From Eledone cirrhosa (lineage: Eukaryota), in the NCBI GenBank assembly GCA_964016885.1, contig OZ024743.1, positions 179,180,001 to 179,244,000 on the forward strand: DNA of 64,000 nucleotides. Reading direction: 5' to 3'. Positions 1 through 64,000 of the stretch are shown here, piece by piece. Both the position numbers and the translations under genes were made by a program. The notes under the pieces were generated by a model that saw only the letters and a program-made list of their open reading frames with translations, made no database searches and was not told where the DNA came from. The number at the start of each line of letters is the position of its first letter. The first letter of the stretch is position 1.

Positions 1-965
1 GGAAAACTCTGATATAACACCTGCAACCCTGATGGTATCCAATGATGTTGACTTGTTCTTCTTTTTGGTAAATATCATCTTGGTTAAGAGAGTGGGACTG
101 GCTTTGTGCAGTGCCTTTGCTCACTATAAAAGCTTCACAGCACAGGCATTGCTTTATATCTGGAGATCTCTCTGCACTTGTCATCACATGGTACCATGGG
201 CCCTGCACTATGTGTCAATAATGGTCACAAGTGTAGTCTTTGTACCAGAGTTTTCAAGTCGCTGGCTGGACTAAAAAGTCACATTCGTTCAGCGCATCGG
301 TAGGGGTTCTCCTACATGGATATAAAGTAGTGGCCGTACTCGAAAACGAGTTGGCAGCCACCATGTATGTATGTATGTAACATGTATCCCAGTACAACCT
401 GTCTCATGGTCGGGTCGTTGGCGACTAAACTGGCAACCCCACCAAGGTTTCTTGGTGAGGAGGGTGACTTTGGACATCCTGCAGGACTAAAAACAAAACC
501 TGTCAAAGGGCAAGGGAGCTCTTAAGAGTCAATAGCCATCCAAAATCACCGGGAGAGATGACCCCTTAGCCTTTGTCAAGGCAGAATTCTAGGAGAAGGA
601 AAACTCTGATATAACACCTGCAACCCTGATGGTGTCCAATGATGTTGACTTGCTCTTCTTTTTGGTAAATATCATCTTGGTTAAGAGAGTGGGACTGGCT
701 TTGTGCAGTGCCTTTGCTCACTATAAAAGCTTCACAGCACAGGCATTGCTTTATATCTGGAGATCTCTCTGCACTTATCATCACATGGTACCATGGGCCC
801 TGCACTATGTGTCAATAATGGTCACAAGTGTAGTCTTTGTACCAGAGTTTTCAAGTCGCTGGCTGGACTAAAAAGTCAGATTCGTTCAGCGCATCGGTAG
901 GGGTTCTCCTACATGGATATAAAGTAGTGGCCGTACTCGAAAACGAGTTGGCAGCCACCATGTAT
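1..965 (+). repeat. Tandem duplication, 597-bp period, of a non-coding retroelement-like unit ending in (TATG)n
   Basis: 1-~368 is nearly identical to 598-~965. ORFs 32..274 and 629..871 are near-identical peptides offset by 597. The unit ends in a TATG microsatellite tail. The 381-620 part resembles RTE-type LINE 5'UTRs (recall only). Confidence 0.85.
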
Positions 966-1002
966 GTGTCTATATGTATGTACATGTATATATGTATGTA
1001 TA

Positions 1003-1075
<73 letters not shown>

Positions 1076-2329
1076 GTATGTTTACATGTGTATGTATCTG
1101 TACATGTATATGTGTATATGGGGGTATAGATGTGTATGTGTGGATACAGATATGTATGGATATGTATATATATGATTATATGCATACATGTGTATGTATA
1201 TTTAGGTTTGCATCTATTTGCACGTATGTATATGTTGGTTAGATATCAATATAACTGTACCTCTCTCTATATGTGGTGTGAATATATGCACTTTTTAGAC
1301 TATGAAATTTATGTGTTTTAACTATGCCAACATGTACTTATCTGAGTTTGATTGTTTATGCATAAACATACTTAGTAATATTTTAGAGCGTATAATATGT
1401 TATATTATACTGATGCAATTTACCACACCGTACTATATTCTGTTGGTTAAGTTATATATTATCGCATTACTATATCACATTATCTAATTATAATTTTCAT
1501 CTTTTAATATACTATCTTTCCTAGCCATGACATTAATTTATATTCACCTTAACACTCAATACAACACTAATCCCCATTTATTTTGACATTCCTTTTAAAT
1601 TCACTATACAAGATACATTCAACTATCAGTTTGACAATCCCCTTCCTTCCTAATAGATTTTTATGCCATTTCTACTAACACCTTTCAACCATTCCTTTCA
1701 AAGGGTCATGACCTCAACTAAAGTGTATTACTTTTCATCTTAACACCATATGAAAAAAACAATTTGATTCGTTAGTTCTTCAACTACCTCCAAATATGGA
1801 CATGATACTAATTCTGAGTAACATTATTATTGAATAAAATTATTATTGCTTTTGAAAACCGCTAGTGATATGCATGTAAGTAAATATACTCTCTATCTGA
1901 TAGTTTGTAAACTTACATAGATCAATAACTGAGTAAAGATACAATGTATTATCTAGAAACGATCGTAAAGCAGTGAAGTATATCTCTAATGACTTGATTT
2001 TTTATTTCATAGTTTTAACTTATATCATGACGTAGTTTTCCCTTTATGTTTTATTGTTTTCCCTTTATGTTTTATTGTTTTCTGAAATTTATCTTAACCT
2101 ACAACATTTTCAACATATGGATTACATTGAGTTCTTCATACAGAATAGACCCCACAACTTACAGTGGATACCTCTGTGTATATATATATATATGTATACA
2201 TGTATATATATATATGTATATATATATATGCATGTATATGTACATATATACATTCCAACAACACGAAATATGAACAGATCTTCTTCAACCCTTAATTTCT
2301 GATTTTTCAATTTTAATATTTAATATTTA

Positions 2330-2530
2330 ATAAGTTGAAATACATCGAAACACCGGTACTCTCTTATATATTTTATAAAACCATTTATAAAAAAAAAAAT
2401 GTTTTCCTTTTTTCAAAAATAACACTTTGTCATAGTAAAGAAGGAAAAGAGATTCTTTAACTATACTTCCGTGCAATTTCCATTCTTTCATTTGTTCTAC
2501 AAGCTTTGATTTATATAGAACGTTACCCCC
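2330..2530 (+). mobile_element. Decayed PLE pLTR-like remnant, homologous to 21725-21945
   Basis: Shared blocks: aatacatcgaaa..ccggta, aaaaa..aatgtt..cct, ccgtgc.atttcca..ttcat, tatagaac..ttac..ccc. Confidence 0.5.
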
Positions 2531-2567
2531 TTTTAAACTATATATATGTATATATATATATATATAA

Positions 2568-3322
2568 AATCAACTTTAACAAACATACAATCGAATTCTC
2601 TTATTCCACCACTTCCAACATCTCTAACATTAGCTCTAAACACAATAATAAAATATTAAATAATAAATTACATCCATCCAACACTGAACGTCATAATAAT
2701 AGCAATAGTAAACCCACGTCATTGTTAACTCTAGGCTAGATTCAATAAATTTAAATACGACGTCAAACGTAACTTCGTTGAATGTTCATAACACCAATCT
2801 AAATCAGGAAACTATAGTTCCTATCGTAAATAACTTCTCCAATCCAATTCCTTCTATAAATAATACTAGATCACTTGTTAATAACTCTGGTAATTTCTCT
2901 AATCGTAATTGTAATTGCCCTGTTAGAACTAAATGTCCTCTTAATAACCAATGCCTTGATAAAAACTTAGTGTATGAATGTAAGGTTATAACTGGTACTA
3001 ATTCTTTTACCTATTTCGGTTCCACTTCCACTTCCTTTAAAGCAATTCGTCTTTTAAATACCAACTTAAAAGAACTAACGCGGCACTCTTGGAACTCATA
3101 TGGTCCTTAAAAGACAAAAATATTAACTATAACATCTTTTGGAGGAGGGTTTGCAACGCCTTTCCCTACCGGAATTCTTCCCTATCCAGAACATGTAATC
3201 TCTGCATAGCTGAGAAATTTACCATTATCTCTAATTTTAATTCTATAATAAATAAACGTACGGATTTATTTTCGCTCTGCTTGTATAAATCCCATAGAAC
3301 TTTCCATAAAGTATACAGCTAA
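2568..3322 (+). pseudogene. Penelope-like (Naiad-type) GIY-YIG endonuclease C-terminal fragment, with stops and frameshifts
   Basis: Motifs across ORFs 2506, 2778 and 3089: FNKHTIEFSYS..N, CNC..KCPLNNQCL..NLVYECKV..YFGST..FK, IWSLKDK..W, CNLCIAEK..INKRTDL..C. Confidence 0.85.
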
Positions 3323-4185
3323 TATCTCAATACCTAATTAGTTTTAAAATCTTCTTTTCTCAAACGCTTTTAAATCTTTTACAAATATACCCATCTTTCT
3401 ACCTTATTTTAGTATATTATATTATACGATTTACTCATTCTATGTCGTTGTGATCCCCTATCTTTCTTCTTTTTATCCTTTTTCCTTTCTTCCTTTCTTC
3501 TTTTCTTAATATATAATAATATTACCATTAGTATTACCATTAGTAAATTTTGTAAACAAATATATATATTTTTTCTTCTTTAAACTTTCTCCTTTCTTCT
3601 CTCCTTCCGTGCTCGTATTAAACCTATTATCTACTTTTACATATTACAATACATAAAAACAATCTTAAACCCTAACTAATTCCTCTAAATTCATAATTTA
3701 TTTAATCTCTCATTCACTCATATTATATCCTTCATATTTTTATTTTAATAATACATATTAATAAATTCTTTTTTCGCACATATTATTAAACCCTTCAATA
3801 TATAAACCTTAAATAAATACCTCTCTTAATTCCTTTTTCTTTAATCATAAACATCACCATTCATAAACCTCATTAACTTTTAATTTCAAAATCTTTTTAA
3901 ATTTTTCTATTATCTTTCAACGGTTTTTTTATTTCTCTCTGAGACAATGTTCTTCTCTATTTTAAAGGCTATTTCTCTCTCTCTATCACTCATTTCTCCT
4001 CCTCTCTCATCCTTCCTTCTTATACCCCTCCCCGTCATGCTGTTCCTTCTTCCTCTTCCCTACCTTGTCCTACCCTCCAACCTTTATTCCCCCAATCTCA
4101 TATATCCATCTTACTTTATTTTTCATATGTTGATTTAACACTTCACTGCTCGCAAGTGTTTTTTAAGCTTCATATCATGTCTCCC

Positions 4186-4256
4186 TATTTTATCTGACGA
4201 AAACGCAAATATCATCCCATGATGATATTTGTTTTTGAAATGCGCATAATAAAATA
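4186..4256 (+). ncRNA. Type I hammerhead ribozyme (minimal PLE-type) in the 3' region of the PLE fragment
   Basis: Stem I tattttat/ataaaata, core CTGACGA (4194-4200), stem II caaatatcatc/gatgatatttg, GAAA (4237-4240), palindromic stem III tgcgca, AUA cleavage triplet. Confidence 0.85.
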
Positions 4257-4286
4257 CTTGGAACTCTTTTAATCATCTTTTGATCT

Positions 4287-4353
<67 letters not shown>

Positions 4354-4517
4354 ATATGTTGAAAAGGTAACACACCAGAGAGAGATATACAGTGCGCTAT
4401 CAAGAAAACAGGGAAAAACCACCAGTGTATGGAATCTATAACCTATGAAAGCAGACTATAGACACGATAATTAAAAATATAAATTAAAGCGTAAATAAAT
4501 ACCTCTATAACTATATA

Positions 4518-4611
4518 ACACACGTACAAATCCAAAGATACTAATCCAAAGATATGTTTCACCAGTAATTTGTTGAAAGAAATGGGTTAGCCCCGGTTCA
4601 TCAGCGTGTGT
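4518..4611 (-). ncRNA. Type I hammerhead ribozyme, copy 1
   Basis: Minus strand reads acacacg-CTGATGA-accgg...ctggt-GAAA-catatc...gatttg-TA-cgtgtgt: 7-bp stem I, GUA triplet. Confidence 0.85.
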
Positions 4612-5072
4612 AAGGCTATACATTTCAGACAACACTAAGAGAATTTTAAAAGTGACTGTCCAGCTACACGTGGGCGAGAGAAGTCACAGCGTGTTTAAGG
4701 GCAGTGAACCAGTGGCCTCTGAGGGACGAACTGCTAGAAAAGGCAGCCCAAAGCCACTCAGAGAAGTGTGCTCAACCAAACAGAGATAGGAAAGACTGTT
4801 ATTAGGAGCGAAATATCACGATAAATTAACGGAGGCATAGGCCCTCGCTATTCCCTGTAAATAATGTGCTCAAAGGGGAAGAAATCCTGAGCTCGTTAAA
4901 ATACAATATGTTGAAAAGGTAACACACCAGAGAGAGATATACAGTGCGCTATCAATAAAACAGGGAAAAAAACCACCAGTGTATGGAATCTATAACCTAT
5001 GAAAGGCAGACTATAGACACGATAATTAAAAATATAAATTAAAGCGTAAATAAATACCTCTATAACTATATA

Positions 5073-5166
5073 ACACACGTACAAATCCAAAGATACTAAT
5101 CCAAAGATATGTTTCACCAGTAATTTGTTGAAAGAAATGGGTTAGCCTCGGTTCATCAGCGTGTGT
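5073..5166 (-). ncRNA. Type I hammerhead ribozyme, copy 2
   Basis: Same motif as 4518-4611 at +555. Confidence 0.85.
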
Positions 5167-5170
5167 AAGG

Positions 5171-5210
<40 letters not shown>

Positions 5211-5216
<6 letters not shown>

Positions 5217-5735
5217 GGAATAGAAGAAACGAAATTTCTTTTCTCACTCTTAGTGCGGCAGTTACTTAAATGTAAGTATGTATGTATACGTACATACATA
5301 TATGTATACAGACGTACAGTAGTATGTATATATATACATACATGCACACATATATGCAGGTATCAGTTTACCGACCATTTATTATAATGCTCGGTTTGTC
5401 TGTAAACAAACAAACAGCCCGAATTATGCCGTACAGTGTTTAGGCAACCACGTCACCTTTTTGTTCAACACTGACACAGGAACGATGTACTAGTTTCAAG
5501 CTTATTAGCTATCGTCAGCATCGTATACCTTCCTGTCAGATGGTTGAACGTCTGAAAGTGTATACTTTCCGTATGCATATTAACGGCTGAGCAGCCTAAT
5601 TTGCATATCGAGTGAGTTTAGTCGGACGGGCCCACCGAAAACGATAAATGGAATAGAAGAAACGAAATTTCATTTCTCACTCTTAGTACCGCACTTACTT
5701 AAATGTAAGTATGTATGTATGTATGTATGTATACA
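5211..5735 (-). mobile_element. Retrozyme-like element: 433-bp unit plus partial tandem repeat, one HHR
   Basis: ataaatggaatagaagaaacgaaatttc...cttaaatgtaagtatgtatgtat occurs at 5211 and 5644. A second dispersed copy lies in the opposite orientation at 53996-54395. Confidence 0.8.
5482..5524 (-). ncRNA. Minimal type I hammerhead ribozyme
   Basis: Minus strand reads acgatg-CTGACGA-tagct aata agctt-GAAA-ctag-TA-catcgt. All core nucleotides are canonical. Confidence 0.9.
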
Positions 5736-5744
5736 TATATATCT

Positions 5745-5908
5745 ATGAAAAGATTCAGCACCCCGACGGCTGAGCTTCCGTCGTTTCGAAACGGCCGGAG
5801 CTCAGCCGTCGGGGTCCTGAATCTTTTCATATTACCCCCCTTACTACCCCAAGTATCGAGTATTATGGTACGTTATGGTCCACCCGGTATCTTACCACAC
5901 CCTCTTTG
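5745..5908 (+). mobile_element. Fold-back HHR-tail element, GAGCTC family (diverged copy)
   Basis: Palindrome 5745-5830 centred on tttcgaaa, then the family tail attaccc..actaccc.aagtat.gagta..tggt.cgttatggtccac. Confidence 0.75.
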
Positions 5909-6203
5909 TGCTTTGTTTTATATATATTTATATAAGGCAAAACAAAAAACAATTTGTTAAGGGTAAATCTTATAAAGCTATCTTTTAAAAATATTAATAC
6001 AAACAGAAAAAAGAGAACTTCTGGGTGATCGGCCGTTGAGTTGGAATTTGGCAGTTTCGAACTCTACCAATGTTACCTCTCGTCAACCTGGAGTCAGAGC
6101 CAAAACGCTGTCTAGTGGTGTACAAGAGGAAAGACAAATTTATAGCAATCAAATATATGTGTATGTATATAGAAAAATGTCCTCACTTTAATTTTAGTTT
6201 GTT

Positions 6204-6502
6204 TTGAGCAATATAGGCTTGTGTTTTGTTGAAAGATCACAGTTCCGATACTATGGACATGTGGGTAGAATGTCTCAGGAAAATATCACTGGACAGATTT
6301 TACAGTCAAAACCAAACGCCAGGAGATCCAGGGGTAGAGCCGGAGCTAGTTGGTTGGATAACATCCATGAGTTTGGCTGGTCAGGCTTTCTGATCCATCC
6401 TGATCAGTTGGTGATGGCTGCTTTTGACAAGACCCGATGGAAGGAATGCATCAGGACACCGCCCCCACGACCATCTCAGTAATAAGTGGACGAAGAAGAA
6501 GG
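6204..6502 (+). mobile_element. 3' fragment of an RTE-type LINE
   Basis: ERSQFRYYGHVGRM...RRSRGR..SWLDNI...AFDKTRWK is a typical RTE C-terminus, followed by a (GAA)n tail. Confidence 0.75.
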
Positions 6503-6515
6503 ATAATTATGTAAA

Positions 6516-6555
<40 letters not shown>

Positions 6556-7383
6556 GCCTGCCCGCCTAGCCAGTGGGATGGCGTCATCATATGGCTAAAA
6601 CATCACGTGCTGTAACCAGCGGCGCCGAATGGCGCCCGACAGACTGGTCGGTCAAGGTGATCAAGGTGATATATATATATTTAATACATTAACAGAGAAA
6701 GCTTTAAGCGATACTCTGACCAACTCTATCTCACTCAACAAACATTAGGATATACCTAAGTATAATCCCAATTAAGTGTTTGGGGTGCTAACTATATAGT
6801 ATTCCGTGGAAAGTTGGTTGTATTATTTTATATTAGACATAATTAAATAAACCTCTCTTTCTTTCCATACGATCGTTTCGTTATAAGATTTCTACAAGTT
6901 GGGATAAATAATGTCCAAGTTATGTAGAAACTTGTATATAATCCATAGATATACACACAAGCGAGCCCTTATAACTCATCATTAGATGCCCATGCAATAT
7001 CGATATAAAAAACTACATCGGTATTAATAATTAGTGATGGTCTCCGTCAGTGCTAGAAAGACAGCTAGATTCGAAAAGCCAGTAGTCCTTCAAAAAGAAA
7101 ATTCACACTGTCCCCAAAAGGGAAAGGCGAGGTCATCGTAAAATATAAAATAATATACACTCTGGTCATTGAAGCCTGTTAGGTATTTTAACCACGTGTT
7201 TAAGAACTCAATTGGATATTAAACAAATAAATATATGTATGTACCATCTATACACACATAGAGATATTTAAAAAAATAATAAATATATGTACGTACTATC
7301 TATACATACATATAGGTATTTTCTCAGGCAAAGTATATATATATGACAAGTAAGTATGTTTTGAAACAGTGAGCAGGTTTGAA

Positions 7384-7625
7384 ATTAGAAAATAGAATAG
7401 CTTTCACCGTATTTTTTGACTAAATAAATTTTAGTCTGATAATGGGGTTTAGAACCCTCAGTTAAAGATGTATTACTGTAATGGTAGCACAGTGGTCTGG
7501 ATAACCAAAGATGTGGGTTCGACTCCCATGTACGTCAATACTCATCTTTTTCCATTTAACTGAGGGTTCTAAACCCTATTATCAGACTAAAATTTATTTA
7601 GTCAAAAATACAGTGAAAGCTATTC

Positions 7626-7636
<11 letters not shown>
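7384..7636. repeat. ~82-bp inverted repeats (7384-7466 / 7555-7636) enclosing a tRNA-like sequence
   Basis: The arms are reverse complements with few mismatches. The right arm ends at (TA)n. Confidence 0.85.
7467..7537 (+). tRNA. tRNA-like cloverleaf (pseudo-tRNA or SINE head; loop CTGGATA, apparent anticodon GGA)
   Basis: Acceptor gatgtat/gtacgtc, D arm ctgt-aatggta-gcac, anticodon arm tggt/acca, T arm gtggg-ttcgact-cccat, then T5 at 7547-7551. The D and anticodon stems have mismatches. Confidence 0.6.
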
Positions 7637-7662
<26 letters not shown>

Positions 7663-7969
7663 TCTTCTGGTTTTATAATTTTATAAATGTTTACCAATAG
7701 AGAGAGAGAGACTCGGTTTCTAACATAGATACAAGACTCTCTCATTGGAATTTAAACAACATCAATTAAGTAGATATGCATACATGTCTGCATGTATGGA
7801 CGTGTGTGCGGGTATGGATGTTAATGTATGTGTGGATGTGGATGTTTTGAGTTATATGTGTACATGTGCATATGCTTTGCATCTGCATATGTGTATATGC
7901 AGTTATTGGGGTCGATTTTTCCCTCCATCAAATTATTGGCCTTGTGCCTAAATCAGAAACCATTATTAA

Positions 7970-8088
7970 GTTGAGTTCAAATCCCGCCGACGTTAACTTT
8001 GCCTTTCATCCTTACGGGGTCGATAAAATAAAGTACCAGTAATGTACTGGTTTATTGATGGCCTTGTGCCAAAAGTAGAAACAATTAT
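7970..8088 (+). mobile_element. tRNA-derived SINE fragment (Meta-domain-like family)
   Basis: gagttcaaatcccgccga.gttaactttgcctttcatccttacggggtcgataaaataaagtaccagt, a family repeated more than 15 times in the window. Confidence 0.8.
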
Positions 8089-8765
8089 TATAAGCAAATG
8101 GGTTCCACGCGCTGGCCGATCCGTGGACCTGGTGGACAGAATAGCGAACGCAAAGTTTCATTGTGACAATGACTGTGACAAGACTGGTGTTTGGAATTGC
8201 TGGTTCAACTAATTCTAGCCTCCAGAAGAGCCTGGAGTAACCTGAAATACAATGTTTTACTCAAGTACTCAATGCTCCGTCGATGAGTATCGGTCTGACG
8301 ACGTTAGTATTGTTGGTGGTGTACCCCTAACCACTAAAGCACGTTCCTTCACACAGCACAAGTAACAACAATATTTAAAAGCAACTGTTGAACGACGTCA
8401 TAACTACATCTACTGCTGCAACAACAACAACAGTAGCAGTATTTATGATGGCTGTGGTTGCAACAACAACAACAACAACAACTGCAGCAGCGATAAAATC
8501 ACACACACACACGCACTTACAACATCATACACACACACACACACATAGACACACTTACAATAACACACGTACACCTACAATAACGACAGCCACAGTAGCA
8601 ATACACACATACACACACCTACAATAATCGCACACACACACACGCACACACACACACACAATAACAATAACACAAATTGGGTTTCGATATTTCACAACAC
8701 ATTTAGAACCATAGCAACGAAGATTTGGTGAACAACAATAATAATAGCTGCAGTAACAGCTAAAG

Positions 8766-8827
<62 letters not shown>

Positions 8828-8829
8828 AT

Positions 8830-8861
<32 letters not shown>

Positions 8862-8901
8862 ACTACTACTACTACTACTAATTACTACTACTACTACTAC
8901 T

Positions 8902-8945
<44 letters not shown>

Positions 8946-8947
8946 AT

Positions 8948-9003
<56 letters not shown>

Positions 9004-9026
9004 GAACTACTACTACTACTACTAAT

Positions 9027-9076
<50 letters not shown>

Positions 9077-9078
9077 AT

Positions 9079-9110
<32 letters not shown>

Positions 9111-9133
9111 GAACTACTACTACTACTACTAAT

Positions 9134-9168
<35 letters not shown>

Positions 9169-9191
9169 GAACTACTACTACTACTACTAAT

Positions 9192-9250
<59 letters not shown>

Positions 9251-9280
9251 ATTACTACTACTACTACTACTAATAATAAT

Positions 9281-9312
<32 letters not shown>
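8766..9312. repeat. (CTA)n microsatellite with recurrent AATT and AGAA interruptions
   Basis: Direct reading. An inverted (TAG)n tract follows at about 9404-9480. Confidence 0.95.
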
Positions 9313-9408
9313 TTTATTACTAGAACTACAACCACTACCATCACCACTACTACTAGGACGAATAGTCGAGCTGCCTGTACTAAAATACTTAAAACATAAG
9401 GCCAGTAA

Positions 9409-9477
<69 letters not shown>

Positions 9478-9534
9478 CAGCAGCCACATTGTCACCACTA
9501 ACAACTATCAACTAACCAACAATTTGGACAACAG

Positions 9535-11295
9535 CACCTCGACATAATAACAACAACAGTAACAACAACAACACCTAGATATAACAACAACAACAGTAAC
9601 AACAACAACACCTAGATATAACAACAACAACAGTAACACCAACAACACCTAGATATAACAACAACAACAGTAACAACAACACCTAGATATAACAACAACA
9701 ACAGTAACAACAACAACACCTAGATATAACAACAACAACAGTAACACCAACAACACCTAGATATAACAACAACAGTAACAACAACACCTAGATATAACAA
9801 CAACAACAGTAACAACAACAACACTGAGATATAACAATAACAACAGTGACAACAACAACACCTAGATATAACAACAACAACAGTGACAACAACAGCACTG
9901 AGATATAACAATAACAACAGTGACAACAACAACACCTTGATATAACAACAACAACAGTAACACCAAGATATAACAATAACAACAGTAACAACAACAGCAC
10001 CTAGATATAACAATAACAACAGTAACACCAACAACACCTTGATATAACAACAACAACAGTAACACCAACAACACTGAGATATAACAACAACAACAGTAAC
10101 AACAACACCTAGATATAACAACAACAACAGTAACAACAACAACACTGAGATATAACAATAACAACAGTGACAACAACAACACCTAGATATAACAATAACA
10201 ACAGTAACACCAACAACACCTTGATATAACAACAACAACAGTAACACCAACAACACCTAGATATAACAATAACAACAGTAACACCAACAACACCTAGATA
10301 TAACAACAACAACAGCAACAACAGCACCTAGATATAACAACAACAACAGTAACACCAACAACACCTAGATATAACAACAACAACAGTAACACCAACAGCA
10401 CCTAGATATAACAACAACAACAGTAACACCAACAACACCTAGATATAACAACAACAACAGCAACAACAGCACCTAGATATAACAACAACAACAGTAACAC
10501 CAACAACACCTAGATATAACAACAACAACAGTAACAACAGCACCTAGATATAACAACAACAACAGTAACAACAGCACCTAGATATAACAACAACAACAGC
10601 AACAACAGCACCTAGATATAACAACAACAACAGTAACACCAACAACACCTAGATATAACAACAACAACAGTAATAACAACACCTAGATATAACAACAACA
10701 ACAGTGACACCAACAACACCTAGATATAACAACAACAACAGTAACAACAACACCTAGATATAACAACAACAACAGTGACAACAATAACACCTAGATATAA
10801 CAACAACAACAGTAACACCAACAGCACCTAGATATAACAACAACAACAGTAACACCAACAGCACCTAGATATAACAACAACAACAGTAACAACAACACCT
10901 AGATATAACAACAACAACAGTGACAACAATAACACCTAGATATAACAACAACAACAGTGACAACAACAACACCTAGATATAACAACAACAACAGTGACAA
11001 TAACAGCACTTTGATATAACAATAACAACAGTAACAACAACAACACCTAGATATAACAACAACAACAGTAACACCAACAATACCTAGATATAACAACAAC
11101 AACAGCAACAACAGCACCTAGATATAACAACAACAACAGTAACACCAACAGCACCTAGATATAACAACAACAACAGTGACAACAACAACACCTAGATATA
11201 ACAACAACAACAGTGACAACAACAACACCTAGATATAACAACAACAACAGTGACAACAAAAGCACCTTGATATAACAATAACAACAGTAACAAAA
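9535..11295. repeat. Minisatellite, 34/37-bp unit (cacctagatataacaacaacaacagtaacaacaa[caa])
   Basis: cctag recurs at 9574, 9611, 9648, 9682 and onward. The unit length is not a multiple of 3. Confidence 0.95.
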
Positions 11296-11499
11296 ATACC
11301 AGCAACATCATACTTTATAAATGAGGCACGGCGCCAGCAATTTGAGGATTGGTGAATGTCGATTAACAACCCTAGTATTTTACTGGTACTTTAATCTAGC
11401 GACAGCGGAAGAATAAGAAACAAAGTTGACCCCAGCGGGATTTCAACCCAGAAAGTAAAGTAGGAACGTAGTGAAATGTTGAATAATAATGGTTTCTTA

Positions 11500-13005
11500 T
11501 ATAGGCACAAGGCCAGCAATTTTGGGGGAGGGAGAAGTCGACTAAATCGACCCCAGTGCGTGACTGGTACTTTACTCTATCGACCCCGTAAGGATGAAAG
11601 ACAAAGTTAACCTCGGCGGGATTTGAACTCAGGACGTAGAGAGCCGGAATAAATGCAGCAAAGCATTTTCTCCGACACTCTAATGATTCTGCCAATCCAT
11701 TGCCCTAACACCGCCCTGTGTAATAATAATAATTGTATCTACTTTTGGCACAAGGCCAGCAAATACTCAGTACATTACTGGTACTTTATTTTATCTACCC
11801 CGTAAGGATGAAAGGCAAAGTTCACCTTGGCGGGATTTGAACTCAGACCGTAAAGGGACGTAACTATGCTGTGTAATAATAATTGTTTATACTTTTGGCA
11901 CAAGGCCAGCAATTACTCAGTGCATTACTGGTACTTTATTTTATCGACCCCTGTAATAATAATAATGATGTCTAGTATAGGCACAAGGCCAGTAATTCAG
12001 GAGGAGCGGAAAGTCAATTAAATCAACATCAGTAGGTTATTGGTGTTTATTTTATCGACCCCATAAGGATGAAAGGCAAAGTTAACCTCGGCGGGATTTG
12101 AACTCAGACCGCAAAGGGACGTAACTCTATGCAGCAAAGCATGGTGTCCGACCCTCTACTGATACTGATAATATCAATGATTTATTAGCCACACAGGGCT
12201 CACATTAAAGAAATATTTTATGACGGTACAGGACGATACAGTGTCGCTATTATTTTGTAAAATAAAATCTATAACAGAGACGAAGATAATAAACAAATGA
12301 TAATAATAATAAAAAAAATAATAATAATTTATAATTATTGGCCACAAGGGCCCAAAAAGTGTGGACAATACAATAGGTGGGATTAGTGGGAGGGGGTAGA
12401 CTTAAATTAGTTAAACAAACAAATACCAATAACAAAACAATAACAACAATAAAAATTCCCCAATGGGGAGGAAGATGTCCCAGGGGTTGGCTTAAGAACC
12501 CCAAAAATCATAAACCACCCAACTAATAATAATTATTGTTTCTACTTTTTGATAATTTACTTTTTTATGATTATAATGATAAAGGGATATGGAGAAAAAA
12601 TCTATTATATCGACCTTTTTGGTATCGAATAATTGTTTCTATTTTAGGCACAAGGCCAGCAATTAGCCAGTACATTACTGGTACTTTATTTTATCGACCC
12701 CGTAAGGATGAAAGGCAAAGTTAACCTCGGCGGAATTTGAACTCAGATCATAAAGGGACGTAACTCTATGCTTCAAAGCATGGTGTCCGACTCTCTACCC
12801 ATACTGCCAATCCTAATAATTGTTTCTACGTTAGGCACAAGGCCAGCAAATTACCCAGTGTATTACTGGTACTTTATTTTATCGACCCCGTAAGGATGAA
12901 AGGCAAAGTTAACCTCGGCGGGATTTGAACTCTGAATGGCAAGGGCCGTAACTCTATGCGTCAAAGCATGGCGTCCGACCCTCTACCCATACTGCCAATC
13001 CTAAT
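11500..13005 (-). mobile_element. Cluster of about 6 tandem Meta-domain-like tRNA SINE copies separated by (TAA)n
   Basis: Repeated ggcacaaggccagc...actggtactttattttatcgaccccgtaaggatgaaaggcaaagttaacctcggcgggatttgaactc. Confidence 0.85.
12335..12525 (-). mobile_element. Orphan 3'UTR fragment of an L1/Tx1-like LINE related to 45041-45200
   Basis: Shares caat.aaaattccccaat.ggg..g and aaggg...gt.gaca with the 45.1-kb UTR, and abuts (TAA)n. Confidence 0.4.
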
Positions 13006-14036
13006 AATAATTAACAATATGTAATTGTTTCTACTATATAATGATTATATAAGAGAGTAGAACATATATCTAAATTCCCAAAGAACTGACTGAGGATGCT
13101 GGCGTTGTTAGTGCAGATGGAAATGTGAGAGATAGAGATGGAGAGGGAGAGAGAGAGTGAGCGATAGAGAGAGAGGGGGGAGAGATAGATAGATATAGAG
13201 AGGGGGGAAAGGGAGAGATACATAGAGAGATAGAGAGAGAGAGAGAAAGAAAGCGAATGAGAGCGAGAGAGAGAGAGATAGGGAAAGCGAGGGAGAGGGA
13301 GAGAGAGAGAGAGAGAAAGAGAGAAAGGGAGAGGGGGATTATGATGACGCCGCTGTCTTTCACAAACGTAACATAAATACTAACTGTTGTAGTACACTAG
13401 CTGATGACGATGATAGTAATGATGCAGACGACGGTAGCTGTATGTGATACTGCTCGCTGTATTTACCACAAAGGAAAGCCTTAATAATGGTTTATTTATG
13501 AGCTATACAGGGTTGACATTAAGCAGAGAATAAAGACGGTACAGTACAATACAGTGTGCTATTTTGGTCTACAAAAATGTTTGTTAACAATAACTTAAAA
13601 AGAAAAAAAAATAAACACTTAAGGTGCAGCATGTAAAAATATGAAAGTACAACAGTAGCGAAGTCTTGTAATTTGGTGTGTGTGTATATATATATATATA
13701 TACATACACCTATATATATACATATATCATTATATATATATGTATGTGTATGTGTATGTCTGTGCGTATGTATAAATAATAAACAGAATCAACATGTTAA
13801 AATAACGAAGTAGGAAGTACATAAAGTTATATATACTAACATAACATACGTACACACACACACACACACACACGTAAATACACCCGCACGCACACACTAG
13901 CACATAAACGCACATAAAATATATCAGCACGCTCGAACAAACACTTAGAAACACACACACTCACACACACACACACACACACAATTATATGTACATCTCT
14001 CTCTCTCTATCTCTCTAATTACACACACAAACATAT

Positions 14037-14135
<99 letters not shown>

Positions 14136-14749
14136 TGCATGTGAATGTGTTCTTGCGCATGTGTGTGTGTGAGGTGTTCGCGGTCGAGAGACCGGGAATC
14201 GCCGGAAGAACACACAACAGGTTCGTTCTCGGTGCATGTTGTTTAGGTAGGGAGTTAGTATAGTAATTTGTGAACCCCCCAGCTTTCCCTAGGATGTATT
14301 TTACTTATTACTATACTGACAAACACATGTAGAAGTAATACTGTATTACATGTTCGGCTGTAAATAGTTGCAGCAACAAATATATCAGAACCCCCCCATC
14401 TCCCACCCCACTAAAACTATGTAAAACCAAATCAATAGAAATTATAACAAATATAATAAGAATAACGACCAATAATACTAACAATGACACCGCAACAACA
14501 ACAACAACTACTACTGCAACAGCTACAACAACATCAGCAGCAGCAGTGTCGTCGCAACTCAAACATTGAAAAGTGTACAAGAAGGAAAATTTAACAAACG
14601 GAAAAATCATGTAAGACCCCAAAGTTGCAGTATATTTAATTAGCACTACCACCACCGCCACAACAACAATCGGGAAGTCAAAATACTGAAAATGTTGGGT
14701 AAGCTTTATTTTATAGAAACTTTCTTGTATTTTTGCAGCGTTTTATTCT

Positions 14750-14893
14750 ACACAGACATAGGCTCACAAATATGAACTGTAAACACACACAAACATAAGC
14801 TCACACATTTAAACTGTAAACACACACAAACATAGGCTCACAAATATGAACTGTAAACACACACAAACAGGTTCACACATATAAACTGTAAAC
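14750..14893. repeat. 37-bp tandem repeat, about 4 copies
   Basis: cacaaacataggctcacaaatatgaactgtaaacaca repeated. Confidence 0.85.
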
Positions 14894-15178
14894 ATTTTTA
14901 TTTCGTAGTAGATTTGTATAAACATATAGAAAAGGAGTAGCACTGGAAATGACTATAAATATGCTAAATGTATGAGTTTGTATGTATGAATGTTTGTATG
15001 TATGTATGCGTGCATGTATGTGCATCTATCTATATATGGATGTATGCATGTGTCTATATATATGTATGTGTATCTATATATGTATGCATATATGTATCTA
15101 TCTTTCTATTTCTCAATCTAGGTAGCTACCAATCTACCTAAGTACGTATCTACCTGCATTCCTACCTATCTATCTTTC

Positions 15179-15209
<31 letters not shown>

Positions 15210-15599
15210 CTATTTATCTATCTATCTTTGTACTTGTCCCACTTTTGATGCCCTGGTGGCAAATAAAAGAAACATATCTATCTATCTAACTATCTATCTA
15301 TCTATCTATCTATCTATTTATCTATCTATTTATCTATCTATGAAACTACGTACCTACCTATCTACGTATTTACCGACCTATTCACCTATCTAACTGTCTA
15401 TCTACCCACCTAGCCACCTATATACCGAAGATAATTGCTGTGTATTACACATTGGCCTGTACACATGCTCGACAGACACGAGAGAGAGTGTGTGTGTATG
15501 TGTTTTAAAATTTAAGGAAACTCTAAACAGAATCCAGACTATATTCAGCACGTAACTACACATTAAATAACATCAGAAAATTTTCCAGGTAATAATTAT

Positions 15600-15790
15600 A
15601 ATGGGTTCTGATTTAGGTACAAGGCCAACAACTATGGGAGAAGGGAAATTCGATTAAATTGACTACCGTGTGTTAATGGTACTTTATTTTATCGACCCCG
15701 TAAGGGTAAAAGGCAAAGTTAACCTCGACAGGATTTGAACTCAGAACGTAAAGAGCCGTAACTATATGCCACAAATCTTTGTCGACACCT
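15600..15790 (-). mobile_element. Meta-domain-like tRNA SINE
   Basis: Family core atcgaccccgtaagg.t.aaaggcaaagttaacctcg...gatttgaactcag. Confidence 0.8.
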
Positions 15791-15833
15791 ATCGATATTA
15801 TTCACCTCTCGCTCTCTTTCTCTCTCTTTCTAT

Positions 15834-15904
<71 letters not shown>

Positions 15905-16924
15905 AGTGTGTGAATGTGTGTGTATATACAGACAGACATATAGAGACACGCGCGATCTCTTACACTACATACACGTTCCCGAATCCACAAACACACATTG
16001 CATACGTTCAATCATCCTTCCATCCATCCACCCGTAAGTATGTATGCATATATATAAATATATATATATATATATACACATAGACATATATATATACATA
16101 CATACTTTTAAAGAATGAATTTAAAATGTACAAATACATTATAAACATGCATACACAAACACAACACACAAACATCCGCACATACAACGAGGAAGACTCT
16201 ATCTTGTTCGTTATGCAAATTATTAGTAACGAAATCTCCCTCAAATCACATCACACCTGTTTAACCCTTACAAATACTTGTTTCCAACATGCCCTATGAT
16301 TTTCAATTAATTTCCAAAATATTCCCAATTTAGTAGGAGTGATTTTGTAATATAGTTTTCTTTGGATTATTTAAATGGTGTTTGGAAAATAAAATGTCTT
16401 ATATTAAACAACGAAGGAATGTTTTTAGATAAATATAAACATTTCAAAACAATAATTAAATTTTTTTTTTTTTTTGCCATACAACCAGTAGGAGTTTCAG
16501 GAGTTTTCGTAATATGTACTGTTAGATAATTTATATCTGAAGACAAAACACACATAAAATAGACGGGATAGTCACGACTGGAATACCGTATATTTCAGGT
16601 CTGTTTCATATAGGTCTGAACTGGTGAAACCCTCTACTAAAAAAAAAACAATACAAACCTTGATGTAAACATACAAGCTTATATGCCGGGTTAGGATGTG
16701 AGTGTGTGCCTCTGTGTGTGTGTGTGTCTATGTGTGTGTGTGTGTGTGTGTAGAATACGGTAGCTAGCGTTTGTTATCAAGTTGACGACCGAAACATGTT
16801 TGCCGCAAAGGTGGATTCCGTTGACTATCACCGCTCTATAACTGTTCACTGGCCCATTCGTTGTACATGAACGTCACAACACCTCCTCACTATGCCTTGA
16901 AGTCGATAGAAACTGGTAAACTGA

Positions 16925-17003
<79 letters not shown>

Positions 17004-17148
17004 TATATAGACAACACTAACCATTGAAACGAATAACAGGTATGTGGATAAATATATAAATACCAGGTATGTATAGACACAAACGAGTGCGCGTGTTTGC
17101 ACATACACACACACAAACTTGTACCTCCTTAAATATATAAACTCACAC

Positions 17149-17182
<34 letters not shown>

Positions 17183-17201
17183 GTAGTTAGATAGATAGAT
17201 A

Positions 17202-17297
<96 letters not shown>

Positions 17298-17357
17298 ACA
17301 TAATTGAATATAAAAGAAAAAGTGACTATTTTGAGTTCCTAACTCAATATATACCTT

Positions 17358-17428
<71 letters not shown>

Positions 17429-18050
17429 GGTGTATGTGAACATAAATAAGTATGCAGACAGACACACAAACACACATACACATATATATATATTCGACGA
17501 TCTCTGTTCCAGTGATTCGATCAACAGAACGGCCTTTTCATGAAATTAACGTGTACGTGACTGAGCATTCCAGAAACACATACATCCTTATAGTAATTCC
17601 CAGGAATATTCAGCCACACACATCTCACAAGCGTGACCCTTTCAAATACAGATATATTGCATTCACAAGGATTCAAAATAGTTGACAACAACTCAATTTT
17701 ACTCGCAAACGTTATGTCAACCTATCGCTATTGAAAGGGTACTTGATAAAGAAGGAAGCGTTTGGGTTGGATATCAACATATAATACGTGTAATTTGATA
17801 TCTGAACTATTCGGCTATATCTATCTTTATATGCATCAAACAATCTATCTATGAATATATATGTGTGTGTGTGTGTGTATTTGTGTGTGCACATGCTTAT
17901 ATGCATATATATATATATATTTATGTGTGCACATGCTTATATGCATATATAATATATATAAGTGGAAGGGATATTTAATTTGTTGGAAATTCAACAAACA
18001 TAATTGTTTATAACTGATTTTGGCTATGTCAAAATTTATAAAACACTATG

Positions 18051-18112
18051 TATTTTATCTGATGAAAGCGTACCAAAGTTTTTGGTACCCTTGAAATATA
18101 TATAATAGAATA
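18051..18112 (+). ncRNA. Minimal type I hammerhead ribozyme (same family as 4186, 26307, 26516)
   Basis: tattttat-CTGATGA-aagcgtaccaaa gtt tttggtaccctt-GAAA-tatata-TA-atagaata, inside a ~200-bp insert between (TA)n tracts. Confidence 0.85.
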
Positions 18113-18151
18113 AATGTGGTTTTATAAATATAGTTTCCATTTATTTAATAT

Positions 18152-18270
<119 letters not shown>

Positions 18271-18449
18271 AAAGTTAGTAAAGCATAATCGAAGCACTGG
18301 CTGTAGCTAATCTAACGAATGCAATCGGGATGTGCAGCTAAGCACTCAATAAGTTATATTACCTTAGAGTTATAACATTACGTTTAGACAGCGTTGCAAT
18401 TTGTATGTATATATGTGTGGGTGTATATATGTGTGAATATATGTATATA

Positions 18450-18516
<67 letters not shown>

Positions 18517-18526
18517 AAAAACATGC

Positions 18527-18557
<31 letters not shown>

Positions 18558-18563
18558 TATATT

Positions 18564-18594
<31 letters not shown>

Positions 18595-19261
18595 ATACAT
18601 ATGTGACTGTATGTGCGCGTGCGGATGGTTGTAGAATTGATTTCTTTGGTTGGCGCATGGCCACACGTTAGCAAGGGGTCAAGCATACGCGATCAAATTG
18701 ATTATGGTAAATGAGAAGGGGGTAGATCAATTTTTTTTTTCTATTCATCACATTCTTTCAAGTTGATGAAAGTCAGAATGGGGCACAACGAGACTTGAAC
18801 CTGGAAGTTACAATAACAGGACTATATATCTATAGGTTAAGTTGGAACACATTATCTTCATCATGTATGTATATTATTACATTTCTGTGACCTGTATGCA
18901 AGTGTGTGTGTGTGTGTATGTGTGTGTGTGTGTGTGTATGTGTGTGTGTCTGTGTGTGTGTGTGTGTGAGTTTAACTGTACTCACAAAAACATATGTATA
19001 TACACATATATCTAAATGTGTATATATATATATTTGAATTTATACATAAATATGTATACATACATATATATTATTTCTGATTTTTGCGTTTCGCTTCGCT
19101 TTTCCTGCCCGCCGAAAATGCGATTCTCGCTTATTCTTTATTTGTACATATATATATATATACATAAATATGCAAACACATACATATATCACACACATAT
19201 ATTTGTGTGTGCATATACCCCCCCACCCACCCACACACACACTCACCCCACATACACCCAC

Positions 19262-19305
<44 letters not shown>

Positions 19306-19320
19306 CTGCGAGAAAAGGGT

Positions 19321-19370
19321 CTTGTTATCCTGGAGTTTCTCCTGTTTATCACAGGGTCATCAGATTAAAA
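19321..19370 (-). ncRNA. Degenerate hammerhead motif
   Basis: Minus strand reads CTGATGA-c cctgt gataa acagg a-GAAA-ctccagga-TA. Stems I and III pair poorly. A related fold-back copy lies at 30213-30258. Confidence 0.45.
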
Positions 19371-19717
19371 ATAACTATAGTAACGAGTCTTAATATTTAG
19401 CCTTAATAAATGACTCCAGTTAAAAGGGGAGTTGTTAAGCATCTGAGTAAGATAGTTGTCCTGCTGCAACTAGTGTTTACAGCAAGGTTGTTGTACCAAG
19501 TTCGTTACTTTCACTATTATTATTGTAAGAGGTTAACTTTGCCTTTCATCCTTACGTGGTCGATAAAATAAAGTACCAGTAATGTACTGAGTAATTGCTG
19601 GCCTTGTGCCTAAAGTAGAAACAATTATTGTAAGAGGTATAGTTGGTAATGAATTACTTGATATGTTGATATGTTAGTTTGGCCTAGCTATTTACTGATA
19701 TTACTACCTGAATATGC

Positions 19718-19970
19718 ATCGTTTAGTGGGTAGAGAGTTAGCTTGGAATTCGTGAAGTGCTGAGTTCGATTCTCCTGCCGGGTAATGTGTTGTGTCATTG
19801 AGCAAGAGATTTATTTCACGTTGCTCTAGCCGCGTCACCTAGTGGTAAGGGAGTTGCACTTAAAACCTTAACACCGTGGGTTCGATTCCTGCACTGTGTT
19901 GTGTGTGGTGTTCTTGAGCAAAGCACTTTATTTCACGTTCCTCCAGTATACTCAACTGAATATGAGTAGC
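19718..19970 (+). mobile_element. Two tandem tRNA-derived SINEs of a second family (gtgtc/ttcttgagcaag.cactttatttcacgtt)
   Basis: A-box tagtgg, B-box gttcgattc, body shared with 27877-27995 and ~30920-31050. Confidence 0.7.
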
Positions 19971-20700
19971 AGAAATAGCTTAGGGTTTAACCCTTTGATG
20001 GAAACCGAGATAAGTACCAGACTGATGAGCCTCCGGCCTCGAGACAGACCTTAGACCAATTCACTCAGGTGTAGAATATGATGCAGCGTCTCTTGTGCCA
20101 AGCTGCATCAGTTTTTGCATTTCCGTTTTACAACATCGGTGGCATGGAGAGAGGAGATTCGTATGAATAGGGGACTGCTGGGATTTCTACAATAATAACT
20201 TGCCCGGTTTTGTGTCCGGGGGGGGGGGGGGGGGGGTTATCTACTTAAAAAACAACTGACCTTTCGTTACAGGAAGAGGTCTTTTTTTTTACTACATGAA
20301 TATCTATTGACTTTCCTTACTACCTGAGTATACCTACTGCTTTTCTACCTGAACAGCCATTTACTGAACTTATTACCTTAACAAATATTCACTGACCTTA
20401 CTACTTGATTACCTCTGAACTGCACTGAATATCTACTGACCTTGACATCTGATTACTGAACTTACAGCTTCAATATTGACCTTGATACCTGAGTATCTGC
20501 TGAACCTGCTACCTGAGTATATATTACATTTCTACCTGAATATATGGCCTGGAAACTTGGGTATGAACTGACCTTAGCACCTGAAGACCTTTTTACTGAA
20601 CTTACTGTTACCTGCCGCTATATTTACTGTTCTTATTACCTAAGTACCAAATTACTGACCTCAATATTTACTGTCCTTCCTACCTGTTTATTATTATTAA

Positions 20701-20734
<34 letters not shown>

Positions 20735-20736
<2 letters not shown>

Positions 20737-20970
20737 AGGCGGTGGATTGTCAGTATCGAAAGAGGGACGGACGCCATGCTTTGCAGCATAGAGTTACGGC
20801 TCTTTATGATCTTTGCAGCATAGAGTTACGGCTCAAATCCAACCGAGGTTAACTTTGCCTTTCATCCTTATGGGGTCGATAAAATAAAGTACCAGTCACG
20901 CACTGGGGTCGATTTAATCGACTTTCCCTTCCCCTCAAATTACTGGCCTTGTGCCTATATAAGAAACCAT
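20735..20970 (+). mobile_element. Meta-domain-like tRNA SINE with internal 28-bp duplication, flanked by (ATT)n
   Basis: Family core present; ctttgcagcatagagttacggctc is duplicated. Confidence 0.8.
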
Positions 20971-21007
20971 TATTATTATTATTATTATTATTATTAGATA
21001 TATATAT

Positions 21008-21055
<48 letters not shown>

Positions 21056-21057
<2 letters not shown>

Positions 21058-21213
21058 CGAAGGTGTGTTAAGGGACCATAACGCACCAGAGTACTCAATA
21101 CTTAGAGTAGTAGAGTGGGTAATAGCAAAATGTTTAACCCCGGCGACAGAACTCAGTCCAGAAATAGCCGTCGAAACGGCTTGAGCTCTGCCGTCGGGGT
21201 TAAACATTTTCCC
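21056..21213 (-). mobile_element. Fold-back HHR-tail element, GAGCTC family
   Basis: Tail on the minus strand plus an inverted arm containing GAAA-cggcttgagctctgccg-TC-ggggt, inside (TA)n. Confidence 0.8.
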
Positions 21214-21295
<82 letters not shown>

Positions 21296-21353
21296 ATGTG
21301 CGTGTGTGTATGTGTGTATGTATATGTATTCATATATATATATATATATAAAA

Positions 21354-21907
21354 AAAAGATGAAGTTTGAAATAGCACGGGAGATGTATTTAAGGGTCTGT
21401 TTTTCTCTTTTGATTCGTCAAAGTGACATTCTTGAAAAGATGTTATTAAAAAAAGAGAGGGAACATTTCTTTTTTAAAAAAATGTTCTGAAGTATATAAA
21501 GTATATGAAGAAATTACCGGTTTCGATGTATTAAAATCCATCTTGTCAAATGTGGAGTGTAAAAAATAAAAAAGAGTTAAGAGTAAAAAACGAAAGGCTT
21601 AAAATTAAAATCAAAATCAAAATCGAATTTGATTTTGATTTTGATTTTAATTTTAAACCTTTCGTTTTTCACTCCTATCAACTCTTTTTAATTTTTTACA
21701 CTCCACATTTGACAAGATGATTTTAATACATCGAAACCGGTAATTTCTTCATATACTTTATATACTTCAGAAACATTTTTTTAAAAAAGAAATGTTCCCT
21801 CTCTTTTTTTAATAACCTTATCTTTTCAATAATGTCACTTTGACGAATCAAAACAGAAAAACAGACCCTTAAATATATCTCCCGTGCTATTTCCAACTTC
21901 ATCTTTT
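21354..21907. repeat. ~555-bp near-perfect palindrome with outward-facing HHR-like motifs (21513-21551 -, 21707-21744 +)
   Basis: Arms are reverse-complementary about a centre near 21627. Each arm has TTGACAA-gatg..catc-GAAA-ccgg-TA, but stem I is only about 2 bp. Confidence 0.85.
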
Positions 21908-22056
21908 CTCTATATCCACTGTTTTGTATAGAACCCTTACATCCCTTTTCTAATATATATATATATATGTATTGATAAATATACAAATGTATATGTATTG
22001 GTATATATCATCATCATCATTTTACATCCGCTTTTCCCTGCTTGCAAGGGTGAGAC

Positions 22057-22165
<109 letters not shown>

Positions 22166-23019
22166 ATCTTATTACCAGGTTATCTAGTTATTGACTTTGA
22201 TACCCGAGTATCTAAGGCCTGGTCTTACTACCTGAGTATATATGCACTGCCCTTATCACCTGTGTATCTACTGCCCGCATTACCTCAACATCTATTTACT
22301 ACCTGAATATTTAACACCCTTGCCATCTAAATATCTATTTACTGACCTTCTTACCTGAGAATTTACTATGTTTATTACCTGAGTATCTATTTACTGTTCA
22401 TCCTACCTGGATATCTATTTATTGCTCTTACTAATCCTTCCGAGTTAGAGAAAAGGAAATACTAATGGATTACTGTGTTCGATTTGATTGTGATAATATT
22501 CTTCTTATTCTAGGATTTATAGTTTCGTCCCAAGATCAGAAATCCTTATAACTATTAGTTGACTGAATGTTTAGTGTGTCGAACAAACTGGCTTGCGGTG
22601 TTTAGTTAATTACTAGACCAACCGTGACCTGTTGCATCACGTTCACTTTAACCTTGGTCCGATTTATGCGAAATTTGTTTTCTTCCATTTGTATTCCCAT
22701 TTCAGGCTCAACTTCCTTTCAAAGTCTTTCCCCATTATGCGCCCTTTTGGCTGTATTACAGACAAGCAAGCAGGCAATCACAGAATTTTAGTAATATAAA
22801 GATTACTATTTATGTTCTCAGTTCAAATCCCGTCATCGTCAACTTTAATTTTACCTTTCATCCTTTCCGGCTCGAGGAAAGAAAGTATTAGACCGACAAT
22901 GAAACATCTGCAACCGAATGACAATTAATCAAAAGATAAATACACATAAATAAATAAATAAGTGTTGATGTTCTCTCTCTTTCACTCACTACATCAGTCT
23001 TTCTCGCTCTCCTCAACTC

Positions 23020-23328
23020 GGGTTCAAATCCCGCCGAGGTTAACTTTGCCTTTCATCCTTATGGGGTCGATAAAATAAAGTTCCAGTAATGTACTGCGTA
23101 ATTGTTGGCCTTGTACCAAAAGTAGAAACAATTATTATAAGGGATTGGCAGCATCGGTAGAAATTCAGACGCTATGCTTTTCAGCAAAGAGTTGCGTCCC
23201 TTTATAGTCTGAGTTCAAATCCCGCTGAGGTTCACTTTGCCTGTTACCCTTACGGGGTCGATAAAATAAAGTACCAGTAATGTACTGGTATATTTGCTGT
23301 CCTTGTGCCAAAAGTAGAAACAATTATA
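23020..23328 (+). mobile_element. Two tandem Meta-domain-like SINEs; another copy at ~23680-23875
   Basis: Family core and tail ccttgt(g/a)ccaaaagtagaaacaattat. Confidence 0.8.
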
Positions 23329-24410
23329 AGCAAACGGGAACAAACGCGCTGGCCGCCGCGCGGCCTCGGCGGAAAGAATAGAGAAGGCGTTTTTCCGAAA
23401 GATGGTGAAGGTAACGCTTTGGAAGAACCATTCGAGCTCGTAAGGCTCACACCTGTAGGCAGCCAACTACATGCCGTGGAATCGATATTATCGGCTGTTC
23501 CCCTTCTTCCCAATTGATAACGTCGTGTCGGATTTACAAACAGTTACTATACTCCTTTCTTGACCGATAAAATTTAGTTTCAGTCAAGCAACAAGTTCGA
23601 TTTACATGACTGTTCTTATCACAAAAGTATCTGAGCCTTACGTATATTCAAGAAATCATTATTATTTATATTATATAGTGTGGTGGATTGCCATGCTTTG
23701 CAGTGTAGAGTTATGGACGCCATGCTTTGCAGTGTAGAGTTATGACACCTTTACGTTCTGAGTTCAAATCCCGCCGAGGTTAACGTTGCCTTTCATCCTT
23801 ACGGGGTCGATAAAATAAAGTACCAGTAATACACTGGGGTTATTGCCGGTGTTGTGCTTAATGTAGAAACAATTATTATTTATATTATATATATTTTTTA
23901 CTAATTTTATATAATAGTATTTTTCGTTCTTTATTTCTTTATCTCTTTGTAAATAAATCAAAATGAGGATTATTCAGATTTGTTTTGCTATAGTAGTATC
24001 CGATCTTCGGATTTTTCTTATGTTTATAGTCACCTGATGAATGACTTGACAACTATAAGCAATAGGTTATTGAGATGGTTAACGATAGCTCGTTTGTAAA
24101 TATGGAACGTAACGATAGCCGCATTCACTCACGTATAACAACACATGCACACACACATACAGACAAACAGACAGGAAGATATACACACACAAATAGAGGC
24201 AGACAGTGAAATACATGCATACATACTGAGAGAGAGGCAGATAGATACATGCATACATACGGACAGACATACATATATACACACATACATATAGAGAGAG
24301 TGGAAACGGAAGACGTTCATTATAAGCTAAAATAACGTAATCAGACCGCAAATCTTGTCAAATTTCATAGGTCTAAAATTATATTTATTGTATTCACCCA
24401 TGTAGAGCGA

Positions 24411-24489
<79 letters not shown>

Positions 24490-24534
24490 TTATATATAAT
24501 ATATATATATATATATACATACATATATATATAA

Positions 24535-24579
<45 letters not shown>

Positions 24580-24605
24580 TATATATATATATGTATGTAT
24601 ATAAA

Positions 24606-24670
<65 letters not shown>

Positions 24671-24678
24671 TATATAAA

Positions 24679-24737
<59 letters not shown>

Positions 24738-24741
24738 GCAT

Positions 24742-24773
<32 letters not shown>

Positions 24774-24892
24774 AGAAAGTGAGGGTTTTTTTACAAATTG
24801 AAAAATAACCGAGTTGTCCTACACGAGTGAAAGTATAAAGAAAAAGAGATAAATATATATATTTAAAAAAATATATATATATTTATTTGGTT

Positions 24893-24930
24893 CCTTTACC
24901 GGTTTCGCAGTTCTTCTGCTTTTCAAAAGG
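24893..24930 (-). ncRNA. Minimal type I hammerhead, U3-A8 core variant
   Basis: Minus strand reads cctt-TTGAAAA-gcag aagaa ctgc-GAAA-ccgg-TA-aagg. Confidence 0.65.
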
Positions 24931-26087
24931 TGAGTTGAGATGGAGGGTCTGTGGTTTTTCTCACATCTGGTTGGTCTCTGAATGTTACTTGTTTTATATG
25001 GAAAAAGTGGCTCGAAAGCCAGGTTTTTCGAGAAGTAATTTGATTGGTTTGTCAATAATTATAATAAATTTCGCGCCAGTTCGCGTTACAATAGTTCTTC
25101 AAATAAGAGGGGGGGGGGGGCTGTCACAGGTTGTTTTTTTCATATATGAGTGTTTGAATTTCTTTTTACTTGAAAAAAGGGGCTCACGAAGGCTTTTTTT
25201 TGGTTGGTTATAAATGAAATTATGGCTGTCACGTGAACAAGTTTTCATTAAATATTCGTGCCCTTATTTGGAAATCCCTTCTGTAGCCTTTTTAGAGAAT
25301 TTTATGATAAGTGAAAGATAATGGTCAAGAGAAAGCGATGGGAGAATTGTTCTGGTTCAGTGAATATGGTTAGTTCGCTGGGGTGTCAGAGTTCAGATTT
25401 TCTATTGAATAAAGAAAGTAAAGATATGTATGTTTATTTGTGTGCGTGTGTGTGTTGTGTGTGTGTGTGTTTGAATTTCTTTACTTAAGAAAATAAAAGT
25501 CTTCGTGAGCCACCCCTTTTTTTTAAGTAAAGAAATTCAAACACACACACACACACACAACACACACACGCACACAAATAAACATACATATCTTTACTTT
25601 CTTTATTCAATAGAAAATCTAAACTCTGACACCCCAGCGAACTAACCATATTCACTGAACCAGAACAATTCTCCCATCCCTTTCTCTTCACCATTATCTT
25701 TCACTTATCATAAAATTCTCTAAAAAGGCTACAGAATGGATTTCCAAATAAGGGCACGAATATTTAATGAAAACTTGTTCACGTGACAGCCATAATTTCA
25801 TTTATAACCAACCAAAAAAAAGCCTTCGTGAGCCCCTTTTTTCAAGTAAAAAGAAATTCAAACACTCATATATGAAAAAAAACAACCTGTGACAGCCCCC
25901 CCCCCCCCTCTTATTTGAAGAACTATTGTAACGCGAACTGGCGCGAAATTTATTATAATTATTGACAAACCAATCAAATTACTTCTCGAAAAACCTGGCA
26001 TTTCGAGCCACTTTTTCCATATAAAACAAGTAATATTCAGAGACCAACCAGATGTGAGAAAAACCACGGACCCTCCATCTCAACTCA

Positions 26088-26125
26088 GCTTTTGAAAAGC
26101 AGAAGAACTGCGAAACCGGTAAAGG
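26088..26125 (+). ncRNA. Minimal type I hammerhead, U3-A8 core variant (mirror copy)
   Basis: gctt-TTGAAAA-gcagaagaactgc-GAAA-ccgg-TA-aagg. Confidence 0.6.
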
Positions 26126-26194
26126 AACCAAATAAATATATATATTTAAAAAAAAAATAAGACTCCAGTTGCATTTTCGATTTCATCTCTTTTT

Positions 26195-26241
<47 letters not shown>

Positions 26242-26306
26242 ATTATATATATATAATATATATCAATAATATTAATAAATGGAAACTATCTTTATAAAAT
26301 CATATT

Positions 26307-26367
26307 TATTTTATTATATATATTTCAAGGGTACCAAAGTATTGGCACGCTGTCATCAGATAAAATA
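26307..26367 (-). ncRNA. Minimal type I hammerhead
   Basis: Minus strand reads tattttat-CTGATGA-cagcgtgccaa..ttggtaccctt-GAAA-tatata-TA-ataaaata. Confidence 0.8.
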
Positions 26368-26515
26368 CAAAAGTTGTTTTATAAATAGTCACGTATCAAA
26401 AACAAGAACTTATCGTTTTAAGTTCGGTTTAAATAATATTCAATACTATTTAAACATAACTTAAAACGATAAGTTCTTGTGTTTGGATATGTCACTATTT
26501 ATAAAACAACTTTTG

Positions 26516-26578
26516 TATTTTATCTGATGAGGGCGTACCAAAACTTTGGTACCCTTGAAATATGTATATAATAAAATA
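26516..26578 (+). ncRNA. Minimal type I hammerhead
   Basis: tattttat-CTGATGA-gggcgtaccaaa ac tttggtaccctt-GAAA-tatgtata-TA-ataaaata. Confidence 0.85.
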
Positions 26579-26744
26579 AATATGGTTTTATAAAGATAGT
26601 TTCCATTTATTAATATTATTGATATTACACTCCAGAAGAAACTTGTAGAGTGCTTCGACTCTATTATAAATAAATTTGTTGAATAACCATAAAATTAAAT
26701 AACTCTTTGCTTATATATAATATATATATATATTATATATATAT

Positions 26745-26874
<130 letters not shown>

Positions 26875-27699
26875 GGAGTAACTACGTGTAGTTTATATAT
26901 AACGCCTGTGTATTATGCATCATCTGAGAGCATGTGTGAATGTCTAGATATGTACATATATTTATATATGTATATCTGCAACGTATATATATATATATAT
27001 ATGTATCTCTATATATATATAGAGAGAGAGATTAGGAAAAGCTGCTTCGTAGAATCAAGAGCTATCTGAGGACCTTGCGATTTTTAGAGTCAGGTTCGAA
27101 CATCACATCGATCGTGCCTCGAGCTGGTCGCCAGAGATTGTAATATGTCCAATAAATAAAGTTAACTAGAACTTCAAAAATAGATACCTTATAATATGAT
27201 TAATCTTCCCTGTATATATTCCATTAAAGAAATATATTTCACCAATTAATCGAATGGTAAACCGCGGATGCCGATACTTGGATTTTCAACAAGGAAGAAG
27301 TCCAGCTGCCTGTGTTTACGCATTAAGTTCAAATCAGCGACTGGCCAGTAACACGTGCTGTATCTACTAAAAATACACACATTATACCAGCTTTGTCACA
27401 GTGGCGTGAATTGGGTTATCGACAACTAGAAACAGCAGTCAAGTCCTTTCAACAGAGTTAGCTCTACAATTAAGGAGCCGTATTTATATATCTATATCCA
27501 AAATTAAGATAAATCAAAATGAATTTAATCTAAATCAAAATGATAGGTGTCATGCCACAAGGCATGCGCCATATCACCCGTAAATTAAGCTCTAAGATTC
27601 TAATAAATAGGTCCTCGTTATATATATAAATATAAATATATATATATATAAATAAATATATATATATATAAATAAATATATATATATACACTTACCTCG

Positions 27700-27870
<171 letters not shown>

Positions 27871-27876
27871 TAGTGA

Positions 27877-27995
27877 AGGCATGTGGCTGAGTGGTTAGAG
27901 AATTGGATTCGCAATCGTAAGGTTATGAGTTCGATTCCTGGACCAGGCGATGCGTTATGTCCTTGAGCAAGACACTTTATTTCACTTTGCTCCTT
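27877..27995 (+). mobile_element. tRNA-derived SINE (second family)
   Basis: A-box tggctgagtgg, B-box gagttcgattcc, body tgtccttgagcaagacactttatttcac. Confidence 0.75.
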
Positions 27996-28647
27996 CTACC
28001 TGGAGTTGCGACCGATAGATAGTATTAGCAATTGGAAAGACCAACGGAAACATTGTTCCCTCGGTCCGATTTGACGAAAGTCGATCGTTCCTTTATATAT
28101 GTGTGTGTGTGTGTGTGTATATGTATGCGTGTGTGTGTGTAGGGTTGACAGTATGCGTGTTCATATTGATTTCTAGCACAAACACTTTGCCTCGTACCTG
28201 TGGTGATGATGATGGGAGGGGCAATGAAATTAAATCTGTTCGTATGATGTGGCAACATGAGTGGCACTTACTTCTTCGATGTCAAAAGTATCAAACACAA
28301 AATGAATGTCGTCAGAAATTGAACTGAGAAAATATTGTGTCAGGAATAAATAGCACAGGTCATTTAATTATTTGCTCTCTCTAACAACCCAATCCATTGT
28401 ATGCTGATTTATGATACTACTCTATTAACTGACTTACAGTTAAATATTTAATGTGCTACGCAGGTGTTTATATATTTAAAACAATATGGAGATATCTATA
28501 CACAAGTCTGGATATAAAAGACCAAGCAGGCTTATGGCGTATAATAAGAGTTATGGTCATATGTATGCTTAGGCATAAACACATGAATACACACACGCGC
28601 ACGCACACACAGACACACACACACAGACACAGACACACACAGACACG

Positions 28648-28711
<64 letters not shown>

Positions 28712-28712
<1 letters not shown>

Positions 28713-29608
28713 GAGGTGTGTCAGAAAAGTTCCAGGACTGATGTCACAAAAGATTTATTTCAAACTTAAACTTCACACTAACAGTTTTCTCCTTCAGAGT
28801 AATCCCCCTGGAGTCTAATGCACTTTTCCATCCTTTTCTGCCACGCTTGCATGCACTCCTGCAAGGATTCTTCCGGGATCCTCCGCAGTTCTGTCGTCAC
28901 GGCCTTTTTGATGTCGCGTACGTCTTCAAAACGGGTCCCTTCCGGGTCGTACTCGAAGATCCATGTCTCATCACCAGTGATAACTGTCCCTAGCAAGTCT
29001 GGTTCGGTTTCAAGACGCTCGAGGATGTCCTGGCACACTTGCATGCGTCGACCCTTCTGGTCATCGTTCAGCAGTTTTGGCACCATCTTCGCGCAGACTT
29101 TCCGCATGTCCAAATCTTCAGTGAGAATCTTCCAGACGCTGTACCGATTCATGCCCAGCTCATTTGCCATCAGTCGAACAGTTAGCCGACGATCGCTACG
29201 CACCATCTGCCTGACGCACTCAACGTTGACCTCAGTCCTGGTTGTTGAGGGCCTTCCGCTCCTGGGTTCATCTTCCACATGCTCGCGTCCTTCTTTAAAC
29301 CTCTTGCACCACTCAAAAACACGTGAGTGTGACATCGTCTCATCTCCATACACTTGCGGCAGCGTAGTTTTCCCCGACCGTACCAGAAACGTCAAGTTTG
29401 TTGTTTGCTCTCTACTCATTGCTTGACGACCTGAAACAGAGGAGATGTACATAAAATTATGAAGAAAAGTTTTGATCGCTGCAGAGAGCTAAGATTACAG
29501 TAACATACTCCAGGGGGATTATTTGAAGGAGAAAACTCTTAGTGTGAAGTTTGGGTTTGAAATAAATCTTTTGTGACATCAGTCCTGGAACCTTTCTGAC
29601 CCACCTCG
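28712..29608 (-). mobile_element. Internally deleted mariner element (897 bp) with TA target duplication and ~103-bp TIRs
   Basis: TA|cgaggtg.gtcagaaa...tttctgacccacctcg|TA. The inverted match extends 28712-28814 / 29507-29608. Confidence 0.93.
28778..29452 (-). pseudogene. Mariner transposase with in-frame deletion of most of the DD34D domain
   Basis: HTH VFEWCKRFKEG..DEPRSGRP, (W)VPKLL, ITGDETW, then a jump from EYDPE to GTRFED with no second D and no YSPDL; C-terminal WQKRMEKCI..QGDY.EG. Confidence 0.92.
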
Positions 29609-29620
29609 TATATATATAAG

Positions 29621-30016
<396 letters not shown>

Positions 30017-30434
30017 GTGGTAGAACACTGGAAGGTAATATCCGTAGTGGTAGTGCACTCAGTCGAAGGGATGAATTAGGTAGAAGTGATTACACAACAG
30101 CTAGTTGTGTAATCCGCTAAGGTGAAATAGTTGTTCTCGGTATGGTGAACTAGCTGTTGTGTAACCACTTATATATATATATATACACATACAAGTATAT
30201 ATATAGTGAGTATTCTTACCCCGGAGTTTCACCTGCTCGTGGAACTCCAGAGTAAGAAGACAAACAATTTAGCCTTAAAAAAATGAATATACATACGGAC
30301 CTAACGCCTTTGTAAATATAAACGCTCTACTCTACTCATTAAAACCAGATATCTTTCAGCATTCCCTCGTATTTATATATAATAGTTTAATATATATAAA
30401 TAGTTATTTATAATAGTTTATTATATATATAATA

Positions 30435-30545
30435 GTTATTTCTACTTTTGGCACAAGGCCAGCAATCTTCCAGTATATTACTGGTACTTTATTTTATCGA
30501 CCCCGTAAGGATGAAAGGCAAAGTTAACCTCGGCGGGATTTGAAG
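30435..30545 (-). mobile_element. Meta-domain-like SINE fragment
   Basis: Family core. Confidence 0.75.
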
Positions 30546-31760
30546 CGGAGCCGCATATATGTGTGTGTATGTGTATGCTTGTGCGCTTATGTATGTATGT
30601 GTATGTGTGTGTACGTGTGTGTGGGCGTATGTGTGTCGATAGCAATGTAAATAATACAGATCAGGCATCGTTACTAGACTATGACTGATAATATGAAAGG
30701 TCGCATGTTGTATCTATTTCCTCATCCAACTTTCCTTTACTCTCAAATGTTGAGGCCTAGCTGCATATAACAATACCCACTCTTTATGTTTCGTTTGAAC
30801 AATTATTCATGTAACAGGCGAGGCAAGTACTGACTTTTAGTACCTTCAGTCAAATACAAGTCGTGTATTTATGTTGGCAAATTACTTTCCTTCATGTTTT
30901 CATCATGCCCACGATAGCAGATTAGTTGCGCGTGACCTAATCATAAGGGTTTTGGACTTACGATCCTGCACTGAGTCGTGGGTTATGTTCTGGATCAAAA
31001 CACTTCATTTCTCGTTGCTCCAGTACACTCACTTGAAAATCAGTACCATCTGCAATAGTTGGGGGTGGGTTCTGAATACACTTTGAATTACTGATAGATT
31101 TAATGTGATTTACTCTATGAATATGTTGCTAGAATATTTCCAACAGTATTAAGTAGACAACCCCACCGTCAGTACACGAAATTAATTCCTCCGAGGAAAC
31201 ACTTCCTCTATTAGAATTACGGCCTGTTAGGTTCTGAGTTCACATCTCAGCGAAGTTAGCTTTGCCTTTCATCTTTACAGGGCTGGAGTCGATTTAATCA
31301 ACTTCCCCGTCCCTAAAAATAGATGGCATTGTGCCTCAATCAGAATCCATCGTAGTTGTTACCTGTGAAAATTTAAAAATAAAAATAAATATTTAATGCT
31401 AATAAATGTTGCAGTTAACTTCTAGCATTCGCTTCGTGAGCTGTAGTATATGCAAGGAGGTAAGCGTAGGCAAAAGAAAGGGATTAACCACTAAACCTCT
31501 TGGTCGATAGATAAAACAGTGTAAACATATTTATTCATTTAATGTAATGTCATTAAATATATAGTCGATATTGGGTAGATTTGAACGTTCCTGACTTCAT
31601 CCACACTTTCTGTGAGGCGTTGAGATTATTTCTGCAAGGTTATAAATGTCACTGTCCCAACTAAGCAAGATTGGCGAACAGGCCACGAGTTTATTTACTA
31701 AAACACCTATCACACACATGTACTGGCATACATGACTTCCACATGTAGATCTCATGTAAT

Positions 31761-31807
<47 letters not shown>

Positions 31808-31875
31808 TATATATAGTGAGTAACAGCTACTGATTATATCGAATATTAGTCGAAAACATCGACCTCTCAAAAGAG

Positions 31876-31917
<42 letters not shown>

Positions 31918-32777
31918 ACCACCACCACCACCACCACCACCACCACCACCACCACCACACACACAAACACACACACACACTTTTACTTAGATGAGTATAT
32001 TCCTACAAAAGAGTTAATACATATCAAAGAACTATATCATTGAAGAACATAAATAATGTAGAGCCCCGTTAAAAACAAAAATGATTAAAAAACATACCAA
32101 GAACGACAACAAAAACACCCCCGAAAAAATTGTTCGATCAGCGAAAGAAACTGATCGCTAAATTAATATAAGAATGACTGAGCATTCCACAAACACGTGT
32201 AGCCTTACTGCAGTTTGAGAGAACATTCAGTGTAACACATTGAGTGGCAATTCTGGCCCTTTGAACTTTAGGTGAAATCAAGCCAACCAACCTCCAAACA
32301 GGTTCCGTCTACACAATTTCACTGAAAAGGAAGCCTTGGTAAGTAACACTTACTTAAGATGTCATGCAGTGGCATAGAACTATATAGCCAAATGATAGCC
32401 AAGTGGATTTTTTAACGATTTGGTGATGCTGCATCCACAGAATTATGGTCAGGAATCTTGGGTAATGACCAAAACAATACAATCGTAAATACAAACCGCC
32501 GAAAAGTGATTCCCCGAAAGGTCTTCTGAGTACAGTTACTCGATAGAAAGCGTAGCTCGGAGATCAGAGAGTCTCTTCAAGTAGGGTTGCTACTTCTCCG
32601 AATTGAGAGATCACAGATCCGATATTACGGATATTTGGTTAGAACACCTCGGATAGAATTATATATATATATATATATATATTGTAATAATAATAAATTT
32701 GGGTGAAAGCAGCGATTCTTTGCTTAAACTTTAATCTGTTATTTTAATAAATATATATATATATATATAATATATAT

Positions 32778-32839
<62 letters not shown>

Positions 32840-32890
32840 ATATATATATATATATATATAATATATATATATATATAATATATATATATA

Positions 32891-32945
<55 letters not shown>

Positions 32946-33023
32946 TATAATATATATATATATATAATATATATATATATATAATATATATATATATATA
33001 TAATATATATATATATAATATAT

Positions 33024-33077
<54 letters not shown>

Positions 33078-33081
<4 letters not shown>

Positions 33082-33270
33082 AAAATGTTTAACCTCGACA
33101 GCAGAGCTCAAGCGGTTTCGGCAGGTATTTCAGAAATAGCCGTCGAAACGGCTTGAGCTCTTCTGCCGTCGAGGTTAAACATTTTCCTATTACTCACTCT
33201 ACTACCCTAAGTATTGAGTATTCTGGTGCGTTATGGTCCATCTGGTTCTTTACCACATCTCCTTTATTGT
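33078..33270 (+). mobile_element. Fold-back HHR-tail element, GAGCTC family
   Basis: Palindrome centred at about 33131 plus tail. Confidence 0.8.
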
Positions 33271-33274
33271 ATAC

Positions 33275-33411
<137 letters not shown>

Positions 33412-33420
33412 TATATACAC

Positions 33421-33576
<156 letters not shown>

Positions 33577-33669
33577 ATATATATATATAAGTAAATATTT
33601 TACATTATCTCTCTCTATATATGTAGAATCTGTATTGGTGCTCTGAAATAGTGGGATATATATATATGC

Positions 33670-34360
33670 AAACATTTCTGAATGTATTGGCCAAACACTC
33701 ACTAGAGGCTGGCTTACACCTCAACATCTCCAAAATAAAGTGTATGACAAATGATAAAAGCAATGCCAATCTCCAACCAACAAAAGGCTCAAGTTACGGA
33801 GTTTGTATATCTTGGTCACAAACTACCATTAAACAACAATGGAATGGTTGCTGTGCTGTGTCGCATCATCCTAGGTTGGGTAGATTTCAACAAGAACAAA
33901 GAAGTACTAACATGAAAATGAATTTCCTATCACTTGAAGACTAAGATCTTCGATACTTAAATCCTACCAGTTGTGTTATATGGTCTTGACTGTGTTAATT
34001 GGACGACAAGGTCACTCCAGAAACTCTCTACATTCGAGTGAGAAACGCTCTACATCATGAGACTTATGACTGGCAAGCGGCTCAGCGACTGTATATGTAA
34101 CAGTGGGCTGCTCAACATCACCACGATCTGACCAATTACATCGGTTGTCAAGTCAAGAGTGCTTCAACTGTATGGTCATATCAAAAGATCAACTCGTGGT
34201 GTGAGTAAGTTATGCCTAGAAGGAAAGTTGGCTTGTAAGAGAAGCAGAGGTCGGTAGCCAAAACGATGGATTGATGTGCACTTGTGGACTTGACATTTGC
34301 TCTTTAAACTCTGCTGTTGGTAATCGAACTTTGTAGAGAAAAATATGTCATGTTGATGCG
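33670..34360 (+). mobile_element. Decayed RTE-type LINE RT C-terminal fragment
   Basis: [21 protein letters not shown] (frameshifted), ILPVVLYG, LYGHIKR, RSRGR.PKRWID. Confidence 0.65.
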
Positions 34361-34446
34361 CATTCTGCAACTGGCGGAGTTAGCGTCTAGAAAGAGATAT
34401 GAATGTATGTATTGTATATACTTAATGTTTATTATTAAATACACAA

Positions 34447-34520
<74 letters not shown>

Positions 34521-35999
34521 TATATAATTTATATGTATGGATTTCACCTAATTATAATATATATATACTATGCTATATGCAGGTAGATGGCCAGTTAGGA
34601 TATTGTAAGTGGTAAATGTCGAAGTGTCCTGAGGTAAGCACTCAACATCCTGAAACATCGTCGATTACATTTGCTGTTCCCGGCGGAGTATATGCAGTGA
34701 GGAATATGTATGAAAAAAGCATTTTTATAACAATTTATTCGGAAATTTTACATTCCAAATCTTTCGATGGGTTTGACGACTAGGAAGTGTATTGGTTCCA
34801 TAGTATCAATCCGGCCTCTTCAGATGGTCTTCCGAATATTATTTTTATCCACCATTTGCAGTCTAGATTTCATGCTGCAAAAGTTTTTGATGGGTGTGTG
34901 GCCTATCCTGGGAGGGGTGGGAAGGACGCATAAAGATTGCATATCCCGACATTCCAAAGATGGTTTGGAAGGGAGTAATCTTTGACAATTGTAACCTCTT
35001 TTATTTGGTTCTCAACTGTAAGAATGACTACATACTTCCTCTAGTCCATCACGTTTTACTAGCTTTATATGGACGTTTAAATTGATTAAATAAATAATTA
35101 AATACAAAACACCACCAAACGTCAATTAGGAACATTTCCCAATACAAGTTGAGTGCATTTTTGGGTACTTCGCGGTAAACACTACAAACACCACCGGATT
35201 ATTCTAACACATCAGGGCTCTTGGAGCAAACTTATCTGTTTTCATTTTTTACTTGAGACAAACATTGAAACATAGTCATAGTAGGAATGTCATATACAAA
35301 CCTTTGGAATAATATGAATAAATGAAGATGTAAAGTTTTTCTGCTTTTGTCTCGAAAGAGACTGTATCACTTTCCCCCTCAAATACACGCCAGGAAAGTT
35401 AATGCAATGGCTCTAATTTAAGAGATATAGTGAGAGACATTGAGAGAAAGAAAAAGAGTTGTATAGTTTATGTAGATATTGGCTTGTTCGTGCGTGTAGG
35501 TTTGAACGTGTGTGTATGTGTGTATCAAGCATATATATATATACAGTGTTCTGAAAAATGTATACACCCTTCAACAGCCTCTTAATAATTGTATGTATAC
35601 ATTTTTTGAGGACATATGCATAATATGCATATGCTTTATTCAGAGGAAACAAGGTAGGGAAAGAGAGAGATAGCTGGATATGAAGACCTAATGACGAAGC
35701 GGGAGAGACATAGACACCCTTTAATGATATACTGATGGGTGGACAATGGCTGCTTGTTAAATATCTAAAGATATATCACAGAAACACACGAGCGCACAAA
35801 AACAATCCTTCAATTTTTATTTGCCAAACTAACATGTTTATTTTTACTTTTATTTTAACGTTGAAATATTTTCTCTCTTGGTTATTGCCTGTCGAAACGA
35901 GTGCATTCTGAGATCTTTAGTGAAAGACTCTATGTAGTACTTAATGGTTTTGCTAGAATCATCATGATTTAATGTGCCAAGTAATTTGATATATATATT

Positions 36000-36040
<41 letters not shown>

Positions 36041-36179
36041 CTCGACTGTTTTCAAGTCCAGCAGTCGCAAGCGTGAAACTATTAATATTTGTAACATTTA
36101 CTGCTGCGTTTATCTGTTTTTTGTCTTCTGATATTCCGAACTATACACACACACACACACACACACACATACACACACA

Positions 36180-36518
<339 letters not shown>

Positions 36519-36666
36519 ATATATATATATATATACTTGTGTATAATGGTAGCTATGGTGCTTCCATAGGCGGTATGTCAAAATTAGCACACAATATTCA
36601 GCAGAATACAGTGTAGATAGTATAAAGAAAACGAAAAATCAGTGATGCATCTTGTTCAATTTTTTG

Positions 36667-36757
36667 CTTGTTACAATTGTTTCGCCGGCAGGTAGCTCTA
36701 GACATGAGCCCTGTATGGGTCTGGCTGATTCTACGGCTGCAGGTTCCTTTAGACACG
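36667..36757 (-). ncRNA. pLTR hammerhead, degenerate copy (core CTAAAGGA)
   Basis: Homologous to 42411-42501. Confidence 0.45.
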
Positions 36758-37263
36758 GGTAGTTCGTTCGGAGCAAATGTTATCACTGGGGTGTTATAAA
36801 AAAATACCCTAAAAAAACCTCTTCCACTCTTGTCATGCCATTGGCCGTTGTTGTTCCAGGTCAATTTAAGCTCTGGTCACTATTTACTGCTACACGGGTC
36901 ATCAGCCATTTTCCGTCCAACACATTTCAATGGAGTCATGCTGGGTTCGGTATCTCACACGTCTCTTCACACTCAAGTGCATGCAACCACAAATACAAAT
37001 ACACACACACATATACACATATGTACGCATACATGCGTAGACACACACACACCCACACACACACATATATATATACACACACACACACTCTCCCTCACTT
37101 CCACAGACCCAGACACACCCACTTCTAGATACAGACTGCCACAAGCCTGTTAATGCCAGCCTATGTGGCGCCATATATCCGGTCCGACAGGCATGGCCTA
37201 CGTAAACATACACATATACACATACATACCTATATAGATATATATATATATATATACACTCAT

Positions 37264-37295
<32 letters not shown>

Positions 37296-37364
37296 TTACA
37301 CACACATGCACACACATACATACAAAATATACATACGTACACAAAATTACATACACACATGCAT

Positions 37365-37397
<33 letters not shown>

Positions 37398-37972
37398 GAA
37401 AAAAACATTACATGCATACGCGCACCCACACACATACATACATATATACATGCAGACATATATACATCTACATATACATACGCACACGGACTGCCACGTG
37501 CAGACACCTGCACATATGCATATTTGCTTACACACACATGTTTCCATATATACATATATAAACAAAACCATAAATTAAAAATACATTATATAATAAAAAA
37601 AACACAATATACCATAAAATAACGGTAAAATAACAACATAAAATATCAATATAGTATACAATATAATATATATATATATCTACATATACACATGCACATA
37701 CATTCATACATACATATACGGATATATACAATGGATATATGATAAAATAATAAAAACAATAGTAATAAAATGTATATATAATCCATATATAATCATCCGT
37801 ACACATTCCTGTTAGATGTACATAAACATATACATGTATACACAAATACACATACACATATATAGAGGCCCACATATGCATACACCTGAACCCACACACA
37901 TATATATATATATATATACATACGCACCCACCTACACACACATACTCATACGTAGCTATACATATATACACT

Positions 37973-38925
<953 letters not shown>

Positions 38926-39749
38926 ATATATATATTTATATATAAATATACACGCACTCAGCCACATACGTACATACATGTACATGCATGCACACACACG
39001 CGCTCATAGGCTCATGCATATACGTATATAAGCCCATATTCACACCTCCATACACACCCACGTATATATATATATATCTACATACACACATACATATACC
39101 TACGCCCAGGTCCACACATAAAAACACCCAAATATAAAAACAATAGGATAATAAAATAAAATAAATAAATTTAAATATTTTGGAATACATTAAAATCTGT
39201 ATCTAACCTCACAAATAGATAGATAAAAAAAGGGCGGGTAGGGGGGGGGGGTATAGGAGAAGGTGCATGTATCCATGTGATATACTACACACGGGTAGTA
39301 TGAGGTGCAAACTTGTGTCCGTATATAGAACAAGTAACAGTAACAGAACAATAATAGAACAATAATGGAAGCAGTAATAATCATTGTTCCAAAGTGGAAC
39401 ATGTGGAGAGTATATAGTCACGATTGACGGGGTACACATTCAAGGGGACGTCCGGCCCAGTCGCCATGGGGCATGGCACCGTGGCTGGGATGTGCTATTC
39501 TATAGGTTTGGGGTATGGGACCGGGCGGCCGTGGGCCCCGTGTTAGCCGGTCCCAGCCCCTGCGATGTATCTGCCCAATGTTGTGTGCTCGGCCAGGTGC
39601 GCCCCTGGTTTACATATGTTTGCCTCACGAGTCGCACAATGTCATCGGCGTCAGGTCCCCTAATCCTGTTGGGCCGTTCGGGTCTGTGCGTACCTGTTCC
39701 CATACCCTCGGCCTGTGCCACCCGGAGGATTCCATGCTGCAAATGTGCA

Positions 39750-42205
39750 TCTTCTCTGGTGTCTGCAGATCATGATAATTTTAGACTTCAGGTTGACCGC
39801 GTCATCTTTCATGGCCTTGTGTAGGCAGAATCGGCACTTTCTACTTCCTCTCAAGGTTCTACTTCCTCTCAAGGTTCTCGGTGTTGTTCCGCCGACACTG
39901 TTGTCTCCCCCATGCCACTATTTCCCTCTCGGCGTTGGACCACATCACCCTCCGCGGGCGCTCTGGTCGCCCCGGGGGCCGGGTTGTCATTTGAGGGCCG
40001 GTCCCTGGGTGGTTCTCCGCGCTCCGAAAGACGGTCATTCTGTCGCCACGGTTGACGGCCAATGTTCGCCATCTTTACCAGGTTAGTTTTAGCCATGTAG
40101 TCGGCCATGTTAGGTGCTGTGGAGAAGGGAAACTTCACAGTGTGGCGGTTGAAGATTTTGTGGTACTTGTTCGTCGGCGGAAAGCACTCATCCAACGCTC
40201 GGAAAAAAAGTCCTGGCACGTTGGTGCGTTCATGTTTGGAGTAAGGCGCATTAAACCAAGTAACGGCCTTAGATCTGTTCCTTCGTGTGCGTGGATTCTT
40301 GTTGGTGTGTCCTGGACCCGATGTCCGTCCTGTGCTCCGCCCAACCACAATTACATCCCGTGTGTTGTCTATATCTATTTGCCGGCTATGGGCGTCGGGG
40401 TTATGCCCTACAGTTATAAAGTTACGTCGTTCTATGTGGTCAGCTATACATCTATTCCCCTTAGGTTTATGTGATGGTGCTGTCAGTGCTGTACTACTAC
40501 AACCAGGCTGGGCGTGCTCCCTGGCGTGTGACCCGTCCGTATTTGTCGATGTCCTGTCCCTGGTCCCACTTGCCGCGGAGCATGCAGTGTGCGTGCCAGG
40601 CCCATGCCTCCGCGTACTGGGTACTCTGACTCGTATGGGTGCCTTTGTCCTACCTCCGGTCGGTTGTGCGTCATTAATGTTAGTTGTGTTGCTGTTTGTG
40701 ATCCTAGATACTGCTACCGGGTCATTTCTTCTACCAAAAGAGGCGCCCCCGCTATTGGCATTTCTGCACGCCTCATCACCTGGCTCTTCTCTGTCCGAGG
40801 TATATAGTATGGTGTCTGTGTAACTGTGTAACCCTGCGCAGTGCCTCATTTTAATATTCGGCGTGCTGTTTAAACACGTCTTCGTTCGACGACAGGGTGG
40901 ATACGCGTTTGGATACATACACCTTTAACAATGGCTTCTATGACTGACATAGGGTGATTCGATTGCCTATTCACATATTGCAGGTTTTCGTTGGGCTTAT
41001 GGTACGGTCTGTGGGTTCCCGTATTCATTTCCAAGGTAACGTCCAGGAAATTGACCGTCTTAGTGCTAGGATCTATTGTTACGGATAAGCCGTGTTGTTT
41101 AAAAAAATGCGATATGCGCTTCCTCATACGCTCCATCTGACTGGGGTTAAGGGAACGGAAGGTGAAACGTGCGTCGTCTCCTCCGTTAGCCTATGGATGA
41201 GATATATCCCCACAAGGTCGGTCACCTGCGCCGAGTCACTCGACCCCATGGTGATATCGAAACTGTCGGGTCTATCCCTCCTCTCCCATAACTTGTCTTC
41301 GAATCTAATTAGCGTCTTTCTGGCTGCTACTATGAGGTTGCTCTCGTCCCTAGTGAGACTAGTTCTGGCCATGGCGCTTATAAGGGCCTTATTGACTAGT
41401 ATCGGAGATACTGACGCGTAATAGTTATCTATGTCTAACTTAATACGATTTACTTGTTGTGTGTCACCTATTAACGAGAACCAGTCAATTACCTCCTTAG
41501 TGGAGGTCCATAGGCTAAGCTTAGTTTTGTTTCTAAGTACAGGTAGTATCCTATCTATAATATTCTTGCTGGTCCTGTCTAGGTCAGATTTGGAGGGTGC
41601 TATTAACCTAACCGGTAGTTTTGTTTTAAAGTCTAATTTATGGTCCTTAATAGACATCCGTGGTTTTCTAGGTACATATACCTCGATCCTATCATCTAGT
41701 CCTAGCCCCGTCAGTATATTTGTTGTCGTGGTTTTAATATTATCTAAATTTGTCTGTCCTGTGGTCTTATAGTTTTTCCTAATCTCTTTCTCGAGGCAGT
41801 CGTTGTATGTAAAACGGTCAAGCATGTATACGTTACCGGTTTTGTCGGAGGGCACAAGTAAATCCTGGCATTTTTCCATGCTTTTGATGGTGGAGCTGAG
41901 ACTTTTGAGATATTTGGTCCGCCGTGCACTATTCCTATGGAATTTGATGTTACGAACTATGTTGATTATACGGTTCTCAAATTCCTCCAGCTGTGCGGTG
42001 GGTGTCTTCTCGATCTAAATATCCGCTTTAGGCGGTCCTGAGGGGCGTCGGACGCGTGTTGTTGTGTTCGCCTGTCGTGGTGCAATGCGCGCCACCTCAT
42101 GCGTCTGATGAACGAGTTGGTGTGGTATATCAGCAGGCCCATGTACGTGTTATCAGACGGGATCGGTATGTCTTTAAGGGAAGAAGAGTAATTGAATGTT
42201 TTCAT
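39750..42205 (-). pseudogene. Naiad-type PLE polyprotein (RT, thumb, truncated GIY-YIG), frameshifted
   Basis: SLKDIPIP..RRMRWRA; SDKTGNVY; IKDHK..VRLIAPSKS; KLDIDNYYASV; FDITMGS.D.A.V.DLVG; DD in the next frame; NFLDVTL..RPYHKPN..SNHP; WFNAPYS..HKIFNRHTVK; KCRFCL..NLKS..CRH. Confidence 0.9.
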
Positions 42206-42410
42206 GGCGGATAGCTGTAAGTGCTCTACATTTGGAGGAGCGTAGTATATACTTGTGTATAATGGAGCGTAGTATATACTTGTGTATAATGGAAGCTATG
42301 GTGCTACCATAGGCGGTATGCCAAAATTAGCACTCAATATTCAGCAGAATAGAGTGTAGATAATATAAAGAAAACTAAAAATCAATGATGCATCTGGGCT
42401 CAATTTATTG

Positions 42411-42501
42411 CGTGTTACAATTGTTTCGCCGGCAAGTAGCTCGAGACATGGTCCCTGTATGGATCTGGCTGATTCTACGGCTGCAGGTTCCTTCAGACAC
42501 G
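42411..42501 (-). ncRNA. pLTR type I hammerhead with CUGA-AG-GA core variant
   Basis: Minus strand reads cgtgt-CTGAAGGA-acctgcagccgtag...ctacttgccggc-GAAA-caattg-TA-acacg. Confidence 0.6.
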
Positions 42502-42842
42502 GGTAGTTCGTTCGGAGCAAATTTTATCACTGGGGTGTTATCATGAAAAATCACCCTTAAAAAAACCTCTTCCACTCTTGTCATGCCATTGGCTATTGTT
42601 ACTCCACGTTATCTTAAGTTATGGTCACTATTTACTGCTACACGGGTCATCAGCCATTTTCCCTCCGACACACTTCAATGGAGTCATGCTGGGTTCGGTA
42701 TCTCACACGTCTGCTCACACTCCAGAGCATGCACCCACACATACAAATACACACACACATATACACACACAGGCAGACACAGACACCTGCGTGCATACAC
42801 ATATGTACGCATACATGCGTAGACACCCCCACCCCCACACAC

Positions 42843-42882
<40 letters not shown>

Positions 42883-43109
42883 TCTCCCTCACTTCCACAG
42901 ACCCAGACACACCCACTTCTAGATACAGACTGCCACAAGCCTGTTAATGCCAGCTTAAGTCGCGCCGTATATCCGGTCCGACAGGCACGGCCCACGTAAA
43001 CATACACATATCCACACACATACGCACGCACACATTCCTACGCACAACCTTATATACATATATGTATATACGTTCATACACACACATATATACATACACA
43101 CATGCACAC

Positions 43110-43142
<33 letters not shown>

Positions 43143-43211
43143 TGCACACACATACATACAAAATATACATACGTACACAAAATTACATACACACATGCAT
43201 ACACACACACT

Positions 43212-43255
<44 letters not shown>

Positions 43256-43580
43256 AAAACACTAGATGCATACGCGCACCCACACACAAACATACATATA
43301 TACATGCAGACCTATATACATCTACATATACATACGCACACGGACTGCTACATGCAGACACCTGCACATATGCATATTTGCTTACACACACATGTTTCCA
43401 CATATACATATATAAACAAAACCGTAAATTAAAAATACATTATATAATAAAAAACACAATATACCATAAAATAACGGTAAAATAACATAACATAAAATAT
43501 CAAGTAAAATATCAAGGTTTTTTTAGGGTGTTTTTATATGATAACACCCCAGTGATAACATTTGCTCCGAACGAACTACC

Positions 43581-43671
43581 CGTGTCTGAAAGAACCTGCA
43601 GCCGTAGAATCAGCCAGATCCATACAGGGACCATGTCAAGAGCTACCTGCCGGCGAAACAATTGTAAGACG
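43581..43671 (+). ncRNA. pLTR hammerhead in the inverted copy (core CTGAAAGA)
   Basis: cgtgt-CTGAAAGA-acctgcag...ctacctgccggc-GAAA-caattg-TA-agacg. Confidence 0.55.
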
Positions 43672-44434
43672 CAATAAATTGAGTCCAGATGCATCACTGA
43701 TTTTTCGTTTTCTTTATACTATATATATATATATATATAATATATACAGTCGCGTGTATGTATATATTTGCGTATATGTACGAAATTGTCTGCAGGTGAG
43801 TTTCTGTACGATGGATGTGTTAACAGACTTGTGAATTTTGCATTGGATGCGTTCATATAAAGCATGCATATATGTATAATAAAAGATTCCGACTAATAGT
43901 GGTTTGACTAAAGCCAAGTTAAAAAGAGAAACATTACTGTTTCTCTATATAAAATAGTTTGTTAGTTTCTGTTGATATCAGTGTATGTAGCGTGTCTTGT
44001 TATGGTGATGACAGCATGTAAAGAAGTCTGCTTTTTGCAAGCAGTGGTCTGTGTCTCGGTTTTAAGAGCAGTAAACGGTCTGACTGCAAAGATTGTAAAA
44101 AACTGCTTGGTTTATGAGTATTATACTGCGCTGTATCACGTTTTCAGGTTTGGTGGGGGTGTAGTTTATATGACTGCTGACTACATATGAATCCGGTTGT
44201 GTCAGTACTAAGCTATTAGATACAGCTGTTGATATAACAGCATACTAACAGTTGATTAGTTTGATTAGTTGAGAATTCTATTAAATAAATTCAACAGTCG
44301 AATAAATCCATAGGCGTGAGTTCTCATCAAAACCACGCCTTGTTTTGTAAGCTACGTCTCTTCATGGGTGCTTACAACAGGAATATAACTATATAAAGAA
44401 ATAAATTCCATTTTGTCAATCACCATGATAATTC

Positions 44435-45007
44435 TTTTTTCTGGCACAAGCCCAGCAATTTGAGGGAGCGGAATATCCATTATACTCCTGAAGGGTAAAA
44501 TTTACATTTGACTTCAGTGGAATTTGGTGTCAGAACGCAGAAAGTCGTAATAACATACTGCAAAGCATTTTGTCCGACGTTCCACCAATACTACCAAGCC
44601 ACCGCTTTAATAATAATTGTTTCTACTTCTGGCGCAAGGCCAGCAATTACTCCAGTGCATTACTGGTGCTTTATTTTAACGTCCCCGTAAGGATGAAAGG
44701 CAAAGTTAATCTCAGCGGGATTTGATCTCAGAGCGAAGAGGGTCATAACTCTATGCTGCAGAGCATGTTTCCTGACGCCCTACCGATACCGCAATAATAA
44801 TAATAGTAATGGTTTCTAGTATAGGGTCAGTAATTTGTGGGGAGGGGAAAGTCGATTAAATCGACCCTAGTAAGTTACTGGTGCTTTATTTTATCGACCC
44901 CGTAAAGATATAAGGCAAAGTTAACCTCAGCGAGATTTGAACACAGAACGCAAAGGGCCATAACTCTATGCTGCAAAGCATGTTGTCTGACGCTCCCACG
45001 ATACTGC
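44435..45007 (-). mobile_element. Three tandem Meta-domain-like SINEs
   Basis: Family core repeated, with (TAA)n spacers. Confidence 0.8.
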
Positions 45008-45008
45008 A

Positions 45009-45039
<31 letters not shown>

Positions 45040-45064
45040 TGATTTCTTTATTAACCAAAAGGGT

Positions 45065-48000
45065 TTACATAAAGTAGACATTAAAGTAGACAAATGGGCA
45101 TTTCTGCGTGTAAAAAACAAAAATAGAGGATGTAACAAAAAAATACAATGAAAAATTCCCCAATAGGGGGGAGACTTCGGAGGGACATTTGTGGAGAAAG
45201 CCCAGTAAAAGGCCACAGTGACTCTGACCACCAAGGCAAGTGCCCTCTCCCAGTTTTCCACCTTTAATTTTCAGATACATACTCAGAGTAGGCCCATTCA
45301 CTCGGGCCATTCTTGCTTCTCTCACCCATCTTTCAACAAAATGCTGGGAAGAGAGTACTTCCCTCTCTATTCTGATTTTCTTTTTCAAATGACATTTGAA
45401 AAAGTCAATCAGGGCATCACCGAAGAGGTAAGTGCTCGTCTTCAGCCCTTTCAAACGTGTCAACCATACTATCTCTTTCGCCATGGCCACCAGACAGATA
45501 AAAACTGCCTGCCCTTCCCGGCTAAAGGAGGAGGGCGGGGCAATCCTCACGATGGACTCAGATGATAAGCGAATCCGTCCTACACGCGACAGCAGGTGTT
45601 CGACATAAAACCACAAGTCAGCAATTTTCGGACACTGGACGAGTGCGTGCAGGACGGTTTCGTAGCCCTGCGCGCATCTCGGACATGCCCGGCTGACGGT
45701 ACCTCCATGCCTGTAGAGTTTATCCCGAACTGGCAAAGCTCCTCGGTAGCACTGCCAGGTCAGGGATTTCTGGAAGTTGTCCATAGGCCCCGACCCGAAA
45801 GTCCTTCCGAAGAGATTGGCTAGTTGATTTTCGTCGACGCCTAGAGGTTCTCCAAGTACGTCGTCGCTCTTCCCCTCCACTAATCCTCTATAGAACGCCA
45901 AGGTGGAGTTTCCACCGATCACATTGCCCGATTGGTCGAGGGCTGTGAGCGCCTGAAGACATTCCAGTCTCCAAGCGCTCCCTCTCGGTCTTCGCTTGAC
46001 CCAGGACTGCAGCTCCGTCAAGGAGAAGAGTTGGGGAAAGACATGTCTAGCAAACGGCGACCACACCTGATCACCGTCGAGGAAGAGGTGGAGATGTCGT
46101 ATCCTGAGCGCGTGTCTGCGCATCATCAGCCACGGCATGCCCAGCCCTCCACGTAGCGGGTGTTGACAGCAGATGGACCGTCTGACCATCGGAGCGCGTC
46201 CATTCCACAAAAAGCGAAAGAGCAAACGCTCCAGCGCAGTCAGGCGGGGCTTAGGACAAGGTACGACAGTCAGGCGGTAGTAGATGACGGACGCGATGTA
46301 TGCGTTGGCCACCTCCGCTTGAACTTTCAGGGATAGCTTCCTCTCGGCCCATTTCTGGGTGAGAGAAGCCACCCTGCTCGTCACCTCGTCCCAGTTATTG
46401 TCCGTCTGGAGGTCCGGACCGAACCAGACCCCTAGCAATTTAACCGGTCCGTCCGTTCAGCGCCCGACGACGCTGTTGGACGGCATGGACCTGCCTCTCC
46501 AGGTGCCGAGCTGCAGGCCCACTGACGTTTCCTGGTTGATCATTGCTCCTGTCACCGCTTCGTATTATCTTAGTGTAGTGCCGATCGCCTCGATGTGTTT
46601 GGCGTTCGACACCACTACGGTAACATCGTACGCATATGCTGACACGGATCGTACGCATATGCTGACATGGATCTTCCGCATCCTAGTTCGCGAGGGACGC
46701 CCCTCAACGTCTCCAGTCTGTGCAGTAATGGCTCGAGAGTCAATAGGTACAAGAGGGACGAGAGGGGACATCCTTGGCGGACCGAGCGCATGATGTTGAA
46801 CGGTTCCGAAAGGTGACCGTTCACTCTCACCACAGAGCAGATGTCGCCGTGCATTGCAGCGATCCAGCCTCTGAAGACGGGCCCAAAGCCAACCGCCCTC
46901 AGGACTGCCGCTAGGTAACGATAGTCGACCCTATTGAAAGCTTTCGACTGATCTAAATTGATCAAGGACCCACCCGTGCCAGGTTCCCTAGCTGCCCCCT
47001 CTACGATGTATCGCATGAGGTGGAGGTTGTCGTGGATGGATCTGTCTGCGCCTCTCCCACCAGACCACCAACGACAAGCGCCAACCTCTTTGCTAGCACC
47101 TTGGCCAAAATCTTGAACTCTGTGTTTAGCAGAGTTATGGGCCTAAAATGATCTATGTTATCCCCCTTGTTCGGATCCTTTCTCAGCAGCGTTACAGCTC
47201 CTCGTCTCACAGAGCTGGGAATTCTCCCGTTCTGTTGCCAGTTGCAGTAGACGTCCGCTAAGAGGCCTCCGAACAAGTCTGGCATCTGTACGAAAAGTTC
47301 ATAGGGGAGACCATCCAAACCAGGCGATTTACCCCTTGTGCAGCCAGTCATTGCCTCCCGTACTTCAGCGGCTGTTATCGGCTTTTCGCAACACTCTGCC
47401 TCAGTGGCCGAGAGCCGCGGCAGTCCGTCGAGGTAGACACTAGAGTCCATCCCTCGATTCGGCCCGCTGCTGTCCCCCGAACAGCTGGGCGAAGTGTCGC
47501 TGGAAAGCTTGATACATTTGCCCGGGATCGACTAGCATGCGCCCGTCGTGGTCCACCAAAAACCGGATCGTGGCTTTGTTGCCACGACGCGCCTCCGCCA
47601 CTCGGGCCCATTGAACGGCTTTCGTCCCCTCGTGTCTGAGAGCACGCACCCTAGCTATGACAACGCAGCCTTCGTGGCCAATTTCGCCGCAATTACGTCG
47701 GTCGCGATGCCTTTGCTTATCACCTCGTCTAATTTTTTAACTAATTCTCCCTCTGCTCTATTTTTCTCTATTGCTAAAACCTTACTAAACCTAATGGACT
47801 CTATTCTAATTGCTCTTTTCAAAGCAAACCACCACTTGTTGTTGACGATGGACCCCGTCAACGCCCGCTTAACTACTTCCTAATCCGGTCTCTGTAGGCC
47901 TTGTGCGCTGGTAAGGACGCGTTTAACTTCCAGTAGCCGGGTCCTCGTCTATGAAGCCTATCTAAGTTAAGTACACAGATCACGAATTTGTGGTCCGTGT

Positions 48001-48705
48001 AGCTGACTATCTTGAATCGTGGACAGCCTATGCTAGACCTATCTATTTCCCTACACAATACTCTATCTAGATATGATCTGGATGACCCTATGCGATTTAT
48101 CCAAGTCCACATTGGTACATTCGGGAAATCCAATCGGTACCTGTCAGGCAGTTCAAAACGCCTGAGCAGGTTGGTGAGACTCTTGCACCCTCCTCCCCTA
48201 ACCGCTAATCCCACACAGTCCCAGCGTGCATCTAAGATCCCATTCCAGTCGCCCACTAACACTAAAGAGCGGGACGCTCCAAGAAAGGTCTCCAGACGCC
48301 GGAAGAAATCAGGCCGCCCTGCTCCTGTCGGGGCATATACGCCCACTAACCTGAAAGCTTGCCCGTCTCCGCTGGTCACGTCCAGCACCACCAACTTACC
48401 TTCTGAGTCCAGGAAGATGGCCCGTATGGCAAGATCCAAACCTCTCCGAAAAAGCACAGCAACTCCTCCCCCCTGATCCCGGACGGCTAAGAGATACGTA
48501 CACATCGTAGCCGCCGAAGATCGGTGCGAAGGCCCGTGCTTGGGAAATTCTGGTCTCGCTGATGGTCACTACATTTATGTTTAGTGACCTGAGGTCGTTG
48601 AGCAGGTGGCCCTGCTTCCATGACGACCCCAAGCCACGCGCATTTATCCTGCCTATTCTGAGTGAGGTCGTGTTGAAATGGAGTGGAAAAGATGGGAAAG
48701 ACCAC
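45065..48705 (-). pseudogene. L1/Tx1 ORF2: APE endonuclease, RT and C-terminal zinc finger, with multiple frameshifts
   Basis: ISET, GGGVAVL, VYAP, VGDWN, SYLDR, TDHK, PGYWKLN; KSPGLDG, FRPITLLN, LDQSKAFNRV, VRQGCPLS, YAYD (YADD mutated), GGLG, CPRC..ETVLHALVQC. Confidence 0.92.
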
Positions 48706-48807
48706 TTACCTTACTTCTCGTAGAGGAAGGACGGTTTCTCCATCCTTTTCACTGCTTGTGGCCTCCTCAGGAAGGATGTCCTTATAAATTCTCCTGGAGA
48801 GTGCTTG

Positions 48808-50667
48808 TCAGAAGTCTCCGATGTCTTTGGGGAATTTTTGTTTTAGTGTCATGTACATTTTCTGTGTGATGCGAGTGATTCCTATGTGTGGAGGTGGTGT
48901 GAACTTTTGGGTTGTGTATTCTTTTTCTGTGATGCTGGTGTTGTGTTGAATGTAGTGTAATAATTGGTTGTTGTTCAAATTTAATGCTGTGTAGTGTGTA
49001 TCGTTTTGGTTGTTTTGTTTTGTTTGTGTTTGTTGTGGGTTTGTTTCTGTTTCGCTTTTTGGTGACTTTTGTGGTGTAGGTGATGGTGGTGTTGGGGTTA
49101 ATGATGGTGATGGTGTTGGTGTTTGGGGTGATGGGGTTGGTGATGCTGGTGTGGATGGTGGCATATCTGTCCTAACTTTTTTGTTTGATAGTTTATTTGT
49201 TTCCCTCTGTATTTTGTTTTTGGAGGGGAAGGAAGAGAATTTTCCTTTTTTGGTTTCTTTTTTTCTTTTTTCCTGATACCGTTTCCCACTCCTCGTCGTC
49301 ACAATCTGTCTCCAGTTGTGACAGGCCGGGGAGTGGAAAATCCTCCACAGGCGTTAGTTTTGGTTGTGGCGTGGTGGATGGTGTAGGCGCTGGTGCTAGT
49401 TCTGGCGCGTAGGGTGGTGGTGGTGGTGGTGGTTTTGCTACTGTTGCTGGGGTTGTTGCTGTTACAGTTGCTTTTGTTGTTGCTGTTACAGTTGTTGCTG
49501 CCATCTCTGCTGCTGGTGGTGTTGATGGTTGAATTACTGGGGTGGGTAGGAGAGGTGGACTCAACCTTTTAGCCTGAGGGCAGAAAGCCCTTAGGTGGGT
49601 TCCTTCACCACAAACGACACATATAGGCCTCCTACCCTCGACAATTACGGTGAGGGGGCTGCCGTCAGTGAGGTCAATTACCTCTAGGATCTCCTCAATG
49701 CTTTTTTGGTCCGCTTGGATCAGGAGCTCCATCCCAGATCCGGACCAGTTCTCCTGCTTTTCTTTCGTTATTTCGATTATCTTGGCGTTGGCTTCGATGC
49801 CGGCGAGGATGGCAGCTATTAGCCAGGGAATTTCGATGGATGGTGTAACGTGGGTGACCCTGATCTTTACGAGTCTCTGGCCACAATAGCTTGGGACGAG
49901 TGTGAAGTTGTCACTTCTTAATGGCGCATATGGAGTGTTCTCTAGCCTCCTGTAGTGTTTCAAAGAACACGTCCACGGTTCCATACTTCTGCCCACGTCT
50001 GATGTGGGTTTTTTTTGCTCACACATGTCCCAAAGCTTTTTGGATTTGGGACTCGGATGCCGGTTCCACTCGGCGCGATTTTATATTAATTGTTCGATAA
50101 GACACGGTGCATAGGCGCCGATGCTCCATTTTATTAAGTGTGTGTGTGTGGGGGGGGGGGATTAGGCTGACCCTGTACCCATCTTTCTTTACCATTTTTT
50201 TGGCTTCTTCTAATTCCTCCTGAGTTACCTGAAATGCTTCGCACTCTTTTGCTACTCTGGCAAAACTCAGGGTGGTTTTCTTAATGTCATTGTTGCTGTT
50301 GTTGTTATCGTTATTTTTGTTATTATTAATTTTAGTTTCAGTTGTGGTGGTGGTGGCGTCAGTGGTGTTCGGTGTGGAAGAGTTCATTTTGGTTGAATTC
50401 ATTTCGATAGCACGAGTTAATTTTTTTTTCTTTTGTTTCTGTTGTCGCGGTGGTGCTGGGGGTGGTGGTTGTCGCTATGGCGGTGGTAGTGGCGGCTTTA
50501 ACACCTGGAGTCATTGGTAATGGCGGGAAATGAATGTCTGCCTGAGACAAATTTAAAATATTGCTACTGCTTATATTTTTAGTGTTGGCAAACGTAGTAA
50601 TATTTACAATGGTGGTGTCGATGTGAGGTGTTAGTTTGTGAGAAAGGAGTGACTCTGAGTCAGCCAT
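48808..50667 (-). pseudogene. L1/Tx1 ORF1 (gag-like) with CCHC knuckle, frameshifted
   Basis: SFARVA motif, VEGRRPICVVCGEGTHLRAFCP, EEWETVSGKKKK and a Pro/Thr-rich tail across ORFs 50359, 50019, 49193 and 48808. Confidence 0.8.
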
Positions 50668-50879
50668 GATGTTTCAAATAAAAATGTTTGTTTGATACTT
50701 AAAAAGTTTAAATTTTGGGCTCAAGGCCCCAATCTTTTTGGGTGTCCTTTTCAGAAAACAATGTATGTGCATTTATATACAGTTAACAATAAAATTTTCC
50801 ATGAATGGCAATTTTGAACAACTGAAAATAACAAACCTTTGCGGAGCTCACAATGATACGATTTACTACGTAGGTCACC

Positions 50880-50926
<47 letters not shown>

Positions 50927-50928
<2 letters not shown>

Positions 50929-53372
50929 TTCGACAACAACCAGAAGATGCTGTTTGGACAGCTTGAAGGGAAAGAAAGAGGCAACGACTTGAGGCGGAAA
51001 AAACTAAAACATTCTGGAGAGGAATATGGGAGCAGGATGTTAAACATAATGACCAGGCAGTGTGGATTGAGACAGTACAGAAGGAGATTAGTGAACAGGC
51101 ACACCAACAAACTGATTTGAGTATCACAGTTGAAACTCTTAAAGGGCAGGCCAAAAAACTAACCAACTGGAAATCACCAGGCCCAGATGGTGTGCAGGGG
51201 TATTGGATTTAAAATATAACATCCCTCCACGCGAAACTGACAACCATGTTCAATGACTGCTTGATGTCAGGTGAGGTACCAGAGTGGTTGACAAAAGGTA
51301 CCACAGTTCTGATAATGAAAGACCGAATCAAGGGTAATGATGTTACCAACTATAGACCTATCACATGTCTGTCCGTAATGTGGAAACTGTTGACAAGCAT
51401 TATGTCTGAGGAAATCTACCATCACCTCCACACAAACAACTTGTTACCGGACAAACAGAAAGGATGCCGAAAGAAGTCACGTGGTACAAAGGACCAGTTA
51501 CTTATTGATAAGATGGTAATGAGGAATTGCAAGAGGAGACACACTGGTCTTGCCATGGGATGGATAGACTACAAAAAGGCATTTGACATGGTTTCCTCAT
51601 TCTAGGATCACCAAAAGCCTGGAGATCTTCAAGGTGGCAGATAACATCAGACAGTTGTCGGGCAAAAGTATGAAGTCCTGGGAAACAGAGTTAACATCAA
51701 CTGGAGAATCCTTGGGAAGCGTGGAGATCAAGCGAGTTATCTTCCAGGGAGATAGTCTGTCCCCTCTGTTGTTTGTCCTTGCCCTGCTGCCCCTGACCAG
51801 TGTACTGCGAAAAGTGAGAGCAGGATACAGGCTGGGAAAGGGAGGGCTTACCATAAATCACCTCCTCTTCATAGACGATCTTAAGCTCTTCGGGAAGAGT
51901 GAGAAGGAGTTGGATGTGCTTGTTGACACTGTCCGTATTTTCATCAATGATATATGTATGCAATTTGCTATTAGTAAGTGTGGAGTCATTGTGATGAAGA
52001 GGGGTAAGTTGAGCAGAAGTAACGGAATCCAGGTACCAACAGGTGAGATGATAAAGGAAATTGACTCTGAAGAAGGATACAAGTATTTGGGTGTTCATCA
52101 AGAACAAAAAAATGAAGGAATTGATAAGAACTGAATACATTCGGAGAGTAAGGAGCGTATTAAAGTCACATCTGAACAGTAGGAATGCCATAAGTGCATT
52201 AAATTCCCGAGCTGTGTCTATTATTAGGTACACTGCGGGAATTCTGAGATGGAATGTTGCTGAACAAAAAGAAATGGATAGGAAGACTAGGAAGCTATTG
52301 ACTATCTACAACGTGTTCCACAAGAGGAGTTATGTCGATAGACTCTACTTAAGGAGATCTGAAGGTGGAAGAGGTCTTATCAGCATAGAGGACTGTGTTC
52401 AGATGGAGAAAAACAACCTACACAAATACGTGACTGATAGTAAGGAGCCAATGCTCAGAACCGTACTGAAGGAGGGGACAATAGGCCAGGGGATGTCCAA
52501 GGAGGAAATAACATCAAGGAGGAAGAGCAGCCTTCATGAAAAATCCCTTCATAGTACCTTCTTTGAGAAAACTGAATTTAGAGATCCACAGACATGGAAC
52601 TGGTTGAAAAGAGGATACCTTAAAAAGGCTACAGAAGGAATGTTAATGGCTGCGCAGGAGCAGGCCCTCAAAACGAAGTGGTTGAAACACCATATTTACA
52701 AGGAGGAGGCTAGCCCACTGTGCAGGATCTGTGGAGAGAGAGAGAGGAGATTGTGGCTCACATTGTATCCGAGTGTAAACACCTAGCCCAGACTCACTAT
52801 AAGGGTTGGAGACATGATGTGATGGGCAGGGTGATCCACTGGCACCTATGCAAAGTAAACAATTTACCACATTCTGAGAAGTGGTATGAGCATAAGCCAG
52901 AGGCGGTGATAGAAAACGATCAGGTGAAGGTGCTGTGGGATTTTAGGATACAGACGGACAAGAAACTGGAACACAATAGACCTGACCTGGTGGTTTTGGA
53001 CAAAGAAAAAAGATCGTGCCTGATTGTGGATGTGGCCTGCCCATTCGACACGAGAGTGCAAGAGAAGGAGAGGGAGAAAATTAACCTATACCAGGACTTA
53101 AAGTGGGAGGTAAAAAGGATTTGGAACTGCTATGAAGTCAAAGTGATCCCGATTGTCATAGGCGCACTAGGGACTATCTTAAAAAGTTTCCAGGGATGGT
53201 TAAAGAAAATTGGCCCCTTCACGCTTTTTGGAACGCTTCAAAAGGTATGCTTACTGGGAACAGCAAGAACCCTCCGATACGTCCTGAATATCTGAGGCTG
53301 CAGGTAGTGGCTTGATATTCATTTCAACAAACTTTCCAGTTAACTAACATCAATGACTGAGACTCAAAGAAC
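50927..53372 (+). mobile_element. 5'-truncated R4/Dong-type (RLE) non-LTR retrotransposon inserted in (TAA)n
   Basis: NWKSPGPDG, YRPITCL, QKGC..GTKDQLLID, WIDYKKAFD, IFQGDSLSP, HLLFIDDLK, EGGRGL, CRICG..AHIVSEC, RHD, RPDLVVLD..IVDVACP..EK..Y; (TAA)n at 50880-50926 and 53373-53392. Confidence 0.92.
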
Positions 53373-53394
53373 AATAATAATAATAATAATAATT

Positions 53395-53610
53395 TCTGAT
53401 TTAGTTATTAGGCCCACAATATTTTTTGGGGGAGGGGAAATTAGATTAAATCAACCCCAGTGCATTACTGTTATTTTATTTTATCGACCCCATTAGAATG
53501 AAAATCAAAGCTAACGTCGGCGGGATTTGTAATCAGTACGTAAAGTGCCGTGGCTAGGCCGCGAATCACGGTGTCCGGTGCTCCACCGATTCTGCCAATC
53601 CACCGCCCGT
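53395..53610 (-). mobile_element. Meta-domain-like SINE; another decayed copy at ~53760-53900
   Basis: Family core. Confidence 0.7.
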
Positions 53611-53932
53611 TTAATAATGATAATAACCTTCTACTTCTCTTTTTCTCACTCATCCCTGGGGAGTTCATGTGGGCAGTGGTCTCAAGCACACCTTCCAGCC
53701 GGTTCTGTCAGATCCGACTCAATCCCCAAGAAGAAGATGGAGGAAAAGAAAAAGGAGAACACTTTTGGTACAAGGCCTATAATTTGGGGTAGGGGAATGT
53801 CGATTAAATCGACTCCAGCAATTGACTGGTATTTTATATTAACATTGTGAGGACGATTTGTGGATTTCTGGTGGCATTTGAAATCAGAACATAAACAGCC
53901 GCAACTGTCTGTATGTGGATGTGTAGATGTAC

Positions 53933-53995
<63 letters not shown>

Positions 53996-53999
<4 letters not shown>

Positions 54000-54395
54000 A
54001 ATTAGGCTGCTCAGCCGTTAATATGCATAAAGAAAGTATATACTTTCAAACGTTCAGTCATCTGACAGGAAGGTATACGATGCTGACGATAGCTAATAAG
54101 CTTGAAACTAGTTCATCGTTCCTTTGTCAGTGTTGAAGAAAATGGCAACGATGGTTGCCGAACACTGTACGGCTTATTTCGAGCTGTTTGTCTGCAAAAA
54201 AACCGAACATTATAATAAATGTTCGGTAAACCCATACGTACATATATATATATATATATATATGTGCATGTATGTATATATATACATACTACTGTACGTC
54301 TGTATACATATATGTATGTACGTATACATACTGATTTTTAAGTATCAGCCGTACTAAGAGTGAGAAATTTCATTTCATTTCATTCTTTTCCATTT
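53996..54395 (+). mobile_element. Second copy of the 433-bp retrozyme-like family
   Basis: Reverse complement of about 5213-5605; (TA)n on both sides. Confidence 0.85.
54077..54119 (+). ncRNA. Minimal type I hammerhead (GUU triplet)
   Basis: acgatg-CTGACGA-tagctaataagctt-GAAA-ctag-TT-catcgt. Confidence 0.85.
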
Positions 54396-54415
54396 GTATA
54401 TATGTATGTGTATAT

Positions 54416-54447
<32 letters not shown>

Positions 54448-54720
54448 GCGGAGGGTCATATTTGTGTAATATTGCCAGAATTAATAACAGAATACACTCA
54501 CTGTTTGGTTGGTTTTCGCTTTTCGCTTCTGTGTCTTTTATATCGGTAATCTAATTTATTCGGTCCTCAATGTTGCCATTGACTGACCGACAGTCAAAAA
54601 TAATACAGATACAATATAGACACAAACACATATATATAGTTTATCAAAGTCCTTTCGTTGCACATCTGCAACATCGTCTGTGGTGCTATTGTTTCCTCCC
54701 ATTACATTGTATGTCTACGC

Positions 54721-54843
<123 letters not shown>

Positions 54844-55203
54844 CGTATATGTATACAGACGTACAGTAGTATGTATATATATACATACATGCACACATAT
54901 ATATATATGTACGTATGGGTAATTCTCTGTGCTGTAAGGGATGGGGTTAACATTTTTATGACTTGAGCACTTGTTTCAGTGTATGTGTTTATGTGTAATA
55001 TGTATCTACTAGAATATGTGCGCAAATGTGAGCTAGCCCGTCTGTGTGTGTGCGTGTGTGTGCGCCTGTGTGTGTGTGTGTGTCTGTGTGTGTATAGACA
55101 TACATACCTACGTACGTATTCCGTCACAGACGCAGACACACTTGCAATTAACGCACTCACAGATACATGCATAATAACACAAACACAATATACGCACACA
55201 CAC

Positions 55204-55852
55204 ATGAAGGACTAACTTTATTCATATGTAACCCATTAGCAACCACGCAGCACGTTTATTCTCATATTTACACATTTTATTCTCCCGCTGTGACCCGTCT
55301 ATTTCGTTCTTACTGCTTCCTCTTTCTCTGTATCTTTACTCTAACAGTCACTCTCTCTGTTAGCCTCTTCCTCACCCTTCACTCACTCACTCTGTGTTAC
55401 TACCTCTCCTCCTCCTCCTTCTTCCCGTTTGACCTGTGTGTAATTCTTTTCTTTCGCACCCTTGGGCAGGCAGGTTCGTTTTTTTTCTCTCTCTCGTCTA
55501 TGATTTCACAGAACTTACGTTCACCGAATTCACAGACTAGATTCCTTCTTCCTTCCGTTGGACCTGTACGGAATTCCTTCCTTGCTCACATTCCAACCAG
55601 GTTTGATGGTCTTTATTCTCTCTCGTTCACGATTTCACCGAACTTATATTCATGGAAATTTGGGACTTGATTCTTACTTCCTCATTTTTCGTTGCTTCAC
55701 CATCTTTGTTTGTTTACACTCTCGTGTCCCCTTTATTTAAGTGTCCCAAAGACTTTTTTTAGCCGTTGCTCGCACCAAACGGAGGTATATAGTTTTTAAA
55801 GCGATGAAATACCAATGATGGTTGGAAGATCACTGATGAAGGACTAACTTTA

Positions 55853-55859
<7 letters not shown>
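55204..55859 (+). repeat. ~630-bp unit bounded by 24-bp direct repeats atgaaggactaactttattcatat
   Basis: Repeat at 55204-55227 and 55836-55859; the second copy ends at (TA)n. Confidence 0.65.
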
Positions 55860-55907
<48 letters not shown>

Positions 55908-56010
55908 AATTGAGGGCGGCTGACCGGGCTAGGAGCTGCTAAATGTTCTGCCGCCCTCTTGTCTTTGCTTTTCAGCCCCATGGATTTTGTCTATTATATT
56001 CCTTTGTTAA

Positions 56011-56078
56011 GTTTCAAATACCTGATGATGTCACCGGATTCATACTGAACCAGGTCACTGAAATGATCATAGTAAAAC
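56011..56078 (+). ncRNA. Type I hammerhead motif in a ~220-bp insert between (TA)n tracts
   Basis: gtttcaaatac-CTGATGA-tgtcaccggattca tac tgaaccaggtcact-GAAA-tgatca-TA-gtaaaac. The base of stem II is imperfect. Confidence 0.65.
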
Positions 56079-56439
56079 AAACCTTTTAAGGAATTACACC
56101 AGTTCAGCCTCCTGTTATTTTGTAATATATATATATATATATACGTATGTATGTATGTGCGTAAGATACCTATGTTATACGTGTGAGTGGATGGGTGTGA
56201 AATATGGTGGTGTTTTCAATAAAACAAAATACCATTAAACAGAATTTATGATGCATTTAATGTGGGTGGGCTGAAGTAGGGTGTTGATGGATTAGGTGGG
56301 GTGATGTCCCAATATTGCCAGAAATCTATTGTAGAAATCTTACAAGGTTAAAAGCGTAATCAGAAAAATGGGATATCTGAGCATGGTGGCTATGACAGCA
56401 AGGGCGACGGCGTTAATAACGGGGCTGTTGGAAATAGGG

Positions 56440-59400
56440 GTGGCGGTAGTGTTGTTAGTGGTGGTGTTAATGGTGTGGTAGTATTGTTGGGGCTGTTAGT
56501 AATGATGTTGTTACTAATGATGGTGGTGGTAGTGGTGGTGCTGGTACTGGTAGTAGTATTTGTGGTGGTGGTAGTGGTGGTGGTAGTGGTGATGGTAGTA
56601 GTATTAGTTGTGGTGGTGGTAGTAATGTTGGTGGTAGTGGTGATGGTAGTAGTATTTGAGGTGGTGGTGGTAGTAATGTTGGTGGTAGTGGTGATGGTAG
56701 TAGTATTTGTGGTGGTGGTGGTGTTAGTAATGTTGGTGGTAGTGGTGATGGTAGTGGTATTAGTGGTGGTTGTGGTAGTAATGTCGGTGGTAGTGGTGAT
56801 GGTAGTAGTATTAGTTGTGGTGGTGGTAGTAATGTTGGTGGTAGTGGTGATGGTAGTAGTATTTGAGGTGGTGGTGGTAGTAATGTAGCTCGTAGTGGTG
56901 ATGGTAGTAGTATTAGTGGTGGTGGTGGTACTAATGTTGGTGGTAGTGGTGATGGTAGTGGTATTTGTGGTGGTGGTGGTGGTAGTGATGTTGGTTGTAG
57001 TGGTGATGATAGTAGTATTCGTGGTGGTGGTGGTGGTAGTAATGTTCGTGGTAGTGGTGATGGTAGTAGTATTAGTGGTGGTGGTGGTAGTAATGTTGGT
57101 TGTAGTGGTGATGGTAGTAGTATTTGTGGTGGTGTTGGTGGTAGTAATGTTGGTGGTAGTGGTGATGGTAGTAGTGTTTGTGGTGGTGGAGGTAGTAATC
57201 TTGGTGGTAGTGGTGATGGTAGTAGTATTTGTGGTGGTGCTGGTAGTAATGTCGGTGGTAGTGGTGATGGTAGTAGTATTTGTGGTGGTGCTGGTAGTAA
57301 TGTCGGTGGTAGTGGTGATGGTAGTAGTATTAGTGGTGGTGTTGGTGGTAGTAATGTTGGTGGTAGTGGTGATGGTAGTAGTATTTGTGGTGGTGGTGGT
57401 GGTAATGTTGGTTGTAGTGGTGATGGTAGTAGTATTTGTCGTGGTGGTGGTAGTGGTGATAGTAGTAGTATTTGTGGTGGTGGTGGTAGTAATGTTGGTG
57501 GTAGTGGTGATGATAGTAGTATTAGTGGTGGTGGTGGTAGTAATGTTGGTGGTAGTGGTGATGGTAGTGGCATTAGTGCTGGTGGTGGTAGCAATGTTGG
57601 TGGTAGTGGTGATGGTAGTGGCATTAGTGCTGGTGGTGGTAGTAATGTTGGTGGTAGTGGTGACGGTAGTAGTATTAGTGCTGGTGGTGGTAGTAATGTT
57701 GGTGGTAGTGGTGATGGTAGTAGTATTAGTGGTGGTGGTGGTAGTAATGTTGGTGGTAGTGGTGATGGTAGTAGTATTTGTGGTGGTGGTGGTAGTAATC
57801 TTGGTGGTAGTGGTGATGGTAGTAGTATTTGTGGTGGTGGTGGTAGTAATCTTGGTGGTAGTGGTGATGGTAGTGGTATTTGTGGTGGTGGTGGTAGTAA
57901 TGTAGGTGGTAGTGGTGATGGTAGTAGTATTAGTGGTTGTGGTGGTAGCAATGTTACTGGTAGTGGTGATGGTAGTAGTATTTGTGGTGGTGGTGGTAGT
58001 AATGTTCGTGGTAGTGGTGATCGTAGTAGTATTTGTGGTGGTGGTGGTAGTAATGTTGGTGGTAGTGGTGATCGTAGTAGTATTTGTGGTGGAGGTGGTG
58101 GTAGTAATGTTCGTGGTAGTGGTGATGGTAGTAGTATTTGTGGTGGTGGTGGTAGTAATGTTTGGTGGTAATGGTGATGGTAGTAGTATTTGTGGTGGTG
58201 GTTGTAGTAATGTTGGTGGTAATGGTGATGGTAGTAGTATTAGTGGTGGTGGTGGTAATAATGTTGGTGGTAGTGGTGATGGTAGTAGTATTTGTGGTGG
58301 GGGTGGTAGTAATGTTTGGTGGAAGTGGTGATGGTAGTAGTATTAGTGGTGGTGTTGGTAGCAATGTTGGTGGTAGTGGTGATGGTAGTAGTATTGGTGG
58401 TGGTGGTGGTAAAAATGTTGGTGGGAGTGGTGATGGTAGTAGTATATGTTGTGGTGGTGGTGGTGGTGGTAGTAATGTTGTTGGTAGTGGTGATGGTAGC
58501 GGTATGTGTGGTGGTGGTGGTGGTGGTGGTAGTAATGTTGGTGGTAGTAATGTTGGTGGTAGTGGTGATGGTAGTAGCATTTGTGGTGGTGGTGGTAGTA
58601 ATGTTTGGTGGTAGTGGTAATGGTAGTAGTATTTGTGGTGGTGGTATTAATGTTGGTGGTAGTGGGATGGTAGTGGTATTTGTGGTGGTGTTGGTGGTAG
58701 TAATGTTGGTGGTAATGGTGATGGTAGTAGTATTTGTGGTGGTGGTGGTAGTAATGTTGGTAGTAGTGGTGATGGTAGTAGTATTTGTGGTGGTGGTGTT
58801 GGTGGTGGTAGCAATGTCGGTGGTAGTTGTGATGGTAGTAGTATTATTGGTGGTGGTGGTGTTAGTAATGTTGGTGGAAGTGGTGATGGTAGTAGTATTA
58901 GTGGTGGTGTTGGTAGCAATGTTGGTGGTAGTGGTGATGGTAGTAGTATTAGTGGTGGTGGTAGTAGTAATGTTGGTGGTAGTGGTGATGGTAGTAGTAT
59001 TAGTGGTGGTGGTGGTAGTAATGTTGGTGGTAGTGTTGATGGTAGTAGTATTAGTGGTGGTGGTGGTAGCAATGTTGGTGGTAGTGGTGATTGTAGTAGT
59101 ATTAGTGGTGGTGGTGGTAGTAATGTTGGTGGTAGTGGTAATGGTAATAGTATTTGTGGTGCTGGTGGTAGTAATGTTGGTGATAGTGGTGATGGTAGTA
59201 GTATTTGTGGTGGTGGTAGTGGTGATGGTAGTAGCATTTGTAGTGGTGGTGGTGGTAGTAATGTTGGTTGTAGTGGTGATGGTAGTAGTATGTGTGGTGG
59301 TGGAGGTAGTAATGTTGGTGGTAGTGGTAATAGTAGTAGTATTTGTGGTGGTGGTGGTGGTAATGTTGGTGGTAGTGGTGATGGTAGTAGTATTTGTGGT

Positions 59401-62400
59401 GGTGGTAGTGGTGATGGTAGTAGCATTTGTGGTGGTGGTGGTTGTAGTAATGTTGGTGGTAGTGCTGATGGTAGTAGTATTTGTGGTGTGGTGGTGGTAA
59501 TGTTGGTGGTAGTGGTGATGGTAGTAGTATTTGTGGTGGTGGTGGTGGTAATGTTGGTGGTAGTGGTGTTGGTAGTAGTATTTGTGGTGGTGTTGGTTGT
59601 AGTAATGTTGGTGGTAGTGGTGATGGTAGAAGTATTTGTGGTGTGGTGGTGGTAATGTTGGTGGTAGTAGTGATGTTATTAGTATCTGTGGTGGTGGTGG
59701 TTGTAGTAATGTTGATGGACGTCGTGATGGTAGTAGTATTTGTGGTGTGGTAGTGGTAGTAATGTTGGTAGTAGTATTAGTGGTGGTGGTGGTAACAATG
59801 TTGGTGGTAGTGGTGATGGTAGTAGTATTTGTGGTGGTGGTGTTGGTAGTAATGTTGGTAGTAGTGGTGATGATAGTAGTATTAGTGGTGGTGGTGGTAG
59901 TAATGTTGGTGGTAGTAATGTTGGTGGTAGTGGTGATGGTAGTAGTATTAGTGGTGGTGGTGGTAGTAATGTTGGTGTTAGTGGTGATGGTAGCAGTAAT
60001 TGTGGTGGTAGTGGTAGTAATGTTGGTAGTAGTGGTGATGATAGTAGTATTAGTGGTGGTGGTGGTAGTAATGTTGATGGTAGTGGTGATGGTAGTAGTA
60101 TTTGTGGTGGGGGTGGTAGTAATGTTTGGTGGAAGTGGTGATGGTAGTAGTATTAGTGGTGGTGTTGGTAGCAAGGTTGGTGGTAGTGGTGATGGTAGTA
60201 GTATTAGTGGTGGTGGTGGTAGAAATGTTGGTGGGAGTGGTGATGGTAGTAGTATATGTTGTGGTGGTGGTGGTGGTGGTAGTAATGTTGTTGGTAGTGG
60301 TGATGGTAGCGGTATGTGTGGTGGTGGTGGTGGTGGTGGTAGTAATGTTGGTGGTAGTAATGTTGGTGGTAGTGGTGATGGTAGTAGCATTTGTGGTGGT
60401 GGTGGTAGTAATGTTTGGTGGTAGTGGTAATGGTAGTAGTATTTGTGGTGGTGGTATTAATGTTGGTGGTAGTGGGATGGTAGTGGTATTTGTGGTGGTG
60501 TTGGTGGTAGTAATGTTGGAGGTAATGGTGATGGTAGTAGTATTTGTGGTGGTGGTGGTAGTAATGTTGGTAGTAGTGGTGATGGTAGTAGTATTTGTGG
60601 TGGTGGTGTTGGTGGTGGTAGCAATGTCGGTGGTAGTTGTGATGGTAGTAGTATTATTGGTGGTGGTGGTGTTAGTAATGTTGGTGGAAGTGGTGATGGT
60701 AGTAGTATTAGTGGTGGTGTTGGTAGCAATGTTGGTGGTAGTGGTGATGGTAGTAGTATTAGTGGTGGTGGTAGTAGTAATGTTGGTGGTAGTGGTGATG
60801 GTAGTAGTATTAGTGGTGGTGGTGGTTGTAATGTTGGTGGTAGTGTTGATGGTAGTAGTATTAGTGGTGGTGGTGGTAGCAATGTTGGTGGTAGTGGTGA
60901 TTGTAGTAGTATTAGTGGTGGTGGTGGTAGTAATGTTGGTGGTAGTGGTAATGGTAATAGTATTTGTGGTGCTGGTGGTAGTAATGTTGGTGATAGTGGT
61001 GATGGTAGTAGTATTTGTGGTGGTGGTAGTGGTGATGGTAGTAGCATTTGTAGGGGTGGTGGTAGTAATGTTGGTTGTAGTGGTGATGGTAGTAGTATGT
61101 GTGGTGGTGGAGGTAGTAATGTTGGTGGTAGTGGTAATAGTAGTAGTATTTGTGGTGTGGTGGTGGTAATGTTGGTGGTAGTGGTGATGTTATTAGTATC
61201 TGTGGTGGTGGTGGTTGTAGTAATGTTGATGGTAGTGGTGATGGTAGTAGTATTTGAGGTGTGGTAGTGGTAGTAATGTTGGTAGTAGTATTAGTGGTGG
61301 TGGTGGTAACAATGTTGGTGGTAGTGGTGATGGTAGTAGTATTTGTGGTGGTGGTGTTGGTGGTGGTAGTAATGTTGGTGGTAGTGGTGATGGTAGTAGT
61401 AGTTGTGGTGGTGGTGGTGGTAATGTTGGTGGTAGTGGTGATGGTAGTAGTATCTGTGGTGGTGGTGGTTGTAGTAATGTTGGTGGTAGTGGTGATGGTA
61501 GTAGTATTAGTGGTGGTGGTGGTAGTAATGTTGGTGGTAGTGGTGATGCTAGTCGTATTTGTGGTGGTGGTGGTAGTGGTGATGGTAGTAGTATTAGTGC
61601 TGGTGGTGGTAGTGGTGTTGTAGTAGTATTTGTGGTGGTGGTGGTAGTAATGTTGGTGCTAGTGGTGATGGTAGTAGTATTTGTGGTGGTGGTGGTTGTA
61701 ATGTTGGTGGTAGTGGTGATGGTAGTAGTATTTGTGGTGGTGGTGGTTGTAATGTTGGTGGTAGTGGTGATGGTAGTAGTATTTGTGGTGGTGGTGGTTG
61801 TAATGTTGTTGGTAGTGGTGATGGTAGTAGTTTTTGTGGTGGTGTTGGTAGTAATGTTGGTAGTAGTGGTGATGATAGTAGTATTAGTGTTGGTGGTGGT
61901 AGTAATGTTGGTGGTAGTGGTGATGGTAGTAGTATTAGTGGTGGTGGTGGTAGTAATATTGGTGGTAGTGGTGATGCTAGTCGTATTTGTGGTGGTGGTG
62001 GTGGTGGTAGTAATGTTGGTGCTAGTGGTGATGGTAGTAGCATTTGTGGTGGTCGTCGTAGTAATGTTGGTGGTAGTGGTGATGGTAGTAGTATTAGTGC
62101 TAGTGGTGGTAGCAATGTTGGTGGTAGTGGTGATGGTAGTGGTATTTGTGGTGGTGGTGGTAGCAATGTTGGTGGTAGTGGTGATGGTAGTAGTATTAGT
62201 GTTGGTGGTGGTAGTAATGTCGGTGATAGTGGTGATGGTAGTAGTATTTGTAGTGGTGGTGGTGGTAGTAATGTTGGTGGTAGTGGTGATGGTAGTAGTA
62301 TTTGTGGTGGTGGTGGTGGTAGTAATGTTGGTGGTAGTGGTGATGGTAGTAGTATTAGTGGTGGTGGTGGTAGTAATGTTGGTGGGAGTGGTGATGGTAA

Positions 62401-64000
62401 GAGTATTAGTGGTGGTGGTGGTAGTAATGTTGGTTGTAGTGGTGATGGTAGTAGTATTTGTGGTGGTGGTGGTAGTGGTGATAGTAGTAGTATTTGTGAT
62501 GGTGGTGGCAGTAATATTGGTGGTAGTGGTGATGATAGTAGTATTAGTGTTGGTGGTGGTAGTATTGTTGGTGTTAGTGGTGATGGTAGTGGTATTTGTG
62601 GTGGTGGTGGTAGTAATGTTGGTGGTAGTGGTGATGGTAGTAGTATTAGTGCTGGTGGTGGTAGCAATGTTGGTGGTAGTGGTGATGGTAGTGGTATTTG
62701 TGGTGGTGGTGGTAGTAATGTAAGTGGTAGTGGTGATGGTAGTAGTATTAGTGGTGGTGGTGGTAGTAATGTTGGTGGTAGTGGTGATGGTAGTAGTATT
62801 TGTGGTGGGGGTGGTAGTAATGTTTGTGGTAGTGGTGATGGTAGTAGTATTTGTGGTGGTGGTGGTAGTAATGTTGGTGGCAGTGGTGATGGTAGTAGTA
62901 TTAGTGGTGGTGGTGGTAGAAATGTTGGTGGCAGTGGTGATGGAAGCAGTATTTGTGCTGGTGGTGGTAGTAATGTTGGTGGTAGTGGTGATGGTAGTAG
63001 TATATGTTGTGGTGGTGGTGGTGGAGGTAGTAATGTTGGTGGTAGTGGTGATGGTAGCAGTAGATGTGGTGGTGGTGGTAGCCATGTCGGTGGGAGTGGT
63101 GATGGTAGTAGTATATGTTGTGGTGGTGTTGGTGGTGGTAGTAATGTTCGTGGTAGTGGTGATTGTAGTAGCATTTGTGGTGGTGGTGGAAGTAATGTTT
63201 GGTGCTAGTGGTGATGGTAGTAGTATATGTTGTGGTGGTGGTGGTGGTGGTAGTAATGTTCGTGGTAGTGGTGATTGTAGTAGCATTTGTGGTGGTGGTG
63301 GAAGTAATGTTTGGTGCTAGTGGTGATGGTAGTAGTATTTGTGGTGGTGGTATTAATGTTGGTGGTAGTGGGATGGTAGTGGTATTTGTGGTGGTGGTGT
63401 TGGTGGTGGTAGCAATGTCGGTGTTAGTTGTGATGGTAGTAGTATTACTGGTGGTGTTGGTGTTAGTAATGTTGGTGGAAGTGGTGATGGTAGTAGTATT
63501 AGTGGTGGTGGTGGTAGCAATGTTGGTGGTAGTGGTGATGGTAGTGGTATTTGTGGTGGTGGAGGTAGTAATGTTGGTGCTAGTGGTGATGGTAATAGTA
63601 TTTGTGGTGGTGGTGGTGGTAGTGGTGATGGTAGTAGTAGTAGTGGTTATGGTTGTGGTATTAATGTTGGTGGTAGTGGTAATGGTAGTAGTATTTGTGG
63701 TGGTGGTGCTAGTATTGTTGGTGGTAGTGGTGATGGTAGTAGTATTAGTGCTGATGGTTGTGGTAGTAATGTTGGTGGTAGTGGTATTAGCGGTGGTGGT
63801 GGTGGTAGTAATGTTGGTGGTAGTTGTCATGGTAGTGGTATTTGTGGTGGAGGTGGTTGTAATGTTGGTGGTAGTGGTGATGGCAGTAGTATTTGTGGTG
63901 GTGGTGGTAGTGGTGATGGTAGTAGTATTTGTGGTGGAGGTGGTGGTAGTAATGTTGGTAGTAGTGGTGATGATAGTAGTATTAGTGGTGGTGGTGGTAG
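56440..64000. repeat. GGT-rich minisatellite, ~51-bp unit (gtggtgatggtagtagtatttgtggtggtggtggtagtaatgttggtggta), running off the window end
   Basis: 17-residue periodicity in all translated frames; higher-order duplication with 1810-bp offset. Confidence 0.95.

Follow-up and report, generated by a model that had tools for sequence, protein, structure and literature searches.

Probable non-LTR retrozymes of Eledone cirrhosa: hammerhead-bearing repeats with the insertion anatomy of Penelope-like elements

The SM-alpha repeats of Schistosoma are tandem repeats that carry type I hammerhead ribozymes (HHRs) of the dimer type. Newt satellite 2, as summarised in PMC7229834, is likewise made of tandem repeats with dimer-type type I HHRs, and non-LTR retrozymes have been described from the metazoans coral, mussel and axolotl (Cervera and de la Pena 2020, PMC7229834). 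Axolotl retrozymes that have a one-pair helix III or a basal U.U in helix II were reported to cleave weakly alone and better as dimers (PMC7229834). Dependence of retrozymes on Penelope-like elements (PLEs) was proposed earlier, from co-occurrence and from homology to the PLE pseudo-LTR (pLTR) (PMC7229834; bioRxiv 10.64898/2026.07.22.740005). On this basis, and mainly for vertebrates, Li, Clavereau and Pollet (bioRxiv 10.64898/2026.07.22.740005) present retrozymes as non-autonomous PLE derivatives and propose local tandem amplification from the pLTR; one of the nine dimers tested in that study cleaved. The mobilising enzyme, and the circle as template, are open questions according to PMC7229834 and bioRxiv 2026.07.22.740005. 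The hallmarks of PLEs themselves are partial tandems, adjacent inverted copies, a bias towards microsatellites and (TA)n targeting (PMC8557442, Craig et al. 2021), and a purified PLE protein was found to start reverse transcription (RT) internally at two sites and to cut and extend both strands of its target (PMC11167929, Frangieh et al. 2024).

In a 64-kb stretch of the Eledone cirrhosa genome (hereafter the window), the sequence had been read as containing a 433-bp unit in a partial tandem of ~1.2 units, a second, oppositely oriented copy with its own HHR, and a small fragment at about 54839-54900. All three are real (Table 1). Followed from 5740 to 5211, the partial tandem consists of unit positions 341-433 and then a full unit, 1-433, with a variable, truncated 5′-end at 5740 and a fixed 3′-end at 5211; the repeated 93-97 bp, at an offset of 433 (5211-5303 and 5644-5740), are 89.7% identical. 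The second copy, on the plus strand, is 84-86% identical to the first and is flanked on both sides by TA-rich sequence, against which it has its 3′-end, at the same unit terminus as the first copy. Its HHR core begins at 54083 and has the same 30-nt core as the first copy, with GUU as the triplet. The fragment is a separate copy that ends at the second of the two fixed 3′ sites described below. A unit of 433 bp is correct for the window copy, which has a rare 1-nt deletion; for the family as a whole the unit is ~434 nt.

Table 1. Positions in the window of the retrozyme copies and of their ends, target and ribozyme elements.
Feature	Position	Strand	Remarks
Retrozyme insertion	5211..5740	minus	1.2 units; 526 nt in unit coordinates
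Full 433-nt unit	5211..5643	minus	GC 0.386, no ORF
Partial second turn, unit 341-433	5644..5740	minus	rare 1-nt deletion common to terminal repeat
(TA)n target microsatellite	5172..5213	.	adjoins fixed 3′ site 1 (unit 433)
Fixed 3′ site 2, unit ~372-377	5267..5272	minus	internal in the 5211-5740 copy
Long TA-rich hairpin	5272..5358	minus	immediately upstream of site 2
Extended helix I	5473..5537	minus	conserved GGUA-containing internal loop; RNA folds
Type I hammerhead motif	5482..5524	minus	runs 5524 to 5482; sequence, pattern, fold, covariation
Helix I	5524-5519 with 5487-5482	minus	6 pairs plus distal extension
HHR core CUGACGA	5518-5512	minus	
Helix II	5511-5498	minus	4 positions, U.U at base, loop UAAUAA
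GAAA	5497-5494	minus	then palindromic CUAG loop, GUA
Independent 5′-truncated copy, unit 42-431	53999..54395	plus	diverged subfamily
Short independent copy, unit 289-367, 79 nt	54826..54902	minus	ends at site 2, (TA)n

In every feature that can be tested in sequence, the 433-nt family agrees with the non-LTR retrozymes. Each unit has one canonical type I HHR; there is no coding capacity, the longest stop-free frame being 78 codons; the GC content is below 50%; and the RNA is predicted to be self-paired, with a fold of -129 kcal/mol (z = -4.93) that beats all 100 shuffles. At 433/434 nt in tandem the unit lies within the 150-450 bp range of the class, which is exceeded by some of the 422-502-bp relatives described below. 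The retrozymes of PMC7229834 are similar: their non-coding units are short, stand in tandem, each contain one canonical type I HHR, are poor in GC and pair strongly with themselves, and they occur in very high copy number alongside co-existing PLEs. For those elements cleavage and circles were shown and the enzyme was only proposed. What the insertions of the Eledone family add to that account is a pair of fixed sites at which RT probably starts, targeting of (TA)n, inverted arms joined head-to-head and chimeras with specific PLE families. Features of autonomous PLEs are also present, namely partial tandems, an inverted 5′-truncated copy and two alternative 3′-ends at AT-rich targets, with an RT/GIY-YIG ORF and a minimal HHR variant in a pLTR being absent from the unit.

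The original prediction described the ribozyme at 5482-5524 as a fully canonical minimal HHR. An HHR is present at this position, but it is neither minimal nor fully canonical. Under the definitions that separate 'minimal' from 'canonical' metazoan type I HHRs (Cervera and de la Pena 2014, PMC4209133), a helix I of 6 bp, a helix II of four positions and a palindromic loop 3 class it as canonical metazoan type I rather than as the min-HHR of PLEs, but the base of helix II is U.U instead of G-C. Within the window, a strict HHR pattern matches only in the 5211-5740 and 53999-54395 copies. At its gathering threshold Rfam reported no HHR in the window, and the motif was therefore established by pattern and covariation instead. 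Cleavage is predicted, from the sequence, to occur after GUA, between 5488 and 5487. Helix III consists of a single pair capped by the palindromic CUAG and, for this reason, the HHR likely acts as a dimer. A one-pair helix III with a palindromic tetraloop is also present in axolotl HHR_Amex1, and a basal U.U in helix II of axolotl HHR_Amex2 (PMC7229834). The helix II base is U.U or C.A in the 433-nt family and is unpaired in seven of ten aligned rows, so that ribozyme activity may be low. The GGUA in the internal loop of the extended helix I is invariant in all ten aligned family representatives, and this part of the fold is likely a tertiary partner of loop 2.

A chance origin of the motif is excluded by the 10,575 exact matches to the 30-nt HHR core genome-wide, as compared with none in a reversed control. 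A looser HHR motif, with 40,520 matches genome-wide and 6 in the control, delimits a clan of homologous families with units of 422-502 bp. One of these, a sister family with a 465-bp unit that was first met beside a PLE, is collinear with the 433-nt family over the whole unit at ~62% identity, keeps both homologous 3′-ends and has a helix II closed by G-C; its copies are 99-100% identical. At one locus (L149, from position 1799 onward), a sister-family arm passes straight into sequence of the HHR region of the 433-nt family in the same orientation, possibly as the result of a template switch between two retrozyme RNAs. Contigs of two other organisms contain related sequence.

The HHR appears to be under selection. 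Between families that are only ~62% alike, its core is unchanged and its helices differ by compensatory changes. In an alignment of ten hand-chosen family representatives, whose rows are related and so hold few independent events, 6 of 11 pairs have changed on both sides between families, the covariation score is reached by none of 500 shuffles, and the core is invariant except at N7 and H17. When the HHR was compared with its flanks, as had been suggested with the original prediction, it proved the more conserved, with a core deviation of 0.029 versus 0.059 elsewhere in the unit among 29 copies that had been selected by sequence lying outside the HHR. An earlier figure, 0.008 in the core versus 0.036, was set aside as the copies had been picked partly on the HHR itself.

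The number of HHRs per locus in the 433-nt family is one in each of the two window copies, two in L206 and three in L205, and much longer arrays exist. Sister-family arrays of 10.5 and 31 units are each closed by a short inverted arm; in the latter (L202 and L203, G000:C1:5738327-5752443), six recurrent within-array variants cluster in the 60 nt directly downstream of the cleavage site. The 433-nt unit forms a satellite-like array of >20 kb (L283, G000:C1:70055800-70075700) with 3- and 6-unit higher-order spacing, in which none of the 19 listed HHRs is intact, 18 having C3 changed to A. Arrays can therefore grow without ribozyme activity. Unlike satellite 2 and SM-alpha, however, most of the sampled copies are dispersed, short and PLE-shaped, and long arrays are a minority.

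Insertion anatomy was determined in a position-ordered sample. A 30-mer downstream of the cleavage site has 3,016 matches, and 70 loci were chosen among the first 100 of these; removal of 4 duplicates and one long array left 65 insertions with 74 arms carrying the 30-mer. The 3′-ends of 67 of the 74 arms are fixed at two sites spaced by ~60 nt, 31 at site 1 (unit 414-433) and 36 at site 2 (unit 350-380), and 61 of these 67 end against TA (28 of 31 at site 1, 33 of 36 at site 2); the other seven arms end elsewhere. Site 2 is likely a second RT start site. The 5′-ends are variable, and 27 of the 74 arms are longer than one unit. The cleavage site is crossed by 51 arms and only 2 of the 74 stop within 10 nt of it, which argues against cleaved linear monomers as the main template and agrees with the earlier proposal of a non-LTR retrozyme copied from a circular or tandem template. 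Arms are inverted head-to-head in 38 of the 65 insertions, and tail-to-tail in one. Among 17 inverted junctions of the sister family, the arms overlap by 1-42 nt at 11, meet flush at 2 and are separated at the other 4 by inserts of 9-17 nt, three of which match the unit over 13-16 nt. Target-site duplications longer than 4 bp, which the class has when duplications are present, would be masked, as the insertion ends lie in (TA)n, and a poly(A) tail was absent from the junctions read. The BLAST query was the majority unit, projected on the window copy and one base short, and placement was imprecise for 5′-ends within the TA-rich hairpin; a cluster at 235-240 among the 5′-ends of the sister family was taken to reflect bias from the query and disregarded.

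As read from these junctions, the anatomy is that of PLEs and is common to the Neptune-type PLEs of the Eledone cirrhosa genome. Partial tandems, an inverted 5′-truncated neighbour and a microsatellite bias are shared with Neptune-type PLEs in general (PMC8557442, PMC11167929). Two internal RT start sites are likewise known from PLEs, with an optional 'tail' between them, and such internal starts, together with cutting of both strands (PMC11167929), would account for the two fixed ends and the inverted arms of the retrozymes. The two ends are ~60 nt apart in the retrozyme and 30-40 nt apart in PLE tails. The PLE HHR is near the 3′-end (PMC8557442, PMC11167929), whereas that of the retrozyme is ~280 nt from it and is of the canonical type; unlike a PLE, the retrozyme has no RT or endonuclease ORF, and the whole element is ~434 nt.

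Long arrays with mosaic variants and dead HHRs would also be expected of a satellite or SINE-like repeat, with a relict HHR, that is spread by DNA-level processes, whether unequal crossing over or extrachromosomal circles, or by the enzyme of a LINE, and the sister-family array in L168 does show signs of local duplication after insertion. We regard this origin as very unlikely. The dispersed copies have fixed 3′-ends on (TA)n, variable 5′-ends and a ratio of head-to-head to tail-to-tail arms of 38 to 1, with no tRNA head detected by Rfam and no poly(A) tail at the junctions read; the chimeras described below, found by comparison with PLE references, are with PLEs. A tRNA-derived SINE was rejected separately, as Rfam finds no tRNA in the unit and the ends of the copies are internal sites of a closed unit.

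The Eledone cirrhosa genome has 10,596 GIY-YIG candidates. From 50 GIY-YIG loci seven PLE families were obtained, six with an RT, a CX4CXXC linker and, at the C-terminus, a GIY-YIG domain, and one that is more distant, with open frames of up to 1,096 codons, stop to stop; the designation Neptune-type is based on the domain order and the cysteine linker. Young Neptune-type families have long open frames and copies that are 96-97% identical in protein. These PLEs end on (TA)n, several of them at alternative sites, carry HHR variants and occur as head-to-head pairs (L105). In the PLE 3′-regions of L091, L107, L108 and L110, the HHR variants have C3-G8 replaced by U3-A8, and their loop 3 is the palindrome CCGG. 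Helix II of the L107 family begins with a basal U.U, as in the 433-nt retrozyme, and the L108 family has GCAA where GAAA is expected. Among the matches listed for the 50 GIY-YIG loci and seven families, no convincing homology of the unit to a pLTR or PLE was found; the retrozyme 3′-terminus matches the L108 family at 13 of 14 nt (p = 0.008) in one of 36 tests, which is not significant after 36. The Eledone elements belong to the same class, and have the same proposed partner, as those of Li et al. (bioRxiv 10.64898/2026.07.22.740005), but no pLTR homology was found for them among the seven sampled families, and their multi-unit arrays appear to have been inserted ready-made with PLE-type ends. 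In the main text of Li et al., each of the words 'inverted' and 'chimeric' has a single occurrence, which is in the reference list.

Across 351 loci, which overlap in part, there were 487 distinct retrozyme 5′-ends; a retrozyme partner arm accompanies 315 of them and 172 are free. Three of the free ends, in L226, L161 and L321, are joined head-to-head, within 4 nt, to a 5′-truncated PLE fragment. The chance expectation for such junctions is ~0.1 (P ~2e-4), a crude, post hoc estimate based on 85 PLE fragments in ~0.67 Mb of unique sequence. In L226 the 3′-end of an L108-family PLE is joined to a retrozyme arm of 1.1 units, and on each side the outer end is a natural terminus that lies on (TA)n. 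In L161 a pLTR piece of the L091 family and an arm of the 433-nt family are joined through a 5-nt overlap that lies in helix II of both ribozymes, with both outer ends again natural termini, here on TA-rich sequence. The third junction connects a sister-family arm to an L093-like ORF end, the 3′-terminus of which was not traced. No remainder of the PLE was found beyond the retrozyme 3′-end in L226, L161 or L321. A contig search at the L226 junction, which skipped the repeat-rich side, revealed no bridging piece and neither supports nor contradicts this structure, and 80 additional loci that were fetched contained no further chimeras. Only one of the 172 free 5′-ends, in L056, abuts a known PLE, a 3′-region, in the same orientation, and it is ambiguous. 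In combination with the insertion anatomy, we consider the chimeras to be genomic evidence of unusual directness that PLEs act in trans to mobilise the retrozyme.

The same anatomy could have another source if the unit were a pseudo-LTR or tail-end fragment of an unsampled coding PLE and its copies ordinary truncated insertions. Tandem-plus-inverted structure and (TA)n targeting are PLE features (PMC8557442), the copy in L056 lies behind a PLE 3′-region and is oriented like it, and the PLE references were seven families out of the 10,596 GIY-YIG candidates. Extension of the copies into a longer coding element was looked for and not found. In tandem copies position 433 is followed by position 1, giving a closed repeat with no ORF, and this repeat forms arrays, which in the sister family have 10 to 31 units and in the 433-nt family exceed 20 kb. 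The 169 free 5′ flanks have neither a common upstream extension nor a PLE ORF on the same strand, and the HHR is canonical, in contrast to the min-HHR or U3-A8 variants in the PLEs of this genome. A fragment of a coding PLE is, therefore, very unlikely.

That the 433-nt family is a non-autonomous element mobilised by PLEs is stated here with considerable confidence whichever RNA is copied, and the best explanation is that of a non-LTR retrozyme copied into (TA)n by Neptune-type PLEs, probably from a small RNA circle. In the alternative, the same PLE parasite is copied from a linear transcript that reads through tandem loci and is left uncleaved, with the HHR kept for some other step or for transcript trimming and with circles playing no part. 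Such transcripts would have plentiful tandem donors. In vitro, PLE insertion is independent of HHR cleavage, HHR mutants being inserted normally, and the PLE enzyme, which starts RT internally, prefers and mainly uses unprocessed RNA (PMC11167929). The weak base of helix II is also in keeping with a linear template, as are the higher-order periodicities in the arrays, where 5-unit and 2-unit periods with mosaic variants point to multimeric templates or to local duplication. The compensatory changes that keep the HHR across families speak against it.

Shared rare variants also bear on the template. The 1-nt deletion that is common to both repeats of the 5211-5740 copy has 4 occurrences genome-wide, versus 2,812 of the common allele. 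The only two other carriers hold one each. One of them, a short copy (L317), has a second variant in common with the window copy as well, and the deletion is thereby assigned to a template lineage. The deletion fits one circle read 1.2 times, whereas a linear donor would need this rare allele in two successive repeats. The same two repeats differ by four substitutions within 58 nt, one of which is a common polymorphism. In the sister family, a haplotype present in both arms of the L168 insertion has 3 occurrences genome-wide, all inside L168, so that a linear template would have no donor elsewhere in the assembly, although such a donor could be lost or reside on the other haplotype. Rare variants are common to both arms in L151, L167, L168 and L170 of this family, but not in L161 or L162, and in the 31-unit array the same array-specific variants recur in every one of the 30 full units, as well as in as much of the short inverted arm as was read. 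An array variant in L162 taken to be private, one of two 'private' variants tested, proved common, with 256 matches.

Counted over whole samples, rare-allele sharing between turns of one arm is 66/292 against a background of 610/58,221 in a set picked by similarity, and 6/242 against 768/63,429, close to background, in a set ordered by position; the weakness of sharing in the position-ordered sample favours a linear template. In favour of a circle, inverted partners share rare alleles well above background in both sets, with 20/278 versus 610/58,221 in the similarity-picked one and 54/284 versus 768/63,429, from 5 loci, in the position-ordered one. On balance a circle is favoured over an uncleaved multimer, and the linear read-through transcript seems rather improbable.

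If a circle is the template, tandem loci would be transcribed, monomers would be released from the transcripts by the HHRs, likely acting in dimeric form, and a host ligase would close these monomers into circles. The RT-endonuclease of a PLE would then nick both strands of the (TA)n, and reverse transcription would begin at one or the other of the two internal sites, one for each cut end, the RT passing the ligation junction and continuing for 0.3 to many turns. Joining of the two cDNAs at their far ends by microhomology would complete the insertion, and occasional priming of the second end on the PLE's own RNA would give rise to the chimeras.

A more far-reaching version of this proposal, which we offer tentatively as plausible though somewhat short of probable, is that the clan of ~40,000 HHRs consists of circular ribozyme RNAs that parasitise several Neptune-type PLE families simultaneously and share no sequence with them. 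With the same reservation, a dimeric PLE enzyme might prime both ends of the (TA)n break and travel around the circle as many as tens of times, and might at times co-insert its own RNA as the other arm. Should this be so, the chimeras would document, in the genome, an animal retrozyme being mobilised in trans and would name the partner enzymes, and the haplotypes that have no genomic donor would leave room for variation at the RNA level. The class of element is already known, and the value of the Eledone families is in evidence on mechanism and in their scale. Searches of open-access full text gave no account of the 433-nt family or of retrozyme-PLE chimeras, and a prior description elsewhere is possible. 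With near-identical sister retrozymes, young Neptune-type PLEs, readable RT starts and chimeras, the Eledone cirrhosa genome is a ready test system, and one that bears on how PLEs produce tandem and inverted insertions.

Several other repeats lie near the retrozyme copies in the window. An unrelated partial tandem at 4347-5178 has ~1.5 units at an offset of ~555 bp, with 97% identity between the repeats, is flanked by (TA)n tracts and shares with the retrozyme the (TA)n at 5172-5213. Relatives of this repeat occur in L366, L178 (with an inverted arm), L134 and L065. A relaxed pattern search of the 4347-5178 repeat found no HHR, its longest stop-free frame is 81 codons, and it looks like another non-coding parasite of the PLE type, possibly one that is free of a ribozyme. 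The 5′-end of the retrozyme is abutted, at 5744-5900, by a further repeat, unlike the others and abundant, which has a long GC-rich hairpin and is often found beside (TA)n; it is also present at 21073-21238, 29776-29990, 33143-33257, 36246-36507 and 38067-38914. An isolated tRNA match at 7467-7537 (43.3 bits) is the sole Rfam finding in the window. There are, in addition, two minisatellites, one at 9528-11293 with 49 copies of a 37-bp ACA-rich unit and one at 56521-64000 with >140 copies of a 51-bp TGG-rich unit and an extreme strand skew.

What the first reader, a model, noticed from the sequence alone, without database searches (positions are those of the whole stretch)
24872..26145. 1.27-kb palindrome with hammerheads carrying a compensatory U3-A8 core
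Seen: both arms end in stem I-UUGAAAA-stem II (gcag/ctgc)-GAAA-ccgg-UA-stem I. Established: C3 and G8 of the HHR core form a Watson-Crick pair, and U3-A8 preserves it. Inference: this is a functional non-canonical HHR that CUGANGA searches would miss. Transcription through the palindrome would give a ~610-bp dsRNA hairpin trimmed by the distal ribozyme, a potential substrate for ADAR editing or siRNA production.
Basis: partly seen in the sequence, partly recalled or inferred. Interest (0 to 1): 0.75.

Follow-up and report, generated by a model that had tools for sequence, protein, structure and literature searches.

The report
Mirror-image Penelope element with variant hammerhead
The 1.27-kb palindrome is two shortened copies of the tail end of a Penelope-like jumping gene set head to head in a TA repeat, each carrying a hammerhead-shaped RNA motif with an already published U-A swap in its core that is predicted, not shown, to cut itself, so it is a new example of a known thing.

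Summary
The palindrome is real (arms 24873-25499 and 25516-26145; 7 substitutions, 6 indels). It is not a free-standing structure. Each arm is the 3' untranslated end of an endonuclease-bearing Penelope-like retrotransposon (PLE): longer copies elsewhere carry RT and GIY-YIG reading frames directly upstream. The window holds one insertion, 24772-26200: two 5'-truncated copies joined head to head, a 63-nt "tail" on one side only, and (TA)n on both sides. This is the published PLE insertion pattern. Of the first 100 listed copies of the motif, 46 sit in such outward-facing pairs, with spacings of 45-1522 bp.

The motif has a complete type-I hammerhead core with U3-A8, a G10.1-C11.1 helix II and a self-complementary ACCGGU helix III. 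The genome holds 13,218 exact copies and none with C3-G8. Two other PLE-type families here also carry U3-A8, with different, mutually complementary helices. The U3-A8 covariation in PLE hammerheads was published in 2014 for Schistosoma. Cleavage is untested, and helix I is only 3-4 bp. In a read-through transcript the motif is predicted to be buried in the long duplex, so "trimming by the distal ribozyme" is not supported. Verdict: a new member of a known kind.

The parts
24414..24771 (.). (TA)n-rich microsatellite on the left of the insertion (target)
   Evidence: TA runs 24414-24485, 24487-24516, 24538-24575, 24605-24666, 24678-24729 and 24756-24771; sequence read.
24772..24834 (-). One-sided 'tail': a 63-nt extension (ACTTTCACTCG...CTTTCTAA on the - strand) behind the 3' end of the left copy
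   Evidence: Coordinates. The same extension follows 22 of 39 element ends in L001-L030. In all 8 head-to-head loci that I compared, it is on one end only.
24835..25499 (-). Left arm: inverted, 5'-truncated copy of the PLE 3' untranslated region. It lacks about 28 nt (AAGACTCCAGTTGCATTTTCGATTTC...) that other copies have near the 3' end.
   Evidence: BLAST against 29 other loci; end sequences compared; arms aligned.
24893..24930 (-). Left hammerhead-type motif: CC-UU / UUGAAAA / GCAG-AAGAA-CUGC / GAAA / CCGG / UA / AAGG. Stem I is 4 bp. Cleavage would fall between 24897 and 24896.
   Evidence: It is the only hit of the 4-bp descriptor in the window. The monomer MFE forms helices I and II (-7.5 kcal/mol). 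The homodimer forms an intermolecular ACCGGU helix (-22.5).
25491..25515 (+). Junction: the right copy reaches about 25 nt further 5' than the left copy. There is no foreign spacer.
   Evidence: Homology with L002 runs 25491-26201 (right copy) and 24704-25493 (left copy).
25500..26200 (+). Right arm: 5'-truncated copy of the PLE 3' untranslated region, ending ...CATCTCTTTTTCTTTAT without a tail
   Evidence: Longer copies elsewhere continue upstream into GIY-YIG and RT reading frames.
26088..26125 (+). Right hammerhead-type motif with the same core. Stem I is only 3 bp because of G at 26088. Cleavage would fall between 26121 and 26122.
   Evidence: G at 26088 is in 0 of 36 other copies. The monomer MFE is a different fold (-6.4).
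26198..26263 (.). (AT)n microsatellite on the right of the insertion
   Evidence: TA runs 26198-26229 and 26232-26263.
21346..21915 (.). Second, older head-to-head insertion in the same window, from another family (F3) with a U3-A8 motif: UUGACAA-GAUG..CAUC-GAAA-CCGG-UA
   Evidence: arms 82-100% complementary. There are 140 genome matches to the motif pattern.

Best explanation
The palindrome is one insertion of an endonuclease-bearing Penelope-like retrotransposon (PLE): two 5'-truncated copies of its 3' untranslated end joined head to head in a (TA)n microsatellite, each ending in a type-I hammerhead-shaped motif with a U3-A8 core that likely descends from the element's dimer-dependent ribozyme and would act as one.

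Shown:
- The arms are the 3' end of an element whose longer copies encode RT followed by a GIY-YIG endonuclease.
- Copies are 5'-truncated at many different points.
- Nearly half of a sample of copies sit in outward-facing pairs.
- A fixed extension ('tail') sits on one end only.
- Both ends abut (TA)n.
- The motif lies about 80 nt from the 3' end, which is where a canonical-hammerhead PLE family of the same genome has its ribozyme.
- The family has 13,218 exact U3-A8 copies and no C3-G8 copy.
- Two further families keep U3-A8 while their helices differ in a compensated way.

Inferred:
- The inverted copy arose during target-primed reverse transcription, by a switch to the second DNA strand or a second priming, as proposed for PLEs in general.
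- Both arms came from one template (three shared rare variants) and have since decayed.
- The motif cleaves after UA only when two sense copies pair through ACCGGU. This could happen in tandem or multimeric transcripts of active elements.
- My odds that the family's motif cleaves at a useful rate in vivo are about 0.45.
- In this particular locus it is probably inert. The right copy has lost a stem I pair, there is no sense partner, and a read-through RNA would lock it in a roughly 620-bp duplex.
For: Palindrome and motif.

High-copy young family: 1121 first-look candidates, of which 40 were scored, giving 43 matches at 95-100% identity.

RT and endonuclease upstream of the same 3' end:
- Pfam RVT_1, 31.7 bits against a cut-off of 29.6, on L046:618-1433:-.
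- Pfam GIY-YIG, 32.9 bits against 22.6, on L127:117-455:-.
- Homology of four long copies runs 2.3-3.1 kb upstream.
- The DKG motif and a C-x4-C-x2-C linker can be read.

Insertion pattern:
- Variable head-to-head junctions.
- 23 (-,+) pairs within 2 kb among the first 100 listed places, against 1 (+,-) pair and 0 same-strand pairs.
- The tail is on 22 of 39 ends, and on one end only of each head-to-head locus that I compared.
- (TA)n flanks.
- Published description of exactly these features: PMC8557442, passages.

Canonical hammerheads with the same architecture in this genome: 18 matches to RF00163 over its cut-off, followed by about 52 nt and then (TA)n or an extension.

Core counts: 13,218 U3-A8, 26 U3-G8, 61 C3-A8 and 0 C3-G8.

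Other U3-A8 families:
- F2 has 453 matches. Of the first 100 listed, 99 are U3-A8. 92.5% of cells are paired against 34-47% when the partners are slid, and 7 pairs change on both sides (3 of 500 shuffles reach that). It matches Rfam HH9 at 25 bits, E 0.014.
- F3 has 140 matches. 18 of 23 copies keep CCGGUA. Its helices I and II differ from F1's by compensated changes, as read.

Folding: the dimer forms an intermolecular ACCGGU helix, with a gain of 6.5-7.5 kcal/mol over two monomers.

Precedent: U3-A8 in Schistosoma PLE hammerheads and opposite-strand motif pairs 100-700 bp apart (PMC4209133, passages).

Single event: three rare variants are shared by both arms.
Against: - No Rfam hammerhead model reports the motif, even at E up to 10.
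- Stem I is 4 bp at best. It is 3 bp in the 7,270 places that have UCUAC before the core. There the monomer MFE does not form helix I.
- No loop-loop tertiary contact is apparent.
- No same-strand neighbour within 5 kb was seen among the first 100 listed places. The cis partner that a dimeric ribozyme needs was therefore not observed for this family.
- PLE minimal hammerheads cleaved poorly in vitro (PMC4209133, passage).
- Naiad PLEs multiply without canonical hammerheads (PMC8557442, passage). Copy number therefore says nothing about activity.
- Copies within each family are young and related, and the core and helix II of F2 and F3 were fixed by my search patterns. Only helices I and III of those families, and the comparison between families, carry information.
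- No phylogeny of the RT was made. The clade call (Neptune/Nematis-like, not Hydra) rests on motifs read by eye.
Confidence: 0.8

Rival explanations
1. It is the same Penelope-element scar, but the motif is a catalytically dead relic. The family multiplies without ribozyme activity, and U3-A8 is simply the state of the founder copy.
For: Stem I is 3 bp in 7,270 places and is not in the MFE there. There is no Rfam hit. No same-strand partner lies within 5 kb in 100 sampled places. Published PLE minimal hammerheads show low in-vitro activity. Naiads thrive without canonical hammerheads.
Against: All other invariant core positions, G10.1-C11.1 and the palindromic helix III are intact. The only two departures from the consensus are the two that restore a pair. 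Two further families (F2, F3) keep U3-A8 while helices I and II change in a compensated way. In the canonical family, the 23 U3 variants all keep G8 and stay rare: 23 against 2,512.
Confidence: 0.4
2. One reading: the palindrome is transcribed through, folds into a roughly 610-bp dsRNA hairpin that the distal ribozyme trims, and feeds ADAR editing or siRNA production.
For: The hairpin is thermodynamically overwhelming if a read-through RNA exists (MFE -1076.8 kcal/mol for 1305 nt). One run of unrecorded kind (X4) shows four A>G differences within 17 nt (25976-25992) in 2-3 contigs. These are all but absent from three large runs of the same study.
Against: In that same fold, 47 of 47 motif positions are paired with the antisense arm. 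Only one sense motif is present, although helix III needs two. Sense transcription of each arm runs outward from the centre. The palindrome type is a general by-product of insertion, with junctions at many positions. X4's kind is unknown and it comes from another sample, so the A>G cluster may be a variant copy.
Confidence: 0.07
3. The hammerhead likeness is a chance match in an A+T-rich repeat end.
For: The relaxed descriptor does hit shuffled sequence (3 hits in 300 window shuffles), and the scan covered very many windows. Rfam sees nothing.
Against: With a palindromic loop 3 there were 0 hits in 300 shuffles. The motif sits where PLEs carry their hammerhead, in an element with RT and GIY-YIG. 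A canonical family of the same genome has the same layout. F3 repeats the design with other helices.
Confidence: 0.05
4. The palindrome is an assembly or long-read foldback artefact.
For: PLE inverted structures are known to trouble assemblies (PMC8557442, passage). The public contigs laid here do not cover the centre, 25474-25575.
Against: The arms differ by 7 substitutions and 6 indels. One arm has a tail and an internal deletion that the other lacks. The same arrangement recurs genome-wide with other junctions.
Confidence: 0.02
5. It is a foldback or MITE-type DNA transposon with long terminal inverted repeats.
For: Long inverted arms, A+T-rich flanks, high copy number.
Against: Many copies are single arms. 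The inner junctions vary while the outer ends are fixed. The arm continues upstream into RT and GIY-YIG frames in long copies.
Confidence: 0.02

Closest known systems
U3-A8 minimal hammerheads in the pseudo-LTRs of Cercyon Penelope-like elements of Schistosoma mansoni (Cervera and de la Pena 2014, PMC4209133; passages read)
   Same: Type-I hammerhead in a PLE terminal repeat. The core covaries from C3-G8 to U3-A8. Helix III is tiny and palindromic, so a dimer is needed. Most copies are single, from truncated elements, and some are pairs on opposite strands 100-700 bp apart. The paper reports about 1,300 hits; this genome has 13,218.
   Different: Different host, unrelated helix sequences, 4-bp helix II without the bulged base described there, a CCGG loop 3, and a larger, much more uniform family. 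The passages I saw do not report the activity of the U3-A8 variant. Its supplementary figures were not opened.
Insertion architecture of endonuclease-bearing PLEs (Craig, Yushenova, Rodriguez and Arkhipova 2021, PMC8557442; passages and section 11 read)
   Same: 5' truncation; an inverted 5'-truncated copy adjacent at the 5' end, giving inverted repeats; an extension ('tail') on one end only; insertion into (TA)n; RT followed by a C-terminal GIY-YIG; a CX2-5CxxC-type linker.
   Different: The tail here is 63-65 nt, against the 30-40 bp described. No partial tandem (pseudo-LTR) was seen among 100 sampled places of this family. The 3' UTR is long (about 1.6 kb) and holds microsatellites and a ~330-bp internal repeat.
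Canonical type-I hammerhead PLE family of the same genome (Rfam RF00163 Hammerhead_1; L031-L042)
   Same: Same layout: hammerhead, then 50-80 nt, then the element end, then (TA)n or a fixed extension. Head-to-head junctions lie just upstream in L031 and L037. Helix III is short.
   Different: CUGAUGA core, GUCC/GGAC helix II, 6-bp helix I with a bulge; it scores over Rfam's cut-off (37.8 bits). It has 2,512 exact copies against 13,218. Same-strand pairs about 4.7 kb apart occur in its listing.
Non-LTR retrozymes: tandem hammerhead repeats regarded as non-autonomous PLE derivatives (bioRxiv 10.64898/2026.07.22.740005; abstract only)
   Same: Hammerhead-bearing sequence related to PLE terminal repeats.
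   Different: Retrozymes are head-to-tail tandems that can give circular RNAs. This locus is head to head, and no same-strand neighbour was seen in the sample.
5' inversion of LINE-1 insertions by twin priming
   Same: It works alike. A retroelement insertion whose 5' part is inverted, with variable junctions, is explained by a second priming event on the other DNA strand.
   Different: Different retroelement class and endonuclease. PLE inverted copies duplicate the 3' end instead of inverting the 5' part of one copy.

Membership tests
Hammerhead ribozyme, type I | Invariant core U4 G5 A6 N7 A9 ... G12 A13 A14, the A15.1-U16.1 pair, H17 at the cleavage site, in the order helix I - core - helix II - GAAA - helix III - UH - helix I | tested here: met
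   UUGAAAA / GAAA / A..U / A17 read in both arms. Consensus as given in PMC7151607 (passage).
Hammerhead ribozyme, type I | C3 and G8 (strict CUGANGA box) | tested here: not met
   Both arms and 13,218 genome copies have U3 and A8. There are 0 copies with C3-G8.
Hammerhead ribozyme, type I | Positions 3 and 8 can form a Watson-Crick pair | tested here: met
   U3-A8. The same covariation is reported in PLE hammerheads (PMC4209133, passage). The C3-G8 pair is mentioned in PMC3884650 (passage).
Hammerhead ribozyme, type I | Helix II closed by G10.1-C11.1 | tested here: met
   GCAG-AAGAA-CUGC. It forms in every MFE of the family version. F3 has GAUG..CAUC, with two compensated pairs.
Hammerhead ribozyme, type I | Helix I of several base pairs flanking the cleavage site | tested here: inconclusive
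   4 bp in the left arm and its subfamily; 3 bp in the right arm and in the 7,270 UCUAC places. A 2-bp helix I is described for D. virilis PLE hammerheads.
Hammerhead ribozyme, type I | Helix III, or a palindromic loop that lets two copies form it together | tested here: met
   A-CCGG-U is self-complementary. RNAcofold forms it between two copies (-22.5 against 2 x -7.5 kcal/mol).
Hammerhead ribozyme, type I | Match to a curated covariance model (Rfam hammerhead families) | tested here: not met
   No hammerhead family was reported at gathering score or at E up to 10 on 24700-26300. The canonical family of the genome scores 37.8 bits, and F2 scores 25 bits on HH9.
Hammerhead ribozyme, type I | Site-specific self-cleavage | not testable with these tools
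   No run on record as RNA was listed. The runs laid are contigs, which cannot show RNA ends.
Endonuclease-bearing Penelope-like element (EN+ PLE) | Reverse transcriptase domain | tested here: met
   Pfam RVT_1, 31.7 bits (cut-off 29.6), on a long copy of the same element. YLDD and DKG motifs are read. No RT phylogeny was made.
Endonuclease-bearing Penelope-like element (EN+ PLE) | GIY-YIG endonuclease C-terminal to the RT | tested here: met
   Pfam GIY-YIG, 32.9 bits (cut-off 22.6), in the frame that follows the RT frame.
Endonuclease-bearing Penelope-like element (EN+ PLE) | 5'-truncated copies, an inverted 5'-truncated copy at the 5' end, a one-sided tail, microsatellite target | tested here: met
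   compared with PMC8557442.
Endonuclease-bearing Penelope-like element (EN+ PLE) | Partial tandems forming pseudo-LTRs | tested here: not met
   0 same-strand neighbours within 5 kb among the first 100 listed places of this family. This is a sample only. Full-length copies were not recovered.
Neptune/Nematis-type versus Hydra-type C-terminal EN+ PLE | Hydra: DKG changed to DKT, linker CxCX5C, CCHH absent. Neptune/Nematis: CX2-5CxxC linker. | tested here: inconclusive
   The copies read have EADKG and CGRSNCG(T/N)C (C-x4-C-x2-C). This fits Neptune/Nematis rather than Hydra as described in section 11 of PMC8557442. It was read by eye on broken copies, with no tree.
Non-LTR retrozyme | Head-to-tail tandem repeats, each with a hammerhead | tested here: not met
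   The two motifs in the window are on opposite strands. There were 0 same-strand pairs in the sample.
Foldback / MITE DNA transposon | Fixed terminal inverted repeats as the unit of transposition, with target-site duplication | tested here: not met
   Single-arm copies are common, the inner junctions vary, and the arm is the 3' UTR of an RT-EN element. Target duplications cannot be read in (TA)n.

The most novel reading that the evidence does not exclude
U3-A8 is not a curiosity here but the prevailing, selectively kept hammerhead core of several Penelope lineages of this genome. Three families with fully different, compensated helices keep it, and the largest (13,218 copies) outnumbers the canonical family five to one. 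The genome is then a natural experiment showing that the tertiary 3-8 pair can be swapped in vivo. The thousands of head-to-head copies would in addition be a standing source of long hairpin RNAs that get edited or diced. The A>G cluster in run X4 would be the first trace of that.
Probability: 0.15. Interest if true: 0.5.

Novelty: new member of a known kind. Interest (0 to 1): 0.25.

Why it matters
The finding explains a striking 1.27-kb palindrome as an ordinary insertion scar. It places a very large U3-A8 hammerhead-type family (13,218 exact copies, no canonical copy) in an autonomous RT plus GIY-YIG Penelope-like element. Its practical value is for annotation. Ribozyme searches based on CUGANGA, and Rfam, miss the most abundant hammerhead-type motif sampled in this genome. 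Palindromes of this type should be read as PLE insertions, not as designed hairpin genes or artefacts. If cleavage were shown, three families with the same core swap and different helices would give good in-vivo support for the 3-8 pair being exchangeable. That pair is already accepted from structure and from one earlier report, so the gain would be modest.

Tried and rejected
- Rfam at gathering score and at E up to 10 over 24700-26300 gave no hammerhead. It gave only microRNA-like hits to the (CA)n hairpin at the centre, all far below their cut-offs.
- RNA evidence: the look-up of sequencing runs listed no holder on record as RNA.
- The two read-laying runs used contigs of about 100-200 nt, which cannot show RNA ends. 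They gave no cover of the palindrome centre (25474-25575). The junction was therefore neither confirmed nor denied by independent data.
- The run of organism B held only scraps of the region.
- A search for canonical-core copies with the same helix II found none. The hoped-for ancestral C3-G8 relatives of this family were not found in this genome.
- The exact F3 pattern with a 9-nt loop hit only the window itself. A variable-gap pattern was needed.
- The tblastn of the F1 endonuclease and RT against the loci of F2 and of the canonical families gave one hit only (L088, 45% over 71 aa). The other loci are too truncated, so how the families' proteins relate stays open.
- No eukaryote genomes other than the window's own were available, so no cross-species comparison of the family was possible. 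The one exception is a 230-nt contig of 'organism C' with the identical motif.
- Considered and dropped: a DNA foldback transposon, a retrozyme tandem, and an assembly foldback (see the rival explanations).
- One paper reading failed on a search term that was too short and was repeated correctly.
Full report
**Observation.** The window holds a long inverted repeat at the stated place. The repeat finder gives three collinear arm pairs: 25134-25499/25516-25881 (96%), 24873-25028/25990-26145 (95%) and 25015-25120/25897-26002 (99%). A global alignment of the two halves gives 627 matches, 18 mismatches and 15 gap columns. Inside the arms proper there are 7 substitutions and 6 indel events. Both arms carry UUUUGAAAA-GCAG-AAGAA-CUGC-GAAA-CCGG-UA-AAGG, at 26090-26125 (+) and 24893-24928 (-). 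Stem I is CCUU/AAGG in the left arm. It is only 3 bp in the right arm because of a G at 26088 that none of 36 aligned copies shares. Rfam reports no hammerhead there, at gathering score or at E up to 10.

**What the arms are.** The last 271 nt of the right arm have 1121 first-look candidates in the window's own 3.0-Gb genome. Forty were scored, giving 43 matches at 95-100% identity.

In 30 fetched loci, many copies are single arms and others are head to head with different inner junctions. The outer end is fixed. Past the would-be cleavage site the sequence runs on for about 79 nt to ...CATCTCTTTTTCTTTAT. It is then followed either by (AT)n, or by a constant 63-65-nt extension and then (TA)n. 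The extension is on 22 of 39 ends. In each of the 8 head-to-head loci that I compared it is on one end only.

Four copies extended by 10 kb share homology for 2.3-3.1 kb upstream of the end. They carry, in the same orientation, a frame with reverse-transcriptase motifs followed by a GIY-YIG frame:
- Pfam RVT_1, 31.7 bits against a cut-off of 29.6.
- Pfam GIY-YIG, 32.9 bits against 22.6.

EADKG and a C-x4-C-x2-C linker can be read in these broken copies. By the description in section 11 of PMC8557442, that fits Neptune/Nematis-type elements rather than Hydra-type. This was read by eye and no tree was made.

The arm is thus the 3' untranslated end of an endonuclease-bearing Penelope-like element (PLE). 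In the window the insertion spans 24772-26200:
- tail, 24772-24834 (-)
- inverted 5'-truncated copy, 24835-25499 (-)
- 5'-truncated copy, 25491-26200 (+)
- (TA)n on both sides

**Why it is a palindrome.** Passages of Craig et al. 2021 (PMC8557442) describe PLE insertions as follows. They are highly 5'-truncated. [quoted passage not shown] They are biased to microsatellites such as (TA)n. Every one of these features is met here.

Genome-wide, the 24-mer spanning core and helix II occurs 13,218 times. Among the first 100 listed places:
- 46 form 23 outward-facing (-,+) pairs within 2 kb, at spacings of 45-1522 bp
- 1 pair is (+,-)
- none is on the same strand

A canonical-hammerhead PLE family of the same genome shows the same junctions (L031, L037).

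The two arms share three states that are rare among other copies: 25761/25254, 25758/25257 and 25895/25121. They also have four (right) and one (left) private states. This fits one insertion from one template followed by decay. It does not fit a sequencing foldback, which would give identical arms. The public contigs laid on the region are short and do not cover the centre, so there is no independent confirmation of the junction.

**Is the motif a hammerhead?** Everything that defines the core is there: U4 G5 A6 N7 A9, G10.1-C11.1, G12 A13 A14, A15.1-U16.1 and A17. The only departures are U3 and A8, which can pair with each other.

Helix III is A-CCGG-U. It cannot close on itself but is self-complementary. 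RNAcofold pairs two copies through it: -22.5 against 2 x -7.5 kcal/mol, and the same holds for the other subfamily. This is the architecture that Cervera and de la Pena 2014 (PMC4209133, passages) describe for metazoan and PLE hammerheads: helix III of 1-2 bp capped by a small palindromic loop, active as dimers.

The same passages report a covariation 'U3-A8 instead of C3-G8' in Cercyon PLEs of Schistosoma mansoni, with about 1,300 hits. They also report motif pairs on opposite strands 100-700 bp apart.

Chance is unlikely. The relaxed descriptor hit 3 times in 300 shuffles of the window, and 0 times with a palindromic loop 3. The motif also lies where PLEs carry their ribozyme. The genome's canonical family (18 matches to RF00163 over its cut-off) has hammerhead, about 52 nt, element end, then (TA)n or an extension.

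**Is U3-A8 drift?** No, not within this genome. Exact-pattern counts:

| Core state | Copies |
|---|---|
| U3-A8 | 13,218 |
| U3-G8 | 26 |
| C3-A8 | 61 |
| C3-G8 with this helix II (any N7, any 5-nt loop) | 0 |

In the canonical family the counts run the other way: 2,512 C3-G8 copies, and 23 with U3, all of which keep G8.

Two further families carry U3-A8.
- F2 is UUGAUAA-GUAC-CAAAAA-GUAC-GAAA-CAGAGCUCUG-UC, with a long helix I interrupted by an internal loop. It has 453 matches, and 99 of the first 100 listed are U3-A8. On 30 copies, 92.5% of cells pair, against 34-47% when the partners are slid. Seven pairs change on both sides, a value that 3 of 500 shuffles reach. Rfam HH9 sees it weakly (25 bits, E 0.014). 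One copy has an endonuclease frame 45% identical to that of F1 over 71 aa.
- F3 sits in a second, older palindrome of this same window (21346-21915). It reads UUGACAA-GAUG..CAUC-GAAA-CCGG-UA-AUUU. It has 140 matches, and 18 of 23 fetched copies keep CCGGUA. Against F1, helix II differs at two pairs and helix I at two or three pairs, each compensated. The core, helix III and the UA site are the same.

Caveats: my patterns fixed the core and helix II of F2 and F3, and copies within a family are close kin.

**Does it cut?** This is not known. Points against:
- Helix I is 4 bp at best. It is 3 bp in the 7,270 places with UCUAC before the core, where the MFE does not form it.
- No tertiary loop contact is evident.
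- No same-strand partner lay within 5 kb in the sample.
- PLE minimal hammerheads cleaved poorly in vitro.
- Naiad PLEs multiply without canonical hammerheads.

Points for: the exact compensatory nature of the only two core changes, and their retention in three families with different helices.

I put the odds of useful in-vivo cleavage by the family's active copies at about 0.45. That U3-A8 double mutants keep activity in vitro is my recollection of older work (Przybilski and Hammann; Nelson and Uhlenbeck), not something seen here.

**The dsRNA idea.** A transcript through the whole palindrome would fold into one long hairpin (MFE -1076.8 kcal/mol for 1305 nt). In that fold, 47 of 47 positions of the distal motif pair with the antisense copy. 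Such an RNA holds one sense motif only, and the right copy has lost a stem I pair. Trimming by the distal ribozyme is therefore not supported. Sense transcription of each arm would run outward from the centre.

No RNA run was listed. One lead remains. Run X4 is of unrecorded kind and from another sample of the same study. It shows A>G at 25976, 25978, 25981 and 25992 in 2-3 contigs (13-24% of depth). Three large runs show 0 to 5 contigs with these changes, at depths above 100,000. This could be hyper-editing if X4 is RNA. It could equally be a variant copy.

**Comparison and verdict.** It works like, and by the tested features is, an EN+ PLE insertion with a PLE-type hammerhead variant. It is not a retrozyme tandem, a foldback DNA transposon or an artefact. 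Earlier notes of this scan, on other pieces of this genome and on other genomes, reach the same reading. I treated them as leads and tested the claims here.

Novelty: a new member of a known kind. Interest is low to moderate. The useful residue is a very large U3-A8 family tied to an autonomous element, three covarying families for a clean mutational test, and the annotation lesson.

Not examined: the supplementary files of PMC4209133 and PMC8557442, which may list such variants for related hosts.

Noticed in passing
window 21346-21915: A second, older palindrome (arms 82-100% complementary) lies in (TA)n-rich surroundings. It belongs to another family (F3), whose ends carry UUGACAA-GAUG..CAUC-GAAA-CCGG-UA: again U3-A8, with the same CCGG loop 3 and UA site as the main family but compensated helices I and II.
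   Followed up: partly
L077-L106 (e.g. L082:1465-1571:+): Family F2 is a well-formed type-I hammerhead with a UUGAUAA core, a palindromic CAGAGCUCUG helix III, and a long helix I with an internal loop. It has 453 genome matches. Two copies, 319 nt apart on the same strand (both within L104; the overlapping locus L105 covers them too), look like a retrozyme-type tandem.
   Followed up: partly
window 25976-25992 (also 25748): Run X4 (kind not on record, a different sample from X1-X3) shows a cluster of four A>G differences within 17 nt in 2-3 contigs. These are all but absent from three large runs of the same study. This is either possible A-to-I hyper-editing or a variant copy.
   Followed up: partly
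G000:C1:348863669-348949708: Seven of the 61 C3-A8 single-variant copies lie on one strand, most of them 9.5-9.7 kb apart. This points to a tandem segmental repeat that contains one mutated copy.
   Followed up: no
window 25147-25477 and 25538-25868; L002, L005, L015, L016, L025, L026, L029: The 3' UTR of the element contains a ~330-bp unit that recurs upstream at about 84% identity in longer copies. It also contains (CA)n/(GT)n tracts. The palindrome centre lies at such a tract, which explains the spurious microRNA-like Rfam hits.
   Followed up: partly
genome-wide listing (C1: 0.5-29.5 Mb): Among the 23 head-to-head pairs, spacings of 91 (three times), 102-107 (six times) and 70-78 recur. 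This suggests a preferred switch point about 45 nt upstream of the motif, or short palindromic units that are themselves copied.
   Followed up: no
window 24835-24896 versus 26122-26200: The left copy lacks about 28 nt (AAGACTCCAGTTGCATTTTCGATTTC...) that the right copy and nearly all other copies have between the A-run and the 3' end.
   Followed up: no
window 26302-26401 / 26482-26581: Another inverted repeat (100 nt, 86% complementary, 80 nt apart) lies just to the right of the insertion.
   Followed up: no
window 7467-7537 (+): A tRNA gene is the only Rfam match over its gathering score in the window (43.3 bits).
   Followed up: no
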